Assembly: GCA_001795615.1 (NCBI GenBank)
Contig: MGKI01000008.1
Span: 1 to 53,519, forward strand
Direction of reading: 5' to 3'
DNA: 53,519 nucleotides
Source of the DNA: Candidatus Yanofskybacteria bacterium RIFCSPLOWO2_01_FULL_42_49
GTDB lineage: Bacteria; Patescibacteriota; Minisyncoccia; 2-02-FULL-40-12; GWA2-44-9
Shown: one piece after another, positions 1 through 53,519 of the stretch
Position numbering within the stretch: the first letter of the stretch is position 1
Layout: each line of letters opens with the position of its first letter
Notes under the pieces: model-generated
Databases searched by the model: none
What the model saw: the letters and a program-made list of their open reading frames with translations, nothing else
Told to the model about the DNA's origin: nothing
Program-made: the position numbers and the translations under genes

Positions 1-171
1 GTTGACAGAAACGACTCGCAAGTTTTTATTAATCACCAAAAACGGCTCTCTTAATGTAGCGATAATATTATCAGCATAGTTCAAGGCTATTCTAACTTCT
101 TTTTCCTTGGCCAAAGCTTTGTGCTTGATGATTATTTTATCTGATGGGGAAATAATATTTTTTTTGTTCAT
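1..171 (-). CDS. 5' part of a sensor-type protein (PAS-like N-terminus); runs off the left edge
   Basis: The reverse-complement ATG is at 171-169. Translation MNKKNIISPSDKIIIKHKALAKEKEVRIALNYADNIIATLREPFLVINKNLRVVSVN stays open to position 1. The TLREPFLVINKNLRVVSVN stretch resembles the start of a PAS fold. Confidence 0.4.
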   Translation of the reverse strand, partial: MNKKNIISPSDKIIIKHKALAKEKEVRIALNYADNIIATLREPFLVINKNLRVVSVN

Positions 172-232
172 AACAAAAACTGCCAACGCAAAAGTTGGTA
201 GAATAATTTAATTCTATTGGGTGGGTCTTTAC

Positions 233-256
233 GAGAGAGAGAGAGAGAGAGAGAGA
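233..256. repeat. (GA)12 dinucleotide microsatellite
   Basis: Twelve perfect GA units were read directly. They lie 62 nt upstream of the minus-strand start codon at 171. Confidence 0.95.
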
Positions 257-383
257 AGTTGCCCGATTGAAATTGCGTTCGTGAACATATGTCTACATTT
301 TACCATAAAACAAAACGAATAGCAAAAGAAGATACCATGTGGACATTTATGACACTAAAAACCCTTTAAAACCCGTCATCGAG

Positions 384-534
384 GCCGCACCCGCCGCCAT
401 GCTCGTTCAGAGCAGAATACCACAGAAAAGTTTTGTTTTTCTTTTAGAAGAAAATCTGTCGCGCGCAAAATCAAAATCGCAAACAAAACTTTTCTTTGGT
501 GTGGCGAGCGTTAGCGAGCGGCAGCGGGACGGCT
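384..534. repeat. Long imperfect inverted repeat (about 150 nt hairpin)
   Basis: accacagaaaagttttgttt (419-438) pairs with aaacaaaacttttctttggtgtgg (481-504). The GC-rich outer arms gccgcacccgccgcc... (385-) and ...gcggcagcgggacggc (-534) are partly complementary. A small tttctt/aagaaa palindrome sits in the centre. Confidence 0.55.
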
Positions 535-591
535 TCCTTTGGTCAGAGATTTTTGATAAAATGAGTTCTAATCTGTTCGTATAATCCCTCT

Positions 592-615
592 AAACAAAAA
601 GCGGCATTACGCCGC
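592..615 (-). terminator. Rho-independent terminator of pyrH
   Basis: The minus strand reads gcggc-gtaat-gccgc followed by tttttgttt, directly after the pyrH stop. Confidence 0.7.
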
Positions 616-618
616 GCT

Positions 619-1383
619 CTACCGAATCACTGATCCGATGTTTTTACCTACAAGGACTTGCCTTAAGTTTCCCTCTTTAAAAAAGTTAAAAACTCTAATT
701 GGTATATGATGTTCTCGAGCAAATCCAACAGCTTCAAAGTTAATTATTTTCAGATTAAGAGCCAAATAATCATCGTGGCTTATTTGTGGAATGAACACGG
801 CGTTTAAGTTATTAATTGGATTTTCCGTATAGATACCGTCAACTTTTGTGCCCTTCAACACTGTCTGGATTTCCAGTTCTTTGGCCCGCATGACCATGGT
901 CATATCAGTTGATAAATTGGGCATCCCGCTTCCACCGGCCAAAATCACTACTCGGCCTTTTTCAAGATGAGATAGAGCCACTTCATAATGGTACGGCTCA
1001 CAAACATCATCACATCTGATCGCGCTCATTACTCTGCTTTCAACGCCGTGTTGTTTCAATTTTTTCTTAAAACCTACGCAGTTGATCATGGTGGCCAGCA
1101 TCCCCATATAATCGGCTGCAGCCGTATCTTCTTCAAAAACATTTTTTTTCAAATCCGCGCCTCGCAGTATGTTGCCGCCGCCGATTACAATCGCCAAACC
1201 GATGTTTAATGTCTCCATGGCCGTTTGTATCTCATGGATCATAAATTCCAGGGGCGGCCGGCTTATACCGAATTTACCTTGGCCCGACAGAGACTCTCCG
1301 CTTATTTTTAAAAGAACTGTCTCTTTTTCTTGGTTCACAAAAACCCCACTAGCGTTATGCTTGAGGAAATGTGCCAAATTCAA
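619..1383 (-). CDS. pyrH: Uridylate (UMP) kinase
   Basis: 254 aa. The amino-acid-kinase fold carries the VIGGGNILRG motif and an overall PyrH-like sequence (LKISGESL..., MATMINC). Confidence 0.9.
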   Translation of the reverse strand: MNLAHFLKHNASGVFVNQEKETVLLKISGESLSGQGKFGISRPPLEFMIHEIQTAMETLNIGLAIVIGGGNILRGADLKKNVFEEDTAAADYMGMLATMINCVGFKKKLKQHGVESRVMSAIRCDDVCEPYHYEVALSHLEKGRVVILAGGSGMPNLSTDMTMVMRAKELEIQTVLKGTKVDGIYTENPINNLNAVFIPQISHDDYLALNLKIINFEAVGFAREHHIPIRVFNFFKEGNLRQVLVGKNIGSVIR

Positions 1384-1402
1384 TAGAGTTTGTCAAAAGC
1401 CG

Positions 1403-2743
1403 CTAGAGAGGTTTTAATTTGCAGGTGAAATGTCTAAGGGAGGAGGGTTGCCAGATTATTTTAAATCCACGGTATTCTTTTTTATTGGCTATGATTTTCT
1501 TAAACACCTCAACCACGAAATCAAAATGAGACTGAGTGTAAGTCCTTCGCGGAATAGCCAAACGGACAAGGTCTGGTTTAGCTTTCTGACCGAGCATAAG
1601 GAAACCTATCTCTACGCTTCTTATTCCGCCTTCCTGATAAAGCGCGGCGGCCAGAGCTTGTCCTGGAAATTCGTTTTGGGGTATGTGGGAAAATAATTTA
1701 CCGGCATCTACATAGACGGCGTGCCCGCCCGGAGGATTAATTAACGGTATGGCTATTTTAGATAACTCACTGTGGAGATAAGCAACTTGGCCGATTCTGT
1801 GTTCAAGATAAGTCGGTTCAACAACTTCTTCCAGACCACGGGCGATTGTTTCCATTTCTCTGCCGGCCATTCCGCCATAAGTGACAAACCCTTCATAAAG
1901 CACCGCTAACTCTTTCAACTTGGCGGCTAATGATTTATCGTTAGTAACAATGAAACCTCCGCTGTTCGCCAAGCCGTCTTTTTTGGTGCTCATGTAGGCA
2001 ATGTCAGCCGAAGCAAAAAGTTTGCGGATAATACTTTTGATACTACCTTGCCTTTTTTGTTCAGTAAGCCATATGAAATAGGCGTTTTCAGCTATCCGGC
2101 AAGCGTCAACTATAAATTTAAGTCCCCTTTTGCCGGTTATGGAAGCGGCAAGTTCTACATTTTTTAGAGAAGCCGGCTGTCCGCCGCCGGTGTTATTGGT
2201 TAATGTCATTAAAACAAACTTAGCCCGTTTCCCATAACGGCTTAAAAGTTTCCTGAGTTTTTTCCCGTCGATATCGCCTTTGAATAATTTTGGCTTCGAG
2301 AGGTCGGCTGATTTTTCCGTTGGAACATCTATACACATTGCTCCTCGATGTTCAAAATTCGCCCGAGTAGTGTCAAAAAAACTATTTGAGAAAGCAATAT
2401 CATTTTTCTCTAAAAGCGCCTCGGCGATAATCTTTTCTGCTGCTCTGCCTTGATGTACCGGGATGACTTCTTTTTTGCCGGTAAAATTTTTAACCGCGGT
2501 CTCAAATCTCTCCCAACTTTTCGCTGACGCGTAAGATTCGTCCCCAAGCATCATTTGAGACCATTGCCCTTGAGATAAAGCTGAAGTGCCAGAGTCAGTA
2601 AGAAGATCTATGGTTACTTTTTCGGATGGAATTTTAAAAAGATTATAATCGGCTTCCTGTAACATTTTAACGCGCTCCGATTTATTGAGAATTTTGACCG
2701 ATTCCAGCACCTTGATTTTATACGGTTCAAAGGGATAAAACAT
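1403..2743 (-). CDS. Tryptophanase / tyrosine phenol-lyase family (PLP beta-eliminating lyase)
   Basis: 446 aa. The N-terminus FEPYKIKVLE...DLLTDSGTSA and the PLP-lysine block STKKDGLANSGGF are typical of TnaA/Tpl. Confidence 0.85.
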   Translation of the reverse strand: MFYPFEPYKIKVLESVKILNKSERVKMLQEADYNLFKIPSEKVTIDLLTDSGTSALSQGQWSQMMLGDESYASAKSWERFETAVKNFTGKKEVIPVHQGRAAEKIIAEALLEKNDIAFSNSFFDTTRANFEHRGAMCIDVPTEKSADLSKPKLFKGDIDGKKLRKLLSRYGKRAKFVLMTLTNNTGGGQPASLKNVELAASITGKRGLKFIVDACRIAENAYFIWLTEQKRQGSIKSIIRKLFASADIAYMSTKKDGLANSGGFIVTNDKSLAAKLKELAVLYEGFVTYGGMAGREMETIARGLEEVVEPTYLEHRIGQVAYLHSELSKIAIPLINPPGGHAVYVDAGKLFSHIPQNEFPGQALAAALYQEGGIRSVEIGFLMLGQKAKPDLVRLAIPRRTYTQSHFDFVVEVFKKIIANKKEYRGFKIIWQPSSLRHFTCKLKPL

Positions 2744-2806
2744 GCTGTCAGGTTATGTAAATTCAGGCAATTTGTCAAAACAAAAAGCCCGTTGTAGTGG
2801 GCTCGA

Positions 2807-3886
2807 CTAATTATTCTTAAGTTTCTCCGCATTCGTAAGAATTTCTTCCACCATTTTATCAGCCACGCTGTGGGTAGGAACTTGTTCGCAAGCGCTGCGT
2901 TCAAATATATTTTTAAGCGTATCATAGATGCACGCAACCTTGCGAAGCGTACGTTCGCGTTCATAGCCGTTGAGCTCACGCTCACCCGCTATGTTTATGA
3001 GTCCGCCGGCGTTAATCGCGTAGTCAGGCGCATAGAGGATACCGCGAGTAAAAAGAGTATCGCCGTGTGTCGGAGTGGCAAGTTGATTATTCGCTGCGCC
3101 TGCCACAATACGACACTGAAGCTCGGGAATCGTTGCGTCATTTAAAACTGCTCCCAGGGCACAGGGTGAATAGACATCCACTTTTTGGCAATGAATAATA
3201 TGTGGCTCTACAACTTGAGCACCTTGGAATTTAGCCAAGGCTCGTTCTACCAAGCGATTATCGGTATCCGCGATTATGAGCCGCGCGCCTTGCTCGTAAA
3301 GAAGGTTGGCGAGACAAAAGCCGACTTTACCAAGACCTTGAATGGCAACAGAGCGGTCAGAAATAGTGTCATTTCCAAAAATTGTTTCAAGACATGCCCG
3401 AATGCCATAAAGCACGCCAAGCGAAGTAACCGGTGAAGGATCACCAGAACCTTTCACGTCGCCATGGAGACCTTCGGAGCGGCCATTTACGAAAAGCGTT
3501 TCTTTAGCAATAACCTCAATGTCTGCAACTGTAATACCCACATCTTCACCCGTGAAAAATGCACCATTAAAATAGTTCAGGTACTGCCCATAAACACGGA
3601 GGTAGGCCTCGGTCTTGTTCTTTTTGGGATCGCCGACCAAAACCGCTTTGCCACCGCCGAGTTTAAGTCCGGCAAGTGCAGCTTTATAAGTCATGCCACG
3701 TGAGAGGCGAAGTGCGTCAGTGATGGCCGCAAGATCATTTGGGTAAAGATACATCCGTGTCCCGCCAAGCGCGGGTCCGAGGATATCATTGTGAATCGCA
3801 ACGAAACCGTGAAGTCCTGTCTGCTCATCATTGATCATGGTCAGTAACTTGTGACCCTTGAAGTCGGGAAGTGTCCGGAAATCCAT
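2807..3886 (-). CDS. Leucine dehydrogenase (Glu/Leu/Phe/Val dehydrogenase family)
   Basis: 359 aa. Contains the GPALGGTRMY and KAALAGLKLGGGKAV motifs and a GLGKVG Rossmann signature. Confidence 0.85.
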   Translation of the reverse strand: MDFRTLPDFKGHKLLTMINDEQTGLHGFVAIHNDILGPALGGTRMYLYPNDLAAITDALRLSRGMTYKAALAGLKLGGGKAVLVGDPKKNKTEAYLRVYGQYLNYFNGAFFTGEDVGITVADIEVIAKETLFVNGRSEGLHGDVKGSGDPSPVTSLGVLYGIRACLETIFGNDTISDRSVAIQGLGKVGFCLANLLYEQGARLIIADTDNRLVERALAKFQGAQVVEPHIIHCQKVDVYSPCALGAVLNDATIPELQCRIVAGAANNQLATPTHGDTLFTRGILYAPDYAINAGGLINIAGERELNGYERERTLRKVACIYDTLKNIFERSACEQVPTHSVADKMVEEILTNAEKLKNN

Positions 3887-4037
3887 AAATTCCCTTTCAT
3901 TTGTTAGAATAAAAATGTACCGTTTTTATTCTAGTCCTGTTTCAAGAAATAGGCAACATCGCGTCCAGTTAACCATATGAGGTAACAAATCTGATAAGAT
4001 GGGGTAACCAAGGTTAACCATCTTAATTAAATCCCCA

Positions 4038-6239
4038 TTATTGGGGATTTTGGATATATGCATCTATGCTTTTTTCAATTTGATCAGGAAAATTTGCTGC
4101 CGGTTCAACTAAATTTCTTCCGTAAATTTCCCTTACAATCGTCTTAAACACTGGCAATGCCGCTTTAGCGCCGGTCTCGCTACCGCCAAGTTTTCTATTA
4201 TCATCATAACCGATTCTTACGGCCACAGTAATGCCAGTAGGGCCATATGTAGACCCAACAAAGAGAGCGTCTCTGAAGTCATTAGTAGTTCCCGTTTTTC
4301 CCATGACCGGAACGGGGAAATTCTCAAGAGTCAAAGAATAAGCCGTTCCACCCGGGATTCTCACCGTACCTCTTAGACCTTCTTGTATAAGTTCCAGATG
4401 GGCTTCGTAGAATGGGGCGACTATCGTTTGGAGATTTGCCTCAAAAATAACCTCGTTCGCATTGCCGGTAACCTTTCTGATTATGTAGGGTTCGGCAAGC
4501 ATGCCCGATGCCATGGCCCGATAAGCATTCGCCAGTTCAAGAAGATTTACTTCCGACGCGCCTATTGCGGTTGTAACATACGGCTGAAGCTCTGTTTTGA
4601 TTCCTAAAACTTTGGCAATGCTTATGATATCCTTAATGCCACCAACTTGCAGGGTCAACCCCACTGTTGCAGCATTTCTAGATTCAAATAGTGCTCTGCG
4701 CAAAGTCACACTTCCTTTGTATTTGCCATCATAGTTATGAATTATGTGTCTTGGCCTGTTCGGGCCCATATATAAGAACAGGGGAATATCCGGAATAGTA
4801 TCTTCCAGCGTCCAAAAATGGGTTATTGCGGCAAAAAATACGAATGGCTTAAAAGCTGATCCGGGCTGTCTTAATGAGTGTCTCGCGCGATCCAGATCAG
4901 AATAAACAAGGCCCTTTGATTTATAATTTTTCCTCCCGCCGACTTCCGCAAGAATCGCAGCATCGCTGTTTCTTAAAACAATAACCGACCCCTGAATAAT
5001 ATCTTTGCCCTCAGGGTGGCGCCCTTCAAAAAGTCTAAGTCCTTCTTCAAGAGCATCATTGGTGATTTTCTGGATTTCAAGGTCGCTTGTGGAAAAAATC
5101 TTAACTCTTCCATCAAACAGATTATCTGTGTTTACTCCGGTCAAAGATAATTCCTGGAGAATATTACCCACAACTGACGGAGCATCAGTGAAACCGCGTT
5201 TATCTTCCGGTAATGGCGGATTTTCCTGTTTAAATTTTTCCGATTCGTTAGAGCTTAAATAATTATTCTTGACCATGAGGTCAAGAATCTCATTTCTCCG
5301 GCTTATGCGGTTTAAATTTTCAGAGAAATCGGAAGTCGGGGCATATCTGCTGGGATTTTTAACGATACCAGCCAGCAAAGCCGCTTCGCCATGATTCAGT
5401 TGACTCACCTCTTTCTTAAAGTAATAGAGAGAGGCGGCTTTTATCCCGTATACTTTTCGAAAATATGTATAACTTAAAAATCTGGCCAAAATTTCATCTT
5501 TTGTCCTAAGTTTAGAGCCGAAGTATTGCGGTTTTGCAAGTTCTGCTTCCAACCATATAGCCAATCGTAATTCCTCGAGCTTAATGAGGTACCTTCTTGG
5601 AAGCAAGCTCCACGAACTGCTTTCTGTTTTATTGACGGTGTAGTTAATATGGTTCCTATAATAAAGGCCAACGATCTGGTCAGTGATTGTAGAAGCTCCT
5701 TGCTGAACGATAATCGTGATCTCTCCTTTTTGAATTAATGTTCTTAACGAACTGTTGGAATTTCTGCCGACCGCCCTTAACAACAACGCATCCCAATCTA
5801 CCCCGTTGTGTTGGTAAAAATCCTTATCTTCGGCAGACAAAAAAGCGTTTCTAACGGGAACGGTAATTTCGCTCGGTCTGATTATCAGTCTGTATTCTCT
5901 GGCTAAATTTATTATCGGTTTTTCTCGAGCATCATAGATCACGCCGATCTGGGGCACATCGAAATTAACAAACGACTGGAGGTCTGGCACATTGTCACGA
6001 TTATAAAATATGTAATGAGCAATAAGACCGATGGAAATTAGTCCAGTTGTCAGGCTCATCAAAAGAATCCAGACAATGACAATGCCAGGCCATCCGAGAC
6101 AATAGAACAAAGACCAGATGAATTTTCCCAGAGTCATGCCGGGAGGGCCTTTTTGAGGGATCAATATTTTTCCCTTTTCAAAGAGCTTATAACATGAGTA
6201 AGTACCACATTTCATTGTTAAAGTAAATGCGATAAACAA
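4038..6239 (-). CDS. Class A penicillin-binding protein (glycosyltransferase GT51 plus transpeptidase)
   Basis: EDKDFYQHNGVD and QGASTITDQ (GT51) are present, with SAFKPF (SxxK) and KTGTTND (KTG). There is an N-terminal TM segment. The true start may be an internal Met (M9 or M35). Confidence 0.9.
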   Translation of the reverse strand: MFIAFTLTMKCGTYSCYKLFEKGKILIPQKGPPGMTLGKFIWSLFYCLGWPGIVIVWILLMSLTTGLISIGLIAHYIFYNRDNVPDLQSFVNFDVPQIGVIYDAREKPIINLAREYRLIIRPSEITVPVRNAFLSAEDKDFYQHNGVDWDALLLRAVGRNSNSSLRTLIQKGEITIIVQQGASTITDQIVGLYYRNHINYTVNKTESSSWSLLPRRYLIKLEELRLAIWLEAELAKPQYFGSKLRTKDEILARFLSYTYFRKVYGIKAASLYYFKKEVSQLNHGEAALLAGIVKNPSRYAPTSDFSENLNRISRRNEILDLMVKNNYLSSNESEKFKQENPPLPEDKRGFTDAPSVVGNILQELSLTGVNTDNLFDGRVKIFSTSDLEIQKITNDALEEGLRLFEGRHPEGKDIIQGSVIVLRNSDAAILAEVGGRKNYKSKGLVYSDLDRARHSLRQPGSAFKPFVFFAAITHFWTLEDTIPDIPLFLYMGPNRPRHIIHNYDGKYKGSVTLRRALFESRNAATVGLTLQVGGIKDIISIAKVLGIKTELQPYVTTAIGASEVNLLELANAYRAMASGMLAEPYIIRKVTGNANEVIFEANLQTIVAPFYEAHLELIQEGLRGTVRIPGGTAYSLTLENFPVPVMGKTGTTNDFRDALFVGSTYGPTGITVAVRIGYDDNRKLGGSETGAKAALPVFKTIVREIYGRNLVEPAANFPDQIEKSIDAYIQNPQ

Positions 6240-6302
6240 TTTTACTTATCGATATTTTTATGATAAAATAAACAAAATAGTTGCTAGCTGCATAGTTTCT
6301 AT

Positions 6303-6374
6303 CCCTTCGTAGCTTAATGGATAAAGCAGGGCTCTTCTAAGGCCTTGATGGGGGTTCGATTCCCTCCGAAGGGA
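6303..6374 (+). tRNA. tRNA-Arg (anticodon UCU)
   Basis: Manual cloverleaf. Acceptor cccttcg/cgaaggg, D stem gctt/aagc, anticodon stem gggct/ggcct with loop cTTCTaa, T arm ggggg-ttcgatt-ccctc, discriminator A. Confidence 0.9.
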
Positions 6375-6384
6375 CATAAAAAAC

Positions 6385-6416
6385 AAAAAACAGGTTATCT
6401 TGATAATCTGTTTTTT
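6385..6416 (+). terminator. Hairpin with T-run after tRNA-Arg
   Basis: aaaaaacag...ctgtttttt with inner gttatc/gataat pairing, followed by gttttc. Confidence 0.6.
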
Positions 6417-6518
6417 GTTTTCTCATCGGAGAAAATAAACTATTCCATTGCGTAAAATCGCAGATAGTAATACTATTTTCTTTAGTTCTGGATACGGTAA
6501 GACAGAGGCAGGGTTCGA

Positions 6519-6869
6519 GTGGAAAGAAAAAACCGCGCTGAAACGATCGGCAGAAAATCAGAGAATAAAGTTCACCGCGCTCTTGATATTTTACGGTATC
6601 GTTGGAAAGAAGTTGTGAGGTTTATTCACGCTGAAAAAAATGGGGAACTCGATCGGGAACACATTGACTTTCTCATCATACTTCGTTCCAATCTGTCACT
6701 GGCATTGCAAGTTAAGTCCTCCCGCTGGCGCGCAAAGATTCATCTAAAAAAGTATCCCCATATTAAGGGCGTCATCTGGATAAGAGAACAGGACACGCCG
6801 CAAGAAATAGCAGAACGAATTAAAAAAATTATCCTTTTATACTACAAAAAGATAAAAAGGGTCAGTTAA
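6519..6869 (+). CDS. Hypothetical small protein, possible PD-(D/E)XK nuclease fold
   Basis: 116 aa with a GTG start. The pattern GRKSE...HIDFLII...LQVKSS fits E...D...(Q)xK of YraN/Hjc-like nucleases. Similarity is weak. Confidence 0.45.
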   Translation: MERKNRAETIGRKSENKVHRALDILRYRWKEVVRFIHAEKNGELDREHIDFLIILRSNLSLALQVKSSRWRAKIHLKKYPHIKGVIWIREQDTPQEIAERIKKIILLYYKKIKRVS

Positions 6870-6947
6870 CCAACTCCGCCAATGCGGAGTATTTATTCAA
6901 CTTCATTACTAGTGTATGATTATTGGATAGAATATTAGAGCAATAAC

Positions 6948-7018
6948 CGGGCCGTAGTGTAACGGTAGCACGAGTCCTTTGGGAGGATTTAGTCCGAGTT
7001 CAAATCTCGGCGGCCCGA
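6948..7018 (+). tRNA. tRNA-Pro (anticodon UGG)
   Basis: Acceptor cgggccg/cggcccg, D stem gtgt/gcac, anticodon stem agtcc/ggatt with loop ttTGGga, T arm ccgag-ttcaaat-ctcgg, discriminator A. Confidence 0.9.
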
Positions 7019-7035
7019 CAAGAGTAAATAAAACT

Positions 7036-7899
7036 ATGCCAAAAGAAGAAATAACAATGCTTCAAATTGGAGTTGAGAGTACGCAAGATCACATTCAGGA
7101 GTTATTTAAAGAACTCGGTGTTAATTTTGAAGAAATAAATCCAAATATCATAAAAAAGCTTCGGTTGCTTAGCGAACGAACTGAGACATTTAGGGACGAG
7201 GAGAGATCGCTGGGCATAGCCCACGCCCTTTTTCAATACTACGAAGAGAAGCTGTCCGATGAGAAATTTACAGAAGATGAGCAGAGGACGGTTCTTGTCG
7301 GTACGATTTTTACCGATATCGGCAAAACCGGTCCGCGAAATGCCACTCTGGAACAGGAAACAATTATACTCGACATTTATAATGTTGAAAATCTTATAGC
7401 CCCGGAAAAAACATCTCTGTTGGAATTCATCCATAATAACTTTCCGGAAGACGGAGAAGAAAGATTATCTGCCATAGAAGCCATAGACGGGATAAGCCGG
7501 AACATGACGATGAGAGAATTTTACAATCTGCATCCCAGGTGGACATTAGAAATAGTAAGCGGAGACGGAGTGCCTCCGGAAGCCGTTGCGGCGGCGGCGA
7601 CTCACCATATGCTTGAGGGCATAAATCCAGAAGAAATAGTAGACAAAGACGGCCGATTTACGAAGTATTTTGGCGACAATATGTTTTTTGACCGAGCTGA
7701 AAAATTAATAATAATTCTGGATAAATATGATGCATTTAGAAGAAGGGGAGGGAAAGAACATAAGAAAGCAATAGAATTAGTCAAAGACAAGATTGAGTCA
7801 AACCCAAATTTTACCGGAGACAAGGAATTTGAAGAATTGTTGAACAACTTGGACACAATGATATCAACAAACGCAAAAACATATCAGAGCAATAAATAA
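7036..7899 (+). CDS. Hypothetical protein with a degenerate HD-domain-like core
   Basis: The tracked ORF (6979-) overlaps tRNA-Pro, so I start at ATG 7036 (MPKEEITMLQ). GTIFTDIGKTG resembles the HDIGK block with H replaced by T. AATHHMLEG lies downstream. Confidence 0.5.
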   Translation: MPKEEITMLQIGVESTQDHIQELFKELGVNFEEINPNIIKKLRLLSERTETFRDEERSLGIAHALFQYYEEKLSDEKFTEDEQRTVLVGTIFTDIGKTGPRNATLEQETIILDIYNVENLIAPEKTSLLEFIHNNFPEDGEERLSAIEAIDGISRNMTMREFYNLHPRWTLEIVSGDGVPPEAVAAAATHHMLEGINPEEIVDKDGRFTKYFGDNMFFDRAEKLIIILDKYDAFRRRGGKEHKKAIELVKDKIESNPNFTGDKEFEELLNNLDTMISTNAKTYQSNK

Positions 7900-7958
7900 T
7901 TTACAATAAGGCCATTATGTTGTATAATATAAATTGTCTTTTTAGCGCATAGCATAAT

Positions 7959-8030
7959 GGGGACTATGGTGAAATGGGATCACAGCTCTCTGTGGAAGAG
8001 CGGTCGCGGGATCGAAACCCGCTAGTCCCC
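7959..8030 (+). tRNA. tRNA-His (anticodon GUG) with encoded G-1
   Basis: An extra 5' G pairs with discriminator C73. Acceptor gggacta/tagtccc, D stem gtga/tcac, anticodon stem gctct/agagc with loop ctGTGga, T arm gcggg-atcgaaa-cccgc. Confidence 0.88.
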
Positions 8031-8110
8031 CAAAACAATAAAACAGAACATCCTACAAAATTATCAACTTTTCTCCTTTACTTAGTTTTTTAAAATTCTA
8101 AAATTAGATT

Positions 8111-8365
8111 ATGAGTTTTCGTATGAAGGCATCTCTAGTAGTAATAATTTTAGTTGTATTTGTTGTCATTGGATTTTTATGGTGGCAAACTACTCAAAAA
8201 CAACCCAGTGAAACACAGGGAGGACTGGGAAGCGAGCTTTATCAAAATACCGAAAACCCGGCTGAAAACCTTCCGGCAGTTAACCCTTTAGAAAACAAAC
8301 CGGAAGTTAATCCTTTAAGCGATACAAACCCCTTTTCCGACATAAAAACTAACCCGTTTAAATAA
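8111..8365 (+). CDS. Small membrane-anchored protein with a NP-rich tail
   Basis: 84 aa. Has an N-terminal TM segment (LVVIILVVFVVIGFLWW) and repeated NPL/NPF motifs. It sits directly upstream of the Cys-rich protein. Confidence 0.5.
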   Translation: MSFRMKASLVVIILVVFVVIGFLWWQTTQKQPSETQGGLGSELYQNTENPAENLPAVNPLENKPEVNPLSDTNPFSDIKTNPFK

Positions 8366-8371
8366 CTTACC

Positions 8372-10204
8372 GTGAAACCAAATAAAATCATCGCCGTATT
8401 TTTCTTAGCTGGAGTCAGTGTGTTGTCTTTTTTTACCGTTAAAGCATTGGCTGATATTTCCGATATCCAATACCCCGTCTCCCAGCTTGGAAATTGCACA
8501 AGTGAAACCGACTGCCGAAGCTATTGCGATAAACCCGAAAACATTACGGCTTGTTTGAATTTTGCCGAACAGAACAATTTGATGTCTAAAGAAGAGATCG
8601 AAATGGCTAAAAAGTTCTCGGCCGTTGGTAATAAAGGCCCCGGCGGATGCACGGGTAAGGATTCTTGTGAAACATATTGCAACGATATTTCTCATATCGA
8701 CGAGTGCGTTTCGTTTGCCGAACAAAACAACTTAATGCCGCCGGACAAATTACGCGAAGCTCAAAAGGTCCGCGATGCTATAAAGCGGGGTGCCAAACCT
8801 CCGGCTTGCGGCAGCAAAAAATCCTGTGACAGTTACTGTGAAGATCCAAGCCACATGGAAGAATGCATTACCTTTGCCTCTGAGGCCGGCCTGATGGAAG
8901 GCAAGGAGAAAGAAGACGCCCAAAAAATGCTATCAGCCATGAAAAAAGGAATTAAACCACCGCCTTGCCGAGGCAAACAGGCTTGCGATGAATATTGCCA
9001 ACAGCCGGACAACATGGAAACATGCATGAATTTTGCAATTGAAGCCGGATTTATGGGCGATAAAGAAAAAGAAGACGCCCAAAAAATGCTATCAGCGATC
9101 AAGAAAGGAGTAAGGCCGCCTAATTGCAGAGGGCGGGAGGAATGCGACAGTTATTGCCAAAGCGATGAACATTTTGAAGAATGCACTAATTTTGCGGAAG
9201 CGGCCGGTTTTATGAATGCCAGTGACGCGGAAATGGCGAGAAAAACAAAAGGCAAGGGCCCCGGCGGATGCAAGGGTAAAGAAGAGTGCGAATCATTTTG
9301 CAATAATCCGTCCAACCAGGAAACGTGTTTTAAGTTCGCTGAAGAGAATGGCATGATACCGGAAGAAGAACTCCAAAAAATGAAAGAGGGGATGAGCCGA
9401 ATGCGCGAAGATGTTGATAAAATTCCGAGTGAAGCAAAAGACTGTCTGAAATCTGCTCTGGGAGAAGAAACGGTTAATAAAATCCGGTCGGGAGAACTTA
9501 CGCCTGGACCTCAACTGGGAAATGCAATTCAAGATTGTTTCCGAAAAATGCCTCAGCAACCGGAAAATATGCGCCTGCCTGCCGGCAGGCAGGGCGGGCA
9601 AGGTGAACAAGAAGGAATGCCGCCACCGGAAGGAAGAGAGTTTCGCGGCGGTCCCGGAGGTTGTTCTACTCCCGAAGAATGTCAAGATTACTGCTCCCAA
9701 AATCCGGAAGCTTGTCAAAATTTTCAAGAACCTGAACATGGACAAAGACCGATGGGTCCACCCGGTCCGGATCAAAATTTCCAACCGCCGAGAGGGCCAA
9801 GAGAAGGGGAAGAACCGCACGAGCCGCCTTTATTTGAACGGCGGATGCCATCTGGTGAACAGATGCCTCCGAAATTTCAGCGGCCAGAACAAGAGATGTA
9901 TAGACCCGGCACTGAGGAAGGATCTTACCCTCCAAGTTATGATGGCCAGCGGCCACCACAAGAATTCAATCAGCCCATGATGCCCAACCAACCGCCGATT
10001 GGAAGTGGGGTAATTCCGCCACCTGAATTTGACCGTCAGGTACCCATGGAACAATTCCAGCCATCCGAACCCATGCCACAGATAGAACAGCAACCGCAAG
10101 GAGAGATAGCGCCACCACCTCCTCCACCGTCAGAGCCGGCGCCTCAATCTCTGTTAAACAACAAATACCTCGGGGCTATTTTCAGACTCCTTTCGGGTAA
10201 CTGA
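8372..10204 (+). CDS. Secreted cysteine-rich tandem-repeat protein with a Pro/Gln/Glu-rich tail
   Basis: 610 aa with a GTG start and a signal/TM segment. About 7 repeats of about 52 aa follow the pattern C-x6-C-x3-C-x9-C-x2-FAE(Q/A)N.LM. The C-terminal 200 aa are P/Q/E-rich. Confidence 0.75.
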   Translation: MKPNKIIAVFFLAGVSVLSFFTVKALADISDIQYPVSQLGNCTSETDCRSYCDKPENITACLNFAEQNNLMSKEEIEMAKKFSAVGNKGPGGCTGKDSCETYCNDISHIDECVSFAEQNNLMPPDKLREAQKVRDAIKRGAKPPACGSKKSCDSYCEDPSHMEECITFASEAGLMEGKEKEDAQKMLSAMKKGIKPPPCRGKQACDEYCQQPDNMETCMNFAIEAGFMGDKEKEDAQKMLSAIKKGVRPPNCRGREECDSYCQSDEHFEECTNFAEAAGFMNASDAEMARKTKGKGPGGCKGKEECESFCNNPSNQETCFKFAEENGMIPEEELQKMKEGMSRMREDVDKIPSEAKDCLKSALGEETVNKIRSGELTPGPQLGNAIQDCFRKMPQQPENMRLPAGRQGGQGEQEGMPPPEGREFRGGPGGCSTPEECQDYCSQNPEACQNFQEPEHGQRPMGPPGPDQNFQPPRGPREGEEPHEPPLFERRMPSGEQMPPKFQRPEQEMYRPGTEEGSYPPSYDGQRPPQEFNQPMMPNQPPIGSGVIPPPEFDRQVPMEQFQPSEPMPQIEQQPQGEIAPPPPPPSEPAPQSLLNNKYLGAIFRLLSGN

Positions 10205-10250
10205 TACTTAACGCAATAAGTCAGATTTGACCGCAGGAACAAAAATTACA

Positions 10251-10283
10251 AAAAACCGTCCGCTGGGTTAGGACGGTTTTTAA
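10251..10283 (+). terminator. Rho-independent terminator
   Basis: aaaaaccgtcc-gctgggtta-ggacggttttt followed by aatt. Confidence 0.8.
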
Positions 10284-10343
10284 TTTGCCGTCATAAAATA
10301 ATTGTGGCAAACTTCGAAAAAGTTCATTGACAGAGTAAAGGTC

Positions 10344-11093
10344 ATGAAGAAAGCCGTTCTGCCGATGTTTTTATTGTCGTTAGTTTCATTGCTGACTATG
10401 CCTGCGATAGGTCAGGATAAAGAACCCAGGATCATCAGCCGTTCCAGAGAATTATTTGAAAACACGAATTGCATAGCAACAAACACTTGCGACTTAAAAC
10501 AGATAAGATACCTGGCTGAGGATTACGAAATTATGGTTGATGGCGGTTATCATTATGGAACTCGACTGTTTGCTTGGTATATCACAGAAACCGTTGAAAA
10601 TTTAGAAAATTATGCCTTCGTGCAGTTTATTAAAGGCTGCCAATATCAATCTACAGATAACAACAATACGACATGGGTTGCTCGTGACTATTTTCTCGAA
10701 AGAATTTTGTTTAAACATAAAAATTGGGTAATTGATTCCATCGACTCCGACCCTGTTTATTACTCAACTCCGAACTCCAGACATTTTAATTACAAACAGG
10801 ATGAAGAGAAAACATACGGTGCAAATAAGCCAACGCTACCGGAATTGTACATAACTGACCGGCCGGGGACTGCTTTTTATATCAGCCCCACCGCCAAAAA
10901 CATATCTTTAGCCTTTAAGACTTGCCTCTACAGGACATCCGATGTGCCGATTAAAACTACTCCCGACAACATAAACTTTGCGGAACCAATCTCTTGTTTT
11001 TACTGGTCTAGTTCTTGGGTTTATAACCACGACAAAGACAAGTTTGAAAATCCTCCTCAAATATCACCGGTCTGTGATAAACCTGATGATTAA
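10344..11093 (+). CDS. Hypothetical secreted protein
   Basis: Start moved to MKKAVLPMFLLSLVSLLTMPAIGQ, a signal-peptide-like stretch. No family recognised. Confidence 0.6.
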   Translation: MKKAVLPMFLLSLVSLLTMPAIGQDKEPRIISRSRELFENTNCIATNTCDLKQIRYLAEDYEIMVDGGYHYGTRLFAWYITETVENLENYAFVQFIKGCQYQSTDNNNTTWVARDYFLERILFKHKNWVIDSIDSDPVYYSTPNSRHFNYKQDEEKTYGANKPTLPELYITDRPGTAFYISPTAKNISLAFKTCLYRTSDVPIKTTPDNINFAEPISCFYWSSSWVYNHDKDKFENPPQISPVCDKPDD

Positions 11094-11100
11094 TGAATAG

Positions 11101-11118
11101 CCCCGCATAAAAGCGGGG
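11101..11118. terminator. Hairpin between convergent genes
   Basis: ccccgc-ataaaa-gcgggg flanked by A/T runs. It lies between the stops at 11093 (+) and 11128 (-). Confidence 0.65.
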
Positions 11119-11127
11119 TTTGTAACA

Positions 11128-12180
11128 CTAAAATTCATGTTTCTTTCTGTTGCCGAAGCGAGTTAGCCAAGCATTTCGCCTCAACTGGCTTATCTGTTCA
11201 TCTGTAAAATTATATGCCCTACAGCATTTCCAAAAAACAGTATGGATGTCATCCATAAACAAATCGTCATCCGGGTGCAAAGAAACCTTAACTCCTCTTT
11301 CAAACAAGACATCCAGTTCCAGTTCACGGATATCTCTTATAAGCCCCGAATAAAGATAACTTCCAGGACAGCTTGAAACTCCGATATCATTGTCAACCAT
11401 ATATTTGCAAAGTTCAGAGTCTCGGGAAAGCAAGCGAAAATGACTGCCTCGGTTTATTTTTAGCATATGGACTGCCGTTCTCATGTTTTCCATAAGTTTC
11501 GCCGGGCTACTGGCCCATTCTCCGGCATGAGCATCTGTCATCACGCCTCGTTCATGCGCATAATTAAAAATCTCAATATGCATCTCCGGCGGATATGTTA
11601 ACTCATCGCACACCAAACCAATTCCCACCAACCGACTTCTGTCTCCGTCGGCCACGATATCAACTATCTTTTTAGCTCTTTCCACTCCACCCCATTCTAA
11701 GTGTTTGGGGTCTACAATCTCTCTGCCGATGGCAATCAGCACATTGGCCTCAATTTTTGGGTATTCTTTTTCTGCCGCTTCCACTCCTGCCAAAAGCGCG
11801 CTGACAGCTTCTTTTTCAGTTAACCTGGCTCTGGACTTATTGTCTCCCCGCGTATGGTACTGAGGTGCAAAAGTGCCTTCGCAGTACCGCATTTCTTGGC
11901 CAGCCCGAACCTTGACATATTGGTGACCGAAAAGAAAAAGGGTGTCAGGATTTTGTAAAACATCTGTAAGCAGTCTGAATTTAGTGACGATGTCTATTTG
12001 AGGATTCGCATACCATGCGGTTGTTCTGTGTTTTAAGTCGTCGAGATTTAGAATATCTTTGAAATGAGCCGGCATCTCAAAGCCGCTGAGTTTATAGTAG
12101 TCCTCAATCGCTTCTAAGTTTGTTATTGCGCCATCCATGTGATCATGGTGCAAACAATCAAGTCCGGATGGAATAGGCAC
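11128..12180 (-). CDS. add: Adenosine deaminase family metallo-hydrolase
   Basis: 350 aa. Contains LHHDHMDG (HxHxDG-type), DAHAGEW (HAGE) and SLHPDDDLF (TDDP-like). Confidence 0.8.
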   Translation of the reverse strand: MPIPSGLDCLHHDHMDGAITNLEAIEDYYKLSGFEMPAHFKDILNLDDLKHRTTAWYANPQIDIVTKFRLLTDVLQNPDTLFLFGHQYVKVRAGQEMRYCEGTFAPQYHTRGDNKSRARLTEKEAVSALLAGVEAAEKEYPKIEANVLIAIGREIVDPKHLEWGGVERAKKIVDIVADGDRSRLVGIGLVCDELTYPPEMHIEIFNYAHERGVMTDAHAGEWASSPAKLMENMRTAVHMLKINRGSHFRLLSRDSELCKYMVDNDIGVSSCPGSYLYSGLIRDIRELELDVLFERGVKVSLHPDDDLFMDDIHTVFWKCCRAYNFTDEQISQLRRNAWLTRFGNRKKHEF

Positions 12181-12232
12181 GGATATCCCTTTTTTAAAAA
12201 ACCGTTGAGTGGTATACTATCATAAACAAATT

Positions 12233-12385
12233 AAAATCTCTAATCTCGAAACCCTAATCTCTAAATAATATCAAAATTCAAAATTATGTCCCCTTGGGAC
12301 ATCTCCCGAAGGGAGAAAAATTTTAAAACTTTTGAGATTTGACATTTGAGTTTATTTAGAAATTAGAGATTAGAATTTAGAGATT
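12233..12385. repeat. AT-rich palindromic 'word' element, family I copy 1, with two GC mini-hairpins at its centre
   Basis: The left arm aaatctctaatctcgaaaccctaatctctaaa is complementary to the right arm tttagaaattagagattagaatttagagatt. The centre holds atgtccc-ctt-gggacat and ctccc-gaa-gggag. Its arms are almost identical to those of 33314-33435. Confidence 0.85.
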
Positions 12386-12395
12386 ATCGTATAAC

Positions 12396-12650
12396 ATGTT
12401 AATTGAATTTTACGGGAAAGAGTGCGGCCACTGCAAAAAAATGGATCCACTGATAGAGAAACTAGAGAACGAGCTGGGAATTAATGTCCAGCGAATGGAA
12501 ATATGGCATGACGAGAGTAATGAGAAAAAATGGGCGGATGAATCTAGGGGTATTTGTATGGGTGTGCCTTTCTTTGTAAACACCGATACGCAAAAAACCA
12601 TCTGCGGCGAGGCGTCGTACGAGGAACTCAAAGAATGGGCCAGGAAGTAG
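12396..12650 (+). CDS. Small thioredoxin-fold protein (CxxC)
   Basis: 84 aa. Has the CGHC active-site motif at residues 10-13 and a glutaredoxin/thioredoxin-like length. Confidence 0.8.
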   Translation: MLIEFYGKECGHCKKMDPLIEKLENELGINVQRMEIWHDESNEKKWADESRGICMGVPFFVNTDTQKTICGEASYEELKEWARK

Positions 12651-12733
12651 CTAACAACCAGAAAATTTGACATCGAGTGAATTTTATAATAAAATAACAC
12701 TAAATTGTTCCTGAATATCACAGGAAGGAAATC

Positions 12734-12925
12734 ATGAGGAGACTGATCGCTCCTTTTAAGTTTCTGATTTGGCTTGCCGCCGGATTTTTTTTGCTGAGAA
12801 ACACCGAACAAAAAGAGAATGAGCCAACCGTACATTCAAAACGCTCTAAAGCGCTGAAAAAGCAAGTCCGCAAAGTAAAAGAATTAAAAGAATTTCAAAG
12901 AAAATTCCGCCATGGCGAAGAATAA
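12734..12925 (+). CDS. Small membrane protein, hypothetical
   Basis: 63 aa. An aggaagga SD lies 5 nt before the ATG. One TM segment (FKFLIWLAAGFFLL) is followed by a basic tail. Confidence 0.5.
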   Translation: MRRLIAPFKFLIWLAAGFFLLRNTEQKENEPTVHSKRSKALKKQVRKVKELKEFQRKFRHGEE

Positions 12926-13006
12926 CTGGCAGGCGCGACTACAAGTAAATCATTAGAGGGGCTCCGGTCTCTTTTTTATTTGCTTTGAGTTTGGTATCTT
13001 AAATTA

Positions 13007-14863
13007 ATGACCCACTCGGAAATTAGAAAAAAATTCCTAAAATTTTTTGTGGAAAGAGGACACAAGATAGTGCCTTCGTCTTCGCTTGTGCCGGAGAATG
13101 ATCCGACTACGCTTTTTACCGGCTCGGGCATGCAGCCGATGATGCCGTATTTATTAGGCGAGAAACATCCTCTTGGAACACGCCTTGCTGATTCCCAAAA
13201 AAGCTTCCGCGCAGAAGACATTGAAGAAGTAGGTGATAACCGCCATACTACATTTTTTGAAATGCTCGGTAACTGGTCTTTTGGAGACCCCGACGCTTCG
13301 GATAAGGTCGGGGCAGGTTACTGGAAAAAAGAACAATTGTCTTGGATTTATGAATTTTTAACAAAAGAGGTTGGATTAGATCCGAGCCGATTATATGTAT
13401 CTGTGTTTTCGGGAGGATCAGGAATCAGCCGAGACGATGATTCCATTCAAATTTGGCAGGATATTTTTCAATCTGCCGGCATTTCTTATAAATATTCCCA
13501 ACTGGAAACATTAGAAAAAGCTGGCAACAAAGGTGTGGAAAAAGACGCAAGAATTTTTGGCTATGGAATAGATAAAAACTGGTGGAGCCGTGCCGGAAAA
13601 CCCGAAAATATGCCTGTCGGCGAGCCGGGCGGCCCAGATTCAGAAATCTTCTTTGATTTTCAAACCCCACACGATATAAAGTTTGGCAAAAAATGCCATC
13701 CCAACTGCGATTGCGGGAGATTTCTGGAAATCGGTAATTCTGTATTCATGGAATATAAGAAAAAATCCGACGGAGATTTTGAACCACTGCCTCAAAGAAA
13801 TGTAGACTTCGGCGGAGGACTGGAGAGAATTATCGCCGCATCCAACGATAATTCGGACATATTTAATATCGATGCACTTTATCCAATCATAATAAAAATA
13901 AGGGGGCTGGTACCCAAAGTAGACTCCAGGTCCGAAAGAATTATTGCCGATCACATGCGCGCGGCAACATTTTTAATTGCCGACGGGGTGACGCCTTCCA
14001 ATAAGGTCCAAGGATATTTCTTGAGAAGAGTAATCCGCAGAGCTTTAACTTATGTGAGGAAATCCGGCGTTGAGAATAATATCGCGGCAGAACTCGGAAA
14101 AACAGTCTCTAAAATTTACGAGAAAGAATATCCTGAACTGCAGAATCCCCAGATCGCGGATGTTTTAAATGCCGAAGAATCTAAATTTAGAAAAACCCTT
14201 AACAACGGACTAAAAATCCTGGAGTCAAAAACAGAGATCACGGGAAAAGAAGCTTTTGACTTATTCCAAACCTATGGTTTTCCTTTTGAACTGACTCAGG
14301 AGCTGGTTAGGGTGATGGAGCCGGAAGAGTTCAAAAAATACGCTCTCGAACATTCAGAATCTTCCACCACTGCCTCGGCCGGAATATTCAAAGGCGGACT
14401 TGCCGATCATTCTGAAAAAGTAATTCGTTTGCACACGGCAACTCATCTGATAAATGCCGCTTTGCGCAAGATTCTTGGGGATCAGGTTTGGCAGAAAGGT
14501 TCTAACATTACCGGCGAAAGAACCCGTTTTGACTTTACTCATCCTGAAAAACTTACAGACGAGCAGAAAAAAGAAGTAGAAGATATGGCCAACAAATGGG
14601 TAAAAAGAAATCTTGAGGTCAAAAAGGATATTATGCCGTTGGAAGAAGCCAGAAAGCTTGGAGCGATAGGAGTATTCGGTGAAAAATATCCCGACACAGT
14701 AAATATCTATTCCATCTTGGACCCTAAAACCGGAGAGGTTATCAGCCGAGAATTTTGCGGAGGACCCCATGTTTCTTATACCGGTAAAATCGGAAAAATT
14801 AAAATTACCAAGGAAGAAGCCGTCTCAGCCGGAGTTAGAAGAATCCGCGCAATCGTGGAATAA
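13007..14863 (+). CDS. alaS: Alanyl-tRNA synthetase, short form (no C-Ala domain)
   Basis: Contains FLKFFVERGHKIVPSSSLVP.NDPTLLFTGSGM, RHTTFFEMLGNWSFGD, the editing-domain HTATHLINAAL and CGGPHV. It ends right after AGVRRIRAIVE. Confidence 0.92.
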   Translation: MTHSEIRKKFLKFFVERGHKIVPSSSLVPENDPTTLFTGSGMQPMMPYLLGEKHPLGTRLADSQKSFRAEDIEEVGDNRHTTFFEMLGNWSFGDPDASDKVGAGYWKKEQLSWIYEFLTKEVGLDPSRLYVSVFSGGSGISRDDDSIQIWQDIFQSAGISYKYSQLETLEKAGNKGVEKDARIFGYGIDKNWWSRAGKPENMPVGEPGGPDSEIFFDFQTPHDIKFGKKCHPNCDCGRFLEIGNSVFMEYKKKSDGDFEPLPQRNVDFGGGLERIIAASNDNSDIFNIDALYPIIIKIRGLVPKVDSRSERIIADHMRAATFLIADGVTPSNKVQGYFLRRVIRRALTYVRKSGVENNIAAELGKTVSKIYEKEYPELQNPQIADVLNAEESKFRKTLNNGLKILESKTEITGKEAFDLFQTYGFPFELTQELVRVMEPEEFKKYALEHSESSTTASAGIFKGGLADHSEKVIRLHTATHLINAALRKILGDQVWQKGSNITGERTRFDFTHPEKLTDEQKKEVEDMANKWVKRNLEVKKDIMPLEEARKLGAIGVFGEKYPDTVNIYSILDPKTGEVISREFCGGPHVSYTGKIGKIKITKEEAVSAGVRRIRAIVE

Positions 14864-14887
14864 TTACTTGATATACCAAAACCAATC

Positions 14888-15859
14888 ATGGATAACTTCT
14901 GGCAAAAACTGGAGAGGCCCTTTTTTGTTTTAGCGCCGATGGCAGATGTGACGGATATGGCATTCCGCCAAATTATCGTCTCCTGCGGCAAACCGGATGT
15001 TTTATATACTGAATTCGTGTCATGCGATGGATTGTGCTCAGAAAAAGGCAAGCTTAAATTAATGCCGCATCTAAGATTCAAAGAAAACGAAAGGCCTATT
15101 GTGGCTCAGTTTTTTGGTTCAAAGCCGGAGAATTTCTACACATGCGCTCAACTGGCGGTGGAGCTTGGTTTTGACGGAATTGACATAAACATGGGTTGTC
15201 CCGACAAAAGCGTAGAGAAACAAGGTGCGGGAGCTATGTTAATAAACAATCCTAAACTTGCCCAAGAGATAATAAGGGAGACGAAAAAAGGCGGAGACAA
15301 GTTGCCAGTGTCTGTTAAAACTCGCCTCGGTTACAACAAAATAATCACAAAAGAGTGGGTATCTTATTTATTAGAATCTGAACCCGCCGCAATTATCATT
15401 CACGGCCGGACAAGAAAAGAAGTGTCATCCGTTCCCGCTCATTGGGATGAAATAGGGGTTGCTAAAGAAATAGCTAAAAATGCTAAAACATTGATAATTG
15501 GCAATGGCGATGTCGTGGATTTGAACGACGCAAAGAAAAAAGCCAGAGATTATAACTTAGACGGTATTATGGTTGGTAGGGGAATATTTACAAATCCATG
15601 GTTTTTTTCCGACGAAGGCGGACCCGTCTTTAGCGGAAGTGACTCTTTTAAGAAGACACCCGAGCAAAGAATAGAATTAATGCTTGAACATTTAGATAAT
15701 TTCGAAAAGTTGTGGGGTTCTAACGGAAAATTCGATACGATGAAAAAGTTTTTTAAGGTTTATATATCTGGATTTGACGGAGCTAAAGAATTAAGAACGA
15801 AACTGATGGTAGTTAAAAACAAACAAGAAGTTGTGGATATATTGGCAAAGACGATGTGA
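14888..15859 (+). CDS. tRNA-dihydrouridine synthase
   Basis: LAPMADVTDMAFRQI, DINMGCP and the TIM-barrel Dus pattern (HGRT). Confidence 0.88.
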   Translation: MDNFWQKLERPFFVLAPMADVTDMAFRQIIVSCGKPDVLYTEFVSCDGLCSEKGKLKLMPHLRFKENERPIVAQFFGSKPENFYTCAQLAVELGFDGIDINMGCPDKSVEKQGAGAMLINNPKLAQEIIRETKKGGDKLPVSVKTRLGYNKIITKEWVSYLLESEPAAIIIHGRTRKEVSSVPAHWDEIGVAKEIAKNAKTLIIGNGDVVDLNDAKKKARDYNLDGIMVGRGIFTNPWFFSDEGGPVFSGSDSFKKTPEQRIELMLEHLDNFEKLWGSNGKFDTMKKFFKVYISGFDGAKELRTKLMVVKNKQEVVDILAKTM

Positions 15860-15873
15860 TACACTAAGGGTAA

Positions 15874-17925
15874 ATGAGTGCTACCAAAATAATCAATGTT
15901 CTAAGGGGTGATAAGTTTGAAGAACTTTTAGGTATTGTAAAAGACACCGAGGCTTCGGAAGTGATATTTGTATTGCCTAAAAAAACTAAAGCCTTCGGAA
16001 CGGAAAAACAGTTTGCCCTGCTTAGCAAGGAAATAAAAGACAGCGGCAAGCTGGTTGCTTTCTTGTGTTCTAACCCTGAAACAAACGACTTGGCTAAAAA
16101 ATATAACTTTGACACTCTGTCTACCAAAACAGAATCCGGTTCCTTAAGAAGAGTCAGACAAGCCCAGCCGAGTATAGTTGCAACTGCTGCCAAAAACAAC
16201 GGCACGAGTGATGACGATACGGAGGAGATAGACGATTCCGAAGAAACAGACGAAGAACATAAAGAATCAGAAAATGAACTTGGGGAATTTGTAAAAGACG
16301 AGGAAACGCTCCCAGAAATTTCTGACGAACAAATAAAAAACGAGGAATCCTATGACGACGAAGAAAAAGACCTTAAAGAGGAGGAGGAGGAGGCGCCATT
16401 CGGAACAAAAGTAGATGACGATGGAAATGTCATATACGATGAAGGAGAGGAAAATATTGCCGAAGAGACAGCCTCCTCAGACAATACTGGAGAATTCCAA
16501 GTTATCGGAGCGGTTTCTAAAAAAATGGGAGATGTAATTCCGCCCACATTCGGTAAAAACATAAAAATCATCCAAAAAAGCAAGCGACCGGTTAAACTTG
16601 AGACTAAAATTGGACAGTCGGGCCTTGATTGGAATAAGGGGGAAGAATCAGAAAATATATGGAGCGGAATCTCAAAACCATCCGTGCCTCGGTCTTCGGT
16701 TTTTAAAAAATTTAAATTATTCAAAAACCGAATACCTAAAAGTGGTCTTTTAAAATTCAACCGCGATAATTCGCAAAGACGGTGGATCGGGGTTTTATCT
16801 CTGGCATCAATACTTATTTTAGCTTCTATCGTTTTCTTTACGACCGGAAGCGCCAAAATAAACATCAAGCCAAGGTCAGAAAAACTCGACCTTCAGCTGA
16901 AGGTCGCCATTTCGCCTAACTTTGCATCTGTTGACGATTCTTTCAATCGAATACCGGGCCAGCTTTTCAAAATAAACAAATCCGCAGTTGACGAATTCAA
17001 CGCTACTGCCGAGAAAGATGCTGTTCAGAAATCAAGGGGAACGCTGACTATATATAATGAGTACGGTACCTCGCCCCAGCCGCTGGTTGCCACTACCCGA
17101 TTTGAGTTTATTCAAGAAGATAAAGTGTCTGGTTTTGTCTTTAGAACGCTTCAGTCCGTTATCGTGCCAGGGATGAAAGTTGAAAATGGCATAATCACTC
17201 CAGGAAAAATTAGCGTAGAGGTCATCGCCGACAAAGCCGGACAAGCATACAATATTCCGGCCGGCAGTTTTGGTATCGTAGCTTGGAGAGAAAAAGGCGA
17301 TACGGCAAGATACGAAAAAATATACGGCAAATCATCCGAACCCATGCATGGGGGAATACTTGGAAAAGCAAAAGTAGTTTCAGAGTTTGACTACAACAAT
17401 GCCAAGGATCAGCTTACCGCCAAGGTTAAAAACGAAATCAACGAGTCACTGAAGTCTCAATCAGCCAGCCTTGAATTGCCGCCTGGTATTGAAGCAAAAA
17501 TAGATTCAGCAGAATCAACCGCTGGAATTGATGATGCCGCCGATACTTTTACTGTCACAGTTGAAGGTTCCATTGTCACCATCGGTTACAAAAAGGAGGA
17601 CTTAATGGCTCTTGTCACCCAATATGTAGATCGGACTAAAGATCTGATGGCCGTTCCTGAAAAACTTGAATTATCATATACGGATGTTGCCATAAATTCA
17701 GCCGATAATACTCTCAGGATCACGGTAAATATAAGCGGAAACGGTTATGCGAAAATAGATAAAGAAGATGTAATTGGCAACCTAGCGGGCAAGAACGAAG
17801 CCCAAATAAAAGACTACCTGGGTTCTATAAATAATATTGATTCCGCAAAAGTAGTCCTCTCTCCGTTTTGGGTCAAAAAAATTCCCAGAAATCCACAAAG
17901 GGTAGATATATTATTGACTTTCTAG
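15874..17925 (+). CDS. Large hypothetical membrane protein with an acidic low-complexity segment
   Basis: 683 aa. A D/E-rich stretch includes the DNA repeat (gag)5 at about 16379-16393. A single TM segment (WIGVLSLASILILASIVFF) precedes a large extracytoplasmic domain. No family recognised. Confidence 0.65.
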   Translation: MSATKIINVLRGDKFEELLGIVKDTEASEVIFVLPKKTKAFGTEKQFALLSKEIKDSGKLVAFLCSNPETNDLAKKYNFDTLSTKTESGSLRRVRQAQPSIVATAAKNNGTSDDDTEEIDDSEETDEEHKESENELGEFVKDEETLPEISDEQIKNEESYDDEEKDLKEEEEEAPFGTKVDDDGNVIYDEGEENIAEETASSDNTGEFQVIGAVSKKMGDVIPPTFGKNIKIIQKSKRPVKLETKIGQSGLDWNKGEESENIWSGISKPSVPRSSVFKKFKLFKNRIPKSGLLKFNRDNSQRRWIGVLSLASILILASIVFFTTGSAKINIKPRSEKLDLQLKVAISPNFASVDDSFNRIPGQLFKINKSAVDEFNATAEKDAVQKSRGTLTIYNEYGTSPQPLVATTRFEFIQEDKVSGFVFRTLQSVIVPGMKVENGIITPGKISVEVIADKAGQAYNIPAGSFGIVAWREKGDTARYEKIYGKSSEPMHGGILGKAKVVSEFDYNNAKDQLTAKVKNEINESLKSQSASLELPPGIEAKIDSAESTAGIDDAADTFTVTVEGSIVTIGYKKEDLMALVTQYVDRTKDLMAVPEKLELSYTDVAINSADNTLRITVNISGNGYAKIDKEDVIGNLAGKNEAQIKDYLGSINNIDSAKVVLSPFWVKKIPRNPQRVDILLTF

Positions 17926-17964
17926 GACATATTTGCTAACATATTTAAGCTTTTAACATTAGAT

Positions 17965-18177
17965 TTGAACAACAGCGACAAACAAAAAACAGAAGGTCAG
18001 GTTATTGAAGCTTTACCCAATACGACTTTTAAGGTTACACTAAATGACGGAAGAGAGGTATTGGCATATCTTTCGGGCAAAATGCGCCTGAACTATATTA
18101 AAGTTATGATAGGCGACAGGGTGACCCTCGAATTAAGTCCGGACGGAAAAAGAGGAAGGATAGTGCGACGGCTATAG
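17965..18177 (+). CDS. infA: Translation initiation factor IF-1
   Basis: 70 aa with a TTG start. The S1-like sequence is [32 protein letters not shown]...GDRV. Confidence 0.92.
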
Positions 18178-18180
18178 CCG

Positions 18181-18260
18181 TTTTAGGGATTAGGTTTTAG
18201 GGATTAGGTTTTAGGTTTTCATTGACCCTAACACCTAACACCTAAAAGCTAACAACTAAC
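18181..18260 (+). repeat. Intergenic word-repeat hairpin
   Basis: The G/U-rich left arm (ttagggattaggtt x2, ttaggtttt) faces a C/A-rich right arm (ccctaaca cctaaca cctaaaa). Complementarity is imperfect. Confidence 0.7.
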
Positions 18261-18374
18261 ATTAAAGTTCGTGCTTCGGTTAAAAAAATGTGTATTAATT
18301 GTAAGTTAGTAAGGCGAAAAGGTCGCCTCTATTGTTTGTGCAAAAACCCTAAACACAAGCAACGACAAGGATAA
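18261..18374 (+). CDS. rpmJ: Ribosomal protein L36, copy 1 (ATT in the start position)
   Basis: Not in the ORF track because it is under 60 aa. The reading ATT AAA GTT CGT ... gives (I/M)[36 protein letters not shown]. There is no in-frame ATG, GTG or TTG upstream before a stop. Confidence 0.7.
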
Positions 18375-18388
18375 ATAATGTGTAACAC

Positions 18389-18454
18389 AAATCTACGAAT
18401 GGCATGCGAATACTACGAATAACTATTTGTAGCATTCGTGTAAATTTGTAGATT
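18389..18454 (+). repeat. Word-repeat hairpin between the two rpmJ copies
   Basis: aaatctacgaat...gcgaatactacgaata pairs with tatttgtagcattcgt...atttgtagatt. Several pairs are G-U, so the hairpin is better in plus-sense RNA. Confidence 0.7.
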
Positions 18455-18482
18455 AGAGTTATATTGTGAGCCAAAGTGAACA

Positions 18483-18596
18483 ATGAAGGTACGAGCTTCG
18501 GTTAAAAAAATGTGTATTAATTGTAAATTAGTAAGGCGAAAGGGTCGCCTCTATTGTTTGTGTAAAAATCCTAAACACAAGCAACGACAAGGATAA
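18483..18596 (+). CDS. rpmJ: Ribosomal protein L36, copy 2 (ATG start)
   Basis: [37 protein letters not shown]. Has the Zn-ribbon CxxC...CxC...H pattern. Confidence 0.9.
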
Positions 18597-18636
18597 ACTC
18601 GATATTTCGAAATTTCGATATGTCGATATTTCAATA

Positions 18637-19023
18637 ATGCCACGCATTAGCGGTATCGTTATTCCCGATAATAAAAAAATACTGTATTCATTGCCATATC
18701 TATATGGCATAGGTTTGCTTTCGAGCAGAATTATTCTTAAGACAGCCAACATTGACCCCAATAAAATAGCAAAGGATCTTTCGTCTGATGAACTGAACAA
18801 GATACAAAAAATTATAGATAAAACTTATAGGGTAGAGGGTGACCTTAAAAAAGAGATAAGCCAAAACATTAAACACCTGAAAGAAGTCGGATCATGGCGT
18901 GGTTTAAGGCATTCCAGACGTCTTCCTATTAAAGGAAGAAGCAAAACAAATTCCAGAACAACAAGAGGTAATGTGAGAAGGACCATGGGTTCTGGCAGAA
19001 AATCAACATCGGAAAAGACTTAA
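18637..19023 (+). CDS. rpsM: Ribosomal protein S13
   Basis: MPRISGIVIPDNKKILYSLPYLYGIGL... with a basic C-terminus. Confidence 0.93.
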   Translation: MPRISGIVIPDNKKILYSLPYLYGIGLLSSRIILKTANIDPNKIAKDLSSDELNKIQKIIDKTYRVEGDLKKEISQNIKHLKEVGSWRGLRHSRRLPIKGRSKTNSRTTRGNVRRTMGSGRKSTSEKT

Positions 19024-19113
19024 CGCCCCGCTGCCGAAATTGAACCGAGTCGCGTTGAGCGGCAGTCCCAAAAGGGACCGGTTTCAACAAAAGGCAACGT
19101 CGGCACTGGGACG
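19024..19113 (+). promoter_or_regulatory. GC-rich structured spacer between rpsM and rpsK (candidate translational operator)
   Basis: Helices gctgccg/cggcagt and gtccc-aaaa-gggac are present. The loop sequence ttgaaccg pairs with the downstream cggtttcaa, which is pseudoknot-like. ccccgctgccga can alternatively pair with tcggcactggg next to the rpsK ATG. Confidence 0.45.
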
Positions 19114-19551
19114 ATGGGACAGAAGAAAGTCATTACAAAAACTGAAATCACCGAAGGAGCTGCACAAGCTCCGGTTGAGGTTTCTAAGAAATCTTTAAAA
19201 CGGCAGGTTATAAATGGTGTCGCCTATATTACTGTTTCATACAACAATACGATGATAGTCGTCGCTGATACGCGAGGCGAAATAATTGCCTGGTCTTCGG
19301 CCGGAGCTTTGGGGTTTAAGGGCGCAAAGAAATCAACTCCTTATGCCGCTAATCTTGTGGCTAAATCCTGCGTTGAAAAAGCAAAGAAATATAATTTAAC
19401 TAATATTAAGATAATAGTTAAGGGTGTCGGCCCGGGGAGAGAATCGGCTATTCGGGGATTAGCTGGAAGCGGATTGAATGTCACAGCTCTAATGGATAAA
19501 ACTCCAGTAGCTCATAATGGGGTAAGGGCATCAAAACCCAGACGAGTTTAA
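19114..19551 (+). CDS. rpsK: Ribosomal protein S11
   Basis: 145 aa. GVAYITVSYNNTMIVVADTRGE...GFKGAKKSTPYAA is the typical S11 core, here with an N-terminal extension. Confidence 0.93.
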   Translation: MGQKKVITKTEITEGAAQAPVEVSKKSLKRQVINGVAYITVSYNNTMIVVADTRGEIIAWSSAGALGFKGAKKSTPYAANLVAKSCVEKAKKYNLTNIKIIVKGVGPGRESAIRGLAGSGLNVTALMDKTPVAHNGVRASKPRRV

Positions 19552-19583
19552 ACTTGATATTTCGACATATCGATATATTCATA

Positions 19584-20225
19584 ATGGCACGCTACACTGG
19601 TCCAAAAGAAAAAATAGAGCGACGATTAGGTGAACGGCTTCTTCTTAAAGGAGAGCGTTCGCTTTCGCCCAAATCAGCAATTGTCAAAAAACCATATCCG
19701 CCCGGCATTCACGGTAACAAAAGACGGAGCCCCAGGAAAATGTCCGAATACGGACAGCAATTACATTCCAAGCAGAAAATAAGAAATACTTACAGGTTGA
19801 TGGAAAGACAATTTAAAAATTATGTAAAGTCGGCCCTTGCTTCCAAAAAAGATCTCTCCGAAGCCGTTATGAATAAATTGGAGTACCGCCTGGATAATGT
19901 AGTCTATAGATTGGGCATTGCTCAATCTAGAGACCAGGCAAGACAAATCGTTAACCATGGCCATATCCTTGTAAACGACAGGAAGGTCTCTATTCCATCA
20001 TATGAAGTAAAGATGGGCGACACAATAAAGATTAGAGAAGGGAGCAAGAAATCTCCATTTTTTGCTATATTATCACCGCAATGGATTGCAAAACACGAAG
20101 CGCCGCCATGGCTGGAATTAGACAAAAATCAAATGACGGGAAGAATCAAGGGTCGCGTAAGTATGGATGAAAGCGGAATTAATCCAAATGACCTACAGGC
20201 AATAATTGAGTTTTATAGTAGATAA
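19584..20225 (+). CDS. rpsD: Ribosomal protein S4
   Basis: Start chosen at MARYTGPKEKIERRLG. The S4 domain reads LDNVVYRLGIAQSRDQARQIVNHGHILVN. Confidence 0.93.
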   Translation: MARYTGPKEKIERRLGERLLLKGERSLSPKSAIVKKPYPPGIHGNKRRSPRKMSEYGQQLHSKQKIRNTYRLMERQFKNYVKSALASKKDLSEAVMNKLEYRLDNVVYRLGIAQSRDQARQIVNHGHILVNDRKVSIPSYEVKMGDTIKIREGSKKSPFFAILSPQWIAKHEAPPWLELDKNQMTGRIKGRVSMDESGINPNDLQAIIEFYSR

Positions 20226-20228
20226 AAA

Positions 20229-20299
20229 GTTTCTAGTGTCTAGCTTTTAGTTTCTAGTGATTTCTAAACTAGCCAACTAAAATCTAGCAACTAAAAACC
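20229..20299 (+). repeat. Intergenic word-repeat hairpin
   Basis: gtttctagtgtctagcttttagtttctagtg faces ctagccaactaaaatctagcaactaaaaac. Complementarity is imperfect. Confidence 0.65.
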
Positions 20300-20305
20300 A
20301 AAGTC

Positions 20306-21046
20306 ATGATACAGTTACCCGAACAAGTAAAAATACTAAAAAAAGAGGGGCATCGGTCCACTTTTGAAATTTCGCCGCTCATGCCTGGTTACGGCGCCAC
20401 TATCGCCAATCCCTTAAGGCGTATCCTTTTGTCTTCTCTTGAAGGCGCCGCCATTACATCCATAAAAATAAAAGGCGTTGATCATGAGTTTTCCAGTGTT
20501 CCTGGAGTAGCTGAAGATATAATTCAAATAATCTTAAATGTTAAAAAAATAAGGTTTAGGCTCCATTCGGGAGAGCCTGTTAAATTAACCGTGAGCGCAA
20601 AGGGGGAAAAAGAAGTTACCGCAGGAGACATCAAGACGACTTCAGATGTCGAAATTATCAATACTGATCAGCACATTGCCACTTTAACCGATAAAAAAGC
20701 TGATTTTGAAATGGAACTAGACATAGAAAAAGGAGTAGGCTATGTACCAGTTGAGCAGAGACAAAAAGAAAAATTAGCCATAGGTGCAATCGCTATAGAT
20801 GCTATTTTTTCACCTGTTAAGGTGGTTAATTTCACGATAGAGAATGTCCGTGTCGAACAGAGAATTGACTTCAATAAAATAACCATGGATGTTGAAACTG
20901 ACGGTTCCATTGAGCCGGAGGAGGCCTTGAATAAAGCATCAGAAATACTTGTAAGCCATTTTGAAATTACGGGTTCGGTTGAAGTGCCAGTGAAAAAAGA
21001 AAAAGGAGAGAAGGCAAAGAAAAAGACGGCAAAGAAGAAGAGATAA
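20306..21046 (+). CDS. rpoA: RNA polymerase alpha subunit, N-terminal domain only
   Basis: 246 aa. The alpha-NTD sequence is GYGATIANPLRRILLSSLEGAAITSIKIKGV.HEFS. It ends in the Lys-rich tail VKKEKGEKAKKKTAKKKR with no alpha-CTD. Confidence 0.9.
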   Translation: MIQLPEQVKILKKEGHRSTFEISPLMPGYGATIANPLRRILLSSLEGAAITSIKIKGVDHEFSSVPGVAEDIIQIILNVKKIRFRLHSGEPVKLTVSAKGEKEVTAGDIKTTSDVEIINTDQHIATLTDKKADFEMELDIEKGVGYVPVEQRQKEKLAIGAIAIDAIFSPVKVVNFTIENVRVEQRIDFNKITMDVETDGSIEPEEALNKASEILVSHFEITGSVEVPVKKEKGEKAKKKTAKKKR

Positions 21047-21167
21047 CCAATACTCAACATCCAATCAAACTACAAAATATTAAAAAATTAAAAAAAGTTT
21101 AAAGAATTGGTTATTGAGTTATTGATTATTGCCTGCCTGACCTCCGATAGGCGGGCCGGTAGGCAGG
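21047..21167 (+). repeat. Intergenic AT-rich inverted words plus a GC hairpin
   Basis: ccaatactcaacatccaatc faces gaattggttattgagttattg. The GC hairpin cctgcct...aggcagg follows at 21132-21167. Confidence 0.65.
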
Positions 21168-21178
21168 ATGATTAAATC

Positions 21179-21526
21179 ATGAGAAGAGGTAAAAATAGAA
21201 AATTTGGAAAAAAGAAGCGCTTAAGAGAAGCATTATATAAATCGCTGGCAACAGCCCTTGTTGATCGCGGCAAAATAAAGACGACGACAGCCAAGGCGAA
21301 GTCATTATCTGCTTTTGCCGATAAATTGGTTACCACAGCCAAAAAACAGAACATGGCCTCGCGGAGAGAATTAGCAAAAACATTTCACGCAAAAATTGTT
21401 AAGAAATTAGTCGATGAGATAGCGCCTAAGTTTAGTGAAAGAAAGGGCGGATATACCCGTGTAATAAGATTGGGTCAAAGAAAATCAGATGGAGCAGAAA
21501 TGTCCATCATAGAATTTACACAATAA
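21179..21526 (+). CDS. rplQ: Ribosomal protein L17
   Basis: 115 aa. Contains R.LATALVDRGKIKTTTAKAK and GGYTRVIRLGQRKSDGAEM. Confidence 0.92.
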   Translation: MRRGKNRKFGKKKRLREALYKSLATALVDRGKIKTTTAKAKSLSAFADKLVTTAKKQNMASRRELAKTFHAKIVKKLVDEIAPKFSERKGGYTRVIRLGQRKSDGAEMSIIEFTQ

Positions 21527-21603
21527 TGCGAAACTACGAACAAATTATGCGAACACTACGAACGGTTCGCACAGTTCGCATTTAAGTTCGCGATGTTCGC
21601 ATT
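21525..21603 (+). repeat. Intergenic word-repeat hairpin (gcgaac/gttcgc words)
   Basis: aatgcgaa-acta-cgaac-aaatt-atgcgaac-acta-cgaac folds onto gttcg-caca-gttcgcat-ttaa-gttcg-cgat-gttcgcatt. Paired words alternate with internal loops. Confidence 0.7.
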
Positions 21604-21618
21604 ATATATTTTATAGAT

Positions 21619-21963
21619 ATGACCAAAGTAGAAATTGATGCAACAAATGAACCATTAGGACGGCTATCAAGCAGAATTGCCGTGCTTTTGCGCGGTAAAC
21701 ATCTGCCTGCCTACCAGCCGAATGTTTTGCCTCAGGTTGAAGTGAGCGTTAAGAATCTGAAAAAGATTAAATTTACCGGCAAGAAATTCACAGATAAAAT
21801 TTATTATAAATATTCCGGATATCACAGCGGTATTACATCAAGGACATTGGAACAGAGATGGGAGAAAGATCCGGCTGAGGTTTTGCGATATAGCGTGTAC
21901 AGAATGCTTCCGAAGAATAAAACCCGTGATAAGATAATAAAAAACTTAAAAGTCGTCAGTTAA
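21619..21963 (+). CDS. rplM: Ribosomal protein L13
   Basis: IDATNEPLGRLSSRIAVLLRGKHLPAYQPN. Short form of 114 aa. Confidence 0.9.
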   Translation: MTKVEIDATNEPLGRLSSRIAVLLRGKHLPAYQPNVLPQVEVSVKNLKKIKFTGKKFTDKIYYKYSGYHSGITSRTLEQRWEKDPAEVLRYSVYRMLPKNKTRDKIIKNLKVVS

Positions 21964-21974
21964 TTTTAATTACA

Positions 21975-22520
21975 ATGCCCAAAAAAACGACAGTAAAAAA
22001 AGGGGTTAAAAAGACTCTCAAAAAAGAAGTTCAAGTTAAGGTTGAAACTCTGGTACCGGAGGAGCCGGTAAAACCAGCTACAAGAGAGAAATACTACGAA
22101 GCTAGGGGCGGGAGAAAAGAATCGGTCGCGCGTGTCCGTCTTTATACTAAAAAAGCCACCGATTTGTCTGCGCAGGCAGGTGCCGCTACAACTGAAGAAA
22201 AAGCTCTTATTATCGTTAACGGCAAAGATTACCGCGAGTATTTTACTGATGCTAATCTGTGGGAAGTAGTTGAGTCGCCGTTAAAAAAATTAAAATCCAT
22301 AAATCGGTTTAAGGTTACCGTCGTCGTCCACGGCGGAGGCAAATCAGGCCAGGCCGGTGCTATTAAACATGGCATTGCCCGAACCTTGGTGGAATTTGAC
22401 GCAAATTTTAGAAAAAAACTCAAAAAATCCGGTTACTTAACCCGCGACCCCCGCGCCAAAGAACGCCGCAAGTATGGTCTGAAGAAAGCTCGCAAAGCCC
22501 CAAGATGGGCAAAAAGATAG
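21975..22520 (+). CDS. rpsI: Ribosomal protein S9 with an N-terminal extension
   Basis: GGGKSGQAGAIKHGIARTL and the C-terminus RDPRAKERRKYGLKKARKAPRWAKR. Confidence 0.92.
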   Translation: MPKKTTVKKGVKKTLKKEVQVKVETLVPEEPVKPATREKYYEARGGRKESVARVRLYTKKATDLSAQAGAATTEEKALIIVNGKDYREYFTDANLWEVVESPLKKLKSINRFKVTVVVHGGGKSGQAGAIKHGIARTLVEFDANFRKKLKKSGYLTRDPRAKERRKYGLKKARKAPRWAKR

Positions 22521-22538
22521 TTTTCGTTTGTTTGTTTC

Positions 22539-22565
22539 AAACGGCTCACCTGGGGTGAGCCGTTT
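22539..22565 (+). terminator. Hairpin after rpsI
   Basis: aaacggctcac-ctggg-gtgagccgttt. The T-run is short. Confidence 0.6.
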
Positions 22566-22646
22566 ATGTTGAGCTCATCGAAGTATTGAATTTTGAGCGG
22601 GGGAATGGTAGTTTATTTGAGGTTCATTTTGGAGATTTTTTCAGCT

Positions 22647-22874
22647 ATGAAACTGTGCCGAAAACCCCCTAAGTCTAGAAAAGCAAAAATTGTTTTGCAT
22701 CACGACGACCCTCCGTGCGAAGCGCGTCTGGATCCAGATAATTTTTGCTCGAAGTGCCAACTACATCCGGATACGCAAAGCACGGCCTTCTATCTTTACT
22801 GCCCGTCCTGCGACATCCCACTGAAAAATCTAATTTGCCTAAATTGTAATGAAACATTTGAAAGACCCGTTTAG
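22647..22874 (+). CDS. Small Cys-rich (three CxxC) zinc-ribbon-like protein
   Basis: Start chosen at MKLCRKPP. Contains CSKC, CPSC and CLNC pairs. No family recognised. Confidence 0.45.
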   Translation: MKLCRKPPKSRKAKIVLHHDDPPCEARLDPDNFCSKCQLHPDTQSTAFYLYCPSCDIPLKNLICLNCNETFERPV

Positions 22875-22927
22875 GGTCTTTTTAAATGAGAAGTCCATTA
22901 GAAAAAGAAGCGGGGTTTTCGCTTGCT

Positions 22928-23737
22928 TTAAACCTCCACAATATTTATGCCGCCCCTTGTATCTATTTCTAGTATTCTATAAGTGCCGGAATCAACTTGT
23001 GGTGAGCTCGTCGAATCCACAATTAGGTGGTCATCATCTCTGAACCAGGCCACCTTTTTTATTTGCGTTGAAAATCGAGTAATAAGCTCTTTGTCTCCCT
23101 TTTTATGATACGGCTGATAATCGGCGTCATTAAGCCACATCACCCAGACCTCGTTGGCCGTCCACCAGGCAAGTTTATGTTTATCTTTTGAAAGAGCGAA
23201 ACCCTTAACACCGTTGGCAACCTTCTCGGGTGTTTCGCCGGTGGTTAAGAGAACTCCCTTTTTGATTACAAACAACTCAGCCGCCGGTGCCGGTGACGGA
23301 CTTACCGAACCCTTCGTAGTTTTTGGCGCCGGAGAAGGGAATAGTGAAATAATCTCTTCATCTAATTCCTCCGAATCGCTCTCATCTTTGGAAATTATTA
23401 ATATTTTTGAAAATTCGCTTACAAAACCCTCATCTACTGTTATCTGTTTTTGCCAAGTCGAATAGTTATTTCTTTGAATTCTTATTGCGTACTTATCGGG
23501 CAAAAGACCTTCTATCCGATATGAATTACCGAAAAATGAAGTATTGCCGAGCAGTTTGTCATCCATATAAACATCGGCGCCAGTATTAACTTTTAAATAA
23601 ACAGCACCCGTTTTGAAAAATCTATTTTCTGAAAAGCTGTATTTATATCCTTGCGCGTAAAGAATGACGACATAGCTCAAAACCAAAAAAACCGCCACCG
23701 CGGAATAAAAAAGGGTCCGTTTAAATCTCTTGGTCAT
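22928..23737 (-). CDS. Membrane-anchored PEGA-domain protein
   Basis: Start chosen at MTKRFKRTLFYSAVAVFLVL (TM). ADVYMDDKLLGNTS...LLPDKYAIRIQRNNYSTWQKQITV is PEGA-like. The longest ORF would start at 23776. Confidence 0.6.
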   Translation of the reverse strand: MTKRFKRTLFYSAVAVFLVLSYVVILYAQGYKYSFSENRFFKTGAVYLKVNTGADVYMDDKLLGNTSFFGNSYRIEGLLPDKYAIRIQRNNYSTWQKQITVDEGFVSEFSKILIISKDESDSEELDEEIISLFPSPAPKTTKGSVSPSPAPAAELFVIKKGVLLTTGETPEKVANGVKGFALSKDKHKLAWWTANEVWVMWLNDADYQPYHKKGDKELITRFSTQIKKVAWFRDDDHLIVDSTSSPQVDSGTYRILEIDTRGGINIVEV

Positions 23738-23835
23738 TTCGCTGTTGATTTTAGCATAAAAATAGTTTAACTTCAACTAAGAAAATTAGAACACAACTGG
23801 TTTGGCCAAGATTGAGGTGGCCGGCAAATTGTAAT

Positions 23836-24837
23836 ATGGCAAAGATAGGAATTGACCTAGGCACAACTAATACCGTAGTATTCGTCCCCAAAAAGGGGAT
23901 AGTGATAAATGAACCATCCGTCGTGGCCATTTCGGTTTTGGATAACAAAATAATCGCCGTCGGAAATATGGCCAAAGAAATGATAGGCCGTACTCCGGAT
24001 AGCATTATCGTTTCAAAACCGCTTGTTGACGGCGCGATCGCGGATTATCGGATAACGGAGGCGATGATCAAACATTTTATAAAAAAATCCGGAGGATTTT
24101 TAAGTTTTGTGAAACCGGAAGTCCTTATTTCCGTACCGGCCGGTATTACTTCAACCGAAAAAAGAGCCGTGATAGAAGCCGCTTTAAATGCGGGAGCAAA
24201 GTCGGTGTACCTCGTTAAAGAACCGGTCCTTGCGGCAATCGGCGCAAAAATTCCGATAAACAGCCCTGCGGGCAATATGATTTTGAATATCGGCGGCGGC
24301 ACTACGGAGCTGGCCGTCATTTCCCTCGGAGGCATAGTAAGCTGGTCATCGGTAAGAATTGGCGGGAATAAATTGGATCAGGCGATTGTTGGATACATCA
24401 AGAAAAAACACGGACTCGCTATAGGAGAGAGAACGGCTGAATTGATAAAAATCAACATCGGCAGCGCCATCAAAGAATCCCAGGAAGATAGAATTAACAT
24501 TAAAGGAAGAGACCTGGCCACTGGCTATCCCAAGACAGTAGAAATAACTTCAAATGAAATAACCGAGGCCATAAGCGAGCATTTAACCGAAATAGTGCAG
24601 ATTATAAAAAGCGTCCTTGAAGTTACGCCTCCGGAATTATGCTCTGATATTATGGACAGAGGAATTATGATATCAGGCGGGGGAGCAATGTTAAAAAATA
24701 TCTCTACGCTTATAACCAGAGTTACGGGCGTACCGGCCCGGGTCGCCGACGACCCGTTATTCTGCGTCGCCCGAGGAACGGGAATTGTGTTGTCCAACTT
24801 GGATAGTTATAAGAGGAATGTGATGGCGAAAAGGTAA
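23836..24837 (+). CDS. mreB: Rod-shape protein MreB
   Basis: MAKIGIDLGTTNTVVFV, an actin-fold phosphate motif, with later GGGTTELAVISLGG and ISGGGAML. Confidence 0.93.
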   Translation: MAKIGIDLGTTNTVVFVPKKGIVINEPSVVAISVLDNKIIAVGNMAKEMIGRTPDSIIVSKPLVDGAIADYRITEAMIKHFIKKSGGFLSFVKPEVLISVPAGITSTEKRAVIEAALNAGAKSVYLVKEPVLAAIGAKIPINSPAGNMILNIGGGTTELAVISLGGIVSWSSVRIGGNKLDQAIVGYIKKKHGLAIGERTAELIKINIGSAIKESQEDRINIKGRDLATGYPKTVEITSNEITEAISEHLTEIVQIIKSVLEVTPPELCSDIMDRGIMISGGGAMLKNISTLITRVTGVPARVADDPLFCVARGTGIVLSNLDSYKRNVMAKR

Positions 24838-24856
24838 CTGCTTTGTGTTGTGGTCT

Positions 24857-25112
24857 CGAGGCCATCAGATAATTTTTTACGCCTTACGCTCCATTAACAA
24901 ATCCAGCGATAATTTCTCATTGTTCAGACAAAAATTTAGCATCCGTTCCTCCTTCGGCAAGCTCAGGATTTTCCGGCTAAATTTTATGGAAGATTAGGTA
25001 AAATTAACATATGTTAATTTTACCTAATCTTTGCTTACCTGAACAATTTCTAAATTATCTTGGATTTGTGATAAAGGAGCGTAAACGCTAGAAAAATTAT
25101 CTGATGGCCTCG
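24857..25112. repeat. 256-bp compound inverted repeat (MITE-like or large RNA hairpin)
   Basis: The outer arms 24857-24927 and 25039-25112 begin with a perfect 21-bp match (cgaggccatcagataattttt) and are otherwise about 80% complementary. The centre 24990-25031 is a perfect 42-bp palindrome. A side hairpin spans 24931-24985. Confidence 0.85.
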
Positions 25113-25191
25113 TTCCCTGGACGGTTTAATTTAATCGATGAAAATTCTATGGTGTATTCACTTTGATACATCAAAGTATCATGGTGTTATT

Positions 25192-25247
25192 AGAAATAGA
25201 AAAGCCCCACACGGATGAAGCATTGTGTGTTGCTTCTCCATGCGGGG
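25192..25247 (-). terminator. Terminator of the sixA-like gene
   Basis: The minus strand reads ccccgcatggagaagca-acacaca-tgcttcatccgtgtgggg followed by cttttctattt. Confidence 0.7.
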
Positions 25248-25256
25248 TCTACCGCA

Positions 25257-25679
25257 TTACGGCTGAAAGAGCCGTGCCACCGTTCTTGATTGAAACTCGA
25301 TCTCATGCACGGAACCGTTGCCGGCGGCTCCGTTGAAGCCAAGCTTGCCGAGAAGATTCTCGATCTCCGGCATATGGCTCACCGCAATGACGGCGGTGAA
25401 GTCCGCGTTATCGACGGCGAATTGCGCCAAACTTGTCGCCGTATTCTCGGATGTCCCGCATCTCAGCCACGACTTGGGCAGAACTTCGCCCAATCCCAAG
25501 GTCTGCCGGATGATCTCCGCGGTCTCAACAGCTCTGGGAAGTTGAGATGTGAGTAGAACGGTCTTGGAAGCGTCAAGCCCCAGTGACTTGAAGAAATCGG
25601 CCGTCCTGGAAATTTGACCTCGTCCGAAATCCATCAGCCCACCCATCGCATCGCCGTGTCGCACTAAAAAGATTCTCAT
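25257..25679 (-). CDS. sixA: Phosphohistidine phosphatase SixA-like (histidine phosphatase superfamily), GC-rich
   Basis: 140 aa. Contains MRIFLVRHGDA (the RHG motif), SQLPRAVETAEI and VSHMPEI. G+C by hand count is 32/60 and 36/60 in 25261-25380, against about 19/60 in neighbouring genes. Confidence 0.8.
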   Translation of the reverse strand: MRIFLVRHGDAMGGLMDFGRGQISRTADFFKSLGLDASKTVLLTSQLPRAVETAEIIRQTLGLGEVLPKSWLRCGTSENTATSLAQFAVDNADFTAVIAVSHMPEIENLLGKLGFNGAAGNGSVHEIEFQSRTVARLFQP

Positions 25680-25727
25680 TTTCCCTGCTCCCTTTTGTAA
25701 AGGTTACCGAAGCCTAACTATGCTTAC

Positions 25728-25756
25728 ATTATAGCAAATTAGAGATACCTTGTCAA
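25728..25756 (-). promoter_or_regulatory. Consensus sigma70-type promoter for sixA
   Basis: The minus strand reads TTGACA-aggtatctctaatttgc(17)-TATAAT. A gggag SD lies before the ATG at 25679. Confidence 0.7.
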
Positions 25757-25790
25757 TATCACCATTTCGCTAAAAAATTGGTATAAATAG

Positions 25791-25910
25791 ATTAGAAAAA
25801 TTAACCTAATTATTCTAATTAATCTAATTATTCTAAACTTTTGAAATTTATAATTTGAGATTCCTGCCTGCCGGCAGGCAGGTGTTTAGAAATTAGAAAT
25901 TAGAAATTTA
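25791..25910. repeat. AT-rich word hairpin with a central 20-bp GC palindrome
   Basis: ctaattattctaattaatctaattattctaaa faces tttagaaattagaaattagaaattt. The centre is cctgcctgccggcaggcagg (25863-25882). Confidence 0.8.
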
Positions 25911-25911
25911 A

Positions 25912-27042
25912 GTGCGTTTAGCACTTGTCCATGATTGGTTAAACACTCTTGGGGGCGCGGAACGCGTTTTAATTGAGTTGCACAAAATTTTCCCCGACGC
26001 TCCGATTTATACGCTTTTTTATAACAAAAAATTCAGGTCCCAGTATTTGCCTAACGCTGACATTAGACCAAGTTTTCTCCAAAAATTTCCTCTGATCACT
26101 AGGCACCATAAACTATTCGCTATCTTGATGCCAAGCGCCATAGAGTCATTTGACCTGTCGGATTTTGATACGGTGATTTCATCATCGGTCTTTTTTTCAA
26201 AAGGCTTAGTATTAAGACCGAAAACAAGACACATCTGCTACTGTTACAGCCCGACTCGTCAGCTTTGGGATTTAAATAAATTAGATACTAAAATTGGAAA
26301 TTTAAACTTGGAAATTGGAACTTCCGTAGCAAAACATTTGCTACGGCTATGGGATCGTCAAGCAGCGGACAGGGTTGATGAATTCGTTGCCATTTCCGAA
26401 ATAGTGCGATCGAGGATACAAAAGTACTATAAACGGGATGCCAAAGTTATTTACCCCCCCATTACCCTAAATCCTAAACTCGAAACTCTAAACTCTAAAC
26501 CCCAGTACCAGGGCAAAGCACGGTACGGGGCACGGCAAACTCAAAACGACTATTACTTAATTGTCTCAAGATTATATCCTCACAAAAATATTGATGTTGC
26601 CGTTGAAGCATTTGCTAAGCTTAATTTACCGCTTATCATAATCGGCGACGGACCAGAATATAAAAATCTCAAATCTCAAATCTCAAATCTCAAATCCATC
26701 ATAATTACGGGTTTTGTGCCTGATGAAAAATTGCCTTTTTACTATCAAAATTGCCGAGCTTTTATAATGCCACAAGAAGAAGACTTCGGCTTAACGCCGC
26801 TTGAGGCAATGTCATTCGGTAAGCCGATTTTAGCTCTGCGCAAAGGCGGAGCGCTTGAGACGATTCGGGAAGGAGTAACCGGAGAATTCTTTGACAACCC
26901 GATACCGGAAGCGCTAGCCGATGGAGTAAGGCGATTGAATGAAAATTATCCTAATTATCGTCCGGAGGTAATTCAATCCCACGCCAAACAATTCTCGGTA
27001 GAAATTTTTAAGAAAAAGATCCTGGAATTAATTTCTGCTTAA
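25912..27042 (+). CDS. Glycosyltransferase family 4 (GT-B)
   Basis: 376 aa with a GTG start. Has the typical GT4 C-terminal half (YLIVSRLYPHKNID..., IIGDGPE, E.FGLTPLEAMSFGKPILA). Contains in-frame word repeats. Confidence 0.85.
   Translation: MRLALVHDWLNTLGGAERVLIELHKIFPDAPIYTLFYNKKFRSQYLPNADIRPSFLQKFPLITRHHKLFAILMPSAIESFDLSDFDTVISSSVFFSKGLVLRPKTRHICYCYSPTRQLWDLNKLDTKIGNLNLEIGTSVAKHLLRLWDRQAADRVDEFVAISEIVRSRIQKYYKRDAKVIYPPITLNPKLETLNSKPQYQGKARYGARQTQNDYYLIVSRLYPHKNIDVAVEAFAKLNLPLIIIGDGPEYKNLKSQISNLKSIIITGFVPDEKLPFYYQNCRAFIMPQEEDFGLTPLEAMSFGKPILALRKGGALETIREGVTGEFFDNPIPEALADGVRRLNENYPNYRPEVIQSHAKQFSVEIFKKKILELISA
26664..26696 (+). repeat. Heptanucleotide tandem repeat (aaatctc) x4.7 inside the GT4 CDS
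   Basis: Units at 26664-70, 71-77, 78-84 and 85-91, plus a partial aaatc. Encodes KNLKSQISNLKS. Confidence 0.95.
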
Positions 27043-27086
27043 ATTATTAATTGCACAAAAATCATAAATTTTGATAAAATCGACTG

Positions 27087-27971
27087 ATGCACATCAGCAT
27101 TGTAACCCTCAATTATAACGGTTCAAAGGAGACGCTTGAACTGCTCAAATCTCTTAGAGAACAAGCCGACCAAGATTTTGAAATAATTGTAGTAGACAAC
27201 GGCTCGGAAGAGACCGATTTCGCCAACCTTCAGTCACTTATCCACTCAACGCCACCAGGTGGCGTTTATCCACAGGCAGTTAAAAATGAAGAGAATCTGG
27301 GGTTTTCGGGGGGTAATAATGTTGGTATTCGCCACGCTCTCGAAAACGGCTCCGATTGGGTTGTTTTGCTCAATAACGATACTTGGGTAGAAAAGGACTT
27401 TATGGAGCGTTTAAGGGCTGTTTTAGAAGGCAAAAGGGGGATTGTGGGGTTGCCCATGGATGAGGGTCAGAGAATTTGTTATGCGGGTAGAGTAAGGTGG
27501 CTAAAAAGACCTCGCAAGTTTCATATTAATAGTTTAGAAGAAGCAAAGAAAAATAAAAATATTTATGCAATTGGAGGGGGAATGGCTATACATTGTAGTG
27601 TCTTTGAAAAAATAGGTTTTCTGGATGAAGAATATTTTTTATATTTTGAAGATATTGATTACTCTGTTAGGGCAAGGATAAAAAATGTCGTCATAGAAAT
27701 AACAGATAAACCGGTTATACATCATGCCGTTTCGTCAACCACAAAAAAACTTGGCAGTTCAACAATCCTAAGATACCACTATCGCAATGCTTTATATTTT
27801 AACCTCAAGAATGGCCCATGGTATGTTAAGTTTCTCGTCTGGCTGTGGAGTTGGGTAATAGTAATTAAGCAATTGAGCAAAATAGTAATTGGGAAAAATG
27901 TTAAAGAATCAAAAGCGATATTGGCAGGAGTAATAGATTTTTATAAAAATAAAATGGGAAAGATTAACTAG
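27087..27971 (+). CDS. Glycosyltransferase family 2
   Basis: ISIVTLNYNGSKETLELLKSL, IIVVDNGS, GFSGGNN, and a DxD-like FEDIDYS. Confidence 0.88.
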   Translation: MHISIVTLNYNGSKETLELLKSLREQADQDFEIIVVDNGSEETDFANLQSLIHSTPPGGVYPQAVKNEENLGFSGGNNVGIRHALENGSDWVVLLNNDTWVEKDFMERLRAVLEGKRGIVGLPMDEGQRICYAGRVRWLKRPRKFHINSLEEAKKNKNIYAIGGGMAIHCSVFEKIGFLDEEYFLYFEDIDYSVRARIKNVVIEITDKPVIHHAVSSTTKKLGSSTILRYHYRNALYFNLKNGPWYVKFLVWLWSWVIVIKQLSKIVIGKNVKESKAILAGVIDFYKNKMGKIN

Positions 27972-28007
27972 ATATTAGCTTCTAGGTGATAGCTTTTAGA
28001 AAAAGGG

Positions 28008-28035
28008 CTAAAACCTAAAACCTAAAACCTAAAAC
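28008..28035 (+). repeat. Heptanucleotide tandem repeat (ctaaaac) x4 abutting a start codon
   Basis: Four perfect units end 1 nt before the TTG start at 28037. Confidence 0.95.
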
Positions 28036-28036
28036 C

Positions 28037-29212
28037 TTGCTAAAGATCGGAATTGAGTGTGAAAATCTGGAGGACCCCAAGTCGCGTTGGGGGATAGGCA
28101 AGATAACTTTGAATTTGCTCAAAGAATTCGCAAAAAATCCCGAATGGCAGAAGAAATATAAGTTATACTTATACTTCAAAAGTCGTATTCCTAATGATGA
28201 AGTTCTCAAAAGCCCAATATTTGTAAAGAGGGTATCGGGTTTTCCTTCGTTTAATATTTTCTACCACATCTTAATGCCCCTGCGAGCCATGGTAGACAGA
28301 GTGAATTGGATGTTTTTCCCGGCCTATCAGTTGCCGCCGCTATATTTAGGTAAATCTATTGTTGTACTAACAGAAGACGCTTATTACGAATATAAATACG
28401 GCACTTTACCATTTCGTTATAAATTATCCTACAGAATATTTACGAACTGGGCGGCAAAATTTGCGACAAAAATTTTAGCAATTTCCGAGACATCTAAAAA
28501 AGAGTTGGCAAGGATATATAAAATAAATCCGGATAAGATTTTTGTAAATTATTTGGGAATTGATACATTGCCCTTCTTCGCGCAAAGCTTCGAAGGACGA
28601 CAAACACAAGGTAATTACCTTTTGTTTGTCGGGCAGATGTTTCCGCGCCGCCACGCTAAAGAAACCATCCTGGCATTTGAAAAACTCCTTCGACAAAGCT
28701 CAGGACAAGTCCTCACAGAACATTCCAACATTCTGCAGAATGTTGGAATGTCAGAATTAAAATTAATTTTAATCGGACCGGATAAATATCCCGATCTGAT
28801 TATTAACCCGCTTGTGGCACAGGTGAATAAGCAGCTGGGCCGAGAGGCAATCGTACACAAAGATTATGTAAAAGATGAAGAACTTGTCGAATTATATGCT
28901 AGAGCAAGAGCATTGGTCTATGTCTCCGACAGGGAAGCGTTCGGGTTACCGCCAATGGAAGCTTTGTCATTTGGCGTCCCGCCGATTGTGATGGATAATG
29001 AATTGGGCCACGAACTTTTCGAGGACCACGCTTTTTATTCAAAAAGTGGAGAAGTTGACGATATCGCGGATACGATAAAGCAAGCATTAAGTGATGATAA
29101 CCCTTCGGCAGAGCTCAGGGCAAGAATAAAATCCGACGGCTCGGAATTTGTGAAGAAATACAATTGGAAAAGTTTCGCGGATTGTTGGTTCCAAATTATA
29201 AATGAAAAATAA
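28037..29212 (+). CDS. Glycosyltransferase family 4
   Basis: 391 aa with a TTG start. Contains YLLFVGQMFPRRH, LILIGPD and EAFGLPPMEALSFGVPPIV. Confidence 0.85.
   Translation: MLKIGIECENLEDPKSRWGIGKITLNLLKEFAKNPEWQKKYKLYLYFKSRIPNDEVLKSPIFVKRVSGFPSFNIFYHILMPLRAMVDRVNWMFFPAYQLPPLYLGKSIVVLTEDAYYEYKYGTLPFRYKLSYRIFTNWAAKFATKILAISETSKKELARIYKINPDKIFVNYLGIDTLPFFAQSFEGRQTQGNYLLFVGQMFPRRHAKETILAFEKLLRQSSGQVLTEHSNILQNVGMSELKLILIGPDKYPDLIINPLVAQVNKQLGREAIVHKDYVKDEELVELYARARALVYVSDREAFGLPPMEALSFGVPPIVMDNELGHELFEDHAFYSKSGEVDDIADTIKQALSDDNPSAELRARIKSDGSEFVKKYNWKSFADCWFQIINEK
28720..28751. repeat. Perfect 32-bp palindrome inside the GT4 CDS
   Basis: acattccaacattctg|cagaatgttggaatgt. An 18-bp palindrome attaaaatt|aattttaat follows at 28756-28773. 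Confidence 0.95.
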
Positions 29213-30767
29213 TTTTTTAAATTGGTTTTTCGCAGTTGAGGTTATTTTGTTTAGCTTAATAATCACTGGTATTTTGCCGCGAGAGATAGCACTTTATCTG
29301 GGTGCGGCTTTGGTTATATATTTTTTGGCCGCGCCACTTGATGATTCTCTGGTATTTTTTGTGAGGTCAATTCCGCTATTTTTGGCACTGCCGATTACAG
29401 CAGGGTTTGATAATTTTAATGTGTGGAGGATACTCGCCGCAATACTATTTTTGAAATGGCTCTTCAAAAATAGTATTAAGTATTATGTATTATGTATTAA
29501 GGATTGGGTCAAAAATTTCAGTTATAAAAAACCGCCCTTTTTGCTTATCATTTTATTGATCCTCGCGGTTTTATCCGTAATTCCGGCGCCGGATAAGATG
29601 GCAGCAATAAAGCGAATAATATTTTTCTTAAATTTTGCTGTACTCGGAGTAGTTATTTGTGATAAAGCAGAAAACCAAGAGTTCGTAAAAAGACTAATCA
29701 AAAATTCAATTATTCCCGTCATTATCGTTGCCACAGTCGGATATATTCAAGTTATCTCAACCTACTTTATTGATATTTACCAATTCATGAGAATCTGGGG
29801 CGAGGGGATACAATGCCGCCAGTTCGGCGAACAGTGGTGCAACATCGCCGTCCAGCTTGGCAACACTTGGTTCGCGTATTTTGGAGAACAGTTATCGTTG
29901 AGGGTTTTTTCTCTGTTCCCTGATTCACATTCATTCCCGCAGTTCGTATTGCTTGGAATTCCAGCCATACTCGCAATGCTATTGCGAAAAAACACAAATC
30001 ACAAAACACAAATCACAAATAAAACCCAAAAAATAAAAGCACAAATCCCCAGAATAATCATTTTATCGTCGTTGTTCTTAATAATAATATTGAGCGGAAC
30101 ACGAGGAATTTGGGCGGCAAGCGTGGGGGTAATTTTACTTGCCTTAGCAATAATTTTCTACACAAATAGACAAATGCCAACAAAATCTGCAATTGCGGAA
30201 AATGTTGGCACTTTCAAAAATTTAACACGGTATTTAGTTATATTTTTCGTAATGTTTGCGGTCGCCTTTCCCATATTCTCCTCTCCGCAATTCTTAGTAG
30301 GAAAGAGTGATGATATTCTAAAAAACCGAATTAAATCGATAATTGACTTCGGAGAAACATCCAACGCCCAGCGGATAGAAATTTGGAAGAAGACATTATC
30401 GTCAATTAAAGAAAAGCCGTTTCTTGGTGTTGGCATAGGCAATTATCCGGTCGTGTTGGAACAGGACATACGTTTAGCCAAAGCCGGTTCATCGGCGCAT
30501 AATTTGTATCTTCATATTACGGCAGAAATGGGAATTCTGGCCGGAATAATTTTCATCTGGTTTTTGTGGCTTTTGTTCAAGAGAAATTATGATATTTTTA
30601 CTAAAGAAGGTGATAAGCAACTTGGAATCTACTTTGCCGCTACACTTTTATTCGTGCCTTGGGTTTTGATATATTCTCTCACCGATATTGCGATTTTTGA
30701 CGAAAGGTCTTTTTTGATGTTTGTGACTACAACGGCTTTAATTTTGGGAACAAAAAAGCCCGATTAA
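29202..30767 (+). CDS. O-antigen ligase / Wzy-like polytopic membrane protein
   Basis: 521 aa with many TM segments. Contains LSGTRGIWAAS and GSSAHNLYLHITAEMGILAG (Wzy_C-like). Confidence 0.8.
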   Translation: MKNNFLNWFFAVEVILFSLIITGILPREIALYLGAALVIYFLAAPLDDSLVFFVRSIPLFLALPITAGFDNFNVWRILAAILFLKWLFKNSIKYYVLCIKDWVKNFSYKKPPFLLIILLILAVLSVIPAPDKMAAIKRIIFFLNFAVLGVVICDKAENQEFVKRLIKNSIIPVIIVATVGYIQVISTYFIDIYQFMRIWGEGIQCRQFGEQWCNIAVQLGNTWFAYFGEQLSLRVFSLFPDSHSFPQFVLLGIPAILAMLLRKNTNHKTQITNKTQKIKAQIPRIIILSSLFLIIILSGTRGIWAASVGVILLALAIIFYTNRQMPTKSAIAENVGTFKNLTRYLVIFFVMFAVAFPIFSSPQFLVGKSDDILKNRIKSIIDFGETSNAQRIEIWKKTLSSIKEKPFLGVGIGNYPVVLEQDIRLAKAGSSAHNLYLHITAEMGILAGIIFIWFLWLLFKRNYDIFTKEGDKQLGIYFAATLLFVPWVLIYSLTDIAIFDERSFLMFVTTTALILGTKKPD

Positions 30768-30776
30768 AATCGGGTT
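30756..30776. terminator. Hairpin shared by convergent genes
   Basis: aagcccgat-taaa-atcgggtt overlaps both stop codons. Confidence 0.55.
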
Positions 30777-31101
30777 AAAAATCAAATCCATCTAATACTG
30801 TCGGCGGGGGAACTGCCCTGAACACCGCTTCAACACTAAGCATGTCGGTTTTTACCCTGAAAGATACTCTTACAGTATCGGCCTCACTAAGTTTATTCAT
30901 GGCAATCAAAACTAAACCCAAGTCGTTATGGCTTATATTATACGGTTCGCTCATTAGACATCCAGTTAATTCTTGCATCGTCATGCTTTGATGTCTAAGC
31001 AACTCATATATCGTGTTCTTTAAAACCACAATTTTAGGTAAATTTACATTACTAAGTGATTGTCCTGCCTTTAGCATTTTATTTACCTCTCGTGTTTTCA
31101 A
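30775..31101 (-). CDS. Hypothetical protein (opposite strand within the glycan locus)
   Basis: 108 aa with no recognisable motif. Confidence 0.45.
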   Translation of the reverse strand: MKTREVNKMLKAGQSLSNVNLPKIVVLKNTIYELLRHQSMTMQELTGCLMSEPYNISHNDLGLVLIAMNKLSEADTVRVSFRVKTDMLSVEAVFRAVPPPTVLDGFDF

Positions 31102-31135
31102 AAATCCTCTAAAATGTTAGGATATTTTCTGTATT

Positions 31136-32263
31136 ATGTCAAATCCTTTGGTCACAATAAACCTCGTGGTTCTCAACGGTGAAAAGTACATCCGCCATTG
31201 TTTGGATGCGGTTTTGGCGCAGACATATCCGCATAAGCTGATCGAACTAAACATTTTAGATAACGGCTCAACGGATAAAACAAAGGAAAATATTAGAGAT
31301 TCGAAATTAGAGATTAGAGATTCCGAGTTTTTCACTTTCAATCTCATTGAAAGTCCGAAAAATCTCGGTGTTTGGCCGGGACAAGAAGAATTACTAAAAC
31401 ACACGAGTGGCAAATATATAGTATCCTTGTGCGTTGATGTATTAATGGACAAGGACTTTATTAAAAATGCGGTAGAAGTAATGGGGAAGGATGAAAAAAT
31501 CGGCGCGCTCCAGCCGAAGATATACAGCTTCGAATTGGGAATTATGAATAAAGAATCAAGAAGTGAAAACCATAATTCATTATTCCCTATTCATTATTCA
31601 CGCATTATTGACACTTGTGGTTTTAAAATTTTCCGATCACGCCGTGTCATAAACATTGGCCACGGCGAGAAAGACCATGGCCAGTACGACAACCTCGGAG
31701 AAATTTTTGCCGTTGAAGGAGCAGCGCCGGTATTCCGCAAAGAAGCCCTAAAAGACTGTCAAATTAAATTAACGACATCGGATGGCCGTTGGACATCCGA
31801 TGTCCCCGCAACTGAAATCACCGACCACGACTACTTCTGGTACGGCGACGATCTGGATCTGGCTTGGCGGATGAGGTTATTCGGATGGAAAGAAGTATTC
31901 GCGCCCAATGTAATCGCATGGCATGACAGACAGACAACGAAATCGATCAAGAAAAGCTGGTCCGACTACATCACCAGAGTTCCGGTGCGCAGGCAAATTC
32001 CCATCAAAAAACGCCGTCTCGACTGGAGAAATTTGCGTTGGACATTAGTTAAAAATGATTATATAATAAACATTCTGAAAGACTTGCCCCAGATCATGTT
32101 AAGAGAGATAGCCGTGCTTGGATACGCAGTTTTATTTGAACCGGCGGTGCTTAAAGAAATACCGGCATTTTTCCGATATTTACCCAAAATGCTGAGAAAA
32201 AGAAAAGAGATAATGAGGCGGACAATCATAACGCCAAGAGAAATAAGGAAATGGATCAATTAG
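31136..32263 (+). CDS. Glycosyltransferase family 2
   Basis: VTINLVVLNGEKYIRHCLDAVLAQTY, LDNGSTDKT and a DxD-like YGDDLDLAWR. Several in-frame repeats and hairpins. Confidence 0.85.
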   Translation: MSNPLVTINLVVLNGEKYIRHCLDAVLAQTYPHKLIELNILDNGSTDKTKENIRDSKLEIRDSEFFTFNLIESPKNLGVWPGQEELLKHTSGKYIVSLCVDVLMDKDFIKNAVEVMGKDEKIGALQPKIYSFELGIMNKESRSENHNSLFPIHYSRIIDTCGFKIFRSRRVINIGHGEKDHGQYDNLGEIFAVEGAAPVFRKEALKDCQIKLTTSDGRWTSDVPATEITDHDYFWYGDDLDLAWRMRLFGWKEVFAPNVIAWHDRQTTKSIKKSWSDYITRVPVRRQIPIKKRRLDWRNLRWTLVKNDYIINILKDLPQIMLREIAVLGYAVLFEPAVLKEIPAFFRYLPKMLRKRKEIMRRTIITPREIRKWIN

Positions 32264-33315
32264 ATTTTAACTCCCATGATTTTCAAAATAAAAAGAAGCG
32301 AAAATGGGGTCGCTTTTTTTTGCTTGCCGGATTTTTAGCCGTAAGCTATATAATTTTTAACACGGCTCTATTTAATAAAGAATTTGAAATAAAAAACGAA
32401 TTCGCCGAAGAAGATAAGTTTGAAGCGGCCTGGCTCAAGAAATTTGCCGGTTTATTGTTCTTCAATCAAAACCACGCCGAAGAAATAGACAAGAACTACA
32501 TCATGCCAGAAAAAGAGCCAAACCGACTGGACATACTGATCCTCGGCATAAGGGGAGAAGGCGACGAGAACGCTGAAGAAGGCGGAGCATTGCTTACCGA
32601 TACAATGATGGTGTTTAGCCATGACCAACTTACCAAAAAATCTTCTCTAGTTTCAATCCCCCGGGATTTCTATGTCAAAATAGGCTCAAATAAAAATAAA
32701 ATAAACTCCGCTTACGAATACGGACTTCTGAGAAAAGAAGGGGCTGATTACGCAAAGAAATTAGTATCTCAAATAACAGGCGTTTATATAGATAACGCCG
32801 TCGTGGTAGATTTCTCTTCGTTTGAAAAATTAATAGACCAGCTCAGAGGCATAGATATAACTCTGACCAAATCATTCCGCGAAGAAGGCCAGTGGGGATA
32901 TGCTTTTGAACTGCCGGCAGGCGAAAACCACCTGAACGGACAAAATGCTTTGTATTATGTCCGCTCGAGATATTCGTCTAACGATTTTGACCGCGCATTC
33001 AGACAACAGCAGGTATTGTTCGCGATAAAAAACAAAGTAACAACCCTGCATTTGATTTCTGATCCTATAAAAATTCTATCCGTAATTAATACATTAAGCC
33101 AAAACATAAAAACCGACATCAACATCTGGGATGTGAAAGAAATAATTGATCTTGCCAAAGAAGTGGACACCTCGCCGGCCATGTTTAAGAAAGAAGTCTT
33201 GTCAACGGAAAACCTTCTCTACCAGTCAACTGGCCCTCAAGGAGCTTATATTCTATTGCCGCAAGGAGATAGTTTTGACCAAATCAAGCAGTTATTTCAA
33301 GAAATAATAAAATAA
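32251..33315 (+). CDS. LytR-CpsA-Psr (LCP) family protein
   Basis: An N-terminal TM segment, then LILGIRGEG...ALLTDTMMV...SIPRDFYV and Y.RSRY. Confidence 0.85.
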   Translation: MDQLDFNSHDFQNKKKRKWGRFFLLAGFLAVSYIIFNTALFNKEFEIKNEFAEEDKFEAAWLKKFAGLLFFNQNHAEEIDKNYIMPEKEPNRLDILILGIRGEGDENAEEGGALLTDTMMVFSHDQLTKKSSLVSIPRDFYVKIGSNKNKINSAYEYGLLRKEGADYAKKLVSQITGVYIDNAVVVDFSSFEKLIDQLRGIDITLTKSFREEGQWGYAFELPAGENHLNGQNALYYVRSRYSSNDFDRAFRQQQVLFAIKNKVTTLHLISDPIKILSVINTLSQNIKTDINIWDVKEIIDLAKEVDTSPAMFKKEVLSTENLLYQSTGPQGAYILLPQGDSFDQIKQLFQEIIK

Positions 33316-33435
33316 ATCTCTAATCTCAAAACCCTAATCTCTAAACAAATCCAAAAACCCAAATCTCAAAAACGTTTTGAATTTTGATATTTGAGATTAT
33401 TTAGAGATTAGAAATTAGAATTTAGAGATTAGAAT
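33314..33435. repeat. AT-rich palindromic 'word' element, family I copy 2
   Basis: The left arm aaatctctaatctcaaaaccctaatctctaaa is 30/31 identical to 12234-12264. The right arm is ...tttagagattagaaattagaatttagagattagaat. It fills the whole spacer from stop codon to start codon. Confidence 0.9.
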
Positions 33436-33436
33436 A

Positions 33437-34237
33437 GTGACTTCCATCATCATCGTCAACTACAAAAATCCGCCGTTATTGAGATTGTGTTTGTCGTCGT
33501 TAAAAAGAGCCCTCTCTGCTAACTTCAAACACGAGATATTGGTCGTTGATATTGCTTCTATTCCCGAAACAAGAAATGTGATCAAAGAATTTCCAGGGGT
33601 CAAAATAACAACATTCAAAGAAAACATCGGCTACACAAAAGGCGTTAATGAGGGGGTCAAGGCTTCATCTGGAGACTATATACTGATACTTAATCCCGAC
33701 ATCGTGCCCATGACAAAATCCATTGAGGGGCTTACTTCATACCTGGCAGCCAATACCAATATCGGCCTTGCCGGACCTCGACTCTTAAATTTTGACGGTT
33801 CGGTCCAAAATTCCGCCTTCCGATATTATACGCCCTTAACAGTACTCTGCCGGCGCAGTCCTTTAGGCCATACCCCTTTCGGTAAAAAAATATTGAACAA
33901 ATTCGTAATGGCAGATAAAAAATTAAACGCACCCTCGGAAGTTGAATGGCTGATGGGTTCTGCTATGCTGGCTTCTCGAAAGGCAATAGATAAGGTGGGA
34001 CTGATGGACGAAAATTTTTTTATGTACATGAGCGATGTTGACTGGGCAAGGCGGTTCTGGGAAAATGGATTCAAGGTGGCATATTATCCGTTTTCGGAAA
34101 TGTACCATTATCACAAGAGAAGTTCGAAAGGCCGCTTCGGTCCATTAGATATTTTCATGAATAAACAGAGCAGATTGCATTTAGTTGATGCGGTAAGATA
34201 CTTTAGGAAATACGGAATAAAAATTTCTAATACCTAA
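33437..34237 (+). CDS. Glycosyltransferase family 2
   Basis: GTG start. Contains TSIIIVNYKNPPLLRLCLSSL, ILVVD and GYTKGVNEG. Confidence 0.85.
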   Translation: MTSIIIVNYKNPPLLRLCLSSLKRALSANFKHEILVVDIASIPETRNVIKEFPGVKITTFKENIGYTKGVNEGVKASSGDYILILNPDIVPMTKSIEGLTSYLAANTNIGLAGPRLLNFDGSVQNSAFRYYTPLTVLCRRSPLGHTPFGKKILNKFVMADKKLNAPSEVEWLMGSAMLASRKAIDKVGLMDENFFMYMSDVDWARRFWENGFKVAYYPFSEMYHYHKRSSKGRFGPLDIFMNKQSRLHLVDAVRYFRKYGIKISNT

Positions 34238-34343
34238 TATCTAATTACTAATGAAATGTCTAATGCTCAAATGTCCAATTAGAGATTTGAAATTAAACAT
34301 TTAGAATTTTATTAGAAACTAGGAATTAGAAATTAGATATTTT
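34221..34343. repeat. AT-rich palindromic 'word' element, family II copy 1
   Basis: aaatttctaata...ctaattactaatgaaatgtctaat faces ...attagaaactaggaattagaaattagatatt. The left arm begins inside the last codons of the GT2 gene. It shares words with 42513-42630. Confidence 0.8.
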
Positions 34344-34359
34344 GGTTGTATTTTAAGCC

Positions 34360-35598
34360 ATGCTAACTATTTCAAAAAAACTTTTTATTCCGTTGTTGCT
34401 GGTCGTTTTGATTGTTGGTTTTGCCGGCGGTCTTTTCTTTGAACGCTTCAACGGAGTCGAGTCCAATCCGGTTAAAATATTACTCAACAAAGACCTCGGC
34501 CAGCCTGATTATGTCGACTTCTCTTTATTCTGGGACAATTGGAATTCTTTACATAACAAATATGTAGATCAGGAGAAATTAGACACCAAAAAACTCCTCT
34601 ACGGAGCGATACAGGGAATGGTAAACAGTGTCGGCGATCCGTACACGGTATTTTTTGAACCGCCGGAAAGTAAGAAATTCCAGGAAGAAATATCGGGCAG
34701 TTTTGGAGGAATAGGCATTGAAATCGGAAAAAGAAACGGCGCGCTTACGGTTATTGCGCCCATTAAAGATACGCCCGCCTTCAAGGCTGGTTTGCAGGCG
34801 GGAGACAAAATACTGCGCATAGACAGCAAGTCAACAACCGACTTGTCTATTGAAGAAGCGGTTAATCTGATAAGGGGCAAGAAGGGGACGCCTGTGGTTT
34901 TGACGATATCTTCCAACGGTTCGGACACCCGAGATGTTGAAATTGTGAGAGATACGATTAAAATACCGACCGTCGAGTGGCGGATAATAGAATCCGGCCA
35001 AAACAAAATAGCATACCTGCAAATATTTACCTTTAATCAGAATGTCGACTCTGAAGTTCAAAAAGCGGCGCAGGAAATATTAAAATCTGAAGCCAATAAA
35101 CTAATTGTGGATTTGAGGAACAACCCGGGCGGTTTGCTGGATTCGGCAATCAACATCGCCGGCTGGTTTTTGGACAAAGACCAGATCGTCACAGTGGAAG
35201 CGTTCAGAGACGGCTCAAGGAATGAATTTAAGAGCAGCGGTAACGGATCATTGAAAGTTTATCCGACAATCATTCTGATAAACAACGGCTCGGCGTCTGC
35301 TTCGGAAATTTTAGCCGGCGCGCTGCACGATAACAGAAAAATAAGACTAGTCGGAGAAAAGACATTCGGCAAGGGTTCGGTTCAGGAACTGGAAAAATTT
35401 AAAGACGGCTCATCGCTTAAGGTAACCGTGGCCAAGTGGCTCACTCCGAACGGAATATCCATTTCCGATACCGGGATTGAGCCTGACACGAAAGTTGAGC
35501 TTCCGAAAGAGAAAATCGATAAAGAAGAATTTGAATTTGAGTTGGGCAAAGAGGGCAAAGACCCACAGTTGGATAAAGCCCTTGAATTATTGGAATAA
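34360..35598 (+). CDS. ctpA: Carboxy-terminal processing protease (S41) with a PDZ domain
   Basis: FGGIGIEIG, PDZ (AGLQAGDKILRID), DLRNNPGG and NNGSASASEILAGAL. Confidence 0.9.
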   Translation: MLTISKKLFIPLLLVVLIVGFAGGLFFERFNGVESNPVKILLNKDLGQPDYVDFSLFWDNWNSLHNKYVDQEKLDTKKLLYGAIQGMVNSVGDPYTVFFEPPESKKFQEEISGSFGGIGIEIGKRNGALTVIAPIKDTPAFKAGLQAGDKILRIDSKSTTDLSIEEAVNLIRGKKGTPVVLTISSNGSDTRDVEIVRDTIKIPTVEWRIIESGQNKIAYLQIFTFNQNVDSEVQKAAQEILKSEANKLIVDLRNNPGGLLDSAINIAGWFLDKDQIVTVEAFRDGSRNEFKSSGNGSLKVYPTIILINNGSASASEILAGALHDNRKIRLVGEKTFGKGSVQELEKFKDGSSLKVTVAKWLTPNGISISDTGIEPDTKVELPKEKIDKEEFEFELGKEGKDPQLDKALELLE

Positions 35599-35648
35599 TT
35601 CAATATAATGCAAATCTACGAATTTATGCGAATGCAACGAATAGTTAT

Positions 35649-36137
35649 ATGAAAATTATTATACTTCAAAATATTAAAGGACTCGGACAGATAGGGGACA
35701 TTAAGAATGTCTCTGACGGTTATGCCAGAAATTTTTTGTTACCGAGAAAAATGGCTAAACTGGCAACTGAAGCTTCAATAAAAGAAGTTGACGCGTTAAA
35801 GAAAAAACTAGAAGTGGCTCAGAAGCTAGAGAAAGAAAATGCTTCAAAGGTAGCCGAACAATTGAAAGATGTCGTGTTGGAATTTACAAGGAAAGCGACC
35901 AAGACTGGCAAAATCTATTCGGCTGTTACCAAGGAGGATATCGCTGAAATACTGACCAAACAACTCTCCGCCGAAGGCGGGCCAGCCTTTGGCTGGAAGA
36001 TTGAACCAAACTCAGTTAATCTTGAGGGGCATGATGGAGGCCACATCAAACAGCTCGGTGAACATCTCGTCAAAATAGAACTCGCGCCAGACGTGGTTGC
36101 GGAGGTCAAGGTCAAAATTTCACAGGAAGAAAAATAA
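35649..36137 (+). CDS. rplI: Ribosomal protein L9
   Basis: MKIIILQNIKGLGQIGDIKNVSDGYARNFLLPRKMA. At 162 aa it is longer than usual because of an in-frame hairpin segment. Confidence 0.92.
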   Translation: MKIIILQNIKGLGQIGDIKNVSDGYARNFLLPRKMAKLATEASIKEVDALKKKLEVAQKLEKENASKVAEQLKDVVLEFTRKATKTGKIYSAVTKEDIAEILTKQLSAEGGPAFGWKIEPNSVNLEGHDGGHIKQLGEHLVKIELAPDVVAEVKVKISQEEK

Positions 36138-36157
36138 TTCCGCCTTCTTTTCGCTTC

Positions 36158-36306
36158 AGACTCTAGCCATCCTCGACACGCCTCCGGTTCCCCCGCGAGG
36201 GACCTCGGCTACTTTCGCCCAACCTTTTCTCGGGCAGTTAAACGATTATACTGCCCTCGACCGTGCAAAAGGTTGGATCTCTAGTGTCTCGTCATGACTA
36301 GAGTCT
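36158..36306 (+). ncRNA. Structured element 'A' (unknown class), homologous to 46599-46762
   Basis: Closing stem agactctag/ctagagtct, with inner helices cccaacctttt/aaaaggttgg and gggcagt/actgccc. The 118-nt core is about 80-85% identical to the reverse complement of 46621-46738, and differences are concentrated in paired positions. Stops occur in all frames shared by the two copies. Confidence 0.6.
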
Positions 36307-36781
36307 TAAGCTACCTTGCTTGGCGTTCGACAGAAACTTCTCTGAAAACCTGTCACTATTGGAATCCATCGCCAGCTGGCGGACCGGTTAAACCTCGTCC
36401 TCTTCCTCAACTCATCAAGTGATTCGAAGATAATAAGGCCTCGCTTCCTTGATGGCTTAGCTTGTACTTGTTGGCCAGCGAGAAGCCATCCCTATTTGAA
36501 TCACTATGACAAATAGATAGCAGTTGCAGATGAGCGACGCGATTTTTCTGGGAAACCGAGTCGGGGATGTCAGGTTCGGTCGAGCTCAGCTCGATCCGCA
36601 TGGCCTGACAGGGGTGACCCCGAGCGGTCAGAAAAATTAGGAGTGAATCGCAACTGCTCTATGAGGAGTCCGTGATGAAAATGAGGATGGCTTCGAACGA
36701 AAGATGAGGAATCGTGATGAGAAGACGACAAGGTCGAACAAAAATATATATCTTTTACGCTATTCATTGTATAATTAAATC
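36307..36781 (+). other. ORF-free, GC-enriched, highly self-complementary region (candidate ncRNA or long leader)
   Basis: No credible ORF. Hand count in 36541-36600 is 34/60 G+C. Nested long-range helices are agcagttgc/gcaactgct, atttttctg/cagaaaaat, tgtcagg/cctgaca and tcgagc/gctcga. Four tgaGGA/ttaGGA motifs lie in 36638-36712. Confidence 0.5.
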
Positions 36782-37696
36782 ATGCGAAAAGAATTCCAGA
36801 CAAACGGTTTGAGATGGATTCATATATCTAAGCCAACCGGGGAAGATGCTGAATTTGTAAATACGCTTTTCCCTTTTAACCCTTTCGTCATTGAGTCTAT
36901 CACCGCCCCGACCCTACATCCTTTGGTAGATGATTTTGACGATCATCTTTTTCTCATAATGCACTTCCCGATCATCTATAAGGACTGGCAGTCAAATGAA
37001 ACTGCCGAAGTTGATTTTCTTATAACTAAAAACTTGCTTATCACCGTTACTTATTCGGACTTTGAGCATATTGAACAAATCTTCGGCTTTCTTAACAGCA
37101 ACGAGAAATTAAAAAAACAAGTAACCCGCCACCATACCGGTTTTATGCTCCACCATATAATTGACTATATGTTTCAGAAACTCGTCAGCCATCTTGATTT
37201 TATGGAAGGGGAAATCACGGAAATCGAAGACAGGATTTTTGAAAAAAGAAATGTCAGGATGATAGAAGAAATTTCTCACATCCGAAGGGATATATTGGAT
37301 TTCAGGAGACCGCTTAAACCGCAGTCAGCCGTTCTCAAAATGTTTGCGGAAAAAGCTGAAAAGTTTTTCGGCAAACCGATGGCGCCGTACTTAACCGATA
37401 TAATCGTAACCGAAGACAGGATAATGAGCATCATCGATAACCAAAAAGAAACCGTCGACGCTCTTTACCAAACAAACGAGTCGCTGATGTCATCCAATAT
37501 TTCAAGCATCATTACCATCCTTACAATATTTTCAGCGGTCATAATGCCGCTTAATCTCATGGCATCTCTTTGGGGAATGAATCACCAGACCATGCCGTTG
37601 CGCGACGGACAGTTTGATTTTTGGATAATCATGGGGATTATGGCTATCATCGCAGTATCACTGCTTGTCCTGTTCAAGAAAAAAAGGTGGTTATAA
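36782..37696 (+). CDS. corA: CorA-family magnesium/cobalt transporter
   Basis: 304 aa. Two C-terminal TM segments and the LWGMNHQ (GMN) signature. Confidence 0.9.
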   Translation: MRKEFQTNGLRWIHISKPTGEDAEFVNTLFPFNPFVIESITAPTLHPLVDDFDDHLFLIMHFPIIYKDWQSNETAEVDFLITKNLLITVTYSDFEHIEQIFGFLNSNEKLKKQVTRHHTGFMLHHIIDYMFQKLVSHLDFMEGEITEIEDRIFEKRNVRMIEEISHIRRDILDFRRPLKPQSAVLKMFAEKAEKFFGKPMAPYLTDIIVTEDRIMSIIDNQKETVDALYQTNESLMSSNISSIITILTIFSAVIMPLNLMASLWGMNHQTMPLRDGQFDFWIIMGIMAIIAVSLLVLFKKKRWL

Positions 37697-37734
37697 CTTC
37701 ACAAAAATAGGAAAATAGGGTCTAAATTGAACTA

Positions 37735-37764
37735 TTGACAAGATGGTTTTTTTTATGTTATAAT
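37735..37764 (+). promoter_or_regulatory. Consensus sigma70-type promoter
   Basis: TTGACA-agatggttttttttatgt(18)-TATAAT, lying in AT-rich DNA just before the GC-rich island. Confidence 0.65.
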
Positions 37765-37931
37765 TAAAGGGTAGTTATGTTGACAACAGCTTTGCTGGGC
37801 CGGTCGTCGAGTCGAACTCGACTAATCGCATAGTGCGAGCCGGTTTAGCGAAGCACAGCCCCGGCCAGCTCAGCTGGCCCCGTAAACCCCGCAAAATGGC
37901 CAGGCCATCGCGGGGGACGAAGGAGACAGAA

Positions 37932-38366
37932 ATGCAGCGTTTTCAAATCGTTCGGCAGATCTCGGGCGAACGGAAGCAGATCGACGGCCGGCTAGTCGAC
38001 ACACTAATGGCCATCGTCCGATTCCCGGACAGTGACACGACCCGCCACCTCCAGCGGCACGACGGCCGCTGGACGGGTTGGAACTCGGACCGCGCTCGTC
38101 GTGAGCGCGCCGGGATTCTGGAAACACGCCAGAACTACGACGAAGCCGTCGCGGACGGCGAGTCGTTGGTCAGCAAGCTCGAGGCAAAGCTCGCCGATCT
38201 GAAAGGCAAGCGAGGCACCAAGGCCACAGCGGAGCGCAAGCGTCTCCGAGAACTGATCAAGGGCAACAAAGCGACGCTCGCGGTTCTCAAGACAGGACAA
38301 GCCCACGCCGTCGCGATCGCAGACAAGGTCGACGAGACCCACCCCGAAATCGTCGAGTTCGCGTAA
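37932..38366 (+). CDS. Orphan GC-rich protein, no recognisable family
   Basis: Start chosen at MQRFQIVRQ, preceded by the gaaggaga SD. 144 aa, basic and coiled-coil-like (LEAKLADLKGKRGTKATAERKRLRELIK). G+C is 42/60 in 37861-37920 and 35/60 in 38161-38220. Confidence 0.65.
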   Translation: MQRFQIVRQISGERKQIDGRLVDTLMAIVRFPDSDTTRHLQRHDGRWTGWNSDRARRERAGILETRQNYDEAVADGESLVSKLEAKLADLKGKRGTKATAERKRLRELIKGNKATLAVLKTGQAHAVAIADKVDETHPEIVEFA

Positions 38367-38423
38367 CCCATGAATTCGACCCCACCACACAAGACGCACC
38401 TGCCACAGGCAGAGCCAGCGCCG

Positions 38424-38452
38424 CCCCGACCACAAGTCGGGGTTCCTTTTTT
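38424..38452 (+). terminator. Rho-independent terminator of the GC-rich orphan gene
   Basis: ccccgac-cacaa-gtcgggg followed by ttcctttttt. Confidence 0.8.
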
Positions 38453-38462
38453 ATATCAAACT

Positions 38463-38487
38463 AAAACCCGCCTCTTCGGCGGGTTTT
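38463..38487. terminator. Hairpin at the 3' end of rpmA
   Basis: aaaacccgcc-tcttc-ggcgggtttt. It has A/T runs on both sides, so it could act in both directions. Confidence 0.75.
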
Positions 38488-38764
38488 AGTTTGCAACCAC
38501 ATTCACTATTTTTACTAATCGCCTCTGACCGTTGAAGAGTTTCTTTTTCTTGGTGGTAAATTTAACCTTGCCGACGACTACGGCATAGATAGTATAATCA
38601 TGGCCGAGACGAACGCCGTCTCCGGCGAGAAATTTAGAACCTCTTTGGCGGACGATAATATTGCCCGGTTTTGCAATTTGACCAGCGTATAATTTTACGC
38701 CAAGATATTTGGGTTGCGAATCTCTGCCTAATTGTGTACTGCCGATGGCTTTGGTATGTGCCAT
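38486..38764 (-). CDS. rpmA: Ribosomal protein L27
   Basis: [45 protein letters not shown]. Confidence 0.93.
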
Positions 38765-38853
38765 TTTTGCCTACGAGTGCAGCGAATAGCTGCAAACATG
38801 AGCATCTCGCCGAAGTCTGTAAGACGTAGGCGGACGCCAATGTTTTCATAATT

Positions 38854-39261
38854 ATGAAGTATACCCTATCAAAATTCCTCAACTTAATCAAGTCCCATCA
38901 GCACCATCTTTTTCTTGCCGCTTGTATCGGCTTAATTAGCATGATCAGCTATAACTTGGGTCAAATTAACTCACTAGAGAAAACACCCATCAGCATTAAA
39001 AATTCAGCGAACAACAAAGCTGAAATTTTTGATGCCGTAAACCCTAAGTCCCAAACTCTAAATTCTAAACAAACTCAAAACTCAAAACCTCAAACCCAAA
39101 AACTAGATACAAGGGTTGTTGTTTCTAAAAATTTCGATAAGTACCACTATTCTTGGTGCTCCGGCGGGAAAAGAATCAAACCGGAAAATCAGATATGGTT
39201 TAACTCCGCTCAAGAAGCAGAATCAAAAGGATATGTTTTGGCAGGGAATTGTGCTAAATAA
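38854..39261 (+). CDS. Membrane-anchored protein with a C-terminal YH..C...GY....C metal-binding-like motif
   Basis: 135 aa. One TM segment, the in-frame low-complexity segment NPKSQTLNSKQTQNSKPQTQK, and the C-terminus YHYSWCSGGKRIKPENQIWFNSAQEAESKGYVLAGNC. Confidence 0.6.
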   Translation: MKYTLSKFLNLIKSHQHHLFLAACIGLISMISYNLGQINSLEKTPISIKNSANNKAEIFDAVNPKSQTLNSKQTQNSKPQTQKLDTRVVVSKNFDKYHYSWCSGGKRIKPENQIWFNSAQEAESKGYVLAGNCAK

Positions 39262-39265
39262 GAAG

Positions 39266-39294
39266 TTGACATAAAACTAAGGCCGTGCTAACAT
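39266..39294 (+). promoter_or_regulatory. Sigma70-type promoter
   Basis: TTGACA-taaaactaaggccgtgc(17)-TAACAT. An aaaggaga SD lies before the ATG at 39332. Confidence 0.6.
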
Positions 39295-39331
39295 ATTGGC
39301 ACAGTTTTCGGTTCGTTGAAAAGGAGACAGA

Positions 39332-39556
39332 ATGTCAAAATTAGATAAAAAATACCTCAAGGAAGTGTGTAAACTTGGTGGAGGGACATTTGCTTGTAGT
39401 TATTTAGGGATGGAGGCCGGAGGAGCTGAGTGTCTAAAAGGCACTAGTTTCCAAAGAATAATTGACCAGAGACGCGCTGAAAAAAGCATGTGGGCTATGG
39501 GAGATAATTGTTCTGGTCATCCAGATTTCAAATTGACTCAAGAAACTATTAACTAA
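39332..39556 (+). CDS. Small Cys-containing hypothetical protein
   Basis: 74 aa with a good SD and its own promoter and terminator. Confidence 0.6.
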   Translation: MSKLDKKYLKEVCKLGGGTFACSYLGMEAGGAECLKGTSFQRIIDQRRAEKSMWAMGDNCSGHPDFKLTQETIN

Positions 39557-39572
39557 AAAATTCGATTACTTA

Positions 39573-39597
39573 GCGCGGCAACCCCGCGCATTTTTTT
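39573..39597 (+). terminator. Rho-independent terminator
   Basis: gcgcgg-caacc-ccgcgc followed by atttttttatt. Confidence 0.85.
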
Positions 39598-39659
39598 ATT
39601 TGACAAATTATAATTTTTAGCTTAAAATATATATTCTGTTATGTTTTAATATCTAGCCA

Positions 39660-41531
39660 ATGCAAATCAGAAACATCGCAATTATTGCTCACGTTGACCA
39701 TGGGAAAACAACCCTTACTGATGCCCTAATGAAACAAACAGGTATGGTTGAGGAGGGATTCAGTATGGACATAAACGCGCTTGAGAAAGAGCGCGGTATT
39801 ACTATTTATGCCAAGAACGCCTCTCTTTTTTACAAAGATACGAAAATAAATATCGTCGACACTCCCGGCCATGCGGATTTCGGTTCAGAAGTAGAGCGAG
39901 TCTTAAGATCAATTGACTCTGTGTTACTTATCGTGGACGCCCAAGAGGGACCGATGCCCCAGACCAAATTTGTTTTAAAAAAGTCTCTGGAACTGGGGCT
40001 AAAGCCGATACTGGTTATAAACAAGATAGACAAGCCGGCGGCTAAGCCCAATGAAGCCCACGAAAAAGTTCTGGAACTTTTCATGGATCTAGGGGCCAAC
40101 GACGAACAGCTGGACTTTAAAACCATCTATGCCAACGGACGAGCGGGAATAGCAAAATTAAAAATGAAGGACGAGTCAAAGGATTTGTCTCCTTTGCTTG
40201 ATCTGATACTCAAAGAAGTGCCGCCGGCGCCTTCTGATACTTCAGCTCCGTTGCGTTTTCAGCCATTTAATCTTGGGTACGATAATTTTTTGGGCCGGCT
40301 TGGTATCGGCAGAGTTTGGTTCGGGACTATGAAGGTAGGGGATAGTGTATTTATAAAAAAGCCGACAGAGATTCTAGGGGCGGCTAAAGCACACCCCCAA
40401 GAAACTTCTCCGAGCACTGGTGAAACTCGCACGGGAAAAATAACTAAATTATTTAATTTCCGAGGGATGGAGAGGAAAGAAACCGATGAAGCACAAGCCG
40501 GCGATATCGTCATGATTGCCGGACTTCCGGACATATACATCGGAGAAACCGTATGCGCCTCTCCTGATGTGGAGCCCTTGTCGGCTATCAGCGTAGATGA
40601 GCCGACCATATCTTTGAACTTTCTGGTTAACGACTCTCCGTTCGCCGGAAGAGACGGAAAGTTCGTGACCAACAGACAATTAAAAGAACGACTGGAAAGA
40701 GAGCTTGAGGTCAATATCGGGCTGAAAATTTCCGCCGAAGGCGGATCCGCCTCTGGCGGAGATTTTTCAAGTACTGCTTACAAAGTTTACGGCCGAGGAG
40801 AACTCCACATCGCTATCCTGCTTGAAAATATGAGAAGAGAGGGCTATGAGCTTCAGGTCTCACAACCGCAGGTGATTATCAAGGAAATAGACAACCAAAA
40901 AATGGAACCATTTGAAGAGGCGCTTATTGACGTTCCTGAAAATCTGTCCGGAGTGGTTATACAAAAACTCGGCAAGCGAGCCGGAAAAATGATGAATATG
41001 GTCCAACACCACGGCGAAGTTCGCATTACTTTTGAAATACCGACACGCGGTCTTTTGGGCTTCAGGAACGAGTTTATGATTGATACTAAAGGCGAGGGGA
41101 TACTCGCAAGCCACTTCATCGGCTTTCGACCCTATGCTGGGGAAATAAAAAAGAGAAGCGTCGGTTCTATGGTTTCTATGGAAACAGGCAAGGCGCTTGG
41201 TTTTTCGTTATATAACCTCCAGGACAGAGGCAAGTTATACATCGGGCCGACTGCCGAGGTCTATGAGGGGATGGTCATTGGTGATGTATCAAAAGGAAAC
41301 GACATGTCCGTTAACCCTATCAAAGGTAAAAAATTAACGAATATGCGGGCTTCGGGTTCAGATGAAAATATAATTCTCGTCCCTCCGTCTCCGATAACCC
41401 TTGAGACCGGTCTGGAAATTATGCAAAACGACGAATACCTCGAAGTAACGCCTAACAACGTCCGGCTGAGAAAAAGATACCTTACGGAAAATGACAGAAT
41501 AAGAGCAGCCAGAAGTTCAGCTTCTCAATAA
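39660..41531 (+). CDS. typA: Translational GTPase BipA/TypA
   Basis: IRNIAIIAHVDHGKTTLTDAL, DTPGHADFG, NKID and GRGELHIAILLENMRREG. Confidence 0.93.
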   Translation: MQIRNIAIIAHVDHGKTTLTDALMKQTGMVEEGFSMDINALEKERGITIYAKNASLFYKDTKINIVDTPGHADFGSEVERVLRSIDSVLLIVDAQEGPMPQTKFVLKKSLELGLKPILVINKIDKPAAKPNEAHEKVLELFMDLGANDEQLDFKTIYANGRAGIAKLKMKDESKDLSPLLDLILKEVPPAPSDTSAPLRFQPFNLGYDNFLGRLGIGRVWFGTMKVGDSVFIKKPTEILGAAKAHPQETSPSTGETRTGKITKLFNFRGMERKETDEAQAGDIVMIAGLPDIYIGETVCASPDVEPLSAISVDEPTISLNFLVNDSPFAGRDGKFVTNRQLKERLERELEVNIGLKISAEGGSASGGDFSSTAYKVYGRGELHIAILLENMRREGYELQVSQPQVIIKEIDNQKMEPFEEALIDVPENLSGVVIQKLGKRAGKMMNMVQHHGEVRITFEIPTRGLLGFRNEFMIDTKGEGILASHFIGFRPYAGEIKKRSVGSMVSMETGKALGFSLYNLQDRGKLYIGPTAEVYEGMVIGDVSKGNDMSVNPIKGKKLTNMRASGSDENIILVPPSPITLETGLEIMQNDEYLEVTPNNVRLRKRYLTENDRIRAARSSASQ

Positions 41532-41757
41532 AACCGTTCAGCCAACAATTATCATCGAGATGTCAGAAATTTCCCAGCAGAAATTCCTAATTCATTCTCC
41601 GGTTTTCGCTCCCCTTCACTATGTTCAAGAACCGGCCCGCTCAAACCTGCGGTGCTCTCTAATAACAGTCGGCCTCACTCGATAATAATCAAGCGAGGCC
41701 TTGGTTCTATGAAGAAACTTACGAAGGCTGTAACGGGTAGAGTTCGAGCGGTAGCAT
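41532..41757. other. 226-nt spacer between convergent genes, moderately GC-rich
   Basis: No SD-preceded ORF. Contains the direct repeat cagaaatt(t)cc x2 and the hairpin ggcctcactcga-taataa-tcaagcgaggcc. Function unknown. Confidence 0.3.
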
Positions 41758-42498
41758 TTATATTATTTTACTTAACCAAAACTCATTCTCCCAACTCCAT
41801 AGTTCCTTACAGGCGAGGAATGCCTTAATATCGTTTTCAAAGGTGGTTAACTCCTTCAATTCGACTTCGCCCTGCATCGGGCCCCATTCGTGCTGGCACT
41901 GGCCTTTCTCGCCACGAATTTTTTCACGACCGCCCTTGTCTCGCAAAGTTGCGGGACATTTAAGGCAATGCTTTGACTGGTCAAGACGCAATATCCAACG
42001 GGTCAGGGGAGGCATAGACGGATCTTCTTTCAACGCTTCAATATAAGCTGATGTCTGCACATTATAATCCCGATAAATCGCCATTGAGGTTTTAATGTCT
42101 AGAACGCCGAGTTTACCGTTGAGTTCGGCAAGTACATCCATCGTACCAGCATAATGATGTTTTTTACTTACCACTCGTTCTTCCACTTTATGAGCGACGA
42201 GTTCATTCTGGCCGTAAAAATCCATAAAGGCCGACACTGCTGGCTTCACGGAATCTGGGATAACTACCGGCTCTTTGCGCAATATAGCCTCGACTGTTTC
42301 ATGAAGCAAGGTTCCTTCTTCTGCCGACTTTGCTTTAATTGCTTCTCCGGTTTTAAAATCAGGCAAAGCGGCATAATACATATATAAAGCCGGCTTGGCT
42401 TTTATGCCGACAATAGCCGTCACGCGAGGATACCAAAGGTCGTCAATGACATAACCGTTCGCATCCATGAAACTTTGTTTGTCTTTGTACCACTGCAT
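41758..42498 (-). CDS. PD-(D/E)XK nuclease (Cas4/RecB-like exonuclease fold) with a C-terminal Cys cluster
   Basis: GTLLHETVE, AGTMDVLAE...LGVLDIKTS and QTSAYIEAL match the RecB-nuclease motifs. C-terminal cysteines occur in HCLKCP...GQCQH. Confidence 0.7.
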   Translation of the reverse strand: MQWYKDKQSFMDANGYVIDDLWYPRVTAIVGIKAKPALYMYYAALPDFKTGEAIKAKSAEEGTLLHETVEAILRKEPVVIPDSVKPAVSAFMDFYGQNELVAHKVEERVVSKKHHYAGTMDVLAELNGKLGVLDIKTSMAIYRDYNVQTSAYIEALKEDPSMPPLTRWILRLDQSKHCLKCPATLRDKGGREKIRGEKGQCQHEWGPMQGEVELKELTTFENDIKAFLACKELWSWENEFWLSKII

Positions 42499-42512
42499 AT
42501 TACAAGTTTAGC

Positions 42513-42630
42513 AAATTTCTAATTACTAATTCCTAATTTCTAAATATAATGTCTAATCCTTAAATTTCTAAAATTGGTCATTAGAAATTGGGGATTTGAT
42601 TAGAAATTAGATATTAGAAATTAGTAATTC
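42513..42630. repeat. AT-rich palindromic 'word' element, family II copy 2
   Basis: aaatttctaattactaattcctaatttctaaatataatgtctaat faces attagaaattagatattagaaattagtaatt. It shares aaatttctaat, ctaattactaat, atgtctaat and attagaaattagatatt with 34221-34343. Confidence 0.8.
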
Positions 42631-42646
42631 ATCAAATAAACCTTGT

Positions 42647-43342
42647 TTATTTGATGTTAATGTATTTTTCCCAACACTCATAAAGTTTCTCTGTTGCCAA
42701 AACATCATCAAAACAATATTCGGCGATTTTCATATATTCTTTGTCCTTGAATAATTGTGCGACATCTTCACCTGATATTCCTTCCGACTTGGGACTTTTG
42801 ATACCAAAGGCCCGACACCACATGTGTAAACCGCCCTTGCGCCTCACCGCGCCAAAAAATGTCAGACGGTCCAGCAAATCAAGATGTGTTATTATTTTGC
42901 CGTATTGCTCCGATTCATATCTATATGTCATTAAATTCTTGGCCGGTTTAATTTTATTTATCGCTGAACGAATCATCAGATACGGAGCATCAAAACCGCG
43001 TCCGTTGAATGTGATGAATTGATCGTAGTGAGCGGACGCGTCCCAGAAGCTCTTCAGGAGGTCTTTTTCGGTTTTATGGCGAATGTATTGGACATTATCG
43101 TTTTCTGTTTTTTCATAACTTCCGTCAGGAGAAAGAAAGTAAACAGCACCCTTACTTGTTTCGGGATTTAATACTCCTATTGCCACCACCTGCCCCGTTA
43201 GGGGAGAGAAGCCAAGCCCGTCTTTGACCGCTTCAACGTCTTCAGGTGTTTCGGCAAAACGCAAAAGCAGTTCCTGTGACTTGTTGTCCAGGGAATCAAA
43301 TTCAACACCAACGGTCTCAATATCGAAAATCAGTTTAGGCAT
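42647..43342 (-). CDS. DnaQ-fold 3'-5' exonuclease related to the PolB exonuclease domain
   Basis: KLIFDIETVG (ExoI), FNGRGFDAPYL (ExoII) and YCFDDVLAT (ExoIII). Confidence 0.75.
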   Translation of the reverse strand: MPKLIFDIETVGVEFDSLDNKSQELLLRFAETPEDVEAVKDGLGFSPLTGQVVAIGVLNPETSKGAVYFLSPDGSYEKTENDNVQYIRHKTEKDLLKSFWDASAHYDQFITFNGRGFDAPYLMIRSAINKIKPAKNLMTYRYESEQYGKIITHLDLLDRLTFFGAVRRKGGLHMWCRAFGIKSPKSEGISGEDVAQLFKDKEYMKIAEYCFDDVLATEKLYECWEKYINIK

Positions 43343-43529
43343 TTGTTAGCCACTAGCAACTAGCCAATAGCGATTAGAAAAGCGATAAGCAATACTTATT
43401 GTAAAATTTTATTTTACAAATGACAAACCTAGATATTCAAAAACCGACAGGGGAATGCCGGCTTTAATCTTGATAGTACGTCGCGCAATATACCTTTTCA
43501 GACGTTCAAATACTGGCCTAATTGAGACG

Positions 43530-43973
43530 TTACCTTAAAAACCCCAATATGAGCTTAAGTATTTGAGAAGTTATAGATATAACTACAAGAAATATTTCAA
43601 TTACTAGAGTAACTACCGCTTTTACTGCCCCCACAAAATCGTCTGAAGATATATCTCTGGGCGTTAAAAACTGCCTTAAGTTAATATCCGGCAGATCTTG
43701 TGATTCGTTAAATTTGGGGCTTATGGGTATATTCGTATCTATGTTTATCTTATTAAAGTTAAGCGGCAGATTAAATTTAAACCTTTCCAGTGTGTCTCCG
43801 GCACCTATGCTCTTGATACCGGCTTTATTTATGTTATCCAGCGGATTTAAATTTAAAGAAGATTCGGAATTTAAATTTAGTTCATCCCCTGCCGCAAAAT
43901 TAAAATTTAGTAATGAAAAAGCACTTAGAACAATCACACAAATCCGAATATTGGTTTTTGACGATTTAACCAT
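43530..43973 (-). CDS. Hypothetical secreted/membrane protein
   Basis: 147 aa. N-terminal signal-like and C-terminal TM segments, N/L-rich. No family recognised. Confidence 0.5.
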   Translation of the reverse strand: MVKSSKTNIRICVIVLSAFSLLNFNFAAGDELNLNSESSLNLNPLDNINKAGIKSIGAGDTLERFKFNLPLNFNKINIDTNIPISPKFNESQDLPDINLRQFLTPRDISSDDFVGAVKAVVTLVIEIFLVVISITSQILKLILGFLR

Positions 43974-44049
43974 GAATTAAATTATACTACTCCCCCACCC
44001 TAGCCAGCAAACTTGACTAAATTTAGTAAATATTGTGTAAATATAATCC

Positions 44050-45369
44050 CTAATCGTTCTTGATGAAAAGCGTTATCTCCTGCCACATCAATGCTATTGC
44101 TGCCTTAACGGGAAGAATTGACAACATGTATTTTAAATCAACTAACTCTCTAATCACCCAGCCCCAGAAACCTTTTACATTTACGCCTCCCCAAAGATGG
44201 GCAAGTGCATATTTGCCGCCAACGGGGGCTATCCAAACATCAAAGAAGGGGTTATAGCTTACTAGCTTATCAGATTTTAGCGACCGCAAAATGTTTTTGG
44301 CTGCTATTTTGCCCTGCTCCACGGCAACATAAGCCAAAGCCGGAACTAATCTTCCGGTTTTCTGATCTTGAAATTCAACATTATCCCCCGCCGCGAAAAC
44401 ATTCGATAAGCCGGCAACCTTAAGACTGTCGTCAACGACTATTTTCCCGTTGCCGGCCAAAGACATGCTCGGCAAGTTTTTGAGAATATCCAGCGGTTTT
44501 ACTCCGGTAGTCCACACTACCAAATCAACATCTATGGTTTTTCCGTTCTTTAGTTTTATGTAATCGCTTCTGACTTCTTCAACCGCCGCTCCTTCCGTTA
44601 CCTCAACACCTAACCGGGTAAGCCGCTCCATTATAACAATCCGCTCTTTGTCTGAAATCATCGGCAATATTTTTGGAGCCGCTTCTATTAGAAGCACTCT
44701 CTCGCAACGACCCTTGATCCCGCGTGCTTGAGTAAATTTTTTGACGCAGCAAGTAAGTTCGGCGGCAACTTCAATTCCAGTGAAACCGGCGCCGATGACT
44801 GCAATTTTTACCCCGTAGTGAATTTTCCGAAATTCTTTTGGCGACTTCGTCGCAGTCGGAAAATCTACTACGGGGTTTATAGGCTCGCTTTTGACATCGC
44901 CTTCGCGTTGAGTTGCAAAAACCAACTCGTTTATTTTTTGATTCAGCGCCAGTCCGTTTTCTAAACTTTTAAAACTAAAGGCGTATTCTTTAACTCCGGG
45001 AACTCCAAAATCAGATGACTGGCTGCCGAGCGCGATTATCATATAGTCATAATCGAGTATCTCCCCTCCCCTGGTGGCAACTTTTTGATTCTCAACATCT
45101 ATGGAAAATATCTCCGCTTGGATAAATCTAATTTTCTTAGCAGAAAAAATATCCGAATATGGGATACATATCGTTTTCTTTAACCGAATGGCGAACGGAT
45201 CTTGTTTTAACCCATAAGCCGACGCCACTTCATATAAAGCTGGGACAAATAGGTGATAGCTGTTTTTGTCTACTAAAGTTATCTCGGCTTTACTTCCAAT
45301 CTTTTTTTCCAAATCTAAAGCGCAACGAATGCCACCAAATCCTCCCCCCAATATCAAAATTTTATGCAT
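44050..45369 (-). CDS. ndh: Type II NADH dehydrogenase (FAD/NAD pyridine-nucleotide disulfide oxidoreductase)
   Basis: KILILGGGFGGI, a second Rossmann motif KIAVIGAGFTGIE, and FAAGD. Confidence 0.88.
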   Translation of the reverse strand: MHKILILGGGFGGIRCALDLEKKIGSKAEITLVDKNSYHLFVPALYEVASAYGLKQDPFAIRLKKTICIPYSDIFSAKKIRFIQAEIFSIDVENQKVATRGGEILDYDYMIIALGSQSSDFGVPGVKEYAFSFKSLENGLALNQKINELVFATQREGDVKSEPINPVVDFPTATKSPKEFRKIHYGVKIAVIGAGFTGIEVAAELTCCVKKFTQARGIKGRCERVLLIEAAPKILPMISDKERIVIMERLTRLGVEVTEGAAVEEVRSDYIKLKNGKTIDVDLVVWTTGVKPLDILKNLPSMSLAGNGKIVVDDSLKVAGLSNVFAAGDNVEFQDQKTGRLVPALAYVAVEQGKIAAKNILRSLKSDKLVSYNPFFDVWIAPVGGKYALAHLWGGVNVKGFWGWVIRELVDLKYMLSILPVKAAIALMWQEITLFIKND

Positions 45370-45386
45370 AAAATTTACAACCCCTA

Positions 45387-46766
45387 CTACAAGTAGTCAT
45401 TTGGATTTACTGTATTATTATAATTGAAATACAGTTGACCATTCTTTTCATTAATATAGGTGAAAAACTCTTTATATATGCTCAAGTGGACATGAGAACC
45501 AGTTGAAAATCCAGTTGAGCCCTCATAACCAATTATATCACCGGCTTTAACCTGGCTGCCAACTCTTACAAACTCAAAAGCGCTCAGGTGGCCGTAAACA
45601 CTGACTAAATCATACGGCGGATGCTTGATAGCCACCCAATTTCCCCATCCGTCATTTTTGCCGTTAGCAACAACCTCTCCGTCGCCTATCGCCTTAACCG
45701 GGCTACCGTAACCGGAAGCCATATCAATGCCGTTGTGAGGCGCTCCGCCGTAAGGTCCGCGCCTTGAGTTACATCGAGCATATCTGGTACATCCGTATCC
45801 TTGAGTAATTCTATAGTCTTCTTCCGGCCACTTGAAAAGATCGGTTCCCTTTTTAGGCAAGTTGTGCGCTTCCACACGAAGAATATACAGTCCACCCTGT
45901 ATAATCTTGGTCTCAATCTCTTTCATCTCCGTAAAAAAGAGCGACTGTTTTCTCTCCACTTCTTCAAGCAGCCTTTGATACTCGGCTTCCTGTCCTTTGG
46001 TAACTTTTAGCAAGCCATCTTTTTCTTTTTGGGTACCGCCTAAAGCTAGTTTCTGACTAGACTGCTGGCGATTTAAATTTTCAAGTTCCCGCTTTTTATT
46101 TTCCAGGTTAGATTTATGGTTTTCGTAAGCGTTTTTTGTGGAACGCAAATCGTTGACTAACGAAAGCAGACTTTCGCTGACACTGGTTGCCTGCTGAACC
46201 CGGTTGAGAAAATCAGAGATGTTGGCATTCTTCATCATGGCAACAAGCAGGCTCTCTCTGTCTTGCCGATAAAGTTCAAGCAATAGTTCCCCAATTGCGC
46301 TTTTCTGATATTCAATCCTGCCTTGAGTGGTATATATTTCGTCAGTCGTGTTTTGTATTTCTATGCCCGTGCTGTTGATTTTTTTTATAGTGATATTTAT
46401 TTGGGTTTTAAGGCTATTTATCTGATTCTGGAGAATTGAAATTTCTTTATTCAACGATTCAGCATTGGCGTGTTCTTTAGCAATATTCTGGCGATATTGT
46501 TCGGCTTGCTGTTCAAGCCGTTCTATCTCCTGGCGCAATTGGGAGATTCGTTCATCGTCGGTTTGGGCAGTAGCTGCTGGCACAAAAAAAATCAGCGCAA
46601 AAAAAAGAAGCAAGCCAATTAGAGACACTAGAGACCCAGCCCTTTGCATGGTCGAGGATAGTATAATCGTTTCACTGTCCGAGAAAGGGCTGGGCGAAAG
46701 TAGCCGAGGTTGCACGCTGGGCAACCGGAGGCGTGTCGAAAATTGGCTTGCTTCTTTTTTTTTCAT
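45387..46766 (-). CDS. M23 (LytM-type) peptidase with a coiled-coil region
   Basis: HNGIDMA, GWGNWVAIKH, YGHLS and GSHVHLSI. The longest ORF starts at 46766, where its ATG overlaps the gltX TGA as ATGA. An alternative start at 46649 (MQRAGSLVSLIGLLLFF) would exclude structured element B. Confidence 0.85.
   Translation of the reverse strand: MKKKEASQFSTRLRLPSVQPRLLSPSPFSDSETIILSSTMQRAGSLVSLIGLLLFFALIFFVPAATAQTDDERISQLRQEIERLEQQAEQYRQNIAKEHANAESLNKEISILQNQINSLKTQINITIKKINSTGIEIQNTTDEIYTTQGRIEYQKSAIGELLLELYRQDRESLLVAMMKNANISDFLNRVQQATSVSESLLSLVNDLRSTKNAYENHKSNLENKKRELENLNRQQSSQKLALGGTQKEKDGLLKVTKGQEAEYQRLLEEVERKQSLFFTEMKEIETKIIQGGLYILRVEAHNLPKKGTDLFKWPEEDYRITQGYGCTRYARCNSRRGPYGGAPHNGIDMASGYGSPVKAIGDGEVVANGKNDGWGNWVAIKHPPYDLVSVYGHLSAFEFVRVGSQVKAGDIIGYEGSTGFSTGSHVHLSIYKEFFTYINEKNGQLYFNYNNTVNPNDYL
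46599..46762 (-). ncRNA. Structured element 'B', second copy of the 36158-36306 module
   Basis: A perfect 22-bp closing stem (aaaaaaaagaagcaagccaatt / aattggcttgcttctttttttt) encloses the conserved core. The inner helix is cccagcccttt/aaagggctggg. It lies between the gltX stop and the M23 signal peptide, in the same sense relative to its flanks as copy A. Confidence 0.6.
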
Positions 46767-48145
46767 GGCAACTTATTGATTGCTGTGTCTATTCTTCTCA
46801 AGACGGTCTCTTTTGTCAGTATAGCCGCTACATCAACCGGATCCGGAGACTTTTCTTTGCCTGTTAACGCAACCCTGAACGGCCAATATACCAATCCCCT
46901 GCTTGCCCCGAGTGGAATCGAGGGATCGCCCAGTTTTTTGCTTAAATCATCCAGAGCCAACCGCAAGGAGTCTTTATCAGAACCGTTCCAATTTTCAATA
47001 ACCCTTTTTGTTTCATTCAAGGAGTTTGTAATTTCATCTTTTGTGAATTTTTTCCAATTCAAAAGTTCAGAATCATAACTTGGCTCTTTCCATAAGTAAC
47101 TAAAATCATTTATGTCAGACAACTTATTTAACCGTTCCGTGATAAGCGGTATAGCCACGTCAAGCATTTCCGGCAGATTTGTTAATTGTTTAATTGTTAA
47201 ATTGTTTAATTGTTTTATGTATTGCGAATTTATCCAGTTCAATTTTTCTACATTAAAAACTGCGCCAGCCTTGTGGATTTTTCCGAGCTCAAACTCGTTT
47301 ACCATTTCCTCTTTTGTTATGATTTCTTTACTGAAGGTGTAACTTAATCCCCCGAGAAAATTTAAAAGCGCTTCCGGTAAATAATCTTGTTTATAATCCA
47401 AAGTTCCCGTACCGCCATGGCGTTTAGAAAGTTTTGACCGATCTAATCCTAAAACAAGAGGAAGGTGGGCAAAGAAAGGAATTTTAAAACCAAGAGCTTC
47501 GTATATTAAAATTTGCTTAGGAGTATTGGAGATATGATCCTCTCCTCGAATGACATGGGTAATGCCCATCTCAGCGTCGTCCGCCACAACAGCAAAATTA
47601 TAAAGCGGATCTTCAATAGCTCGAGCAATCGAAAAATCACCCAACAACGCCTCCTGAAACTCTATTCTCCCTCTGATCTGATCGTCGAAGGAAATAATGC
47701 GGCCAGAGCTTTCATTTACCGCTAAGCGAATAATGCCGCCGGGTATTTTATTTTTGTCCGTATTTTTATGCTCGCAGAAATGGCGAGGCGCCTCTTTTCT
47801 GGCTTCTTGCTGTTGCCGTTCCGCTTCCAGATCTTCTTGGCTGTGGTGACAATAAAATGCTTTCCCTTCGCTAAGTAATCTCTCCAACAACTCTTTATGT
47901 TTATGTAAATTGTCGCTTTGCCTGACAAAATCTCCGTTTGGCATTAAATCTAACCAAGCCAGTGCCTCTCTTATGCCGTTTTCGGACTCTTTGGTTGAGC
48001 GAATTTTGTCTGTGTCCTCAATCCGCACATAAAAATCTCCGCCATTTTTACGGGCAAAGAGCCAGTTATAAAGCGCAGATTGAGCATTGCCGACATGGAA
48101 AGATCCGGTCGGCGACGGAGCTATCCGTACTTTAACTTTATCCAT
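46763..48145 (-). CDS. gltX: Glutamyl-tRNA synthetase
   Basis: VRIAPSPTGSFHVGNAQSALYNW (HIGH-type), RIEDTD and KLSKRHG (KMSKS). Confidence 0.93.
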   Translation of the reverse strand: MDKVKVRIAPSPTGSFHVGNAQSALYNWLFARKNGGDFYVRIEDTDKIRSTKESENGIREALAWLDLMPNGDFVRQSDNLHKHKELLERLLSEGKAFYCHHSQEDLEAERQQQEARKEAPRHFCEHKNTDKNKIPGGIIRLAVNESSGRIISFDDQIRGRIEFQEALLGDFSIARAIEDPLYNFAVVADDAEMGITHVIRGEDHISNTPKQILIYEALGFKIPFFAHLPLVLGLDRSKLSKRHGGTGTLDYKQDYLPEALLNFLGGLSYTFSKEIITKEEMVNEFELGKIHKAGAVFNVEKLNWINSQYIKQLNNLTIKQLTNLPEMLDVAIPLITERLNKLSDINDFSYLWKEPSYDSELLNWKKFTKDEITNSLNETKRVIENWNGSDKDSLRLALDDLSKKLGDPSIPLGASRGLVYWPFRVALTGKEKSPDPVDVAAILTKETVLRRIDTAINKLP

Positions 48146-48186
48146 GTTGTAATTTTACTCTAAAACGACAGTATCCTCAACCTTTT

Positions 48187-48228
48187 AAACACGAAAACCC
48201 CCGGCGCGCATTTAACTGCACCGAGGGG
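48187..48228 (-). terminator. Intrinsic-terminator-like hairpin inside the gltX leader (attenuator candidate)
   Basis: The minus strand reads cccctcggtgc-agttaaat-gcgcgccggggg followed by ttttcgtgttt. It lies between the promoter and the gltX ATG (48145). Confidence 0.6.
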
Positions 48229-48229
48229 T

Positions 48230-48262
48230 TCAGAGCTCATCTTCCACTTTCATTGATCTCAT
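48230..48262 (-). CDS. 10-codon leader ORF (MRSMKVEDEL)
   Basis: An aggagg SD lies 6 nt before the ATG. The TGA stop is 3 nt before the 5' arm of the terminator hairpin. Translation is hypothetical. Confidence 0.35.
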   Translation of the reverse strand: MRSMKVEDEL

Positions 48263-48282
48263 GTCGCACCTCCTGTGTTTTA

Positions 48283-48311
48283 ATTATACACCTTAATAAC
48301 CATTTTGTCAA
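48283..48311 (-). promoter_or_regulatory. Consensus sigma70-type promoter of gltX
   Basis: The minus strand reads TTGACA-aaatggttattaaggtg(17)-TATAAT. Confidence 0.7.
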
Positions 48312-48375
48312 CTTCTTTTGTTTTGATTTATCTAGAATAATTAGGTTAATTAGGATAATTGGAAGTTTTCACCTT

Positions 48376-50379
48376 ATGTTCATCGTCGAAGTTATTCCTT
48401 TAACGCTTCTCCCTCCCAATGTGCCTCAAATTTTGAGTTACTTTTGTGATTCTCGACTGGCAAAGGGGGCAATAGTCGAAGTAACTCTAAACAAAAGAAA
48501 AGTTAAAGCCGCAGTCATATCTTCAAGTTCTTTAGAAAAAGAAAAGTTAGCGCTAAAAAAAGTCGATTTTCAAATCAAAAAAATAAGTAAGGTATTGTTT
48601 GAAAAACCCCAGATAAGCGATTACCAATTAAAACTTGCCATCTGGATCGCAAAATACTATCACGCTCCGCTTGGTTATACTCTCAAAACCATTCTCCCCC
48701 CTTTCGCCTTCAAAAAGAAATACCCAATAACTCCGCAAACCCCGCTTATCCACAATTTTTCATTAACGACACGGAATGTCGTTAATCCGCAGTTGTGGGT
48801 TTATAAGACAAAGGGACTAATTACTCACCTTGAGTCATTAATAAAAAAAACAGTTGATGATTCAAAACAAGTTCTGATAACGGTCTCGGAAAAAGCGTCG
48901 ATTAAGTATTTTTTTGAGAACCTTTCAAAAAAATTTGACGTTTCAGTCATATCTTCCGACTTACCGAACGAGAAGCTATACGATGCTTGGAGAAAAGCCG
49001 GAACAGGAGAGGCAAAAGTAATTATAGGAACGCGCCAGTCTTTAAATATGCATTTCAAAGATCTCGGTCTGATCATAGTCGATGACCCGTCTCATGAATT
49101 TTATAAATCTGATATGGTTCCGCGCTATAACGCCGTTAAACTGGCAGATAAAGTAGCCGAACTAAACGGGGCTCGGCTTGTGCTCACATCGGTTCTTCCA
49201 AGCGTTGAGGATTACCACAAAATTAAAAATGGCTCTTACGAATTTAAAAATCTGGAAAATCGGCCGAAATTCGAAACAGAGATTGTCGACATGTCTCAGG
49301 AAATAAAAAATTCAAACTGGTCGCCTATCAGTAAAAAACTGGGCGAAAAACTTCTTGAATACCTTAAAAACAACAAAAAGATCCTAGTCTTATCCCCTCG
49401 AAGGGGCTATGCCGGAATCCTGATATGCGGCAACTGCGGTTCGGCCGTGAAATGCCCTCAATGCGAGGTCGCCATGCGCACACACAGATCAGTTGAAATG
49501 ATTTTGGCTTGCCACCATTGCGGAATATCCAAATCAATGCCTGAAAATTGCCCCACATGTGGAAGCCATAGCCTGAAAACCGTCGGTCCTGCCGGCACTC
49601 AGAAAATATATGAAGAAATAAGACGCCGTCTCATCGCCGCTGACATTAAGTCTCCCGTATTAGCTCTTGATACGGATATAGTAAAGAACGAAACGGAAGA
49701 AGAGGAGATAATTTCGGAAATACTTGCCCCGCACCAAGCCCGCCCCTCATCCGTCAATAAGACGGATTGGCGGTCAGCGGAGAAGCTTGGTGCGGGGTCT
49801 AAACCAGGGCCATCAGTTCTTGTCGCTACGCAAATGGTTTTCTCCCACCGTTTCTATCTTAACTTTGACTTGATAGGCATTGCTAACGCGGACGCTCTCA
49901 TAAATATGCCAGATTTCCGATCTGAAGAAAATTTATTTTACCACATAGAAAAACTTGTCGGCTTCGAACCAAAAAAATTACTGATACAGACATACAATCC
50001 TGAAAGTATAATAATCGGAAAAGCAGCCCGCAACGATTATGTGGAATTTTATGATAATGAGCTCAAACTTAGAGAAGCATTAAATTATCCTCCGTTTTAC
50101 CGGCTGGTTAAATTAACCTTCCGGCACAATGACAAAACCAAGGCGTCTTACGCCGCCAGAATAACAACGGAAAAATTAAAAATGGCTGTTGCGAGATCGC
50201 GACTGGGCGAAGAAATAAAAGTCATAGAAGCAACCCCAGCATACATAGAAAAGGAAAGGAATCTGTACGCCTATAACATTTTTCTGAAAGTACGAGAAAA
50301 CTATCAGAACATCAACGAATTACTTAAATACGCCGGCCCAGGGTGGATTATAGACGTCGAACCAAGAACGCTCCTATAA
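48376..50379 (+). CDS. priA: PriA-like primosomal protein N' with degenerate ATPase motifs
   Basis: Start chosen at MFIVEVIPLTLLP. The Zn-binding region CGNCGS..CPQC...CHHCG...CPTCGS is present. Where PriA normally has GSGKT and DEEH, this protein reads YKTKGLIT and DDPSH. Confidence 0.75.
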   Translation: MFIVEVIPLTLLPPNVPQILSYFCDSRLAKGAIVEVTLNKRKVKAAVISSSSLEKEKLALKKVDFQIKKISKVLFEKPQISDYQLKLAIWIAKYYHAPLGYTLKTILPPFAFKKKYPITPQTPLIHNFSLTTRNVVNPQLWVYKTKGLITHLESLIKKTVDDSKQVLITVSEKASIKYFFENLSKKFDVSVISSDLPNEKLYDAWRKAGTGEAKVIIGTRQSLNMHFKDLGLIIVDDPSHEFYKSDMVPRYNAVKLADKVAELNGARLVLTSVLPSVEDYHKIKNGSYEFKNLENRPKFETEIVDMSQEIKNSNWSPISKKLGEKLLEYLKNNKKILVLSPRRGYAGILICGNCGSAVKCPQCEVAMRTHRSVEMILACHHCGISKSMPENCPTCGSHSLKTVGPAGTQKIYEEIRRRLIAADIKSPVLALDTDIVKNETEEEEIISEILAPHQARPSSVNKTDWRSAEKLGAGSKPGPSVLVATQMVFSHRFYLNFDLIGIANADALINMPDFRSEENLFYHIEKLVGFEPKKLLIQTYNPESIIIGKAARNDYVEFYDNELKLREALNYPPFYRLVKLTFRHNDKTKASYAARITTEKLKMAVARSRLGEEIKVIEATPAYIEKERNLYAYNIFLKVRENYQNINELLKYAGPGWIIDVEPRTLL

Positions 50380-50402
50380 TGTAAAGAGTCATGATCGCTG
50401 CT

Positions 50403-51023
50403 TTAATTTTGAGTTTCTATATTAAGCGGGGCCACTTCTATGATCTTTTTATTTTCCGGATTGTAGAGAATCGCTTTTTTATTATTGGGATAGATGAGCA
50501 CCTTATCCCCCGCTTTGGCTTTAGTGAAAAAGGGCTGATTGGATAGTTTTACCGGATCGTTGACGGTAGCTATAACAGGAATTTCGTTATTAGGCAAAAC
50601 AATGATTTTTGATATTTCAGCTAACAATTTGATGGTTTCTTCTTGAGCCACTCTTTCGGGATCTTTGACCACACTCTGAACTCCATACCAGTAAAAAATA
50701 GATAAGCCTATGGCCATTGCCACTAACCAAACCAAAACAGGCCGTTCCGTGACAATTGCTTTGAGCAAGTTGAATTTAGGAACTAGAATATTGTTAAAAG
50801 CTCGGTTTTTAACAATTCGCGACGGCCAAGTCTCTTCTGTTTCTAGTTCAGTTATCACATCGGGGGTATTTTTAGAAACCAAAGTTTCAGACAGTAACTC
50901 CTGGGGCGATTCTAAAACCGGCCTTAAAACCGGCTCTACGACAAATTCAGGCACTTCTTTTTTGACCGTTCTTGTCTTTCTCGGTTTTTTAATTAGCACT
51001 GCTGAAATGTCTTTTTTAAGCAT
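50403..51023 (-). CDS. Hypothetical single-pass membrane protein
   Basis: 206 aa with one TM segment (VLVWLVAMAIGLSIFYWY). No family recognised. Confidence 0.55.
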   Translation of the reverse strand: MLKKDISAVLIKKPRKTRTVKKEVPEFVVEPVLRPVLESPQELLSETLVSKNTPDVITELETEETWPSRIVKNRAFNNILVPKFNLLKAIVTERPVLVWLVAMAIGLSIFYWYGVQSVVKDPERVAQEETIKLLAEISKIIVLPNNEIPVIATVNDPVKLSNQPFFTKAKAGDKVLIYPNNKKAILYNPENKKIIEVAPLNIETQN

Positions 51024-51059
51024 GAGGATTTTGGTGCCCTCCTCTAATTTTTAGTATCA

Positions 51060-51332
51060 TCAGACCTGCTTACTCAATACCCTGACAGCTCTTTCGAGAA
51101 TTTGAACTCGTTTTTGTAGATTAAGAATATCACTTTTCTCAAAGCGTTCCACGATTTCTTTGACTTCATCTATTTGGTATTCCAGTTTACTGAATCGCCT
51201 GTCATGTTCTGATAGTTTAGCTTCAACTCGATCCAGCCTTTTGTCTGTACCCTCAAATCCTCTTGCAACCATTACGGCTAATTTTTCCAGAGTCATTTTC
51301 CCGTTTTTATTTTCTTTTTTGTTTTTCATCAT
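51060..51332 (-). CDS. Small coiled-coil hypothetical protein
   Basis: 90 aa. The start is possibly at the internal MTLEKL (51296). Confidence 0.45.
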   Translation of the reverse strand: MMKNKKENKNGKMTLEKLAVMVARGFEGTDKRLDRVEAKLSEHDRRFSKLEYQIDEVKEIVERFEKSDILNLQKRVQILERAVRVLSKQV

Positions 51333-51477
51333 TCTTTTTAATTTTATTCAGAAAATTTAATACCGGCTTACCGCATTTTAAACAAAAAGTTTGTCTAGAA
51401 AAGTAGGCGTCTGCTCCAGCTAACACCACATCGCCCTTAATTTCTTTTTTACAAACATCGCATTTAGTGACAAACAT
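51307..51477 (-). CDS. Small zinc-ribbon-like protein
   Basis: Start chosen at MFVTKCDVCKKEI...FCLKCGK (two CxxC). The upstream part of the tracked ORF overlaps the neighbouring gene. Confidence 0.45.
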   Translation of the reverse strand: MFVTKCDVCKKEIKGDVVLAGADAYFSRQTFCLKCGKPVLNFLNKIKKNDEKQKRK

Positions 51478-51529
51478 GCTGACAATATAACAAAAGGAGA
51501 TATCCTTGCAAGTGGACAATGATGTCGGT

Positions 51530-53519
51530 CTATTCCGCAAGTATTTCAGCCGATGTTTCCGGGGTACTTTCGGGTGATGCTTCGAGAGTAGGAGTTGGTT
51601 CTGGCGTTGCTTCCGGCGTCGGTTCGGCGGCATCAGAAGATGTCGGCGCGACATCTTCTGATGCCGTTAATTCTGGCTCTGGCTCAGGAGTTGGCAATTC
51701 AGAAGGACTTGGCGTTAGTTCAGGCTCTGGAGAAGGCGTCGGGCTTTCTAAAGGCGCAGGCGTGTTTACCGGCTCGTTTTCCCCAGTAGTAGAAGTTCCG
51801 GTTACGGCTTCGCCGAAGACCTGTCTAAACTTTTCTCTGGTAACACAGATGTCATCAACGCAAAGTTCGTTTGTCTTTACTTTTTGGAAAGTTCCGACAG
51901 TTGCCGTAACGTTTTCCGCCACCACATGCGCCACTCTCAGCAGCCCCTTTTCAAACACGATATTAAACGCATCTTTAAACATAGAAATAACGGCGTTGAA
52001 TATTAAACTGCCATTTACCGTGTTGCCATTAATAACCATCTCATCAGGCACCAGCTGGCCGTTGGCTGCTTCCAAGACCGTGATCTTGTCATTGAGTTCC
52101 TGAATGGCTTTAACAATTAATGGGGTCAGGCGTCCGTAATCAACTGACCATGGATTCATTTTTGGATCATCGCCGCCGACAGTAACCGCATACGGGTATA
52201 TTTCATACAGTTCTTGAGCAATGAGTCCTTGTGTTTTGGCTTTATTTGGGTCGCTGATAAAGTTAAACTCACGGACTGATATCTCTATTAACTCATTTAG
52301 ACCAAGCCCTGAATCAATGATATTTTCCTTGAGACGCCGGTCTGAAGTGGTATTATATGTCACAGCCGCAGCGCCTGAATTTTGCGTGACACTGCCTATG
52401 ATTGAATTAGCCGCGTTTCGAAAGATAATATATGTCCCTGCTTCAACATCAGCGCTTGGAAGTAAGTCAAGATGTGCGCCAAATGTACCTTTAATAGTGA
52501 GGATTGAGCCTGAGTTAAAACTCGTCGTCCCGATGCTGACGTTGCCGCCAAGTGGATTTAAGGCAATAGGATAGGAGTTGCCGCTTGAAGAAGTATGACG
52601 ATGTTGAATTGAGGCGGCAAATGGGGTTGTGGTGTCAATAGTAAATGCCAAATCTGTTAATCCGTTGTCAATGTTCAATAATGCGGCGGTATCCACTGTA
52701 AGTGATGGGTCAGTATCGCCACCCACTATTGATAATTTTGAATATGGCCCCGTCGTCCCGATGCCGACGTTGCCGGTGGAAGCGATTCTGACCATTTCGG
52801 TATCGCCTACAAAAAGACGAATAGAATTTGTATCTGTTGTGCCGGTTGTGCCGGCATGAAGTTCTAATAAACCGCCGGCCCCGCTTCTGTTGGTGCCGCT
52901 CATGCTAATTCTTGCGCCACGAGCTGACGAATCGGCGCCGGCAGCTGATAACACAATATATCCATCATCAGCCCCATTGGTAGTGGCCAGACCGATTACA
53001 TTGTTTTTGGCTATGGACAGTAGTGTTTGCGGGCTTGTTGTCCCAATCCCCATGTATCCCGTTGAGGCAATCGTCACAATCGGACTATTGTCGTTGTTGA
53101 AAATATTGAGTCGTTCAGTGCCGTTGCCCAATCCGATTGAGAAGTTACTTTGGTTAACTGCGCCGGAACCATTGCCTCTAAAGAAAGCCGAGGCGCTGGC
53201 GGTGTTGTTGGCGATGAATATCTGGGAGATGGAAGCGAATTGAGCAGAGATGGAACCGTCAACTTCCAAGTCCCCGGAAACAAGCAAGTCATTGCTTGCC
53301 GAGATGTAATTTGCATGGCCGGTAGTTGATGTCCCGAATCTGTTGTAGCTTTGCGAGCTGAAGCCCCCGACTTGCAATGCTCCGAAGAGGCCGTAGCTAG
53401 CCGAGGCCGTGCCTTGGACTTCAAGGACCGTAACCGGGACTGTTCCAAGGCCGAGTCTGGCGAATTGGGGGGTGGCCGAAGTATGAATATCCTGGGGTGT
53501 TGACAGAGTGACGGTTCCG
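51530..53519 (-). CDS. Tail-fibre-like surface protein with a peptidase-S74 intramolecular chaperone domain; 5' end outside the window
   Basis: Repeated GIGTT motifs are present. TSDRRLKENI...GLIAQELYEIYPYAV...WSVDYGRL is typical of S74 and lies at about 52060-52345. The tail is P/E/T-rich. The frame stays open upstream of the tracked start (53377) to the window edge. Confidence 0.75.
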   Translation of the reverse strand, partial: GTVTLSTPQDIHTSATPQFARLGLGTVPVTVLEVQGTASASYGLFGALQVGGFSSQSYNRFGTSTTGHANYISASNDLLVSGDLEVDGSISAQFASISQIFIANNTASASAFFRGNGSGAVNQSNFSIGLGNGTERLNIFNNDNSPIVTIASTGYMGIGTTSPQTLLSIAKNNVIGLATTNGADDGYIVLSAAGADSSARGARISMSGTNRSGAGGLLELHAGTTGTTDTNSIRLFVGDTEMVRIASTGNVGIGTTGPYSKLSIVGGDTDPSLTVDTAALLNIDNGLTDLAFTIDTTTPFAASIQHRHTSSSGNSYPIALNPLGGNVSIGTTSFNSGSILTIKGTFGAHLDLLPSADVEAGTYIIFRNAANSIIGSVTQNSGAAAVTYNTTSDRRLKENIIDSGLGLNELIEISVREFNFISDPNKAKTQGLIAQELYEIYPYAVTVGGDDPKMNPWSVDYGRLTPLIVKAIQELNDKITVLEAANGQLVPDEMVINGNTVNGSLIFNAVISMFKDAFNIVFEKGLLRVAHVVAENVTATVGTFQKVKTNELCVDDICVTREKFRQVFGEAVTGTSTTGENEPVNTPAPLESPTPSPEPELTPSPSELPTPEPEPELTASEDVAPTSSDAAEPTPEATPEPTPTLEASPESTPETSAEILAE

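Follow-up and report, generated by a model that had tools for sequence, protein, structure and literature searches.

A mosaic of nested hairpin-forming repeats, probably of mobile origin, inserted between rplI and the corA promoter of a Candidatus Yanofskybacteria genome

Few known genomes are as small or as densely packed as those of CPR/Patescibacteria, and a spacer of 644 nt in one of them raises the question of what such a gap holds and how it came to be there. The spacer lies in a 53,519-nt stretch of DNA from Candidatus Yanofskybacteria bacterium RIFCSPLOWO2_01_FULL_42_49, referred to here as the window, between the stop codon of rplI (L9; 35649–36137, plus strand), at 36137, and the start codon of a CorA-family gene (36782–37696, plus strand), at 36782. 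An earlier note had described 36307–36781 as part of a gap free of credible ORFs, raised in G+C and rich in helices, and had proposed that it encodes a structured RNA. The absence of a credible ORF and the raised G+C are both borne out. The largest ORFs in the spacer comprise 65 aa or fewer, those of 64–65 aa lying on the minus strand, and seven ORFs of 34–66 aa in and around the gap gave no Pfam match at E < 0.05. G+C content is 46.7% in 36307–36781 and 48.8% over the whole gap, compared with a window average of 41.9% and 40–42% in the two flanking genes, and the count of 34 G or C among the 60 nt of 36541–36600 is exact. The gap also folds more stably than shuffled sequence on either strand (z = −5.3 for the plus strand, −4.7 for the minus strand). 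The minus-strand ORFs of 64–65 aa are the one feature that speaks for a decayed protein-coding gene, which we regard as the least credible of the readings considered here: besides the lack of a Pfam match, substitutions between copies of this sequence (described below) are paired across stems, indels are not multiples of three, and relatives have no gene at that position.

The comparison of rplI–corA spacers among relatives, which the earlier note had suggested, was made on loci fetched through their CorA proteins, five of which (L002, L003, L005, L019 and L020) encode CorA proteins 78–89% identical to that of the window. A genome-contig scan with L9 gave only one distant locus, which was of no help. 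In all five relatives, rplI lies directly 5′ of corA and the spacer measures 49–123 nt. An ordinary terminator hairpin follows rplI, and beyond it an extended −10 box (tgtataat or tatataat) lies 6–7 nt 5′ of the corA start. The window has the same extended box, tgtataat, its hexamer at 36770–36775 and 6 nt before the ATG, within a plus-strand segment (36740–36781) that aligns with the five relatives and constitutes a remnant of the ancestral spacer. Some 600 nt of the window, from 36141 to about 36745, are missing from all five. This block is a lineage-specific insertion between the rplI stop and the corA promoter, and the insertion displaced the intrinsic terminator of rplI. Two independent assemblies (L021 and L022) and Logan unitigs reproduce the window sequence exactly, which argues that the block is real and not an assembly artefact.

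These comparisons bear directly on a second interpretation, that the stretch is a cis-regulatory leader of corA or a Mg2+ riboswitch, as might be suggested by a highly structured segment located directly 5′ of a gene for a CorA-family Mg2+ transporter. Since the relatives that have no block keep the −10 box beside the start codon, the block lies upstream of the corA promoter and of the transcription start, and so cannot be a corA leader. The block is also missing from those relatives in spite of their closely similar CorA proteins, no M-box or other Rfam riboswitch was matched even at E = 10, and the core module of the block occurs elsewhere beside unrelated genes; we therefore give this interpretation very little credence. 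As a separate observation, the corA start has no Shine-Dalgarno sequence, and several of the five relatives share this arrangement together with the extended −10 box. On the basis of these sequences, a leaderless corA mRNA looks ancestral.

At least three repeat modules, all of them non-coding and able to form hairpins, make up the mosaic; we call them element A, arm pair B and core C. The block begins after the rplI stop with a junction (36138–36148, plus strand) that contains ccgccttct, the remnant of a truncated left terminal inverted repeat. Next, at 36149–36311 on the plus strand, comes element A, a structured and dispersed repeat about 160 nt long, with stem arms at 36153–36170 and 36294–36311. 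It is followed by a linker (36312–36390) that is found only in this genome and includes a 12-nt palindrome, cgccagctggcg, at 36370–36381. Sequencing depth over the linker equals that of the single-copy flanks in runs X7–X10, and among the fetched relative loci the linker matches same-strain contigs only. Then come the left outer arm region, B-left (36391–36476, plus strand), the core module C (36477–36697, plus strand), a rod of about 221 nt with eight helices that is most conserved at 36501–36675, and the right outer arm, B-right (36698–36739, plus strand), which pairs with 36395–36417 in B-left.

The four long-range pairings that the earlier note had named are all present. The arms agcagttgc/gcaactgct lie at 36519–36527 and 36650–36658, the arms atttttctg/cagaaaaat at 36542–36550 and 36629–36637, and the minimum-energy fold includes tgtcagg/cctgaca and a tcgagc/gctcga tip. 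The rod of about 140 nt that these pairings were taken to define is real but too short, as further arms at 36482–36504 with 36672–36694, and at 36395–36417 with 36715–36737, extend it to about 345 nt. Two smaller hairpins had been placed on its 5′ side. The first, gatggctt/aagccatc, is present in the sequence, but in related copies AAGCCATC (36483–36490) pairs with the downstream GATGGCTT (36686–36693) and not with its upstream neighbor; the second, ctatttg/caaatag, can be read in the sequence but is not conserved in related copies.

Variants of this strain provide an independent view of the boundaries of the block. Two independent assemblies, L025 and L026, match the window at 100% identity from 36149 across corA, and in both the block and corA are joined to a ComM-like gene, not to rplI, with the breakpoint at 36149 (L025:1590-1660 and L026:680-750). 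The 60 nt upstream of the breakpoint are an inverted copy, 81% identical, of window positions 36683–36739, such that the whole block is bounded by inverted repeats of 57–63 nt; B-right together with 36683–36697 forms the right one, and the window has only a truncated left repeat. At the junction the variants read gttcggcctcaccgccttctcatcacaattcctcatctttcgcttcag, of which 17 nt are missing from the window. The variant arrangement represents either a rearrangement between repeats or a second arrangement of the strain. A further assembly, L023, which is 99% identical to the window (L023:1-140), carries a mini-element of about 66 nt, TATATTTGATAACGAGGAGC...AAAATATACGAAG, in the apical loop of element A that is missing at window positions 36235–36260. 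Insertion in L023 took place at TATA, with TA/TATA duplicated there. The mini-element is also found in three copies of core C (L010:95-163, L015 and L012:2907-2975), which belong to two subfamilies and in all of which it occupies one fixed column.

If the stretch encoded an RNA of a known family, covariance models might be expected to recover it. A scan of the rplI–corA gap for tRNA and tmRNA found none, and the Rfam search that the earlier note had advised returned no match at the gathering score anywhere in the window (Rfam 15). At E ≤ 10, the sole match in 36050–36850 was to an archaeal box C/D sRNA, sR28 (E = 2.3), a chance match that we attribute to two GUGAUGA words in the 3′ arm. These words (36671–36678 and 36713–36720), 42 nt apart, resemble archaeal box C and are not kept in other copies of family C. 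Consensus scans of 36000–36900 for promoters and terminators detected nothing promoter-like; a single weak terminator-like site fell within C, which is no more than shuffled sequence yields.

The modules are not confined to this locus. Metagenome contigs from lake water, hot spring, groundwater and soil match the gap in separate pieces, 36165–36290 (element A), 36391–36438, 36501–36675 and 36702–36737, each with foreign flanks, and for the second of these, in B-left, the sequence into which the contigs continue is homologous to 36439–36468. In unrelated metagenomes, depth summed over the pieces is as much as about 40 times the depth of the single-copy flanks. Element A recurs in the window at 46622–46739 (minus strand, 87% identity) and is present at a different site in the relative L002 (79% identity), with many partial matches in unrelated metagenomes. 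A, B and C are each found at numerous unrelated positions between genes, both in Candidatus Yanofskybacteria and in metagenomes from groundwater, soil, lakes and hot springs. Two pattern scans of viral contigs gave no match and one chance match, respectively. It may also be mentioned that a structured repeat resembling element A (cggttccccc...gggacc) occurs in Yanofskybacteria contigs at L012:5990-6110, L012:3080-3150 and L027:3650-3790, at sites between Nramp and hrcA and between dnaB and cysS, and that in L027 it took the place of most of a core C copy. The proposal of a structured RNA thus stands in part: the stretch is non-coding and structured, and its central 221 nt covary, but it is not a single RNA gene of this locus, since five relatives do without the block and its modules are found at many unrelated sites in other genomes.

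Core C proved the most informative of the modules. Copies were collected by a pattern scan of metagenome contigs and by look-ups through neighboring genes, and the family comprises at least 13, a small set in which several are related. All are intergenic, and their neighbors, identified by product sequence, include dnaK (four loci), ftsZ, typA, dnaB/cysS, dnaJ, a jag-like gene and others. Both orientations occur; within co-directional gene pairs, about four copies are antisense and about three sense. One 67.7-kb contig, whose DnaK is the NCBI protein of Candidatus Yanofskybacteria RIFCSPHIGHO2_01_FULL_41_21, carries five copies within 27 kb.

An alignment of the ten full copies supports a single rod with 64 pairs in eight helices. 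Compensatory changes, on both sides of the pair, are seen in 36 of the 64, and the share of cells that are paired is 95.3%, compared with 82.6% in shuffles (none of 500 reached any of the measures) and about 44% when partners are slid. Between these stems lie unpaired motifs that are invariant or almost so, GGAA (36551–36554), CATGG (36599–36603), GGGGTGA (36611–36617) and GAGGA (36663–36667), and the module is preceded by AGCGA (36477–36481) and followed at its 3′ end by GAACGA (36695–36700). The tip of the rod is variable, with CUUG and GAAA tetraloops in some copies. Within the 64 pairs, G·U mismatches outnumber A·C mismatches by 43 to 5. The copies are not all independent, and this count is weaker for it, but by column the ratio is still 19 to 5. 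In each of the ten copies the plus strand is more stable than its complement, the energies adding up to −1035 and −914 kcal/mol, respectively. Strand-symmetric mutation in duplex DNA is expected to yield both types of mismatch equally. The excess of G·U over A·C therefore indicates that selection acts on C in single-stranded form, whether as RNA or as folded DNA. A small ORF behind a conserved GAGGAG was considered as well and rejected, as the GTG start and the frame differ between copies. No conserved promoter or terminator was seen across the copies.

The GGA motifs deserve separate comment, as they had led the earlier note to speculate that the stretch titrates CsrA or RsmE. The four motifs in the last 140 nt (36640, 36665, 36685 and 36708) and the repeated atgaggaRtc(c)gtgatga were found just as described, and when five other copies of C were searched against Rfam, the only match was to RsmY, in the relative copy L018 (E = 0.056). 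That match scores 23.3 bits where the gathering score is 57, comes from one of the five copies scanned, and has no counterpart in the window. Two of the motifs (36685 and 36708) are fully paired with the TCC-rich 5′ arm and so lie inside stems, and GAGGA at 36663–36667 is the only one conserved. The element is moreover multi-copy and present in both orientations, and a tblastn search with two CsrA proteins of the window and all fetched loci (265 kb) found no csrA. We thus consider a CsrA/RsmE-titrating small RNA highly improbable.

How copies of C are gained and lost can be followed at individual sites. Just 3′ of dnaK, C is present in the same orientation in L012, L016, L027 and L028; the site is empty in L029 and L030, where a single AGCGA or AACGA (reverse strand) lies beside the stop codon. 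AGCGA marks the 5′ foot of many copies, and GAGCGA their 3′ foot. AGCGA-like direct repeats flank some 6–7 of 11 copies, the inverted form (TCGCTC at the 3′ foot) occurs in four, and neither in one. AGCGA may belong to the element, act as a cleavage signal or derive from duplication of the target. Sibling copies are instructive in another respect. The sibling units have the terminal inverted repeats ATCACTTTTCTCAC/GTGAGAAAAGTGAT and AATTTTTCTCA/TGAGAAAAATT. In two pairs on one contig, siblings are 98–99% identical over about 191 nt and are framed by arms that are unrelated between siblings and complementary within each copy. This pattern fits either insertion into the centers of pre-existing palindromes or old copies whose cores have been homogenized by conversion. 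Between dnaB and cysS in L027, a locus-specific arm and 17 nt of the C copy of L012 remain, followed by a different element, and this remnant lends support to gene conversion of old copies. Within the fetched DNA, we found no empty versions of the palindromes that flank C, and no excision or insertion of C itself was seen within one strain.

The degree to which C is conserved places a further constraint on its interpretation. The orthologous copies downstream of dnaK in L012 and L027 are identical at 155 of 160 positions (96.9%), compared with 60.4% identity at fourfold-degenerate sites of dnaK and 86.8% over the whole gene; for L012 and L016, the figures are 67% for the element and 31% for fourfold sites, which are saturated. 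Family C is conserved about as well as coding DNA and far above neutral sites. Conservation at this level calls for purifying selection, for continuing conversion by master copies that are themselves constrained, or for lateral spread.

We consider it probable that the stretch consists of nested, non-autonomous hairpin repeats of the MITE/REPIN type that were inserted upstream of the corA promoter. C has the features of a MITE in being short, non-coding, present in multiple copies at unrelated sites, and palindromic over its whole length, with terminal inverted repeats. The modules would have spread as non-autonomous mobile DNA of this type, perhaps moving through a folded single-stranded intermediate of which a HUH/Y1-type or other transposase would read one strand, and AGCGA at the foot of the hairpin would act as the target or cleavage signal. 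Gene conversion would keep the cores alike within a genome, with locus-specific arms that stay complementary. In the window, the block is probably transcribed as the 3′ tail of rplI, in which case the rod would stop or protect the transcript, and corA would retain its own leaderless promoter.

A parent autonomous element with C-type ends was not found in the 265 kb made up of the window and the fetched loci, nor was a transposase linked to C; the only Y1 genes in the window or the loci are those of L027 and L028. There, a gene for a 219-aa Y1 transposase (PF01797, HUH motif HFHLL) lies between Nramp and hrcA (L027:6640-7470, L028:6600-7420) and is missing at the syntenic sites of L012, L029 and L030. 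The hairpin CAGGCAAGACCTGTACAGGTCTTGCCTG, and not C-type sequence, lies to either side of it, an arrangement resembling a REPtron (RAYT plus REPs). Two points stand against the MITE/REPIN reading in its simplest forms. Unrelated complementary arms around near-identical cores do not fit the cut-and-paste movement of a fixed unit, and conservation above that of synonymous sites is better explained by a host function than by a purely selfish element.

Known repeat systems offer partial parallels. REPINs accumulate compensatory changes across their hairpins (PMC3116915), and TnpA-REP reads folded single-stranded REPs strand-specifically, through a 5′ motif and bulges (PMC8266576). Because Y1 transposases read one strand of folded single-stranded DNA, the G·U bias of C could be explained without transcription. 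C resembles REPINs in being non-coding, multi-copy and extragenic, in its long compensatory hairpins and one-strand features, and in its frequent location at the 3′ ends of genes; like REPs, it has mismatches or bulges that are conserved, as is the motif at the foot of the hairpin (PMC8266576). It differs in size, at 220 nt (about 345 nt with the outer arms) compared with 20–40 nt for a REP and roughly 70–110 nt for a REPIN, in having several conserved internal loops, and in its foot motif, which is AGCGA and not GTAG. Unlike REP/RAYT systems, it has no RAYT flanked by C-type sequence in the window and fetched loci.

Correia elements (CREE/NEMIS), ERIC/IRU, RUP, bcr1 and the Rickettsia palindromic elements are small, non-autonomous intergenic repeats that are palindromic over their whole length and lie near gene ends. 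Transcribed bacterial MITEs of this kind form long RNA hairpins when co-transcribed with genes and can affect termination or mRNA stability, and nested insertions and roles in rearrangement are known for them. C is likewise small, palindromic, intergenic and located beside gene ends. In contrast to these elements, it has no known parent insertion sequence and no clear fixed target duplication, its cores are conserved across genomes in which synonymous sites are saturated and show a G·U bias on one strand, and near-identical cores are carried between unrelated complementary arms. PATEs, which derive from IS200/IS605, have strand-specific hairpins, and their insertion at short motifs without classical duplication would fit AGCGA; however, they possess two separate small subterminal hairpins where C is one continuous rod, and neither an orientation bias nor a TnpA was seen for C. 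TIGR arrays and IS110 bridge RNAs share with C the occurrence in CPR bacteria of hairpins with internal loops (PMC12045711). Such RNAs are organized as tandem arrays or located within an insertion sequence, by a Tas/Nop-domain or IS110 gene, and their loops are variable guides (PMC12045711). We rejected an assignment of C to this class, as its copies are solitary and located by housekeeping genes, its loops are conserved and its stems vary, and no such gene is adjacent.

The main alternative, conceivable though in our estimation doubtful, is that C is a functional structured RNA or single-stranded DNA module kept by the host, a small RNA or a protein-binding platform at gene ends whose mobility is secondary or ancient. 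The strand-specific fold, with its excess of G·U pairs and the greater stability of the plus strand in every copy, argues in this direction, as do internal-loop sequences that remain invariant between covarying stems, the CUUG and GAAA tetraloops at the variable tip of some copies, the identity of the dnaK-downstream orthologs far above that of fourfold sites, a level of family identity near that of coding DNA across deep splits, and the persistence of the elements in very small, streamlined genomes. Less easily reconciled with a host module are the occurrence of C in both orientations, nearly balanced between antisense and sense within co-directional pairs, the failure to see a conserved promoter or terminator, the many copies per genome, and a site that is filled or empty among close relatives, together with the copy lost or replaced in L027. 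No RNA run searched for the core of the window contains it, and three small SOLiD metatranscriptomes from the L012 study, which have no reads even on dnaK, are uninformative. By this account, which we hold only tentatively, core C is a strand-specific module under purifying selection at the ends of housekeeping genes and not merely selfish DNA. It could be an exchangeable, conserved core of 190–220 nt that sits at the tip of complementary arms specific to each locus and that gene conversion keeps uniform, and its role in the host could be, for example, that of a protein-binding insulator, a terminator or an independently transcribed small RNA.

Returning to the MITE/REPIN reading that we favor, the spacer shows that structured non-coding repeats of several families are tolerated in CPR genomes and may even be put to use there. 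At rplI–corA and related loci these repeats replace terminators, nest within one another, mark rearrangement breakpoints and break metagenome assemblies, and our search of the literature found no description of such elements for Yanofskybacteria or the CPR group. There is also a practical consequence for annotation, in that a gap of these genomes that is rich in helices and raised in G+C should not be called a riboswitch or small RNA until one has looked for dispersed copies and for relatives without it. Given its conservation and its fold on one strand, family C lends itself well to asking whether repeats of this kind are selfish elements, have been domesticated, or are both, and the strong strand-specific conservation of the core is the part that deserves follow-up.

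Follow-up and report, generated by a model that had tools for sequence, protein, structure and literature searches.

A 30-nt double hairpin lying in frame in typA, rplI, and dus of a Yanofskybacteria genome: a probable selfish mini-element with relatives in many uncultured bacteria

Three genes carrying one double hairpin

The DNA analyzed here, which we call the window, is a 53,519-nt stretch from Candidatus Yanofskybacteria (Patescibacteria/CPR) with about 42% G+C; its TypA, L9, and Dus proteins match best to metagenome-assembled genomes under that name. Three genes on its plus strand carry related insert sequences: dus, for a tRNA-dihydrouridine synthase of 323 aa (14888..15859; Pfam PF01207); rplI, for ribosomal protein L9 of 162 aa (35649..36137; Pfam Ribosomal_L9_N/C); and typA/bipA, for a protein of 623 aa (39660..41531; Pfam GTP_EFTU, EFG_C, and BipA_C). 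As the initial annotation had reported, the 14-mer TCCGCCGAAGGCGG occurs exactly in rplI (35967) and typA (40731) and with one mismatch in dus (15608). Because a second hairpin directly follows the first in all three genes, the real unit is a 30-nt module of two hairpins, and the 14-nt hairpin first taken for the unit is only part of it.

The typA copy (40731..40760, plus strand; TCCGCCGAAGGCGGA-TCCGCCTCTGGCGGA) is intact. It consists of TCCGCC-GAA-GGCGGA and TCCGCC-TCT-GGCGGA between the flanks gaaaatt and gattttt, and it encodes SAEGGSASGG, residues 358-367 of TypA; the two tandem ccgcc/ggcgg stem-loops described earlier for this gene are thus present. The rplI copy (35967..35996, plus strand; TCCGCCGAAGGCGGG-CCAGCCTTTGGCTGG) joins TCCGCC-GAA-GGCGGG to CCAGCC-TTT-GGCTGG and encodes SAEGGPAFGW, again with the second hairpin that had been claimed after the 14-mer. 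The dus copy (15608..15637, plus strand; TCCGACGAAGGCGGA-CCCGTCTTTAGCGGA) is decayed: TCCGaC-GAA-GGCGGA plus CCCGtC-TTT-aGCGGA, lying immediately 3' of seven T, encodes SDEGGPVFSG. Its SDEGG part was correctly placed by the initial annotation, which missed the degenerate second hairpin. The copies begin 1071 (typA), 318 (rplI), and 720 nt (dus) from the start codon, all at a codon boundary and on the plus strand, and the translations agree with the claim of one common reading frame, S-A/D-E-G-G; over the full unit, the peptide reads S-A/D-E-G-G-S/P-A/V-x-G/S-G/W.

The element stands out from its surroundings, with a G+C content of 73% against about 42% for the window. Over-representation of the 14-mer had been set beforehand as a test, and the excess is seen in shuffles within the window: at up to 2 mismatches, TCCGCCGAAGGCGG has 4 matches against 0.28 expected, and 4 matches were reached in 0 of 100 shuffles. 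Likewise, CCGCC-N3-GGCGG at up to 1 mismatch occurs 7 times in the window against 0.65 expected. A covariance model of the unit, run with filters off, returns exactly the three window copies, which were themselves in its training alignment, at 56.7 (typA), 49.1 (rplI), and 42.2 bits (dus); the next best match scores 10 bits. In the dus copy, four stem positions depart from the model consensus, and two of them break pairs. The intergenic sequence that had been named as a relative, ctcccGAAgggag at 12303-12315, does exist, with gtcccCTTgggac adjoining it, but the stretch at 12288-12315 is not a family member: it gives no covariance-model match and has only the two-hairpin layout in common with the element.

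Filled and empty alleles

Comparison of orthologues gives alleles with and without the insert for all three genes. In an alignment of 70 TypA relatives (at least 77% identity), the insert is found only in the window protein and in P0010, where it reads SALGGSASGG, and it is absent in 68 of the 70. The nearest empty allele, L001 (90% amino acid identity), reads AAAGATA followed directly by GATTTTTC; relative to it, window typA is longer by exactly 30 bases, placed where the Ile codon meets the Asp codon at the target GATA^GATT, with no target duplication. The same comparison indicates that the A/T runs around the typA copy, which are present as initially described, are mostly target sequence predating the insertion rather than a bracket belonging to the element. 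In L002, typA carries an insert at the same place; its stems are those of the window copy, but its loops are TTA and TCC. A cluster look-up of the window proteins yielded no additional allele without the insert.

TypA was expected to be longer than Escherichia coli BipA, and it is: E. coli BipA (5a9v) has an 8-residue gap at the insert, and the difference from the nearest relatives is 10 aa. TypA also has a 51-nt insert besides the 30-nt element. In the AF2 model of TypA, which is poor (mean pLDDT 59.5), both inserts lie between predicted β-strands at pLDDT below 50. The element's peptide is placed between two predicted β-strands of domain III, which agrees with a loop, although a model of this quality does not decide the matter.

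In rplI, the insert is present in 4 of 120 L9 relatives, which form a single subclade, and the copies follow host phylogeny. The empty allele L138 has TCGGGACTC where filled alleles have TTC plus the 30 nt. The window, L001, and L139 have the copy in common in diverged form: its stems are perfect in L139 and carry two mutations in L001, and the window copy has drifted in its loops. From these alleles, the rplI copy is best read as one older insertion that is now evolving freely. The dus copy and the rplI copy of L001 show that, as judged from their stems, copies drift and stems decay after fixation. The filled rplI alleles are also 6 nt shorter beside the element, which we count against our main reading. 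Window L9 was said to be about 12 aa longer than usual; with 162 aa against roughly 151-155 in most relatives it is indeed long, and the insert contributes 8 aa of this.

In dus, one codon site appears to be a hot spot. An insert occupies the site NPWFF^N in 10 of 121 relatives, which are dispersed across the tree, and the nearest neighbors of the filled Dus sequences are empty at 67-89% identity (83-89% for five of them). On a neighbor-joining tree of Dus, the 10 filled sequences require 9 changes, and the loops differ among the filled copies (AGA/TCT, AAA/TTT, and GAA/TTT). At the DNA level, three empty alleles read tggtttttt^AAT and two filled alleles read tggtttttt-TCCGCCAGAGGCGGATCCGCCTCTGGCGGA-AAT, the second of them with AAA/TTT loops; the filled and empty alleles compared are 86-89% identical, and there is no target duplication. 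A third filled allele contains a 39-nt nested insertion within loop 1. Two features of this site complicate the count of events. The filled dus alleles are 12 nt shorter just downstream of the element, which we again count against the main reading, and in L130 the DNA downstream resembles a different clade than the overall nearest neighbor. This mosaic pattern suggests that some of the nine seemingly independent dus events may have been transfers of a filled allele by homologous recombination and not fresh insertions.

Taken over orthologues, SAEGG is absent from distant sequences at the typA and rplI sites, and at the dus site it occurs only sporadically, in lineages whose nearest neighbors have no insert. 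The proposal of a spreading in-frame element has therefore held up, given presence and absence in orthologues of all three genes, many unrelated sites, and a general frame bias that is described below.

Consensus, distribution, and reading frame of the family

For the family search, we used the degenerate 29-nt pattern TCCGCCNNNGGCGGNNCNGCCTNTGGCNG, which leaves the loops free and matches the typA and rplI copies, on a collection of species-representative genomes. At least 120 loci in about 12 phyla match it, with phyla assigned by record title and the taxonomy of metagenome-assembled genomes (MAGs) taken as deposited; all the matches listed come from MAGs, single-cell genomes (SAGs), or Candidatus draft genomes. 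About half of the listed matches are Patescibacteria of many classes. The others include Omnitrophota; Kiritimatiellae, Verrucomicrobiota, and Lentisphaeria; Planctomycetota; Ignavibacteria and Bacteroidota; Zixibacteria and KSB1; Elusimicrobia and Firestonebacteria; uncultured Gamma- and Deltaproteobacteria; and Bdellovibrionales, Desulfotomaculaceae, Leptospira, and Chloroflexota. Two of the listed loci have about 70% GC and might match by chance. Since the listed matches include 1.6-Mb long-read contigs and a single-cell assembly, neither binning errors nor one sequencing technology can explain this breadth. The flanks are different at every listed site. Once the seed matches are set aside, CCGCC-N3-GGCGG still occurs 40 times in 928 kb of fetched loci, against at most 7 times for any other GC-rich 5-bp stem, and most of these 40 extra hairpins are half of a two-hairpin unit. 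Copies are rare in IMG/VR, where 7 stretches match and two control patterns of matched composition give 0 and 2; a 36-mer goes unmatched among INPHARED phages and is matched no more than partially among PLSDB plasmids. These data are too few to argue for or against a phage vector.

The consensus of 123 listed sites is TCCGCC RRA GGCGGA TCMGCC TYT GGCKGA, preceded by TTY and followed by RAA: two adjacent hairpins, each with a 6-bp stem and a 3-nt loop, in a dyad-symmetric arrangement. Among the listed sites, T is found at -2 in 85% and A at +2 in 82%, and both are found in 89 of 125 (71%). Since the empty alleles of typA and dus already have both T(-2) and A(+2), the flank bias looks like a target preference and not like a part of the element. 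The free stem positions covary within the same 15-mer (C-G 78, A-T 38, and T-A 3 at one; T-A 99 and C-G 21 at the other), and an alignment fitted to the model contains 48 double-sided changes against 7.5 in shuffles, with slid controls collapsing. The cross-phylum sample was ascertained by a pattern that fixes most stem bases, and most of helix 1 in particular, so that the evidence from covariation rests on helix 2. Covariation inside each 15-mer means that two small hairpins are conserved and not one long one; a single long hairpin was rejected, as the variable stem-2 positions pair within the 15-mer and not across the dyad. An Rfam 15 search at gathering scores of the window and 17 element-bearing loci found only tRNAs.

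About half of the listed copies lie outside long ORFs. At loci below 60% GC, 63 of 125 listed sites are in ORFs of at least 150 aa, and 46 of these 63 are read in the S-A-x-G-G frame (frame 0). The proportion is 37 of 42 for ORFs of at least 300 aa and 25 of 26 for ORFs of at least 400 aa (p about 3e-13). Apart from what a loop may contribute, the element is free of stop codons in every frame; read in either frame other than frame 0, it would encode PPKADPPLAE or RRRRIRLWR. From this frame bias we infer that insertions in the disfavored frames have been removed by selection, which would imply that the insert of coding copies is translated. The length of the insert, in comparison, is a multiple of 3, a point that had been set for checking, but this is intrinsic to a 15+15-nt unit; the evidence of selection is the frame bias and not the length. 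The hosts confirmed by Pfam are RNA polymerase β' (RpoC), UvrB, Mfd/TRCF (two copies), PheT (two copies), class I and class II aminoacyl-tRNA synthetases, DnaJ (in its G/F region), HsdR, ArsA, and α-amylase, and ORFs as long as 1,198 aa run through the element uninterrupted.

Origin and meaning of the element

Based on these findings, we propose that the three sites in the window probably derive from one DNA element of very small size, selfish and non-autonomous, in the form of a 30-nt double hairpin. The comparisons above show that it enters as a precise 30-nt block without target-site duplication, preferably between T-rich 5' and A-rich 3' flanks, and that it lands in spacers and genes alike. 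Insertions in disruptive frames would be purged by selection; at tolerant positions, the insert would form a flexible Gly/Ser/Ala loop. Movement may require that an enzyme acting in trans recognizes the hairpins in single-stranded or cruciform form, and the element may have passed horizontally between phyla.

Several known systems resemble this element in part. Rickettsia palindromic elements (RPEs), which Ogata et al. are said to have described in 2000, are reportedly selfish repeats lying in frame in unrelated housekeeping genes. RPEs are about 100-150 bp long, are known only from Rickettsia, add extra peptides to the protein surface when translated, and occur in non-coding DNA as well. In-frame insertion in unrelated protein genes and absence from orthologues are found for our element as well, whereas its length of 30 nt, its range of about 12 phyla, and its unrelated sequence set it apart from RPEs in length, consensus, and host. 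In mitochondria, GC clusters, the double-hairpin elements of Allomyces (Paquin et al. 2000, as cited in PMC4478555), and the repetitive hairpin elements of sponges (PMC2800124) are GC-rich (double-)hairpin modules in AT-rich compact genomes, situated in spacers, rRNA genes, and occasionally protein genes; their stems are more conserved than their loops, and their mobilizing enzyme is unknown (PMC4478555, PMC2800124). The yeast cluster GC42 has an AG target duplication (PMC4478555). Our element likewise has two adjacent GC-rich hairpins with conserved stems and variable loops in an AT-rich setting. Unlike the organellar modules, it is bacterial, spans many phyla, and has no sequence similarity to them, and unlike GC42 it shows no AG duplication at the typA and dus sites.

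REP, BIME, and REPIN sequences are hairpin repeats of 20-40 nt, often paired, in high copy number, non-autonomous, and free of target duplication; REP and REPIN are moved by RAYT (Y1 HUH) transposases, are extragenic by definition, carry a GTAG/CGTC tag, are species-specific, and have their cognate RAYT gene, as a rule with REPs on its flanks, in the same genome (PMC3733652, PMC6006769). Paired hairpins, lack of duplication, and non-autonomy are in common with our element, but all three of its window copies are inside genes and the listed copies are intragenic as often as not, the consensus of 123 listed sites, with TTY before the unit and RAA after it, has no GTAG/CGTC, and the same sequence occurs across phyla. 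Palindrome-associated elements derived from IS200/IS605 are about 100 nt or longer, with a one-sided target and asymmetric ends. They have two terminal hairpins, a short target motif, and no duplication, and they lack inverted terminal repeats of the usual type (PMC6006769). Hairpins at both ends and the lack of duplication recall our element, which differs in having a dyad-symmetric unit and symmetric flanks, with no TnpA nearby at 120 listed loci. Miniature inverted-repeat elements (MITEs) of DDE transposons have terminal inverted repeats and a duplication of fixed length; here there is no duplication, and the two hairpins are the whole unit. By analogy, then, the behavior appears closest to that of RPEs and close also to that of mitochondrial GC clusters and double-hairpin elements. 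The element lacks defining features of REP/REPIN, MITEs, and RPEs, and compared with RPEs and the mitochondrial modules it is far smaller and cross-phylum. A full-text literature search of incomplete coverage, which leaves an earlier description possible, turned up no comparable element in bacteria; one preprint that it brought up, on TIGR-Tas, is unrelated.

By analogy with REP/REPIN and IS200/IS605, which are the best precedent for movement that depends on hairpins and leaves no duplication, the mobilizer might be a HUH/Y1 transposase. We regard this identification as doubtful: the element has no GTAG/CGTC tag and a symmetric target, and there is no such gene near the 120 listed loci. In an all-against-all BLASTP of 2,265 ORFs from the 8-kb neighborhoods of these loci, the largest shared family is present at only 7 of the 120, and the genes lying between the paired copies in L008 are ordinary ones that Pfam assigns to a GDSL lipase, a radical-SAM enzyme, and an enzyme of the TIM-barrel type, with no transposase among them.

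The same lack of a linked enzyme at the 120 listed loci would also agree with an origin that needs no dedicated transposition, in which template switching or microhomology copying occurs at replication stalls on T/A runs and filled alleles then move between lineages by homologous recombination after DNA uptake. Under such a process no target duplication is expected, the T/A-run flanks could act as microhomology, and the small deletions beside the rplI and dus copies and the mosaic-like DNA downstream in L130 find a place. We nevertheless consider it improbable, though a serious rival. The typA target GATA^GATT is almost devoid of microhomology and the insertion there is exact nonetheless, the same 30-nt boundaries recur at unrelated sites in many phyla, and one stem dominates over equally stable ones, which fits recognition better than polymerase slippage.

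A less probable account still is that the sequence is a selected signal, with the double hairpin as a binding or structural site (for pausing, processing, or recombination) or the peptide as a beneficial linker acquired repeatedly. Strong conservation across phyla, covariation that keeps both stems, a dyad symmetry suited to a dimeric binding protein, and the repeated filling of one dus codon site are what a selected signal could produce. On the other hand, the insert is sporadic among close orthologues, most relatives do well without it, and it lies at unrelated positions in unrelated host genes, with about half of the listed copies outside long ORFs; its stems are lost in old copies, it has no Rfam match, and its T-rich 5' and A-rich 3' flanks are the reverse of what an intrinsic terminator would show, whichever strand is considered.

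That the element is a contaminant or an assembly error could be suspected from GGC-GGA-TCC, which resembles a BamHI Gly-Ser linker, from literature matches to GGSASGG, which are engineered synthetic linkers, and from the lack of any isolate among the at least 120 genome matches and of a full match in PLSDB or INPHARED. Such an artefact is very improbable, as independent assemblies differ by point substitutions in the element (the window and L002 in typA; the window, L001, and L139 in rplI), the rplI copies track host phylogeny, compensatory stem variants exist, and the element is found in Illumina, long-read, and single-cell assemblies within ORFs that stay open across it. Chance, by which GC-rich Ser-Ala-Glu-Gly-Gly codons of a short motif happen to form hairpins in Gly/Ala/Ser-rich loops, which are common, has a negligible probability in view of the shuffle controls, the identical 30-nt layout at three sites, its absence from close orthologues, and the at least 120 loci with different flanks. 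The substitution patterns between assemblies and the controls thus exclude both artefact and chance.

Returning to the selfish mini-element, we tentatively advance a wider proposal, to which we give somewhat less than even weight. The family may be a pan-bacterial class of mobile DNA that has gone unrecognized so far, possibly with the smallest transposable unit known (30 nt), moved by a structure-specific enzyme or a host process and shared or exchanged among at least 12 phyla of mostly uncultured bacteria. It would repeatedly add one Gly/Ser/Ala loop of 10 residues to essential proteins, among them RNA polymerase β', UvrB, Mfd, aminoacyl-tRNA synthetases, TypA, and L9. If the element reading is true, palindromic selfish DNA in the reading frames of essential genes would extend beyond Rickettsia and mitochondria and would be widespread in uncultured bacteria. 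With its tiny unit, the dus NPWFF^N hot spot, and many pairs of filled and empty alleles, the family would offer a tractable system for studying how hairpin DNA moves without a transposase of its own, and it may help to trace horizontal contact among lineages with a common habitat. The element would also account for some of the short indels that have been puzzling in core proteins of CPR and that matter for alignment, phylogenomics, gene calling, and structure prediction. If the pan-bacterial class is real, proteins of CPR and other lineages would owe variation in their length to it quite generally.

Nested and composite forms of the SAxGG element

Some copies of the SAxGG element, the 30-nt unit of two adjacent hairpins, hold a nested insertion of ~36-39 nt in loop 1, the loop of the first hairpin; examples are found at the loci L134:1423-2421 (dus), L065:7580-7647 and L086:6822-6887. 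The dus copy of L134 reads TCCGCC-[GACATAGGCCCGGCTACGCACGGGTCCCTCTCTGAGAAA]-GGCGGA and keeps the reading frame. Other small elements may be able to use loop 1 as a target of their own. The double hairpin of a Kiritimatiellae MAG sits within a larger intergenic repeat of ~185 nt, of which there are at least 3 copies with identical flanks (L008:4569-4752, L008:6390-6572; L080); therefore, the 30-nt unit can act as a module of composite repeats. In other phyla, the element is often set between short AT-rich tandem repeats (e.g., L055, L074, L076, L090 and L108). At the contig end in L122:6060-6146, a copy adjoins a tRNA-like T-arm (GGTTCGATTCC, minus strand) and may lie within a tRNA gene; no tRNA is called by ARAGORN at this site, where the sequence is cut short by the end of the contig.

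Intergenic repeats and composition of the window

Several spacers of the window are filled by long AT-rich imperfect palindromes made of TAATCTCTAAAT-like units (12234-12386, 33314-33435, 34234-34343 and 42513-42624), the first of which has a GC double hairpin at its centre (12288-12315), a setting similar to that of the SAxGG element between AT-rich tandem repeats in other phyla. A perfect 20-nt palindrome, CCTGCCTGCCGGCAGGCAGG, occurs twice: the copy at 9574-9593 lies within an ORF (8372-10204), where it is read as LPAGRQ, and that at 25863-25882 is intergenic, with AT-rich inverted repeats on either side. A partial copy (32911-32922) falls within the ORF 32251-33315. We also found two inverted copies of a 135-nt sequence, 83% complementary to each other, one downstream of rplI (36173-36307) and the other between two minus-strand genes (46605-46739); an Rfam search of one copy gave no match even at E ≤ 1. 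Short repeats of the GTTTTAGGGATTAGG type (18180-18245) are followed by a ~105-nt unit in tandem duplicate (18273-18597; units 18273-18400 and 18495-18597). In the composition profile, the cumulative GC skew over 1-53519 climbs until it peaks near 34-42 kb, and the genes change from plus to minus orientation at ~41.6 kb, directly after typA; this may mark a replication terminus-like switch.

Further palindromic inserts in core genes

The typA gene of the window carries a second in-frame insertion of 51 nt (40365-40415), which encodes TEILGAAKAHPQETSPS and whose sequence is an imperfect palindrome. It is not present in the relatives' typA loci L001 and L002 or in E. coli BipA, whose alignment with the window TypA shows a 17-aa gap here, and is common to the relatives' TypA proteins P0007-9 and P0012-15, with a variable centre. 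This insertion and the SAxGG element are different families. The TypA and L9 alignments of relatives, and L140 (the TypA locus of P0017), reveal that other sites, too, hold short in-frame inserts that are GC-rich and palindromic, among them PSASSGRPV (CCTTCGGCAAGCTCAGGACGTCCTGTA), which contains the palindrome CAGGAC|GTCCTG, PSTSSGQ/QIHSTSSGQ, LPTGQAG, TVPPSPENGFSET and ADAPVGSPTTSRRGVI. The core genes of this lineage seem to have been colonised by several families of short palindromic inserts.

Follow-up and report, generated by a model that had tools for sequence, protein, structure and literature searches.

Palindromic repeats that lie in frame within unrelated housekeeping genes have been described as Rickettsia palindromic elements (Ogata et al., 2000, in the summary given in PMC10969869). 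The Correia elements of Neisseria and QMITE of Coxiella are short MITEs that carry terminal inverted repeats and a target-site duplication, form hairpins, and are present in multiple copies, and intragenic copies of QMITE and ERIC occasionally act as the Rickettsia palindromic elements do (PMC10969869 and PMC5896051). For piggyBac, variants with TCAA, TAAA, TTAG, and CTAA targets have been listed, and the IS1380 transposases constitute the prokaryotic outgroup (PMC10813416). A full-text literature search for MITEs or palindromic intragenic elements in CPR, Patescibacteria, or Saccharibacteria returned no description, and transposases and MITEs are not mentioned in a recent paper on genetic exchange in Patescibacteria.

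The DNA analyzed here, referred to as the window, is a stretch of 53,519 nt (contig MGKI01000008.1 of assembly GCA_001795615.1) from Candidatus Yanofskybacteria bacterium RIFCSPLOWO2_01_FULL_42_49. It carries a gene for NDH-2, a type II NADH dehydrogenase, and within this gene lies a hairpin that is, in our judgment, very probably a copy of a 65-bp non-autonomous MITE, placed in frame and behaving in the manner of a Rickettsia palindromic element. The MITE family would be new; a MITE that is tolerated in frame is a known kind of element.

A first-pass annotation of the sequence had described a hairpin of three nested tiers at positions 44811-44876, and all three (ccccgtagt/actacgggg, attttccga/tcggaaaat, and gcgac-ttc-gtcgc) are present in the window. 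A repeat search returned arms at 44810-44830 and 44856-44876, of 21 nt, 90% complementary, and 25 nt apart; refinement of the boundaries gave an element proper of 65 nt with the direct repeat TTTA on either side (Table 1). The terminal inverted repeats of this element comprise 20 nt (5'-CCCYGTAGTRRATTTTCCGA), with 18 of 20 positions paired. The further statement in the annotation, that such symmetry is not expected by chance, was borne out. For a 91-nt RNA of the coding strand, the MFE was -37.5 kcal/mol as compared with -16.5 ± 3.1 kcal/mol for dinucleotide shuffles (z = -6.86; 0 of 200 shuffles equally good), and a DNA fold of the 66-mer gave -20.1 kcal/mol (z = -6.93). With up to three mismatches allowed, the 20-mer arm has an expected count of 0.00 for the window, and the two arms are its sole occurrences; no second arm was found elsewhere in the 53.5 kb, which hold one intact copy. 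Outside the NDH-2 copy, nowhere in the window is a CCC...GGG element flanked by a 4-nt repeat. An Rfam scan of the window and four loci at the gathering threshold returned tRNAs only, with no match to the hairpin, for which the best score (E = 0.86) was to miRNA hairpin models; a permissive hairpin scan gave chance miRNA-like matches.

Table 1. Features of the NDH-2 gene and of the putative MITE within it (window coordinates; +, forward strand)
Feature	Position	Strand	Basis
NDH-2 (type II NADH dehydrogenase) host gene, intact ORF, 439 aa	44050..45369	-	ORF and homology
Second (NADH-binding) Rossmann fold, beta-strand and GxGxxG, KIAVIGAGFTGIE, directly downstream of the insertion	44770..44808	-	4NWZ match, alignment, AF2
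Target-site duplication copy 1, TTTA on + (TAAA on coding strand)	44807..44810	.	filled versus empty sites
Inserted codons (23), residues 165-187, NPVVDFPTATKSPKEFRKIHYGV	44809..44877	-	homologue alignment
Palindromic element proper (very probable MITE), 65 nt, CCCC...GGGG	44811..44875	-	fold, repeats; nhmmer E = 2e-22
Terminal inverted repeat, one arm, CCCCGTAGTGAATTTTCCGA on +	44811..44830	.	repeat search, copy alignment
Linker, A/T-rich and asymmetric, AATTCTTTTG on +; the portion of the element that varies	44831..44840	.	copy comparison
Inner 5-bp hairpin, GCGAC-TTC-GTCGC	44841..44853	.	RNA and DNA folds
Terminal inverted repeat, other arm, TCGGAAAATCTACTACGGGG on +	44856..44875	.	repeat search, copy alignment
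Target-site duplication copy 2, TTTA on + (TAAA on coding strand)	44876..44879	.	filled versus empty sites
Empty form of the window ndh site, ATAAAAAT			predicted, without element

The host ORF matches Pyr_redox_2 (Pfam, E = 5.8e-48) and aligns over residues 3-418 with 4NWZ, the NDH-2 of Caldalkalibacillus (E = 1e-44). Around the hairpin, the minus-strand ORF reads ...KSEPINPVVDFPTATKSPKEFRKIHYGVKIAVIGAGFTGIE.... Given that the ORF is intact, and that both GxGxxG dinucleotide-binding motifs (GGGFGG and GAGFTG) are likewise intact and conserved in the homologue alignment, the enzyme encoded in the window is probably functional. Its nearest proteins in a set of 5.8 billion are NDH-2s from groundwater metagenomes with 50-75% identity. 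Most of the near homologues are 413-414 residues long, and those that are named belong to Candidatus Yanofskybacteria or related Parcubacteria.

Alignment with 40 of these homologues delimits the in-frame insertion that the annotation had placed just before the second Rossmann motif: it comprises 23 residues and is absent from 38 of the 40. The sequence NPVVDFPTATKSPKEFRKIHYGV is present only in the window protein, P0001, and P0002, whereas the remaining 38 read ...P-I|K-I-A-V-x-G-A-G-F-T-G (insertion point at |). Both of the homologues with the segment keep its nucleotide symmetry, so that the outcome named in the annotation as refuting its reading, an equivalent segment that lacks the symmetry, did not occur. 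The segment is hydrophilic and lies between NDH-2 blocks, as had been claimed. In an AlphaFold2 model based on the 41-sequence alignment (mean pLDDT 80.8), the insert falls in a low-confidence loop; residues 157-184 (pLDDT < 50) are unstructured and are located between helix 136-157 and strand 185-192, which leads into GAGFTG. The position of this loop agrees with the comparison with 4NWZ, the solved NDH-2 of C. thermarum, in which the segment inpvvdfptatkspkef lies opposite a gap.

The nucleotide sequences of filled and empty sites can be set side by side. Filled sites (the window, L001, and L004) have the form A-TAAA-(CCCC...65 nt...GGGG)-TAAA-AAT; in the closest relatives without the insert, L045, L046, and L047, the empty site has a single TAAA and reads cccATAAAAatc, ccgGTAAAAata, and acgATAAAAtta, respectively. 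At the level of sequence, this is the signature classically left by a transposon that duplicates 4 bp of its target. The target TAAA spans Ile-Lys codons (ATA|AAA) just ahead of the beta-strand that opens the NADH-binding Rossmann fold, and the 65-nt element together with its 4-nt duplication amounts to 69 nt, or 23 codons. The element would have inserted into this TAAA and duplicated it. Given an added length that is a multiple of three and the availability of stop-free frames, the enzyme would have been lengthened by a hydrophilic loop of 23 residues rather than truncated.

Other palindromes were seen in the NDH-2 family and in another gene of the window. Among the NDH-2 homologues, CCCC-ended palindromic insertions with a TAAA duplication are present at residues 83-108 of P0001 (z = -9.5) and at residues 346-367 of P0009 (z = -8.7). 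The BipA/TypA gene of the window contains an in-frame, GC-rich palindrome that encodes AEGGSASGG, a motif also inserted in several NDH-2 homologues.

The distribution of the element was examined by an exact scan with one arm, CCCCGTAGTRRATTTTCCGA, over 185,579 species genomes (one genome per species) and over the JGI metagenomes. In the species genomes, five loci were found, and only four of these are full copies; they reside in MAGs labelled Paceibacterota, Minisyncoccia, Yanofskybacteria, and Saccharibacteria. The metagenomes contributed 35 loci, mostly from groundwater sites, which, to judge by the contig names, may be Hainich and Rifle-type aquifers. After deduplication, genome and metagenome loci together gave 30 unique contexts with both arms, unrelated to one another and located in groundwater contigs of CPR/Patescibacteria; because the non-NDH-2 copies among them were picked out by an exact 20-mer match, ascertainment accounts for part of their intactness. 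Matches to a single arm (L007, L013, L018, L026, L030, and L034, in Desulfosporosinus and termite-gut contigs) had no second arm and were treated as chance. Viral contigs gave 0 matches to the arm, and a looser subfamily-B pattern gave single-arm matches there that are probably due to chance.

An identical 4-nt direct repeat was observed on both sides of the element in 27 of the 30 contexts. The repeat varies by locus; TCAA/TTGA is commonest, followed by TAAA, TTTG, TAAG, TTAG, and AAAA, and TTAA also occurs. The left and right outer flank bases co-vary between loci with no matching change in the element interior. A 67-nt element with a 2-bp duplication was ruled out on the basis of this co-variation (TTTG, TAAG, TTAG, and AAAA). 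An identical 65-mer is found at four loci with differing flanks (L010, L031, L032, and L041), the copy in L042 is nested inside a related palindrome, and L021/L025 represent one gene with two tandem copies.

The canonical element length is 65 nt, with variants of 64-76 nt. Among 32 distinct copies, arm positions 1-3 are C:G in at least 28, positions 5-9 are GTAGT in at least 31, and 31 retain, at positions 10 and 11, an A.C mismatch and a G.T wobble, respectively. The inner hairpin varies in sequence with its stem retained (GCGAC/GTCGC, GCGGC/GCCGC, ACGGC/GCCGT, and GGTCCGAC/GTCGGACC, compensatory changes). Covariation in the main family is nevertheless slight, at 3 of 24 pairs, and single arm changes break pairs, a pattern that fits a repeat of recent origin rather than a structured RNA of great age. 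A diverged subfamily identified with nhmmer keeps GTAGTAGATTTT...AAAATTCACTAC and has compensated inner-arm changes (TGAG/CTCA and TCAG/CTGA) and two inner hairpins.

Host genes of the copies were identified from the fetched loci. The tRNA-dihydrouridine synthase Dus contains two in-frame copies just before its ...DINMGCP motif, MnmA carries an in-frame copy, and an NT5C/HAD-type protein has another near its N-terminus. In a Wzy_C-type membrane protein the copy makes up the C-terminal tail, and two further membrane proteins have in-frame copies. The consensus is stop-free in two frames per orientation (F1, F2, R1, and R2, four of six), the third frame containing a TAG or TGA from GTAGTAG/GTAGTGA, and in intragenic copies only these four frames are ever open. 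All ORF-internal copies consist of 65 + 4 nt; elements of other lengths (64, 66-69, and 76 nt) lie between genes or at an ORF end. A peptide query that joined all four open frames matched no indexed words, and a HMMER search of 1.84 billion representatives with a 30-aa query gave 0 matches at E ≤ 0.001, the query being too short and the clusters possibly having insert-less representatives.

Most intergenic copies coincide exactly with promoter -35 boxes. In 12 of the 18 copies with a TTGA duplication, TTGA forms the -35 element of a TTGAnn-N16-18-TAnnnT promoter, as compared with 5.4% of TTGA sites in the same DNA that fit this pattern (P = 8e-12). These 12 copies are intergenic, and it is the downstream TTGA that serves as the -35; in L022, for example, the promoter reads TTGACA-N16-TAGAAT. 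The genes downstream of promoter-adjacent copies are unrelated to one another. Given that insertion into a -35 hexamer would regenerate the hexamer via the duplication, tolerance of such copies can be explained whether or not the transposase prefers TTGAC.

The relative age of element and gene was evident from the three NDH-2 carriers. These were monophyletic in 0 of 500 bootstrap NJ trees, and in 500 of 500 the window NDH-2 clustered with genes that lack the insert and apart from both other carriers. Their elements differ at 2-5 of 69 positions (93-97% identity), whereas the rest of the carrier genes is 69-75% identical, with third positions at 45-53%, near saturation (binomial P ≤ 2e-6). The element is younger than the gene that carries it. 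Just outside the element, flank identity is 50-57% upstream and 75-78% downstream; similarity ends at the element boundaries, which makes it unlikely that homologous recombination has transferred a filled allele. The window copy is 1 base away from the Dus copy of L021 and 3 bases away from the NDH-2 copy of L001. The simplest reading of these sequence comparisons is that two or three independent, recent insertions took place at one TAAA and in one orientation. Three insertions at one site and in one orientation would be unexpected for a promiscuous transposon and call for a hotspot or a strong selective filter; we infer a hotspot that combines target preference with the few loop, frame, and orientation combinations that are tolerated.

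The same observations bear on a different account, in which the segment is ancient in NDH-2 and has descended vertically, selection keeps its hairpin (as a structure in mRNA or in DNA) or its peptide for some role in the host (such as a pause in translation, RNase processing, or a protein module), and most lineages have lost it without a scar. Three diverged NDH-2 genes share its site, orientation, and frame, its nucleotides are far more conserved than the gene remainder, and the two non-Watson-Crick arm positions are conserved in nearly every copy. Hairpins between short direct repeats can, moreover, undergo precise deletion. However, the element with its own duplications occurs in unrelated genes and at intergenic sites, and a phylogeny in which the carriers do not group together would require five or more independent, precise losses. 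The L004 copy has two uncompensated arm mismatches, and the little covariation in the family also argues against an old segment. Compared with recent insertion, an old one that selection has preserved at the nucleotide level and that was scarlessly lost many times is much less parsimonious, and we consider this account very improbable.

Conservation of the arms, together with the association with sigma70-like promoters described above, could also be read as the mark of a host regulatory module, an operator or UP-like hairpin upstream of the -35, of which the NDH-2 copy would be an accidental by-product; the arms are indeed highly conserved across lineages. But TTGA is duplicated on the far side too, which insertion alone explains, the downstream genes are unrelated, and many copies are situated in ORFs or at non-promoter sites. 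Later co-option is compatible with these data, but a promoter module leaves the origin of the element unexplained and is most improbable as an account of it. An improbable proposal is that the hairpin is mobile in single-stranded form through an HUH/Y1 enzyme (REPIN-RAYT or IS200/IS605-type PATE), with the flanking tetranucleotides as cleavage or target sites. Each arm contains a conserved GTAG, which is a hallmark of REP sequences, the element forms a strong hairpin doublet with conserved mismatches, and its tetranucleotide targets are biased to TCAA/TTGA. Against this, the left and right tetranucleotides (TAAA, TTTG, TAAG, TTAG, and AAAA) vary together with no internal change, as a true duplication predicts and as is unexpected for IS200/IS605-type ends; empty sites contain exactly one tetranucleotide, and copies lie inside ORFs, unlike REPs.

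The properties of the element are among those by which MITEs are recognized, namely small size without transposase coding, terminal inverted repeats, a target-site duplication, and dispersed copies. A MITE of this kind would be mobilized in trans by a cut-and-paste DDE/DDD transposase making 4-bp staggered cuts. The host enzyme would stay functional, and copies would survive only where they are tolerated, such as in surface loops and at -35 boxes regenerated by the duplication. MITEs are further characterized by a cognate autonomous IS that has the same ends; neither the window nor the fetched loci nor the viral contigs yielded an autonomous element, or a transposase, whose ends match. The ORFs between the paired copies in L008 and L020, considered as a possible autonomous partner, encode S15, PNPase, a beta-CASP RNase, and other housekeeping proteins and not transposases.

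Genomes of CPR/Patescibacteria are tiny, gene-dense, and generally considered poor in mobile DNA. The element would constitute an active MITE family that persists in essential genes and -35 boxes and destroys neither, and, after Rickettsia, a second independent case of "selfish DNA in protein-coding genes." It would provide a concrete mechanism for some unexplained protein insertions in the CPR, and the recurrent insertion at the NDH-2 codon would allow target choice to be set against selective filtering in a natural setting. Such hairpins would be practical strain-typing markers and may also cause assembly and annotation artefacts in MAGs. The other palindromes, in the NDH-2 homologues and in BipA/TypA, suggest that several palindromic families shape CPR proteins. 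It is conceivable, though rather doubtful, that the element is one of several sibling families of CCCC-ended palindromic MITEs with 4-bp duplications, that these insert actively and selectively throughout Patescibacteria, in -35 boxes and surface loops and time and again at the NDH-2 codon, and that jointly they explain a substantial share of the many lineage-specific peptide insertions of CPR proteins. If so, in-frame MITE insertion would be a major ongoing source of protein-length variation in streamlined CPR genomes, with regulatory or structural co-option possible.

In comparison with known systems, the element shares with REP/REPIN sequences mobilized by RAYT a hairpin doublet whose two units, of ∼20 nt and in inverted orientation, both contain a conserved GTAG. 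REP/REPIN-RAYT sequences are extragenic and have no target-site duplication, whereas the CPR element has such duplications and occurs inside genes, with no associated RAYT gene in view. PATE elements have no inverted-repeat ends and no duplication, and they have a fixed tetranucleotide at the left flank and right end; the ends of the CPR element are inverted repeats, and its flanking tetranucleotides vary together between loci. Identity with REP/REPIN or with IS200/IS605-derived PATE was thus ruled out by the duplications and the intragenic location.

The CCC...GGG ends and the 4-bp, TTAA-like duplications of the form T(C/T/A)(A/G)A (here TCAA, TTGA, TAAA, TTAG, TTAA, and TAAG) resemble those of piggyBac/IS1380-type elements and may serve as a lead; the resemblance is one of ends only, the commonest duplication here is TCAA/TTGA and not TTAA, and no DDD transposase was found. 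Like the bacterial MITEs Correia and QMITE, the element is often promoter-adjacent and occasionally forms an in-frame fusion with an ORF. Correia elements bring promoters of their own and have TA as their duplication, whereas the CPR element duplicates 4 bp (T-N-A/G-A), and its TTGA regenerates the host -35. A further difference from bacterial MITEs is that insertion adds 69 bp, a multiple of three, and that no parent IS was found. With respect to the Rickettsia palindromic elements, the CPR element belongs to a presumably unrelated sequence family and to an unrelated host phylum and is shorter (65 nt as compared with ∼100-150 nt), has 20-bp terminal inverted repeats and a 4-bp duplication, and has many copies at -35 boxes. 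The likeness is in behavior only: in both cases a non-coding palindrome lies in frame in unrelated genes of a bacterium with a reduced genome, and the added peptide is compatible with folding.

The 65-nt palindromic element found in the ndh gene of the window is accompanied in NDH-2 homologues by related insertions, the positions of which are listed in the table together with those of the other features described here. The NDH-2 genes of loci L001 and L046 each contain another in-frame palindromic element, adding 78 nt (z = -9.5) and 66 nt (z = -8.7), respectively. Both additional palindromes have the ends CCCCCACAC...GTGTGGGGG and are flanked by TAAA duplications, as is the 65-nt element. They are a sibling family that has its end type and target in common with the 65-nt element.

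Other features were noted around NDH-2 genes. In locus L047, the homologue P0012 carries a 34-aa Arg/Gln-rich insertion directly upstream of the same Rossmann strand as the insert in the window. It forms a strong fold, with energies between -51 and -62 kcal/mol for different excerpts, and its z-score is weak (-1.9) because of its GC content. In L045, the closest relative of the window, ndh lacks the insert, and a free-standing LAGLIDADG homing-endonuclease ORF of 175 aa follows two genes downstream.

Positions of the element copies, palindromes and insertions
Locus	Position	Gene or strand	Feature
L021 (= L025)	5204-5341 (= 5097-5234)	Dus	tandem elements
L042	1760-1900		nested element
L009	4775-4839		element copy
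L001	residues 83-108	NDH-2	in-frame palindrome
L046	residues 346-367	NDH-2	in-frame palindrome
L047	residues 158-191	NDH-2	34-aa insertion
L045	3870-4397		LAGLIDADG ORF
Window	51782-51818; 51628-51666	662-aa ORF, - strand	two sites
Window	40725-40766	TypA/BipA-like GTPase (39660-41531, + strand)	GC-rich palindrome
Window	12235-12385; 33315-33433; 34222-34341; 42514-42629	intergenic	AT-rich palindromes (115-150 nt each)
Window	24990-25031		overlapping palindrome

Copies of the element itself also occur in combination. Two elements of different subfamilies lie back to back in a Dus gene and are both read through in frame, and in L042 the element is nested within the related palindrome AGTTCACTACTCGG...CGAGTAGTGAAGTT. 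A near-identical copy was found in a MAG labelled Saccharibacteria (L009), on a contig that was assigned to another CPR class than the other copies; either the element has spread horizontally, or the co-assembled MAG contains a binning or labelling error. Within the 662-aa ORF of the window, the element's left arm and inner hairpin (CCCAGTAGTAGAAGTTCCGGTTACGGCTTCGCCG) have a weak nhmmer match (E = 0.008), with no recognisable right arm beside it; this may represent a decayed copy. At ∼120 nt from this match, and also in frame, is a palindrome whose 18 bp pair perfectly around a loop of 3 nt.

The four AT-rich intergenic palindromes of the window are made of AATCTCTAATCTC / AATTTCTAAT-like units, and the complementarity of their arms is 74-87%. 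No long ORF crosses any of these palindromes, which seem to form a distinct repeat family. Low-complexity peptides of a similar kind (e.g. KSQTNSKLKNKIENLNIENSLKI) were observed in the MnmA gene of L040. The perfect 25-nt overlapping palindrome AAGATTAGGTAAAATTAACATATGTTAATTTTACCTAATCTT, likewise crossed by no long ORF, may be an operator or terminator-less hairpin.

The GC-rich palindrome AAAATTTCCGCCGAAGGCGGATCCGCCTCTGGCGGAGATTTT is in frame within the TypA/BipA-like GTPase gene and encodes the peptide ...KISAEGGSASGGDFS.... This GGSASGG-type peptide is also inserted, at a different position, in the NDH-2 homologues P0010, P0016, P0034 and P0038. The TypA/BipA palindrome and these NDH-2 inserts appear to form a second palindromic family inserted in frame.

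Follow-up and report, generated by a model that had tools for sequence, protein, structure and literature searches.

The priA gene of a Yanofskybacteria-like genome carries a true, exact and frame-keeping insertion of 75 nt in the 53.5-kb stretch of DNA analysed here (hereafter the window). The insert, most of which is a single long GC-rich hairpin, very probably belongs to a dispersed family of non-autonomous palindromic repeats, called F1 below, which has been copied to many sites in the genomes of candidate-phyla-radiation (CPR) bacteria. The features discussed are listed in Table 1.

Table 1. Features of the window, with positions counted from its first nucleotide
Feature	Positions	Strand	Remarks
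priA (primosomal protein N')	48376..50379	+	ATG at 48376 is the likely start; ORF open from 48253
F1 element, 75-nt nested variant	49723..49797	+	CTTG plus 71-nt hairpin; in frame, encodes LAPHQARPSSVNKTDWRSAEKLGAG
Outer stem, left arm CCCCGCACCAAGC	49727..49739	+	Nearly invariant across 23 distinct copies
Outer stem, right arm GCTTGGTGCGGGG	49785..49797	+	Terminal pair covaries among copies
Middle helices, left side CCGC CCCT	49740..49747	+	MFE structure
Middle helices, right side GGCGG TCA GCGG	49769..49780	+	Conserved core of the F1 family
Nested apical hairpin ATCCGTC-AATAA-GACGGAT	49749..49767	+	Replaces the roughly 10-nt loop of canonical 63-nt F1
Second stem-loop ATTAACGACA-CGGAA-TGTCGTTAAT	48762..48786	+	PriA linker; imperfect extension 48750-48798
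F3 hairpin ACCCCGTAGTGAATTTTCCGA...TCGGAAAATCTACTACGGGGT	44810..44876	.	CCCCG terminus, same as F1

An exact in-frame insertion in priA

The host gene product carries the PriA_3primeBD, PriA_C and zinc ribbon domains (Pfam) and matches the PriA structure 4nl4 of the PDB at E = 4e-50. Its homologues, some of which are named primosomal protein N' of Ca. Yanofskybacteria/Paceibacterota, are 64-72% identical by BLASTP and 68-75% in our alignment A1. The first-pass annotation had described a 71-nt, GC-rich, two-tier hairpin lying in frame in this gene. Direct reading confirms the 13-bp outer stem, whose two arms are perfect reverse complements, as well as the 7-bp inner stem; the further pairs (CCGC/GCGG plus CC/GG) join the outer and apical stems, and in the MFE structure the left side of the middle helices pairs with the right across TCA and AGAA bulges. 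The segment has 65% GC against 42% for the whole window and is open in the host frame. The extent first given stands for the hairpin (49727-49797) but not for the inserted unit, which includes the CTTG 5' of the hairpin.

The fold is exceptionally stable both as RNA (-49.2 kcal/mol, z = -5.2, with none of 200 shuffles as stable) and as DNA (-26.6 kcal/mol, z = -6.3), and is the most stable among all 80-nt windows of the 53.5 kb. The window has 8 perfect inverted repeats with arms of 13 bp or more and a spacer of 3-90 nt, where 0.11 would be expected. A scan of the window with Rfam 15 returned only three tRNAs at gathering score and left the hairpin without a family match; around the hairpin itself the only match was a spurious miRNA (16 bits against a threshold of 135).

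The proposal that the segment was inserted between conserved PriA blocks is borne out by the alignment, in which the 25 residues are missing from 32 of 33 homologues. The sole carrier, P0001, has the same DNA (74/75 nt), and no homologue was found to hold the residues without the DNA symmetry. Exact empty sites, GAA ATA/TCT AAA, occur in L002-L005 and L044, and comparison of the filled (GAAATA-75 nt-TCTAAA) and empty (GAAATA/TCTAAA) forms shows that there is no target-site duplication at this site.

The insertion point corresponds to the loop before the strand carrying the conserved ATQM motif. In an AlphaFold2 model residues 450-475 have a pLDDT below 50 and lie between a confident helix and a confident strand. 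The insert is probably transcribed and translated, and would form a disordered surface loop of 25 residues which PriA tolerates. APHQARPSSVNK and SAEKLGAGSKPGPSVLVATQMVFSHR are examples of the peptides expected if the element is translated in PriA. These PriA homologues show many short lineage-specific inserts, and the F1 site is a variable surface loop. The sequence CCGCCGGCTGGCGG in priA of P0002 was considered as an F1 leftover and rejected because it is located after TCTAAT rather than before.

The F1 family in CPR genomes

The canonical F1 unit is 63 nt long and reads CTTG-CCCCGCACCAAGC-CCGCCCC-loop-GGCGG-TCA-GCGG-AnnA-GCTTGGTGCGGGG. Most copies have this length, the other classes being 60, 72 and 75 nt. 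A search for the arms beyond the window, suggested by the first-pass annotation, recovered the same element in other genes and other genomes: an arms-only pattern matched 6 loci of CPR bacteria in the GTDB representative genomes, and a core pattern found 27 metagenome loci corresponding to 23 distinct F1 sequences. The stretch GGCGG TCA GCGG belonged to the metagenome search pattern, which fixed the right half of most family members, so that the invariance of this half in the metagenome set is by construction. With the F1 covariance model R1 the window copy scores 80.5 bits and is the sole copy in the 53.5 kb.

F1 was observed in at least 11 different ORF contexts in addition to intergenic and 5S-like sites. 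In-frame copies are found in trpS, directly after the KMSK of TrpRS, in gyrB (at the GyrB N-terminus), in genes for an AspRS-like class-II aaRS and a SpoU methylase, in an S1-domain gene, and in Wzy-like (Wzy_C) and PAP2 genes. Besides the site occupied in the window, where L021 and L038 carry a 63-nt F1, priA has F1 at two other sites. The copy at a second priA site (P0076/L045, 87.7 bits) is not biased by the DNA pattern because it was found through protein homology, and the N-terminus of priA in L003 holds a decayed copy (40 bits). In L009/L035 F1 closely follows the stop of a gene identified as groEL by eye rather than by a scan. Finally, a second 5S rRNA-like gene holds F1 between CAGAAG and TGAAAT; its 5S-like identity rests on pairwise alignment to the neighbouring 5S gene, and the Rfam 5S model does not recognise it even at E = 1.

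In all 11 contexts the ORF copies belong to the 60-, 63-, 72- or 75-nt classes and contain no stop codon in the frame of the host gene. As about two thirds of frames are open, an open frame in all 11 would arise by chance with a probability of (2/3)^11 = 0.012. The element is antisense in 10 of these contexts and sense in priA. It is present in records titled Yanofskybacteria and in records titled Saccharibacteria, with few differences between the two. The number of copies per genome looks low (two exact-arm copies in one GTDB genome, one per 53.5 kb in the window). The viral contigs searched contain no F1 copy and one F2 copy (see below), and thus provide no evidence for a phage vector. A protein database search with a 68-residue concatenation of the three frames of F1 gave no word-sharing candidate.

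The hairpin is maintained throughout the family. Among the F1 copies 96.6% of cells are paired, and pairs 5/75, 20/56 and 32/40 covary: the terminal pair is C-G in 14 copies and U-A in 8, and pair 20/56 is G-C in 19 and A-U in 4. In L045 an A-T pair involving the right arm is replaced by C-G. In the window copy, a sub-variant, the apical loop has been extended into an additional 7-bp stem; L016 shares this apical extension, with a T-A pair exchanged for C-G in a compensatory manner, and the extension of L031 is related to it.

Descent and mobility

The window and L001 differ at a single position of the element (74/75 identical) while their flanks are 72-77% identical; at 25% divergence such an identity has a probability of about 1e-8. 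F1 carriers do not form a monophyletic group: the proteins of L021/L038 share 91-94% identity with that of P0002, which has an empty site, and the window PriA groups near P0013, which is empty as well. Judged from these sequences, the distribution of F1 at priA would not reflect simple vertical descent.

Neither the window nor the surroundings of any copy yielded a transposase or another candidate for a mobilising gene. No tetranucleotide is common to the sequences on the 5' side of the F1 copies (ATA, TTG, CGG, GTG, GAG, ATG and others). The GC skew of the flanks follows the coding strand and does not point to a uniform orientation of F1 relative to the replication strand. Several F1 copies are followed by T-runs.

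We suggest that the hairpin is a feature of F1 itself and that it is probably recognised on single-stranded DNA by an enzyme acting in trans. The chemistry might be a cut-and-paste of the HUH/Y1 type (IS200/IS605- or RAYT-like), which is proposed because target duplication is absent and the empty sites are clean. Selection for mobility could perhaps keep the arms identical, as could recent or repeated transfer, or intrastrand template switching in which the palindrome is restored.

Alternative explanations

The strong conservation of F1 could alternatively reflect a host function. The element might be a structured RNA or DNA signal selected by the host, with the same role in priA as in other genes: an RNase III or other processing site, a translational pause, a terminator, a protein-binding hairpin or a replication-restart hairpin. 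The near-perfect conservation of the element against diverged flanks, the covariation that preserves the stem, the copies at terminator or processing positions (after the presumed groEL stop and in the rRNA operon beside 5S) and the T-runs after several copies are all compatible with such a role. However, the mixture of 10 antisense contexts with the sense copy in priA implies that the same RNA is not made. Moreover, the host genes have unrelated functions, close relatives whose sites are cleanly empty manage without F1, decayed copies occur and no Rfam family is matched. We consider a host-selected signal improbable.

A still less likely explanation, to which we give very little credit, is an intervening sequence removed from the RNA in the manner of an intron or a ribosomal IVS, so that the 25 residues would be missing from PriA and the hairpin from the 5S-like RNA. 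The rRNA genes of CPR bacteria are known to carry insertions that the mature rRNA lacks; the same element does lie inside a 5S rRNA-like gene, and a long perfect stem is a typical substrate of RNase III. However, excision requires neither a length divisible by three nor the absence of stop codons, and the ORF copies show both in four length classes. Cleavage without ligation would destroy the mRNA. A splicing-type (bulge-helix-bulge) junction was rejected because the flanks GAAAUA and UCUAAAC cannot pair.

Chance or ancestral symmetry in a variable loop of PriA, or an artefact of assembly, could appeal to the variability of the site and to the many short lineage-specific inserts of the homologues but is refuted, to the point of having virtually no probability, by fold z-scores of -5 to -6, by the excess of inverted repeats of such size (8 against 0.11), by independent assemblies from other samples that carry identical DNA and by the same sequence in unrelated genes.

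Other hairpins: the second priA stem-loop, F2 and F3

The second perfect stem reported in priA by the first-pass annotation is as described and encodes LTTRNVVN. The window holds 13 perfect stems of 10 bp or more with loops of 3-8 nt, where 0.5 would be expected. The pLDDT of this part of PriA (residues 119-135) is low. An insertion reading does not hold for this stem-loop: it is not an insertion within the clade because equivalent residues exist in the homologues. L001, L005, L002 and L044 retain a palindrome here, though its sequence differs, and the outgroup L045 has none; this retention despite sequence change indicates a real conserved feature rather than chance.

Two further hairpin families with CCCG-type termini, F2 and F3, are found at these loci. 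F2 occurs in priA of L001, where the ambiguity of the target duplication is at most 1 nt. The F3 hairpin sits within the Pyr_redox_2 gene of the window (44050..45369, minus strand). The stretch of the gene that holds it is 75 nt longer in the window, and 28 alignment columns are missing from the L002 and L005 orthologues (A3). The end peptides of F3 (PVVD..HYG) resemble PVVE..YG in the N-terminal PriA inserts of P0005 and P0016. GTAG is absent from F1 and contained in the F3 arm. F3 may be a family related to F1.

A broader scheme, which we regard as rather unlikely but worth stating, would unite F1, F2 (arms CCCGTTAGAAGT) and F3 (arms CCCCGTAGTGAAT) in a CPR-wide superfamily of 60-83-nt hairpins with CCCG-type termini. 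Its members would be moved by a hairpin-specific enzyme without target duplication, through exact excision or re-insertion at specific sites, and their transfer would extend to lineages as far apart as Saccharibacteria and Yanofskybacteria.

Comparison with known elements

Rickettsia palindromic elements (RPEs) are short non-coding palindromic repeats scattered in a small, AT-rich, reduced genome, and many lie in frame in unrelated housekeeping genes where they extend the encoded protein by a stretch of peptide (PMC10969869). F1 is similar in that the same palindrome occupies several unrelated loci, with open, frame-keeping copies in ORFs and a predicted peptide. However, RPEs are about 100-150 bp long and restricted to Rickettsia, whereas F1 is 60-75 nt long and occurs in CPR bacteria; unlike RPEs, F1 has a copy in a 5S-like gene as well and is common to Yanofskybacteria- and Saccharibacteria-titled records. 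By analogy, the best reading would place F1 in an RPE-like functional class, a similarity of kind and not a sequence family; homology in sequence is not expected because size and host differ. A literature search returned no description of such elements in CPR or Patescibacteria, which is not proof of absence, and F1-type elements appear to be undescribed in CPR bacteria.

Bacterial MITEs (among them Correia/NEMIS, ERIC and Coxiella QMITE) are small, non-autonomous and bounded by terminal inverted repeats, and some form in-frame gene fusions (PMC10969869). F1 also has terminal inverted repeats, in the form of 13-nt perfect arms. However, classical MITEs have target-site duplications and an identifiable parent IS, whereas the F1 copy in priA is flanked by no such duplication; no parent insertion sequence was seen for F1, nor was a transposase found in the window or in the flanks of the copies.

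REP/REPIN (RAYT) elements and IS200/IS605-type elements (PATEs) have hairpins, do not duplicate their target and are excised precisely through single-stranded DNA. The mechanism suggested above is a guess drawn from this known behaviour, and F1 resembles IS200/IS605 elements in its lack of target duplication and its precise empty sites. However, REPs lie outside genes, number in the hundreds and bear a 5' GTAG, whereas F1 is mostly intragenic, low in copy number and without GTAG. IS200/IS605 elements have two different subterminal hairpins and a fixed target of 4-5 nt, whereas F1 has one long hairpin and varied flanks. No Y1/HUH gene was seen near any F1 copy.

The GC clusters of yeast mitochondria and the 'byp' elements of Magnusiomyces mitochondria are GC-rich palindromic mobile units of AT-rich compact genomes, and some of them, as F1, lie inside protein-coding genes. 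They are organellar, however, and short repeats usually flank the GC clusters. Ribosomes skip byps, which do not have to keep the frame, whereas the ORF copies of F1 are all in frame and open. F1 in the 5S-like gene also recalls the IVSs of rRNA, which are stem-loops inserted in rRNA genes. IVSs are cut out by RNase III and have been described in 23S and 16S rRNA; they are not known to occur in frame inside protein genes.

Implications

These observations would make repeat insertion, rather than slow evolution of loops, the source of many short lineage-specific inserts in CPR housekeeping proteins. Inserts of this kind should be masked in CPR alignments, phylogenies and structure predictions. 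F1 would also provide a second, independent system beside Rickettsia for the study of in-frame palindromic repeats. It occurs in Saccharibacteria-titled records, and some Saccharibacteria can be grown in the laboratory. In uncultured populations, filled and empty alleles at one priA site may serve as natural markers of recombination or of element activity. If the F1/F2/F3 superfamily exists, it would continually reshape loops on the surface of essential proteins and a copy of 5S rRNA as well.

Structure and insertion of the priA hairpin

The 71-nt hairpin at 49727-49797, described in the first-pass annotation as a two-tier GC-rich structure lying in frame in priA, proved right both as an observation and in its reading. 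Its outer stem is a perfect 13-bp pairing of CCCCGCACCAAGC with GCTTGGTGCGGGG, read directly, and further in, CCGC/GCGG and CC/GG pairs connect it to an apical hairpin of 7 bp, ATCCGTC-AATAA-GACGGAT. The segment has 65% G+C against 42% for the window. Its fold stability is far above chance: -49.2 kcal/mol as RNA (z = -5.2, no shuffle being equally stable) and -26.6 kcal/mol as DNA (z = -6.3), the top value among all 80-nt windows of the 53.5 kb. Perfect inverted repeats of this size number 8 in the window versus 0.11 expected.

The host ORF carries the PriA 3' DNA-binding, PriA C-terminal and zinc ribbon domains and also matches solved PriA structures. Its closest relatives, annotated wherever a source names them as primosomal protein N' from Candidatus Yanofskybacteria or Paceibacterota, share 64-72% identity by BLASTP and 68-75% in the protein alignment (34 sequences, the window and 33 homologues). 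This alignment bears out the proposed insertion: 25 residues, LAPHQARPSSVNKTDWRSAEKLGAG, are absent from 32 of the 33 homologues. The filled site reads GAA ATA [75 nt] TCT AAA, and the five empty sites have the matching junction with no bases between (GAA ATA joined to TCA/TCT AA in loci L004 and L005, a few substitutions in the others). This comparison fixes the inserted unit at exactly 49723-49797, the 71-nt hairpin preceded by CTTG, and shows no duplication of the target site. In an AlphaFold2 model based on the same alignment, the insert (residues 450-475) has pLDDT < 50 and, lying between a confident helix and the strand with the conserved ATQM motif, is predicted to be a surface loop. 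No transposase occurs in the rest of the window, whose gene content is otherwise ordinary housekeeping.

Many further short lineage-specific inserts are seen at several sites of the aligned PriA homologues (P0014, P0004/P0022, P0007/P0024 etc.). Those whose DNA was read are GC-rich and mostly hairpin-forming, among them the insert of homologue P0019. A small palindrome in the priA of homologue P0002, two codons downstream of its empty site, is not a remnant of the element.

The F1 family

A search for the hairpin arms in one genome per species, a check suggested by the first-pass annotation, was productive: six loci were found in candidate-phyla-radiation (CPR) bacteria, three in records titled Yanofskybacteria and three titled Saccharibacteria. 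Four more matches came from GC-rich Actinobacteria and Sphingomonas; their interiors are unrelated, and they are probably fortuitous. A scan of metagenome contigs, for which the conserved right half served as the pattern, gave 27 more loci of this family, F1, and the two scans together yielded 23 distinct sequences. The canonical element is 63 nt long, CTTG CCCCGCACCAAGC CCGCCCC (loop ~10 nt) GGCGG TCA GCGG AnnA GCTTGGTGCGGGG, and variants of 60, 72 and 75 nt exist. The priA copy is the only one within the window. Intergenic copies include one right after the stop codon of a putative groEL (L009/L035, gene identified by eye). F1 is also set between CAGAAG and TGAAAT inside a second 5S rRNA-like gene, directly downstream of a normal 5S gene and near-identical to it in its 3' half. 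This second gene has an extra hairpin in its 5' half and is not detected by the Rfam 5S model.

Standard pairs occupy 96.6% of cells in the 23 sequences, against 34-42% with partners slid, the right half being fixed by the search pattern in most sequences. As the terminal pair, 14 copies have C-G and 8 have U-A; at pair 20/56, 19 have G-C and 4 have A-U. A U-A to C-G change occurs in the nested stem, and in the outer stem of the L045 copy, which is unbiased by the search, A-T is replaced by C-G. The structure is maintained; as a caution, template switching within one strand during replication can also produce paired changes in palindromes, with no selection involved.

The window copy is a sub-variant of F1. 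L021 and L038, filled at the same position of priA, have the 63-nt element with its plain loop CTTTCTGAAT; in the window and L001 the loop is replaced by TCATCCGTCAAYAAGACGGATT, 12 nt more, which forms the extra 7-bp stem. L016, a different locus, shares the apical extension and shows a compensatory change there from T-A to C-G; a related form is found in L031.

Descent, translation and orientation

The window and L001 elements differ at one of 75 positions, in the apical loop, while their flanks share only 72-77% identity; the chance of such element identity is ~1e-8 at 25% divergence. The L021/L038 protein is 91-94% identical to P0002, whose F1 site is empty, and the window PriA groups near P0013, also empty. 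The priA carriers do not form a clade, and descent is not simply vertical. Either precise loss has therefore occurred several times, or there was more than one gain at the same site, or alleles have recombined.

F1 is most likely translated, since in all 11 ORF contexts its length is divisible by three (four length classes) and it is open in the host frame, and no splicing-type junction was seen at the priA copy, whose flanks cannot pair by reading of the sequence. About two thirds of the six F1 frames are open, giving a chance of ~0.012 for 11 of 11, length not yet counted. Removal at the RNA level would need neither a length divisible by three nor an open frame.

Judged by its defined forward strand, F1 runs antisense to the host gene in 10 of the 11 ORF contexts (p ~0.01); the only sense case among them is priA at the window's site. 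The copies within the 5S-like gene and downstream of the putative groEL are sense as well. T-runs follow several copies on the forward strand, and one possibility is that F1 prefers insertion just before T-rich sequence, which is located antisense in A-rich coding strands. Selection against a sense terminator-like hairpin with a U-run could be a further cause. The GC skew of the flanks reveals no uniform replication orientation, and stop codons do not account for the bias, two of three frames being open either way on frame-by-frame reading.

Related hairpins and other features of the window

Two further hairpin families, F2 and F3, were identified. F2 has arms CCCGTTAGAAGT/ACTTCTAACGGG with variable interiors, is common to Yanofskybacteria and Saccharibacteria contigs, and has a copy in one IMG/VR contig. 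F3 lies in the window's Pyr_redox_2 gene, which exceeds the orthologues of L002 and L005 by 75 nt there, and the F3 end peptides resemble PVVE..YG in PriA N-terminus inserts (P0005 and P0016). In all three families the sequence opens with (C/T)CCCG and closes with its complement, and these shared termini suggest a common mobilising machinery.

The second priA stem-loop (48762-48786) was confirmed, with an imperfect extension to 48750-48798, but it does not hold as an insertion: homologues have residues there. Clade homologues keep a palindrome while its sequence and encoded residues change. Located in a low-confidence linker of the AlphaFold2 model, it could descend from an old palindromic insertion, or template switching could be keeping the site perfect.

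AT-rich arrays of the 7-nt unit CTAATYT, in inverted arrangement, occupy mostly intergenic spacers of the window; CTAATYTCTAA (<=1 mismatch) has 35 matches versus 3.5 expected. Other local palindromic or GC-rich features are listed in the table.

Coordinates and contexts of the hairpin elements and of other features (L, loci or contigs from other genomes and metagenomes; P, PriA homologues)
Feature	Locus	Coordinates	Details
F1, priA, window's site	window, L001/L028		75 nt
F1, priA, window's site	L021/L038		63 nt
F1, priA, second site	P0076/L045		87.7 bits; via protein homology, no DNA-pattern bias
F1, priA N-terminus	L003		decayed; 40 bits
F1, tryptophanyl-tRNA synthetase			immediately after KMSK
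F1, GyrB			N-terminus
F1, class-II aminoacyl-tRNA synthetase			AspRS-like; in ORF
F1, SpoU methylase			in ORF
F1, S1-domain protein			in ORF, read in another frame
F1, Wzy-like membrane protein			in ORF
F1, PAP2 phosphatase			in ORF
Second 5S-like gene	L041	~12040-12290 (minus)	also L006, L017, L018, L020, L036, L032/L037
F2	L001	5376-5450	exactly 75-nt in-frame insert in priA, 13/45/13 layout
F2	L005	1423-1503	same arms
F2	L013	1313-1381, 4764-4811	Saccharibacteria contig, also with F1 in gyrB
F2	L043	2298-2353	same arms
F3	window	44810-44876	arms CCCCGTAGTGAAT; two-tier hairpin in Pyr_redox_2 gene (44050..45369, minus)
PriA insert of P0019	L002	7753-7854	102 nt; three stems when folded
Palindrome in priA of P0002	L005	7350-7375	14-nt palindrome CCGCC-GGCT-GGCGG; ~3-4 added residues
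Second stem-loop	L001		ATTAACGATGT-tca-ACATCGTTAAT; peptide LTMFNIVN
Second stem-loop	L005		ATTAACGACAC-gaa-GTGTCGTTAAT
Second stem-loop	L002		GTACGA...TCGTAC
Second stem-loop	L044		ACCGAC...GTCGGT
Second stem-loop	L045 (outgroup)		no palindrome
CTAATYT arrays	window	12240-12387, 33320-33432, 34234-34336, 42512-42624	also 18183-18207, 25886-25903, 31293-31317
18-bp perfect palindrome	window	51628-51666	CGGCATCAGAAGATGTCG-gcg-CGACATCTTCTGATGCCG; second in fold stability in window; encodes part of Pro/Thr/Glu-rich C-terminal tail of tail-fibre-like gene 51530..53377 (minus), Peptidase_S74 domain
BipA/TypA inserts	window	40725-40766, ~40357-40410	gene 39660..41531; versus E. coli BipA, 8-residue GGSASGGD encoded by small GC-rich palindrome, and 17 residues in domain II
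GC-rich region	window	36500-38500	80-nt windows up to 74% G+C; several strong hairpins; surrounds CorA gene and unannotated 177-residue ORF (37833-38366)

Comparison with known elements

The nearest counterparts of F1 in kind are the Rickettsia palindromic elements, which are repeated across a small AT-rich genome and often lie in frame within unrelated genes (PMC10969869). The lack of a target duplication sets F1 apart from classical MITEs, and its intragenic position, low copy number and missing GTAG set it apart from REP/REPIN elements; IS200/IS605 ends do not fit either, since F1 consists of one hairpin and has no fixed target. No Rfam family matches the F1 hairpin, and no account of F1-like elements in CPR bacteria turned up in the literature searched. 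The family is of moderate to high interest to CPR genomics and to research on mobile elements.
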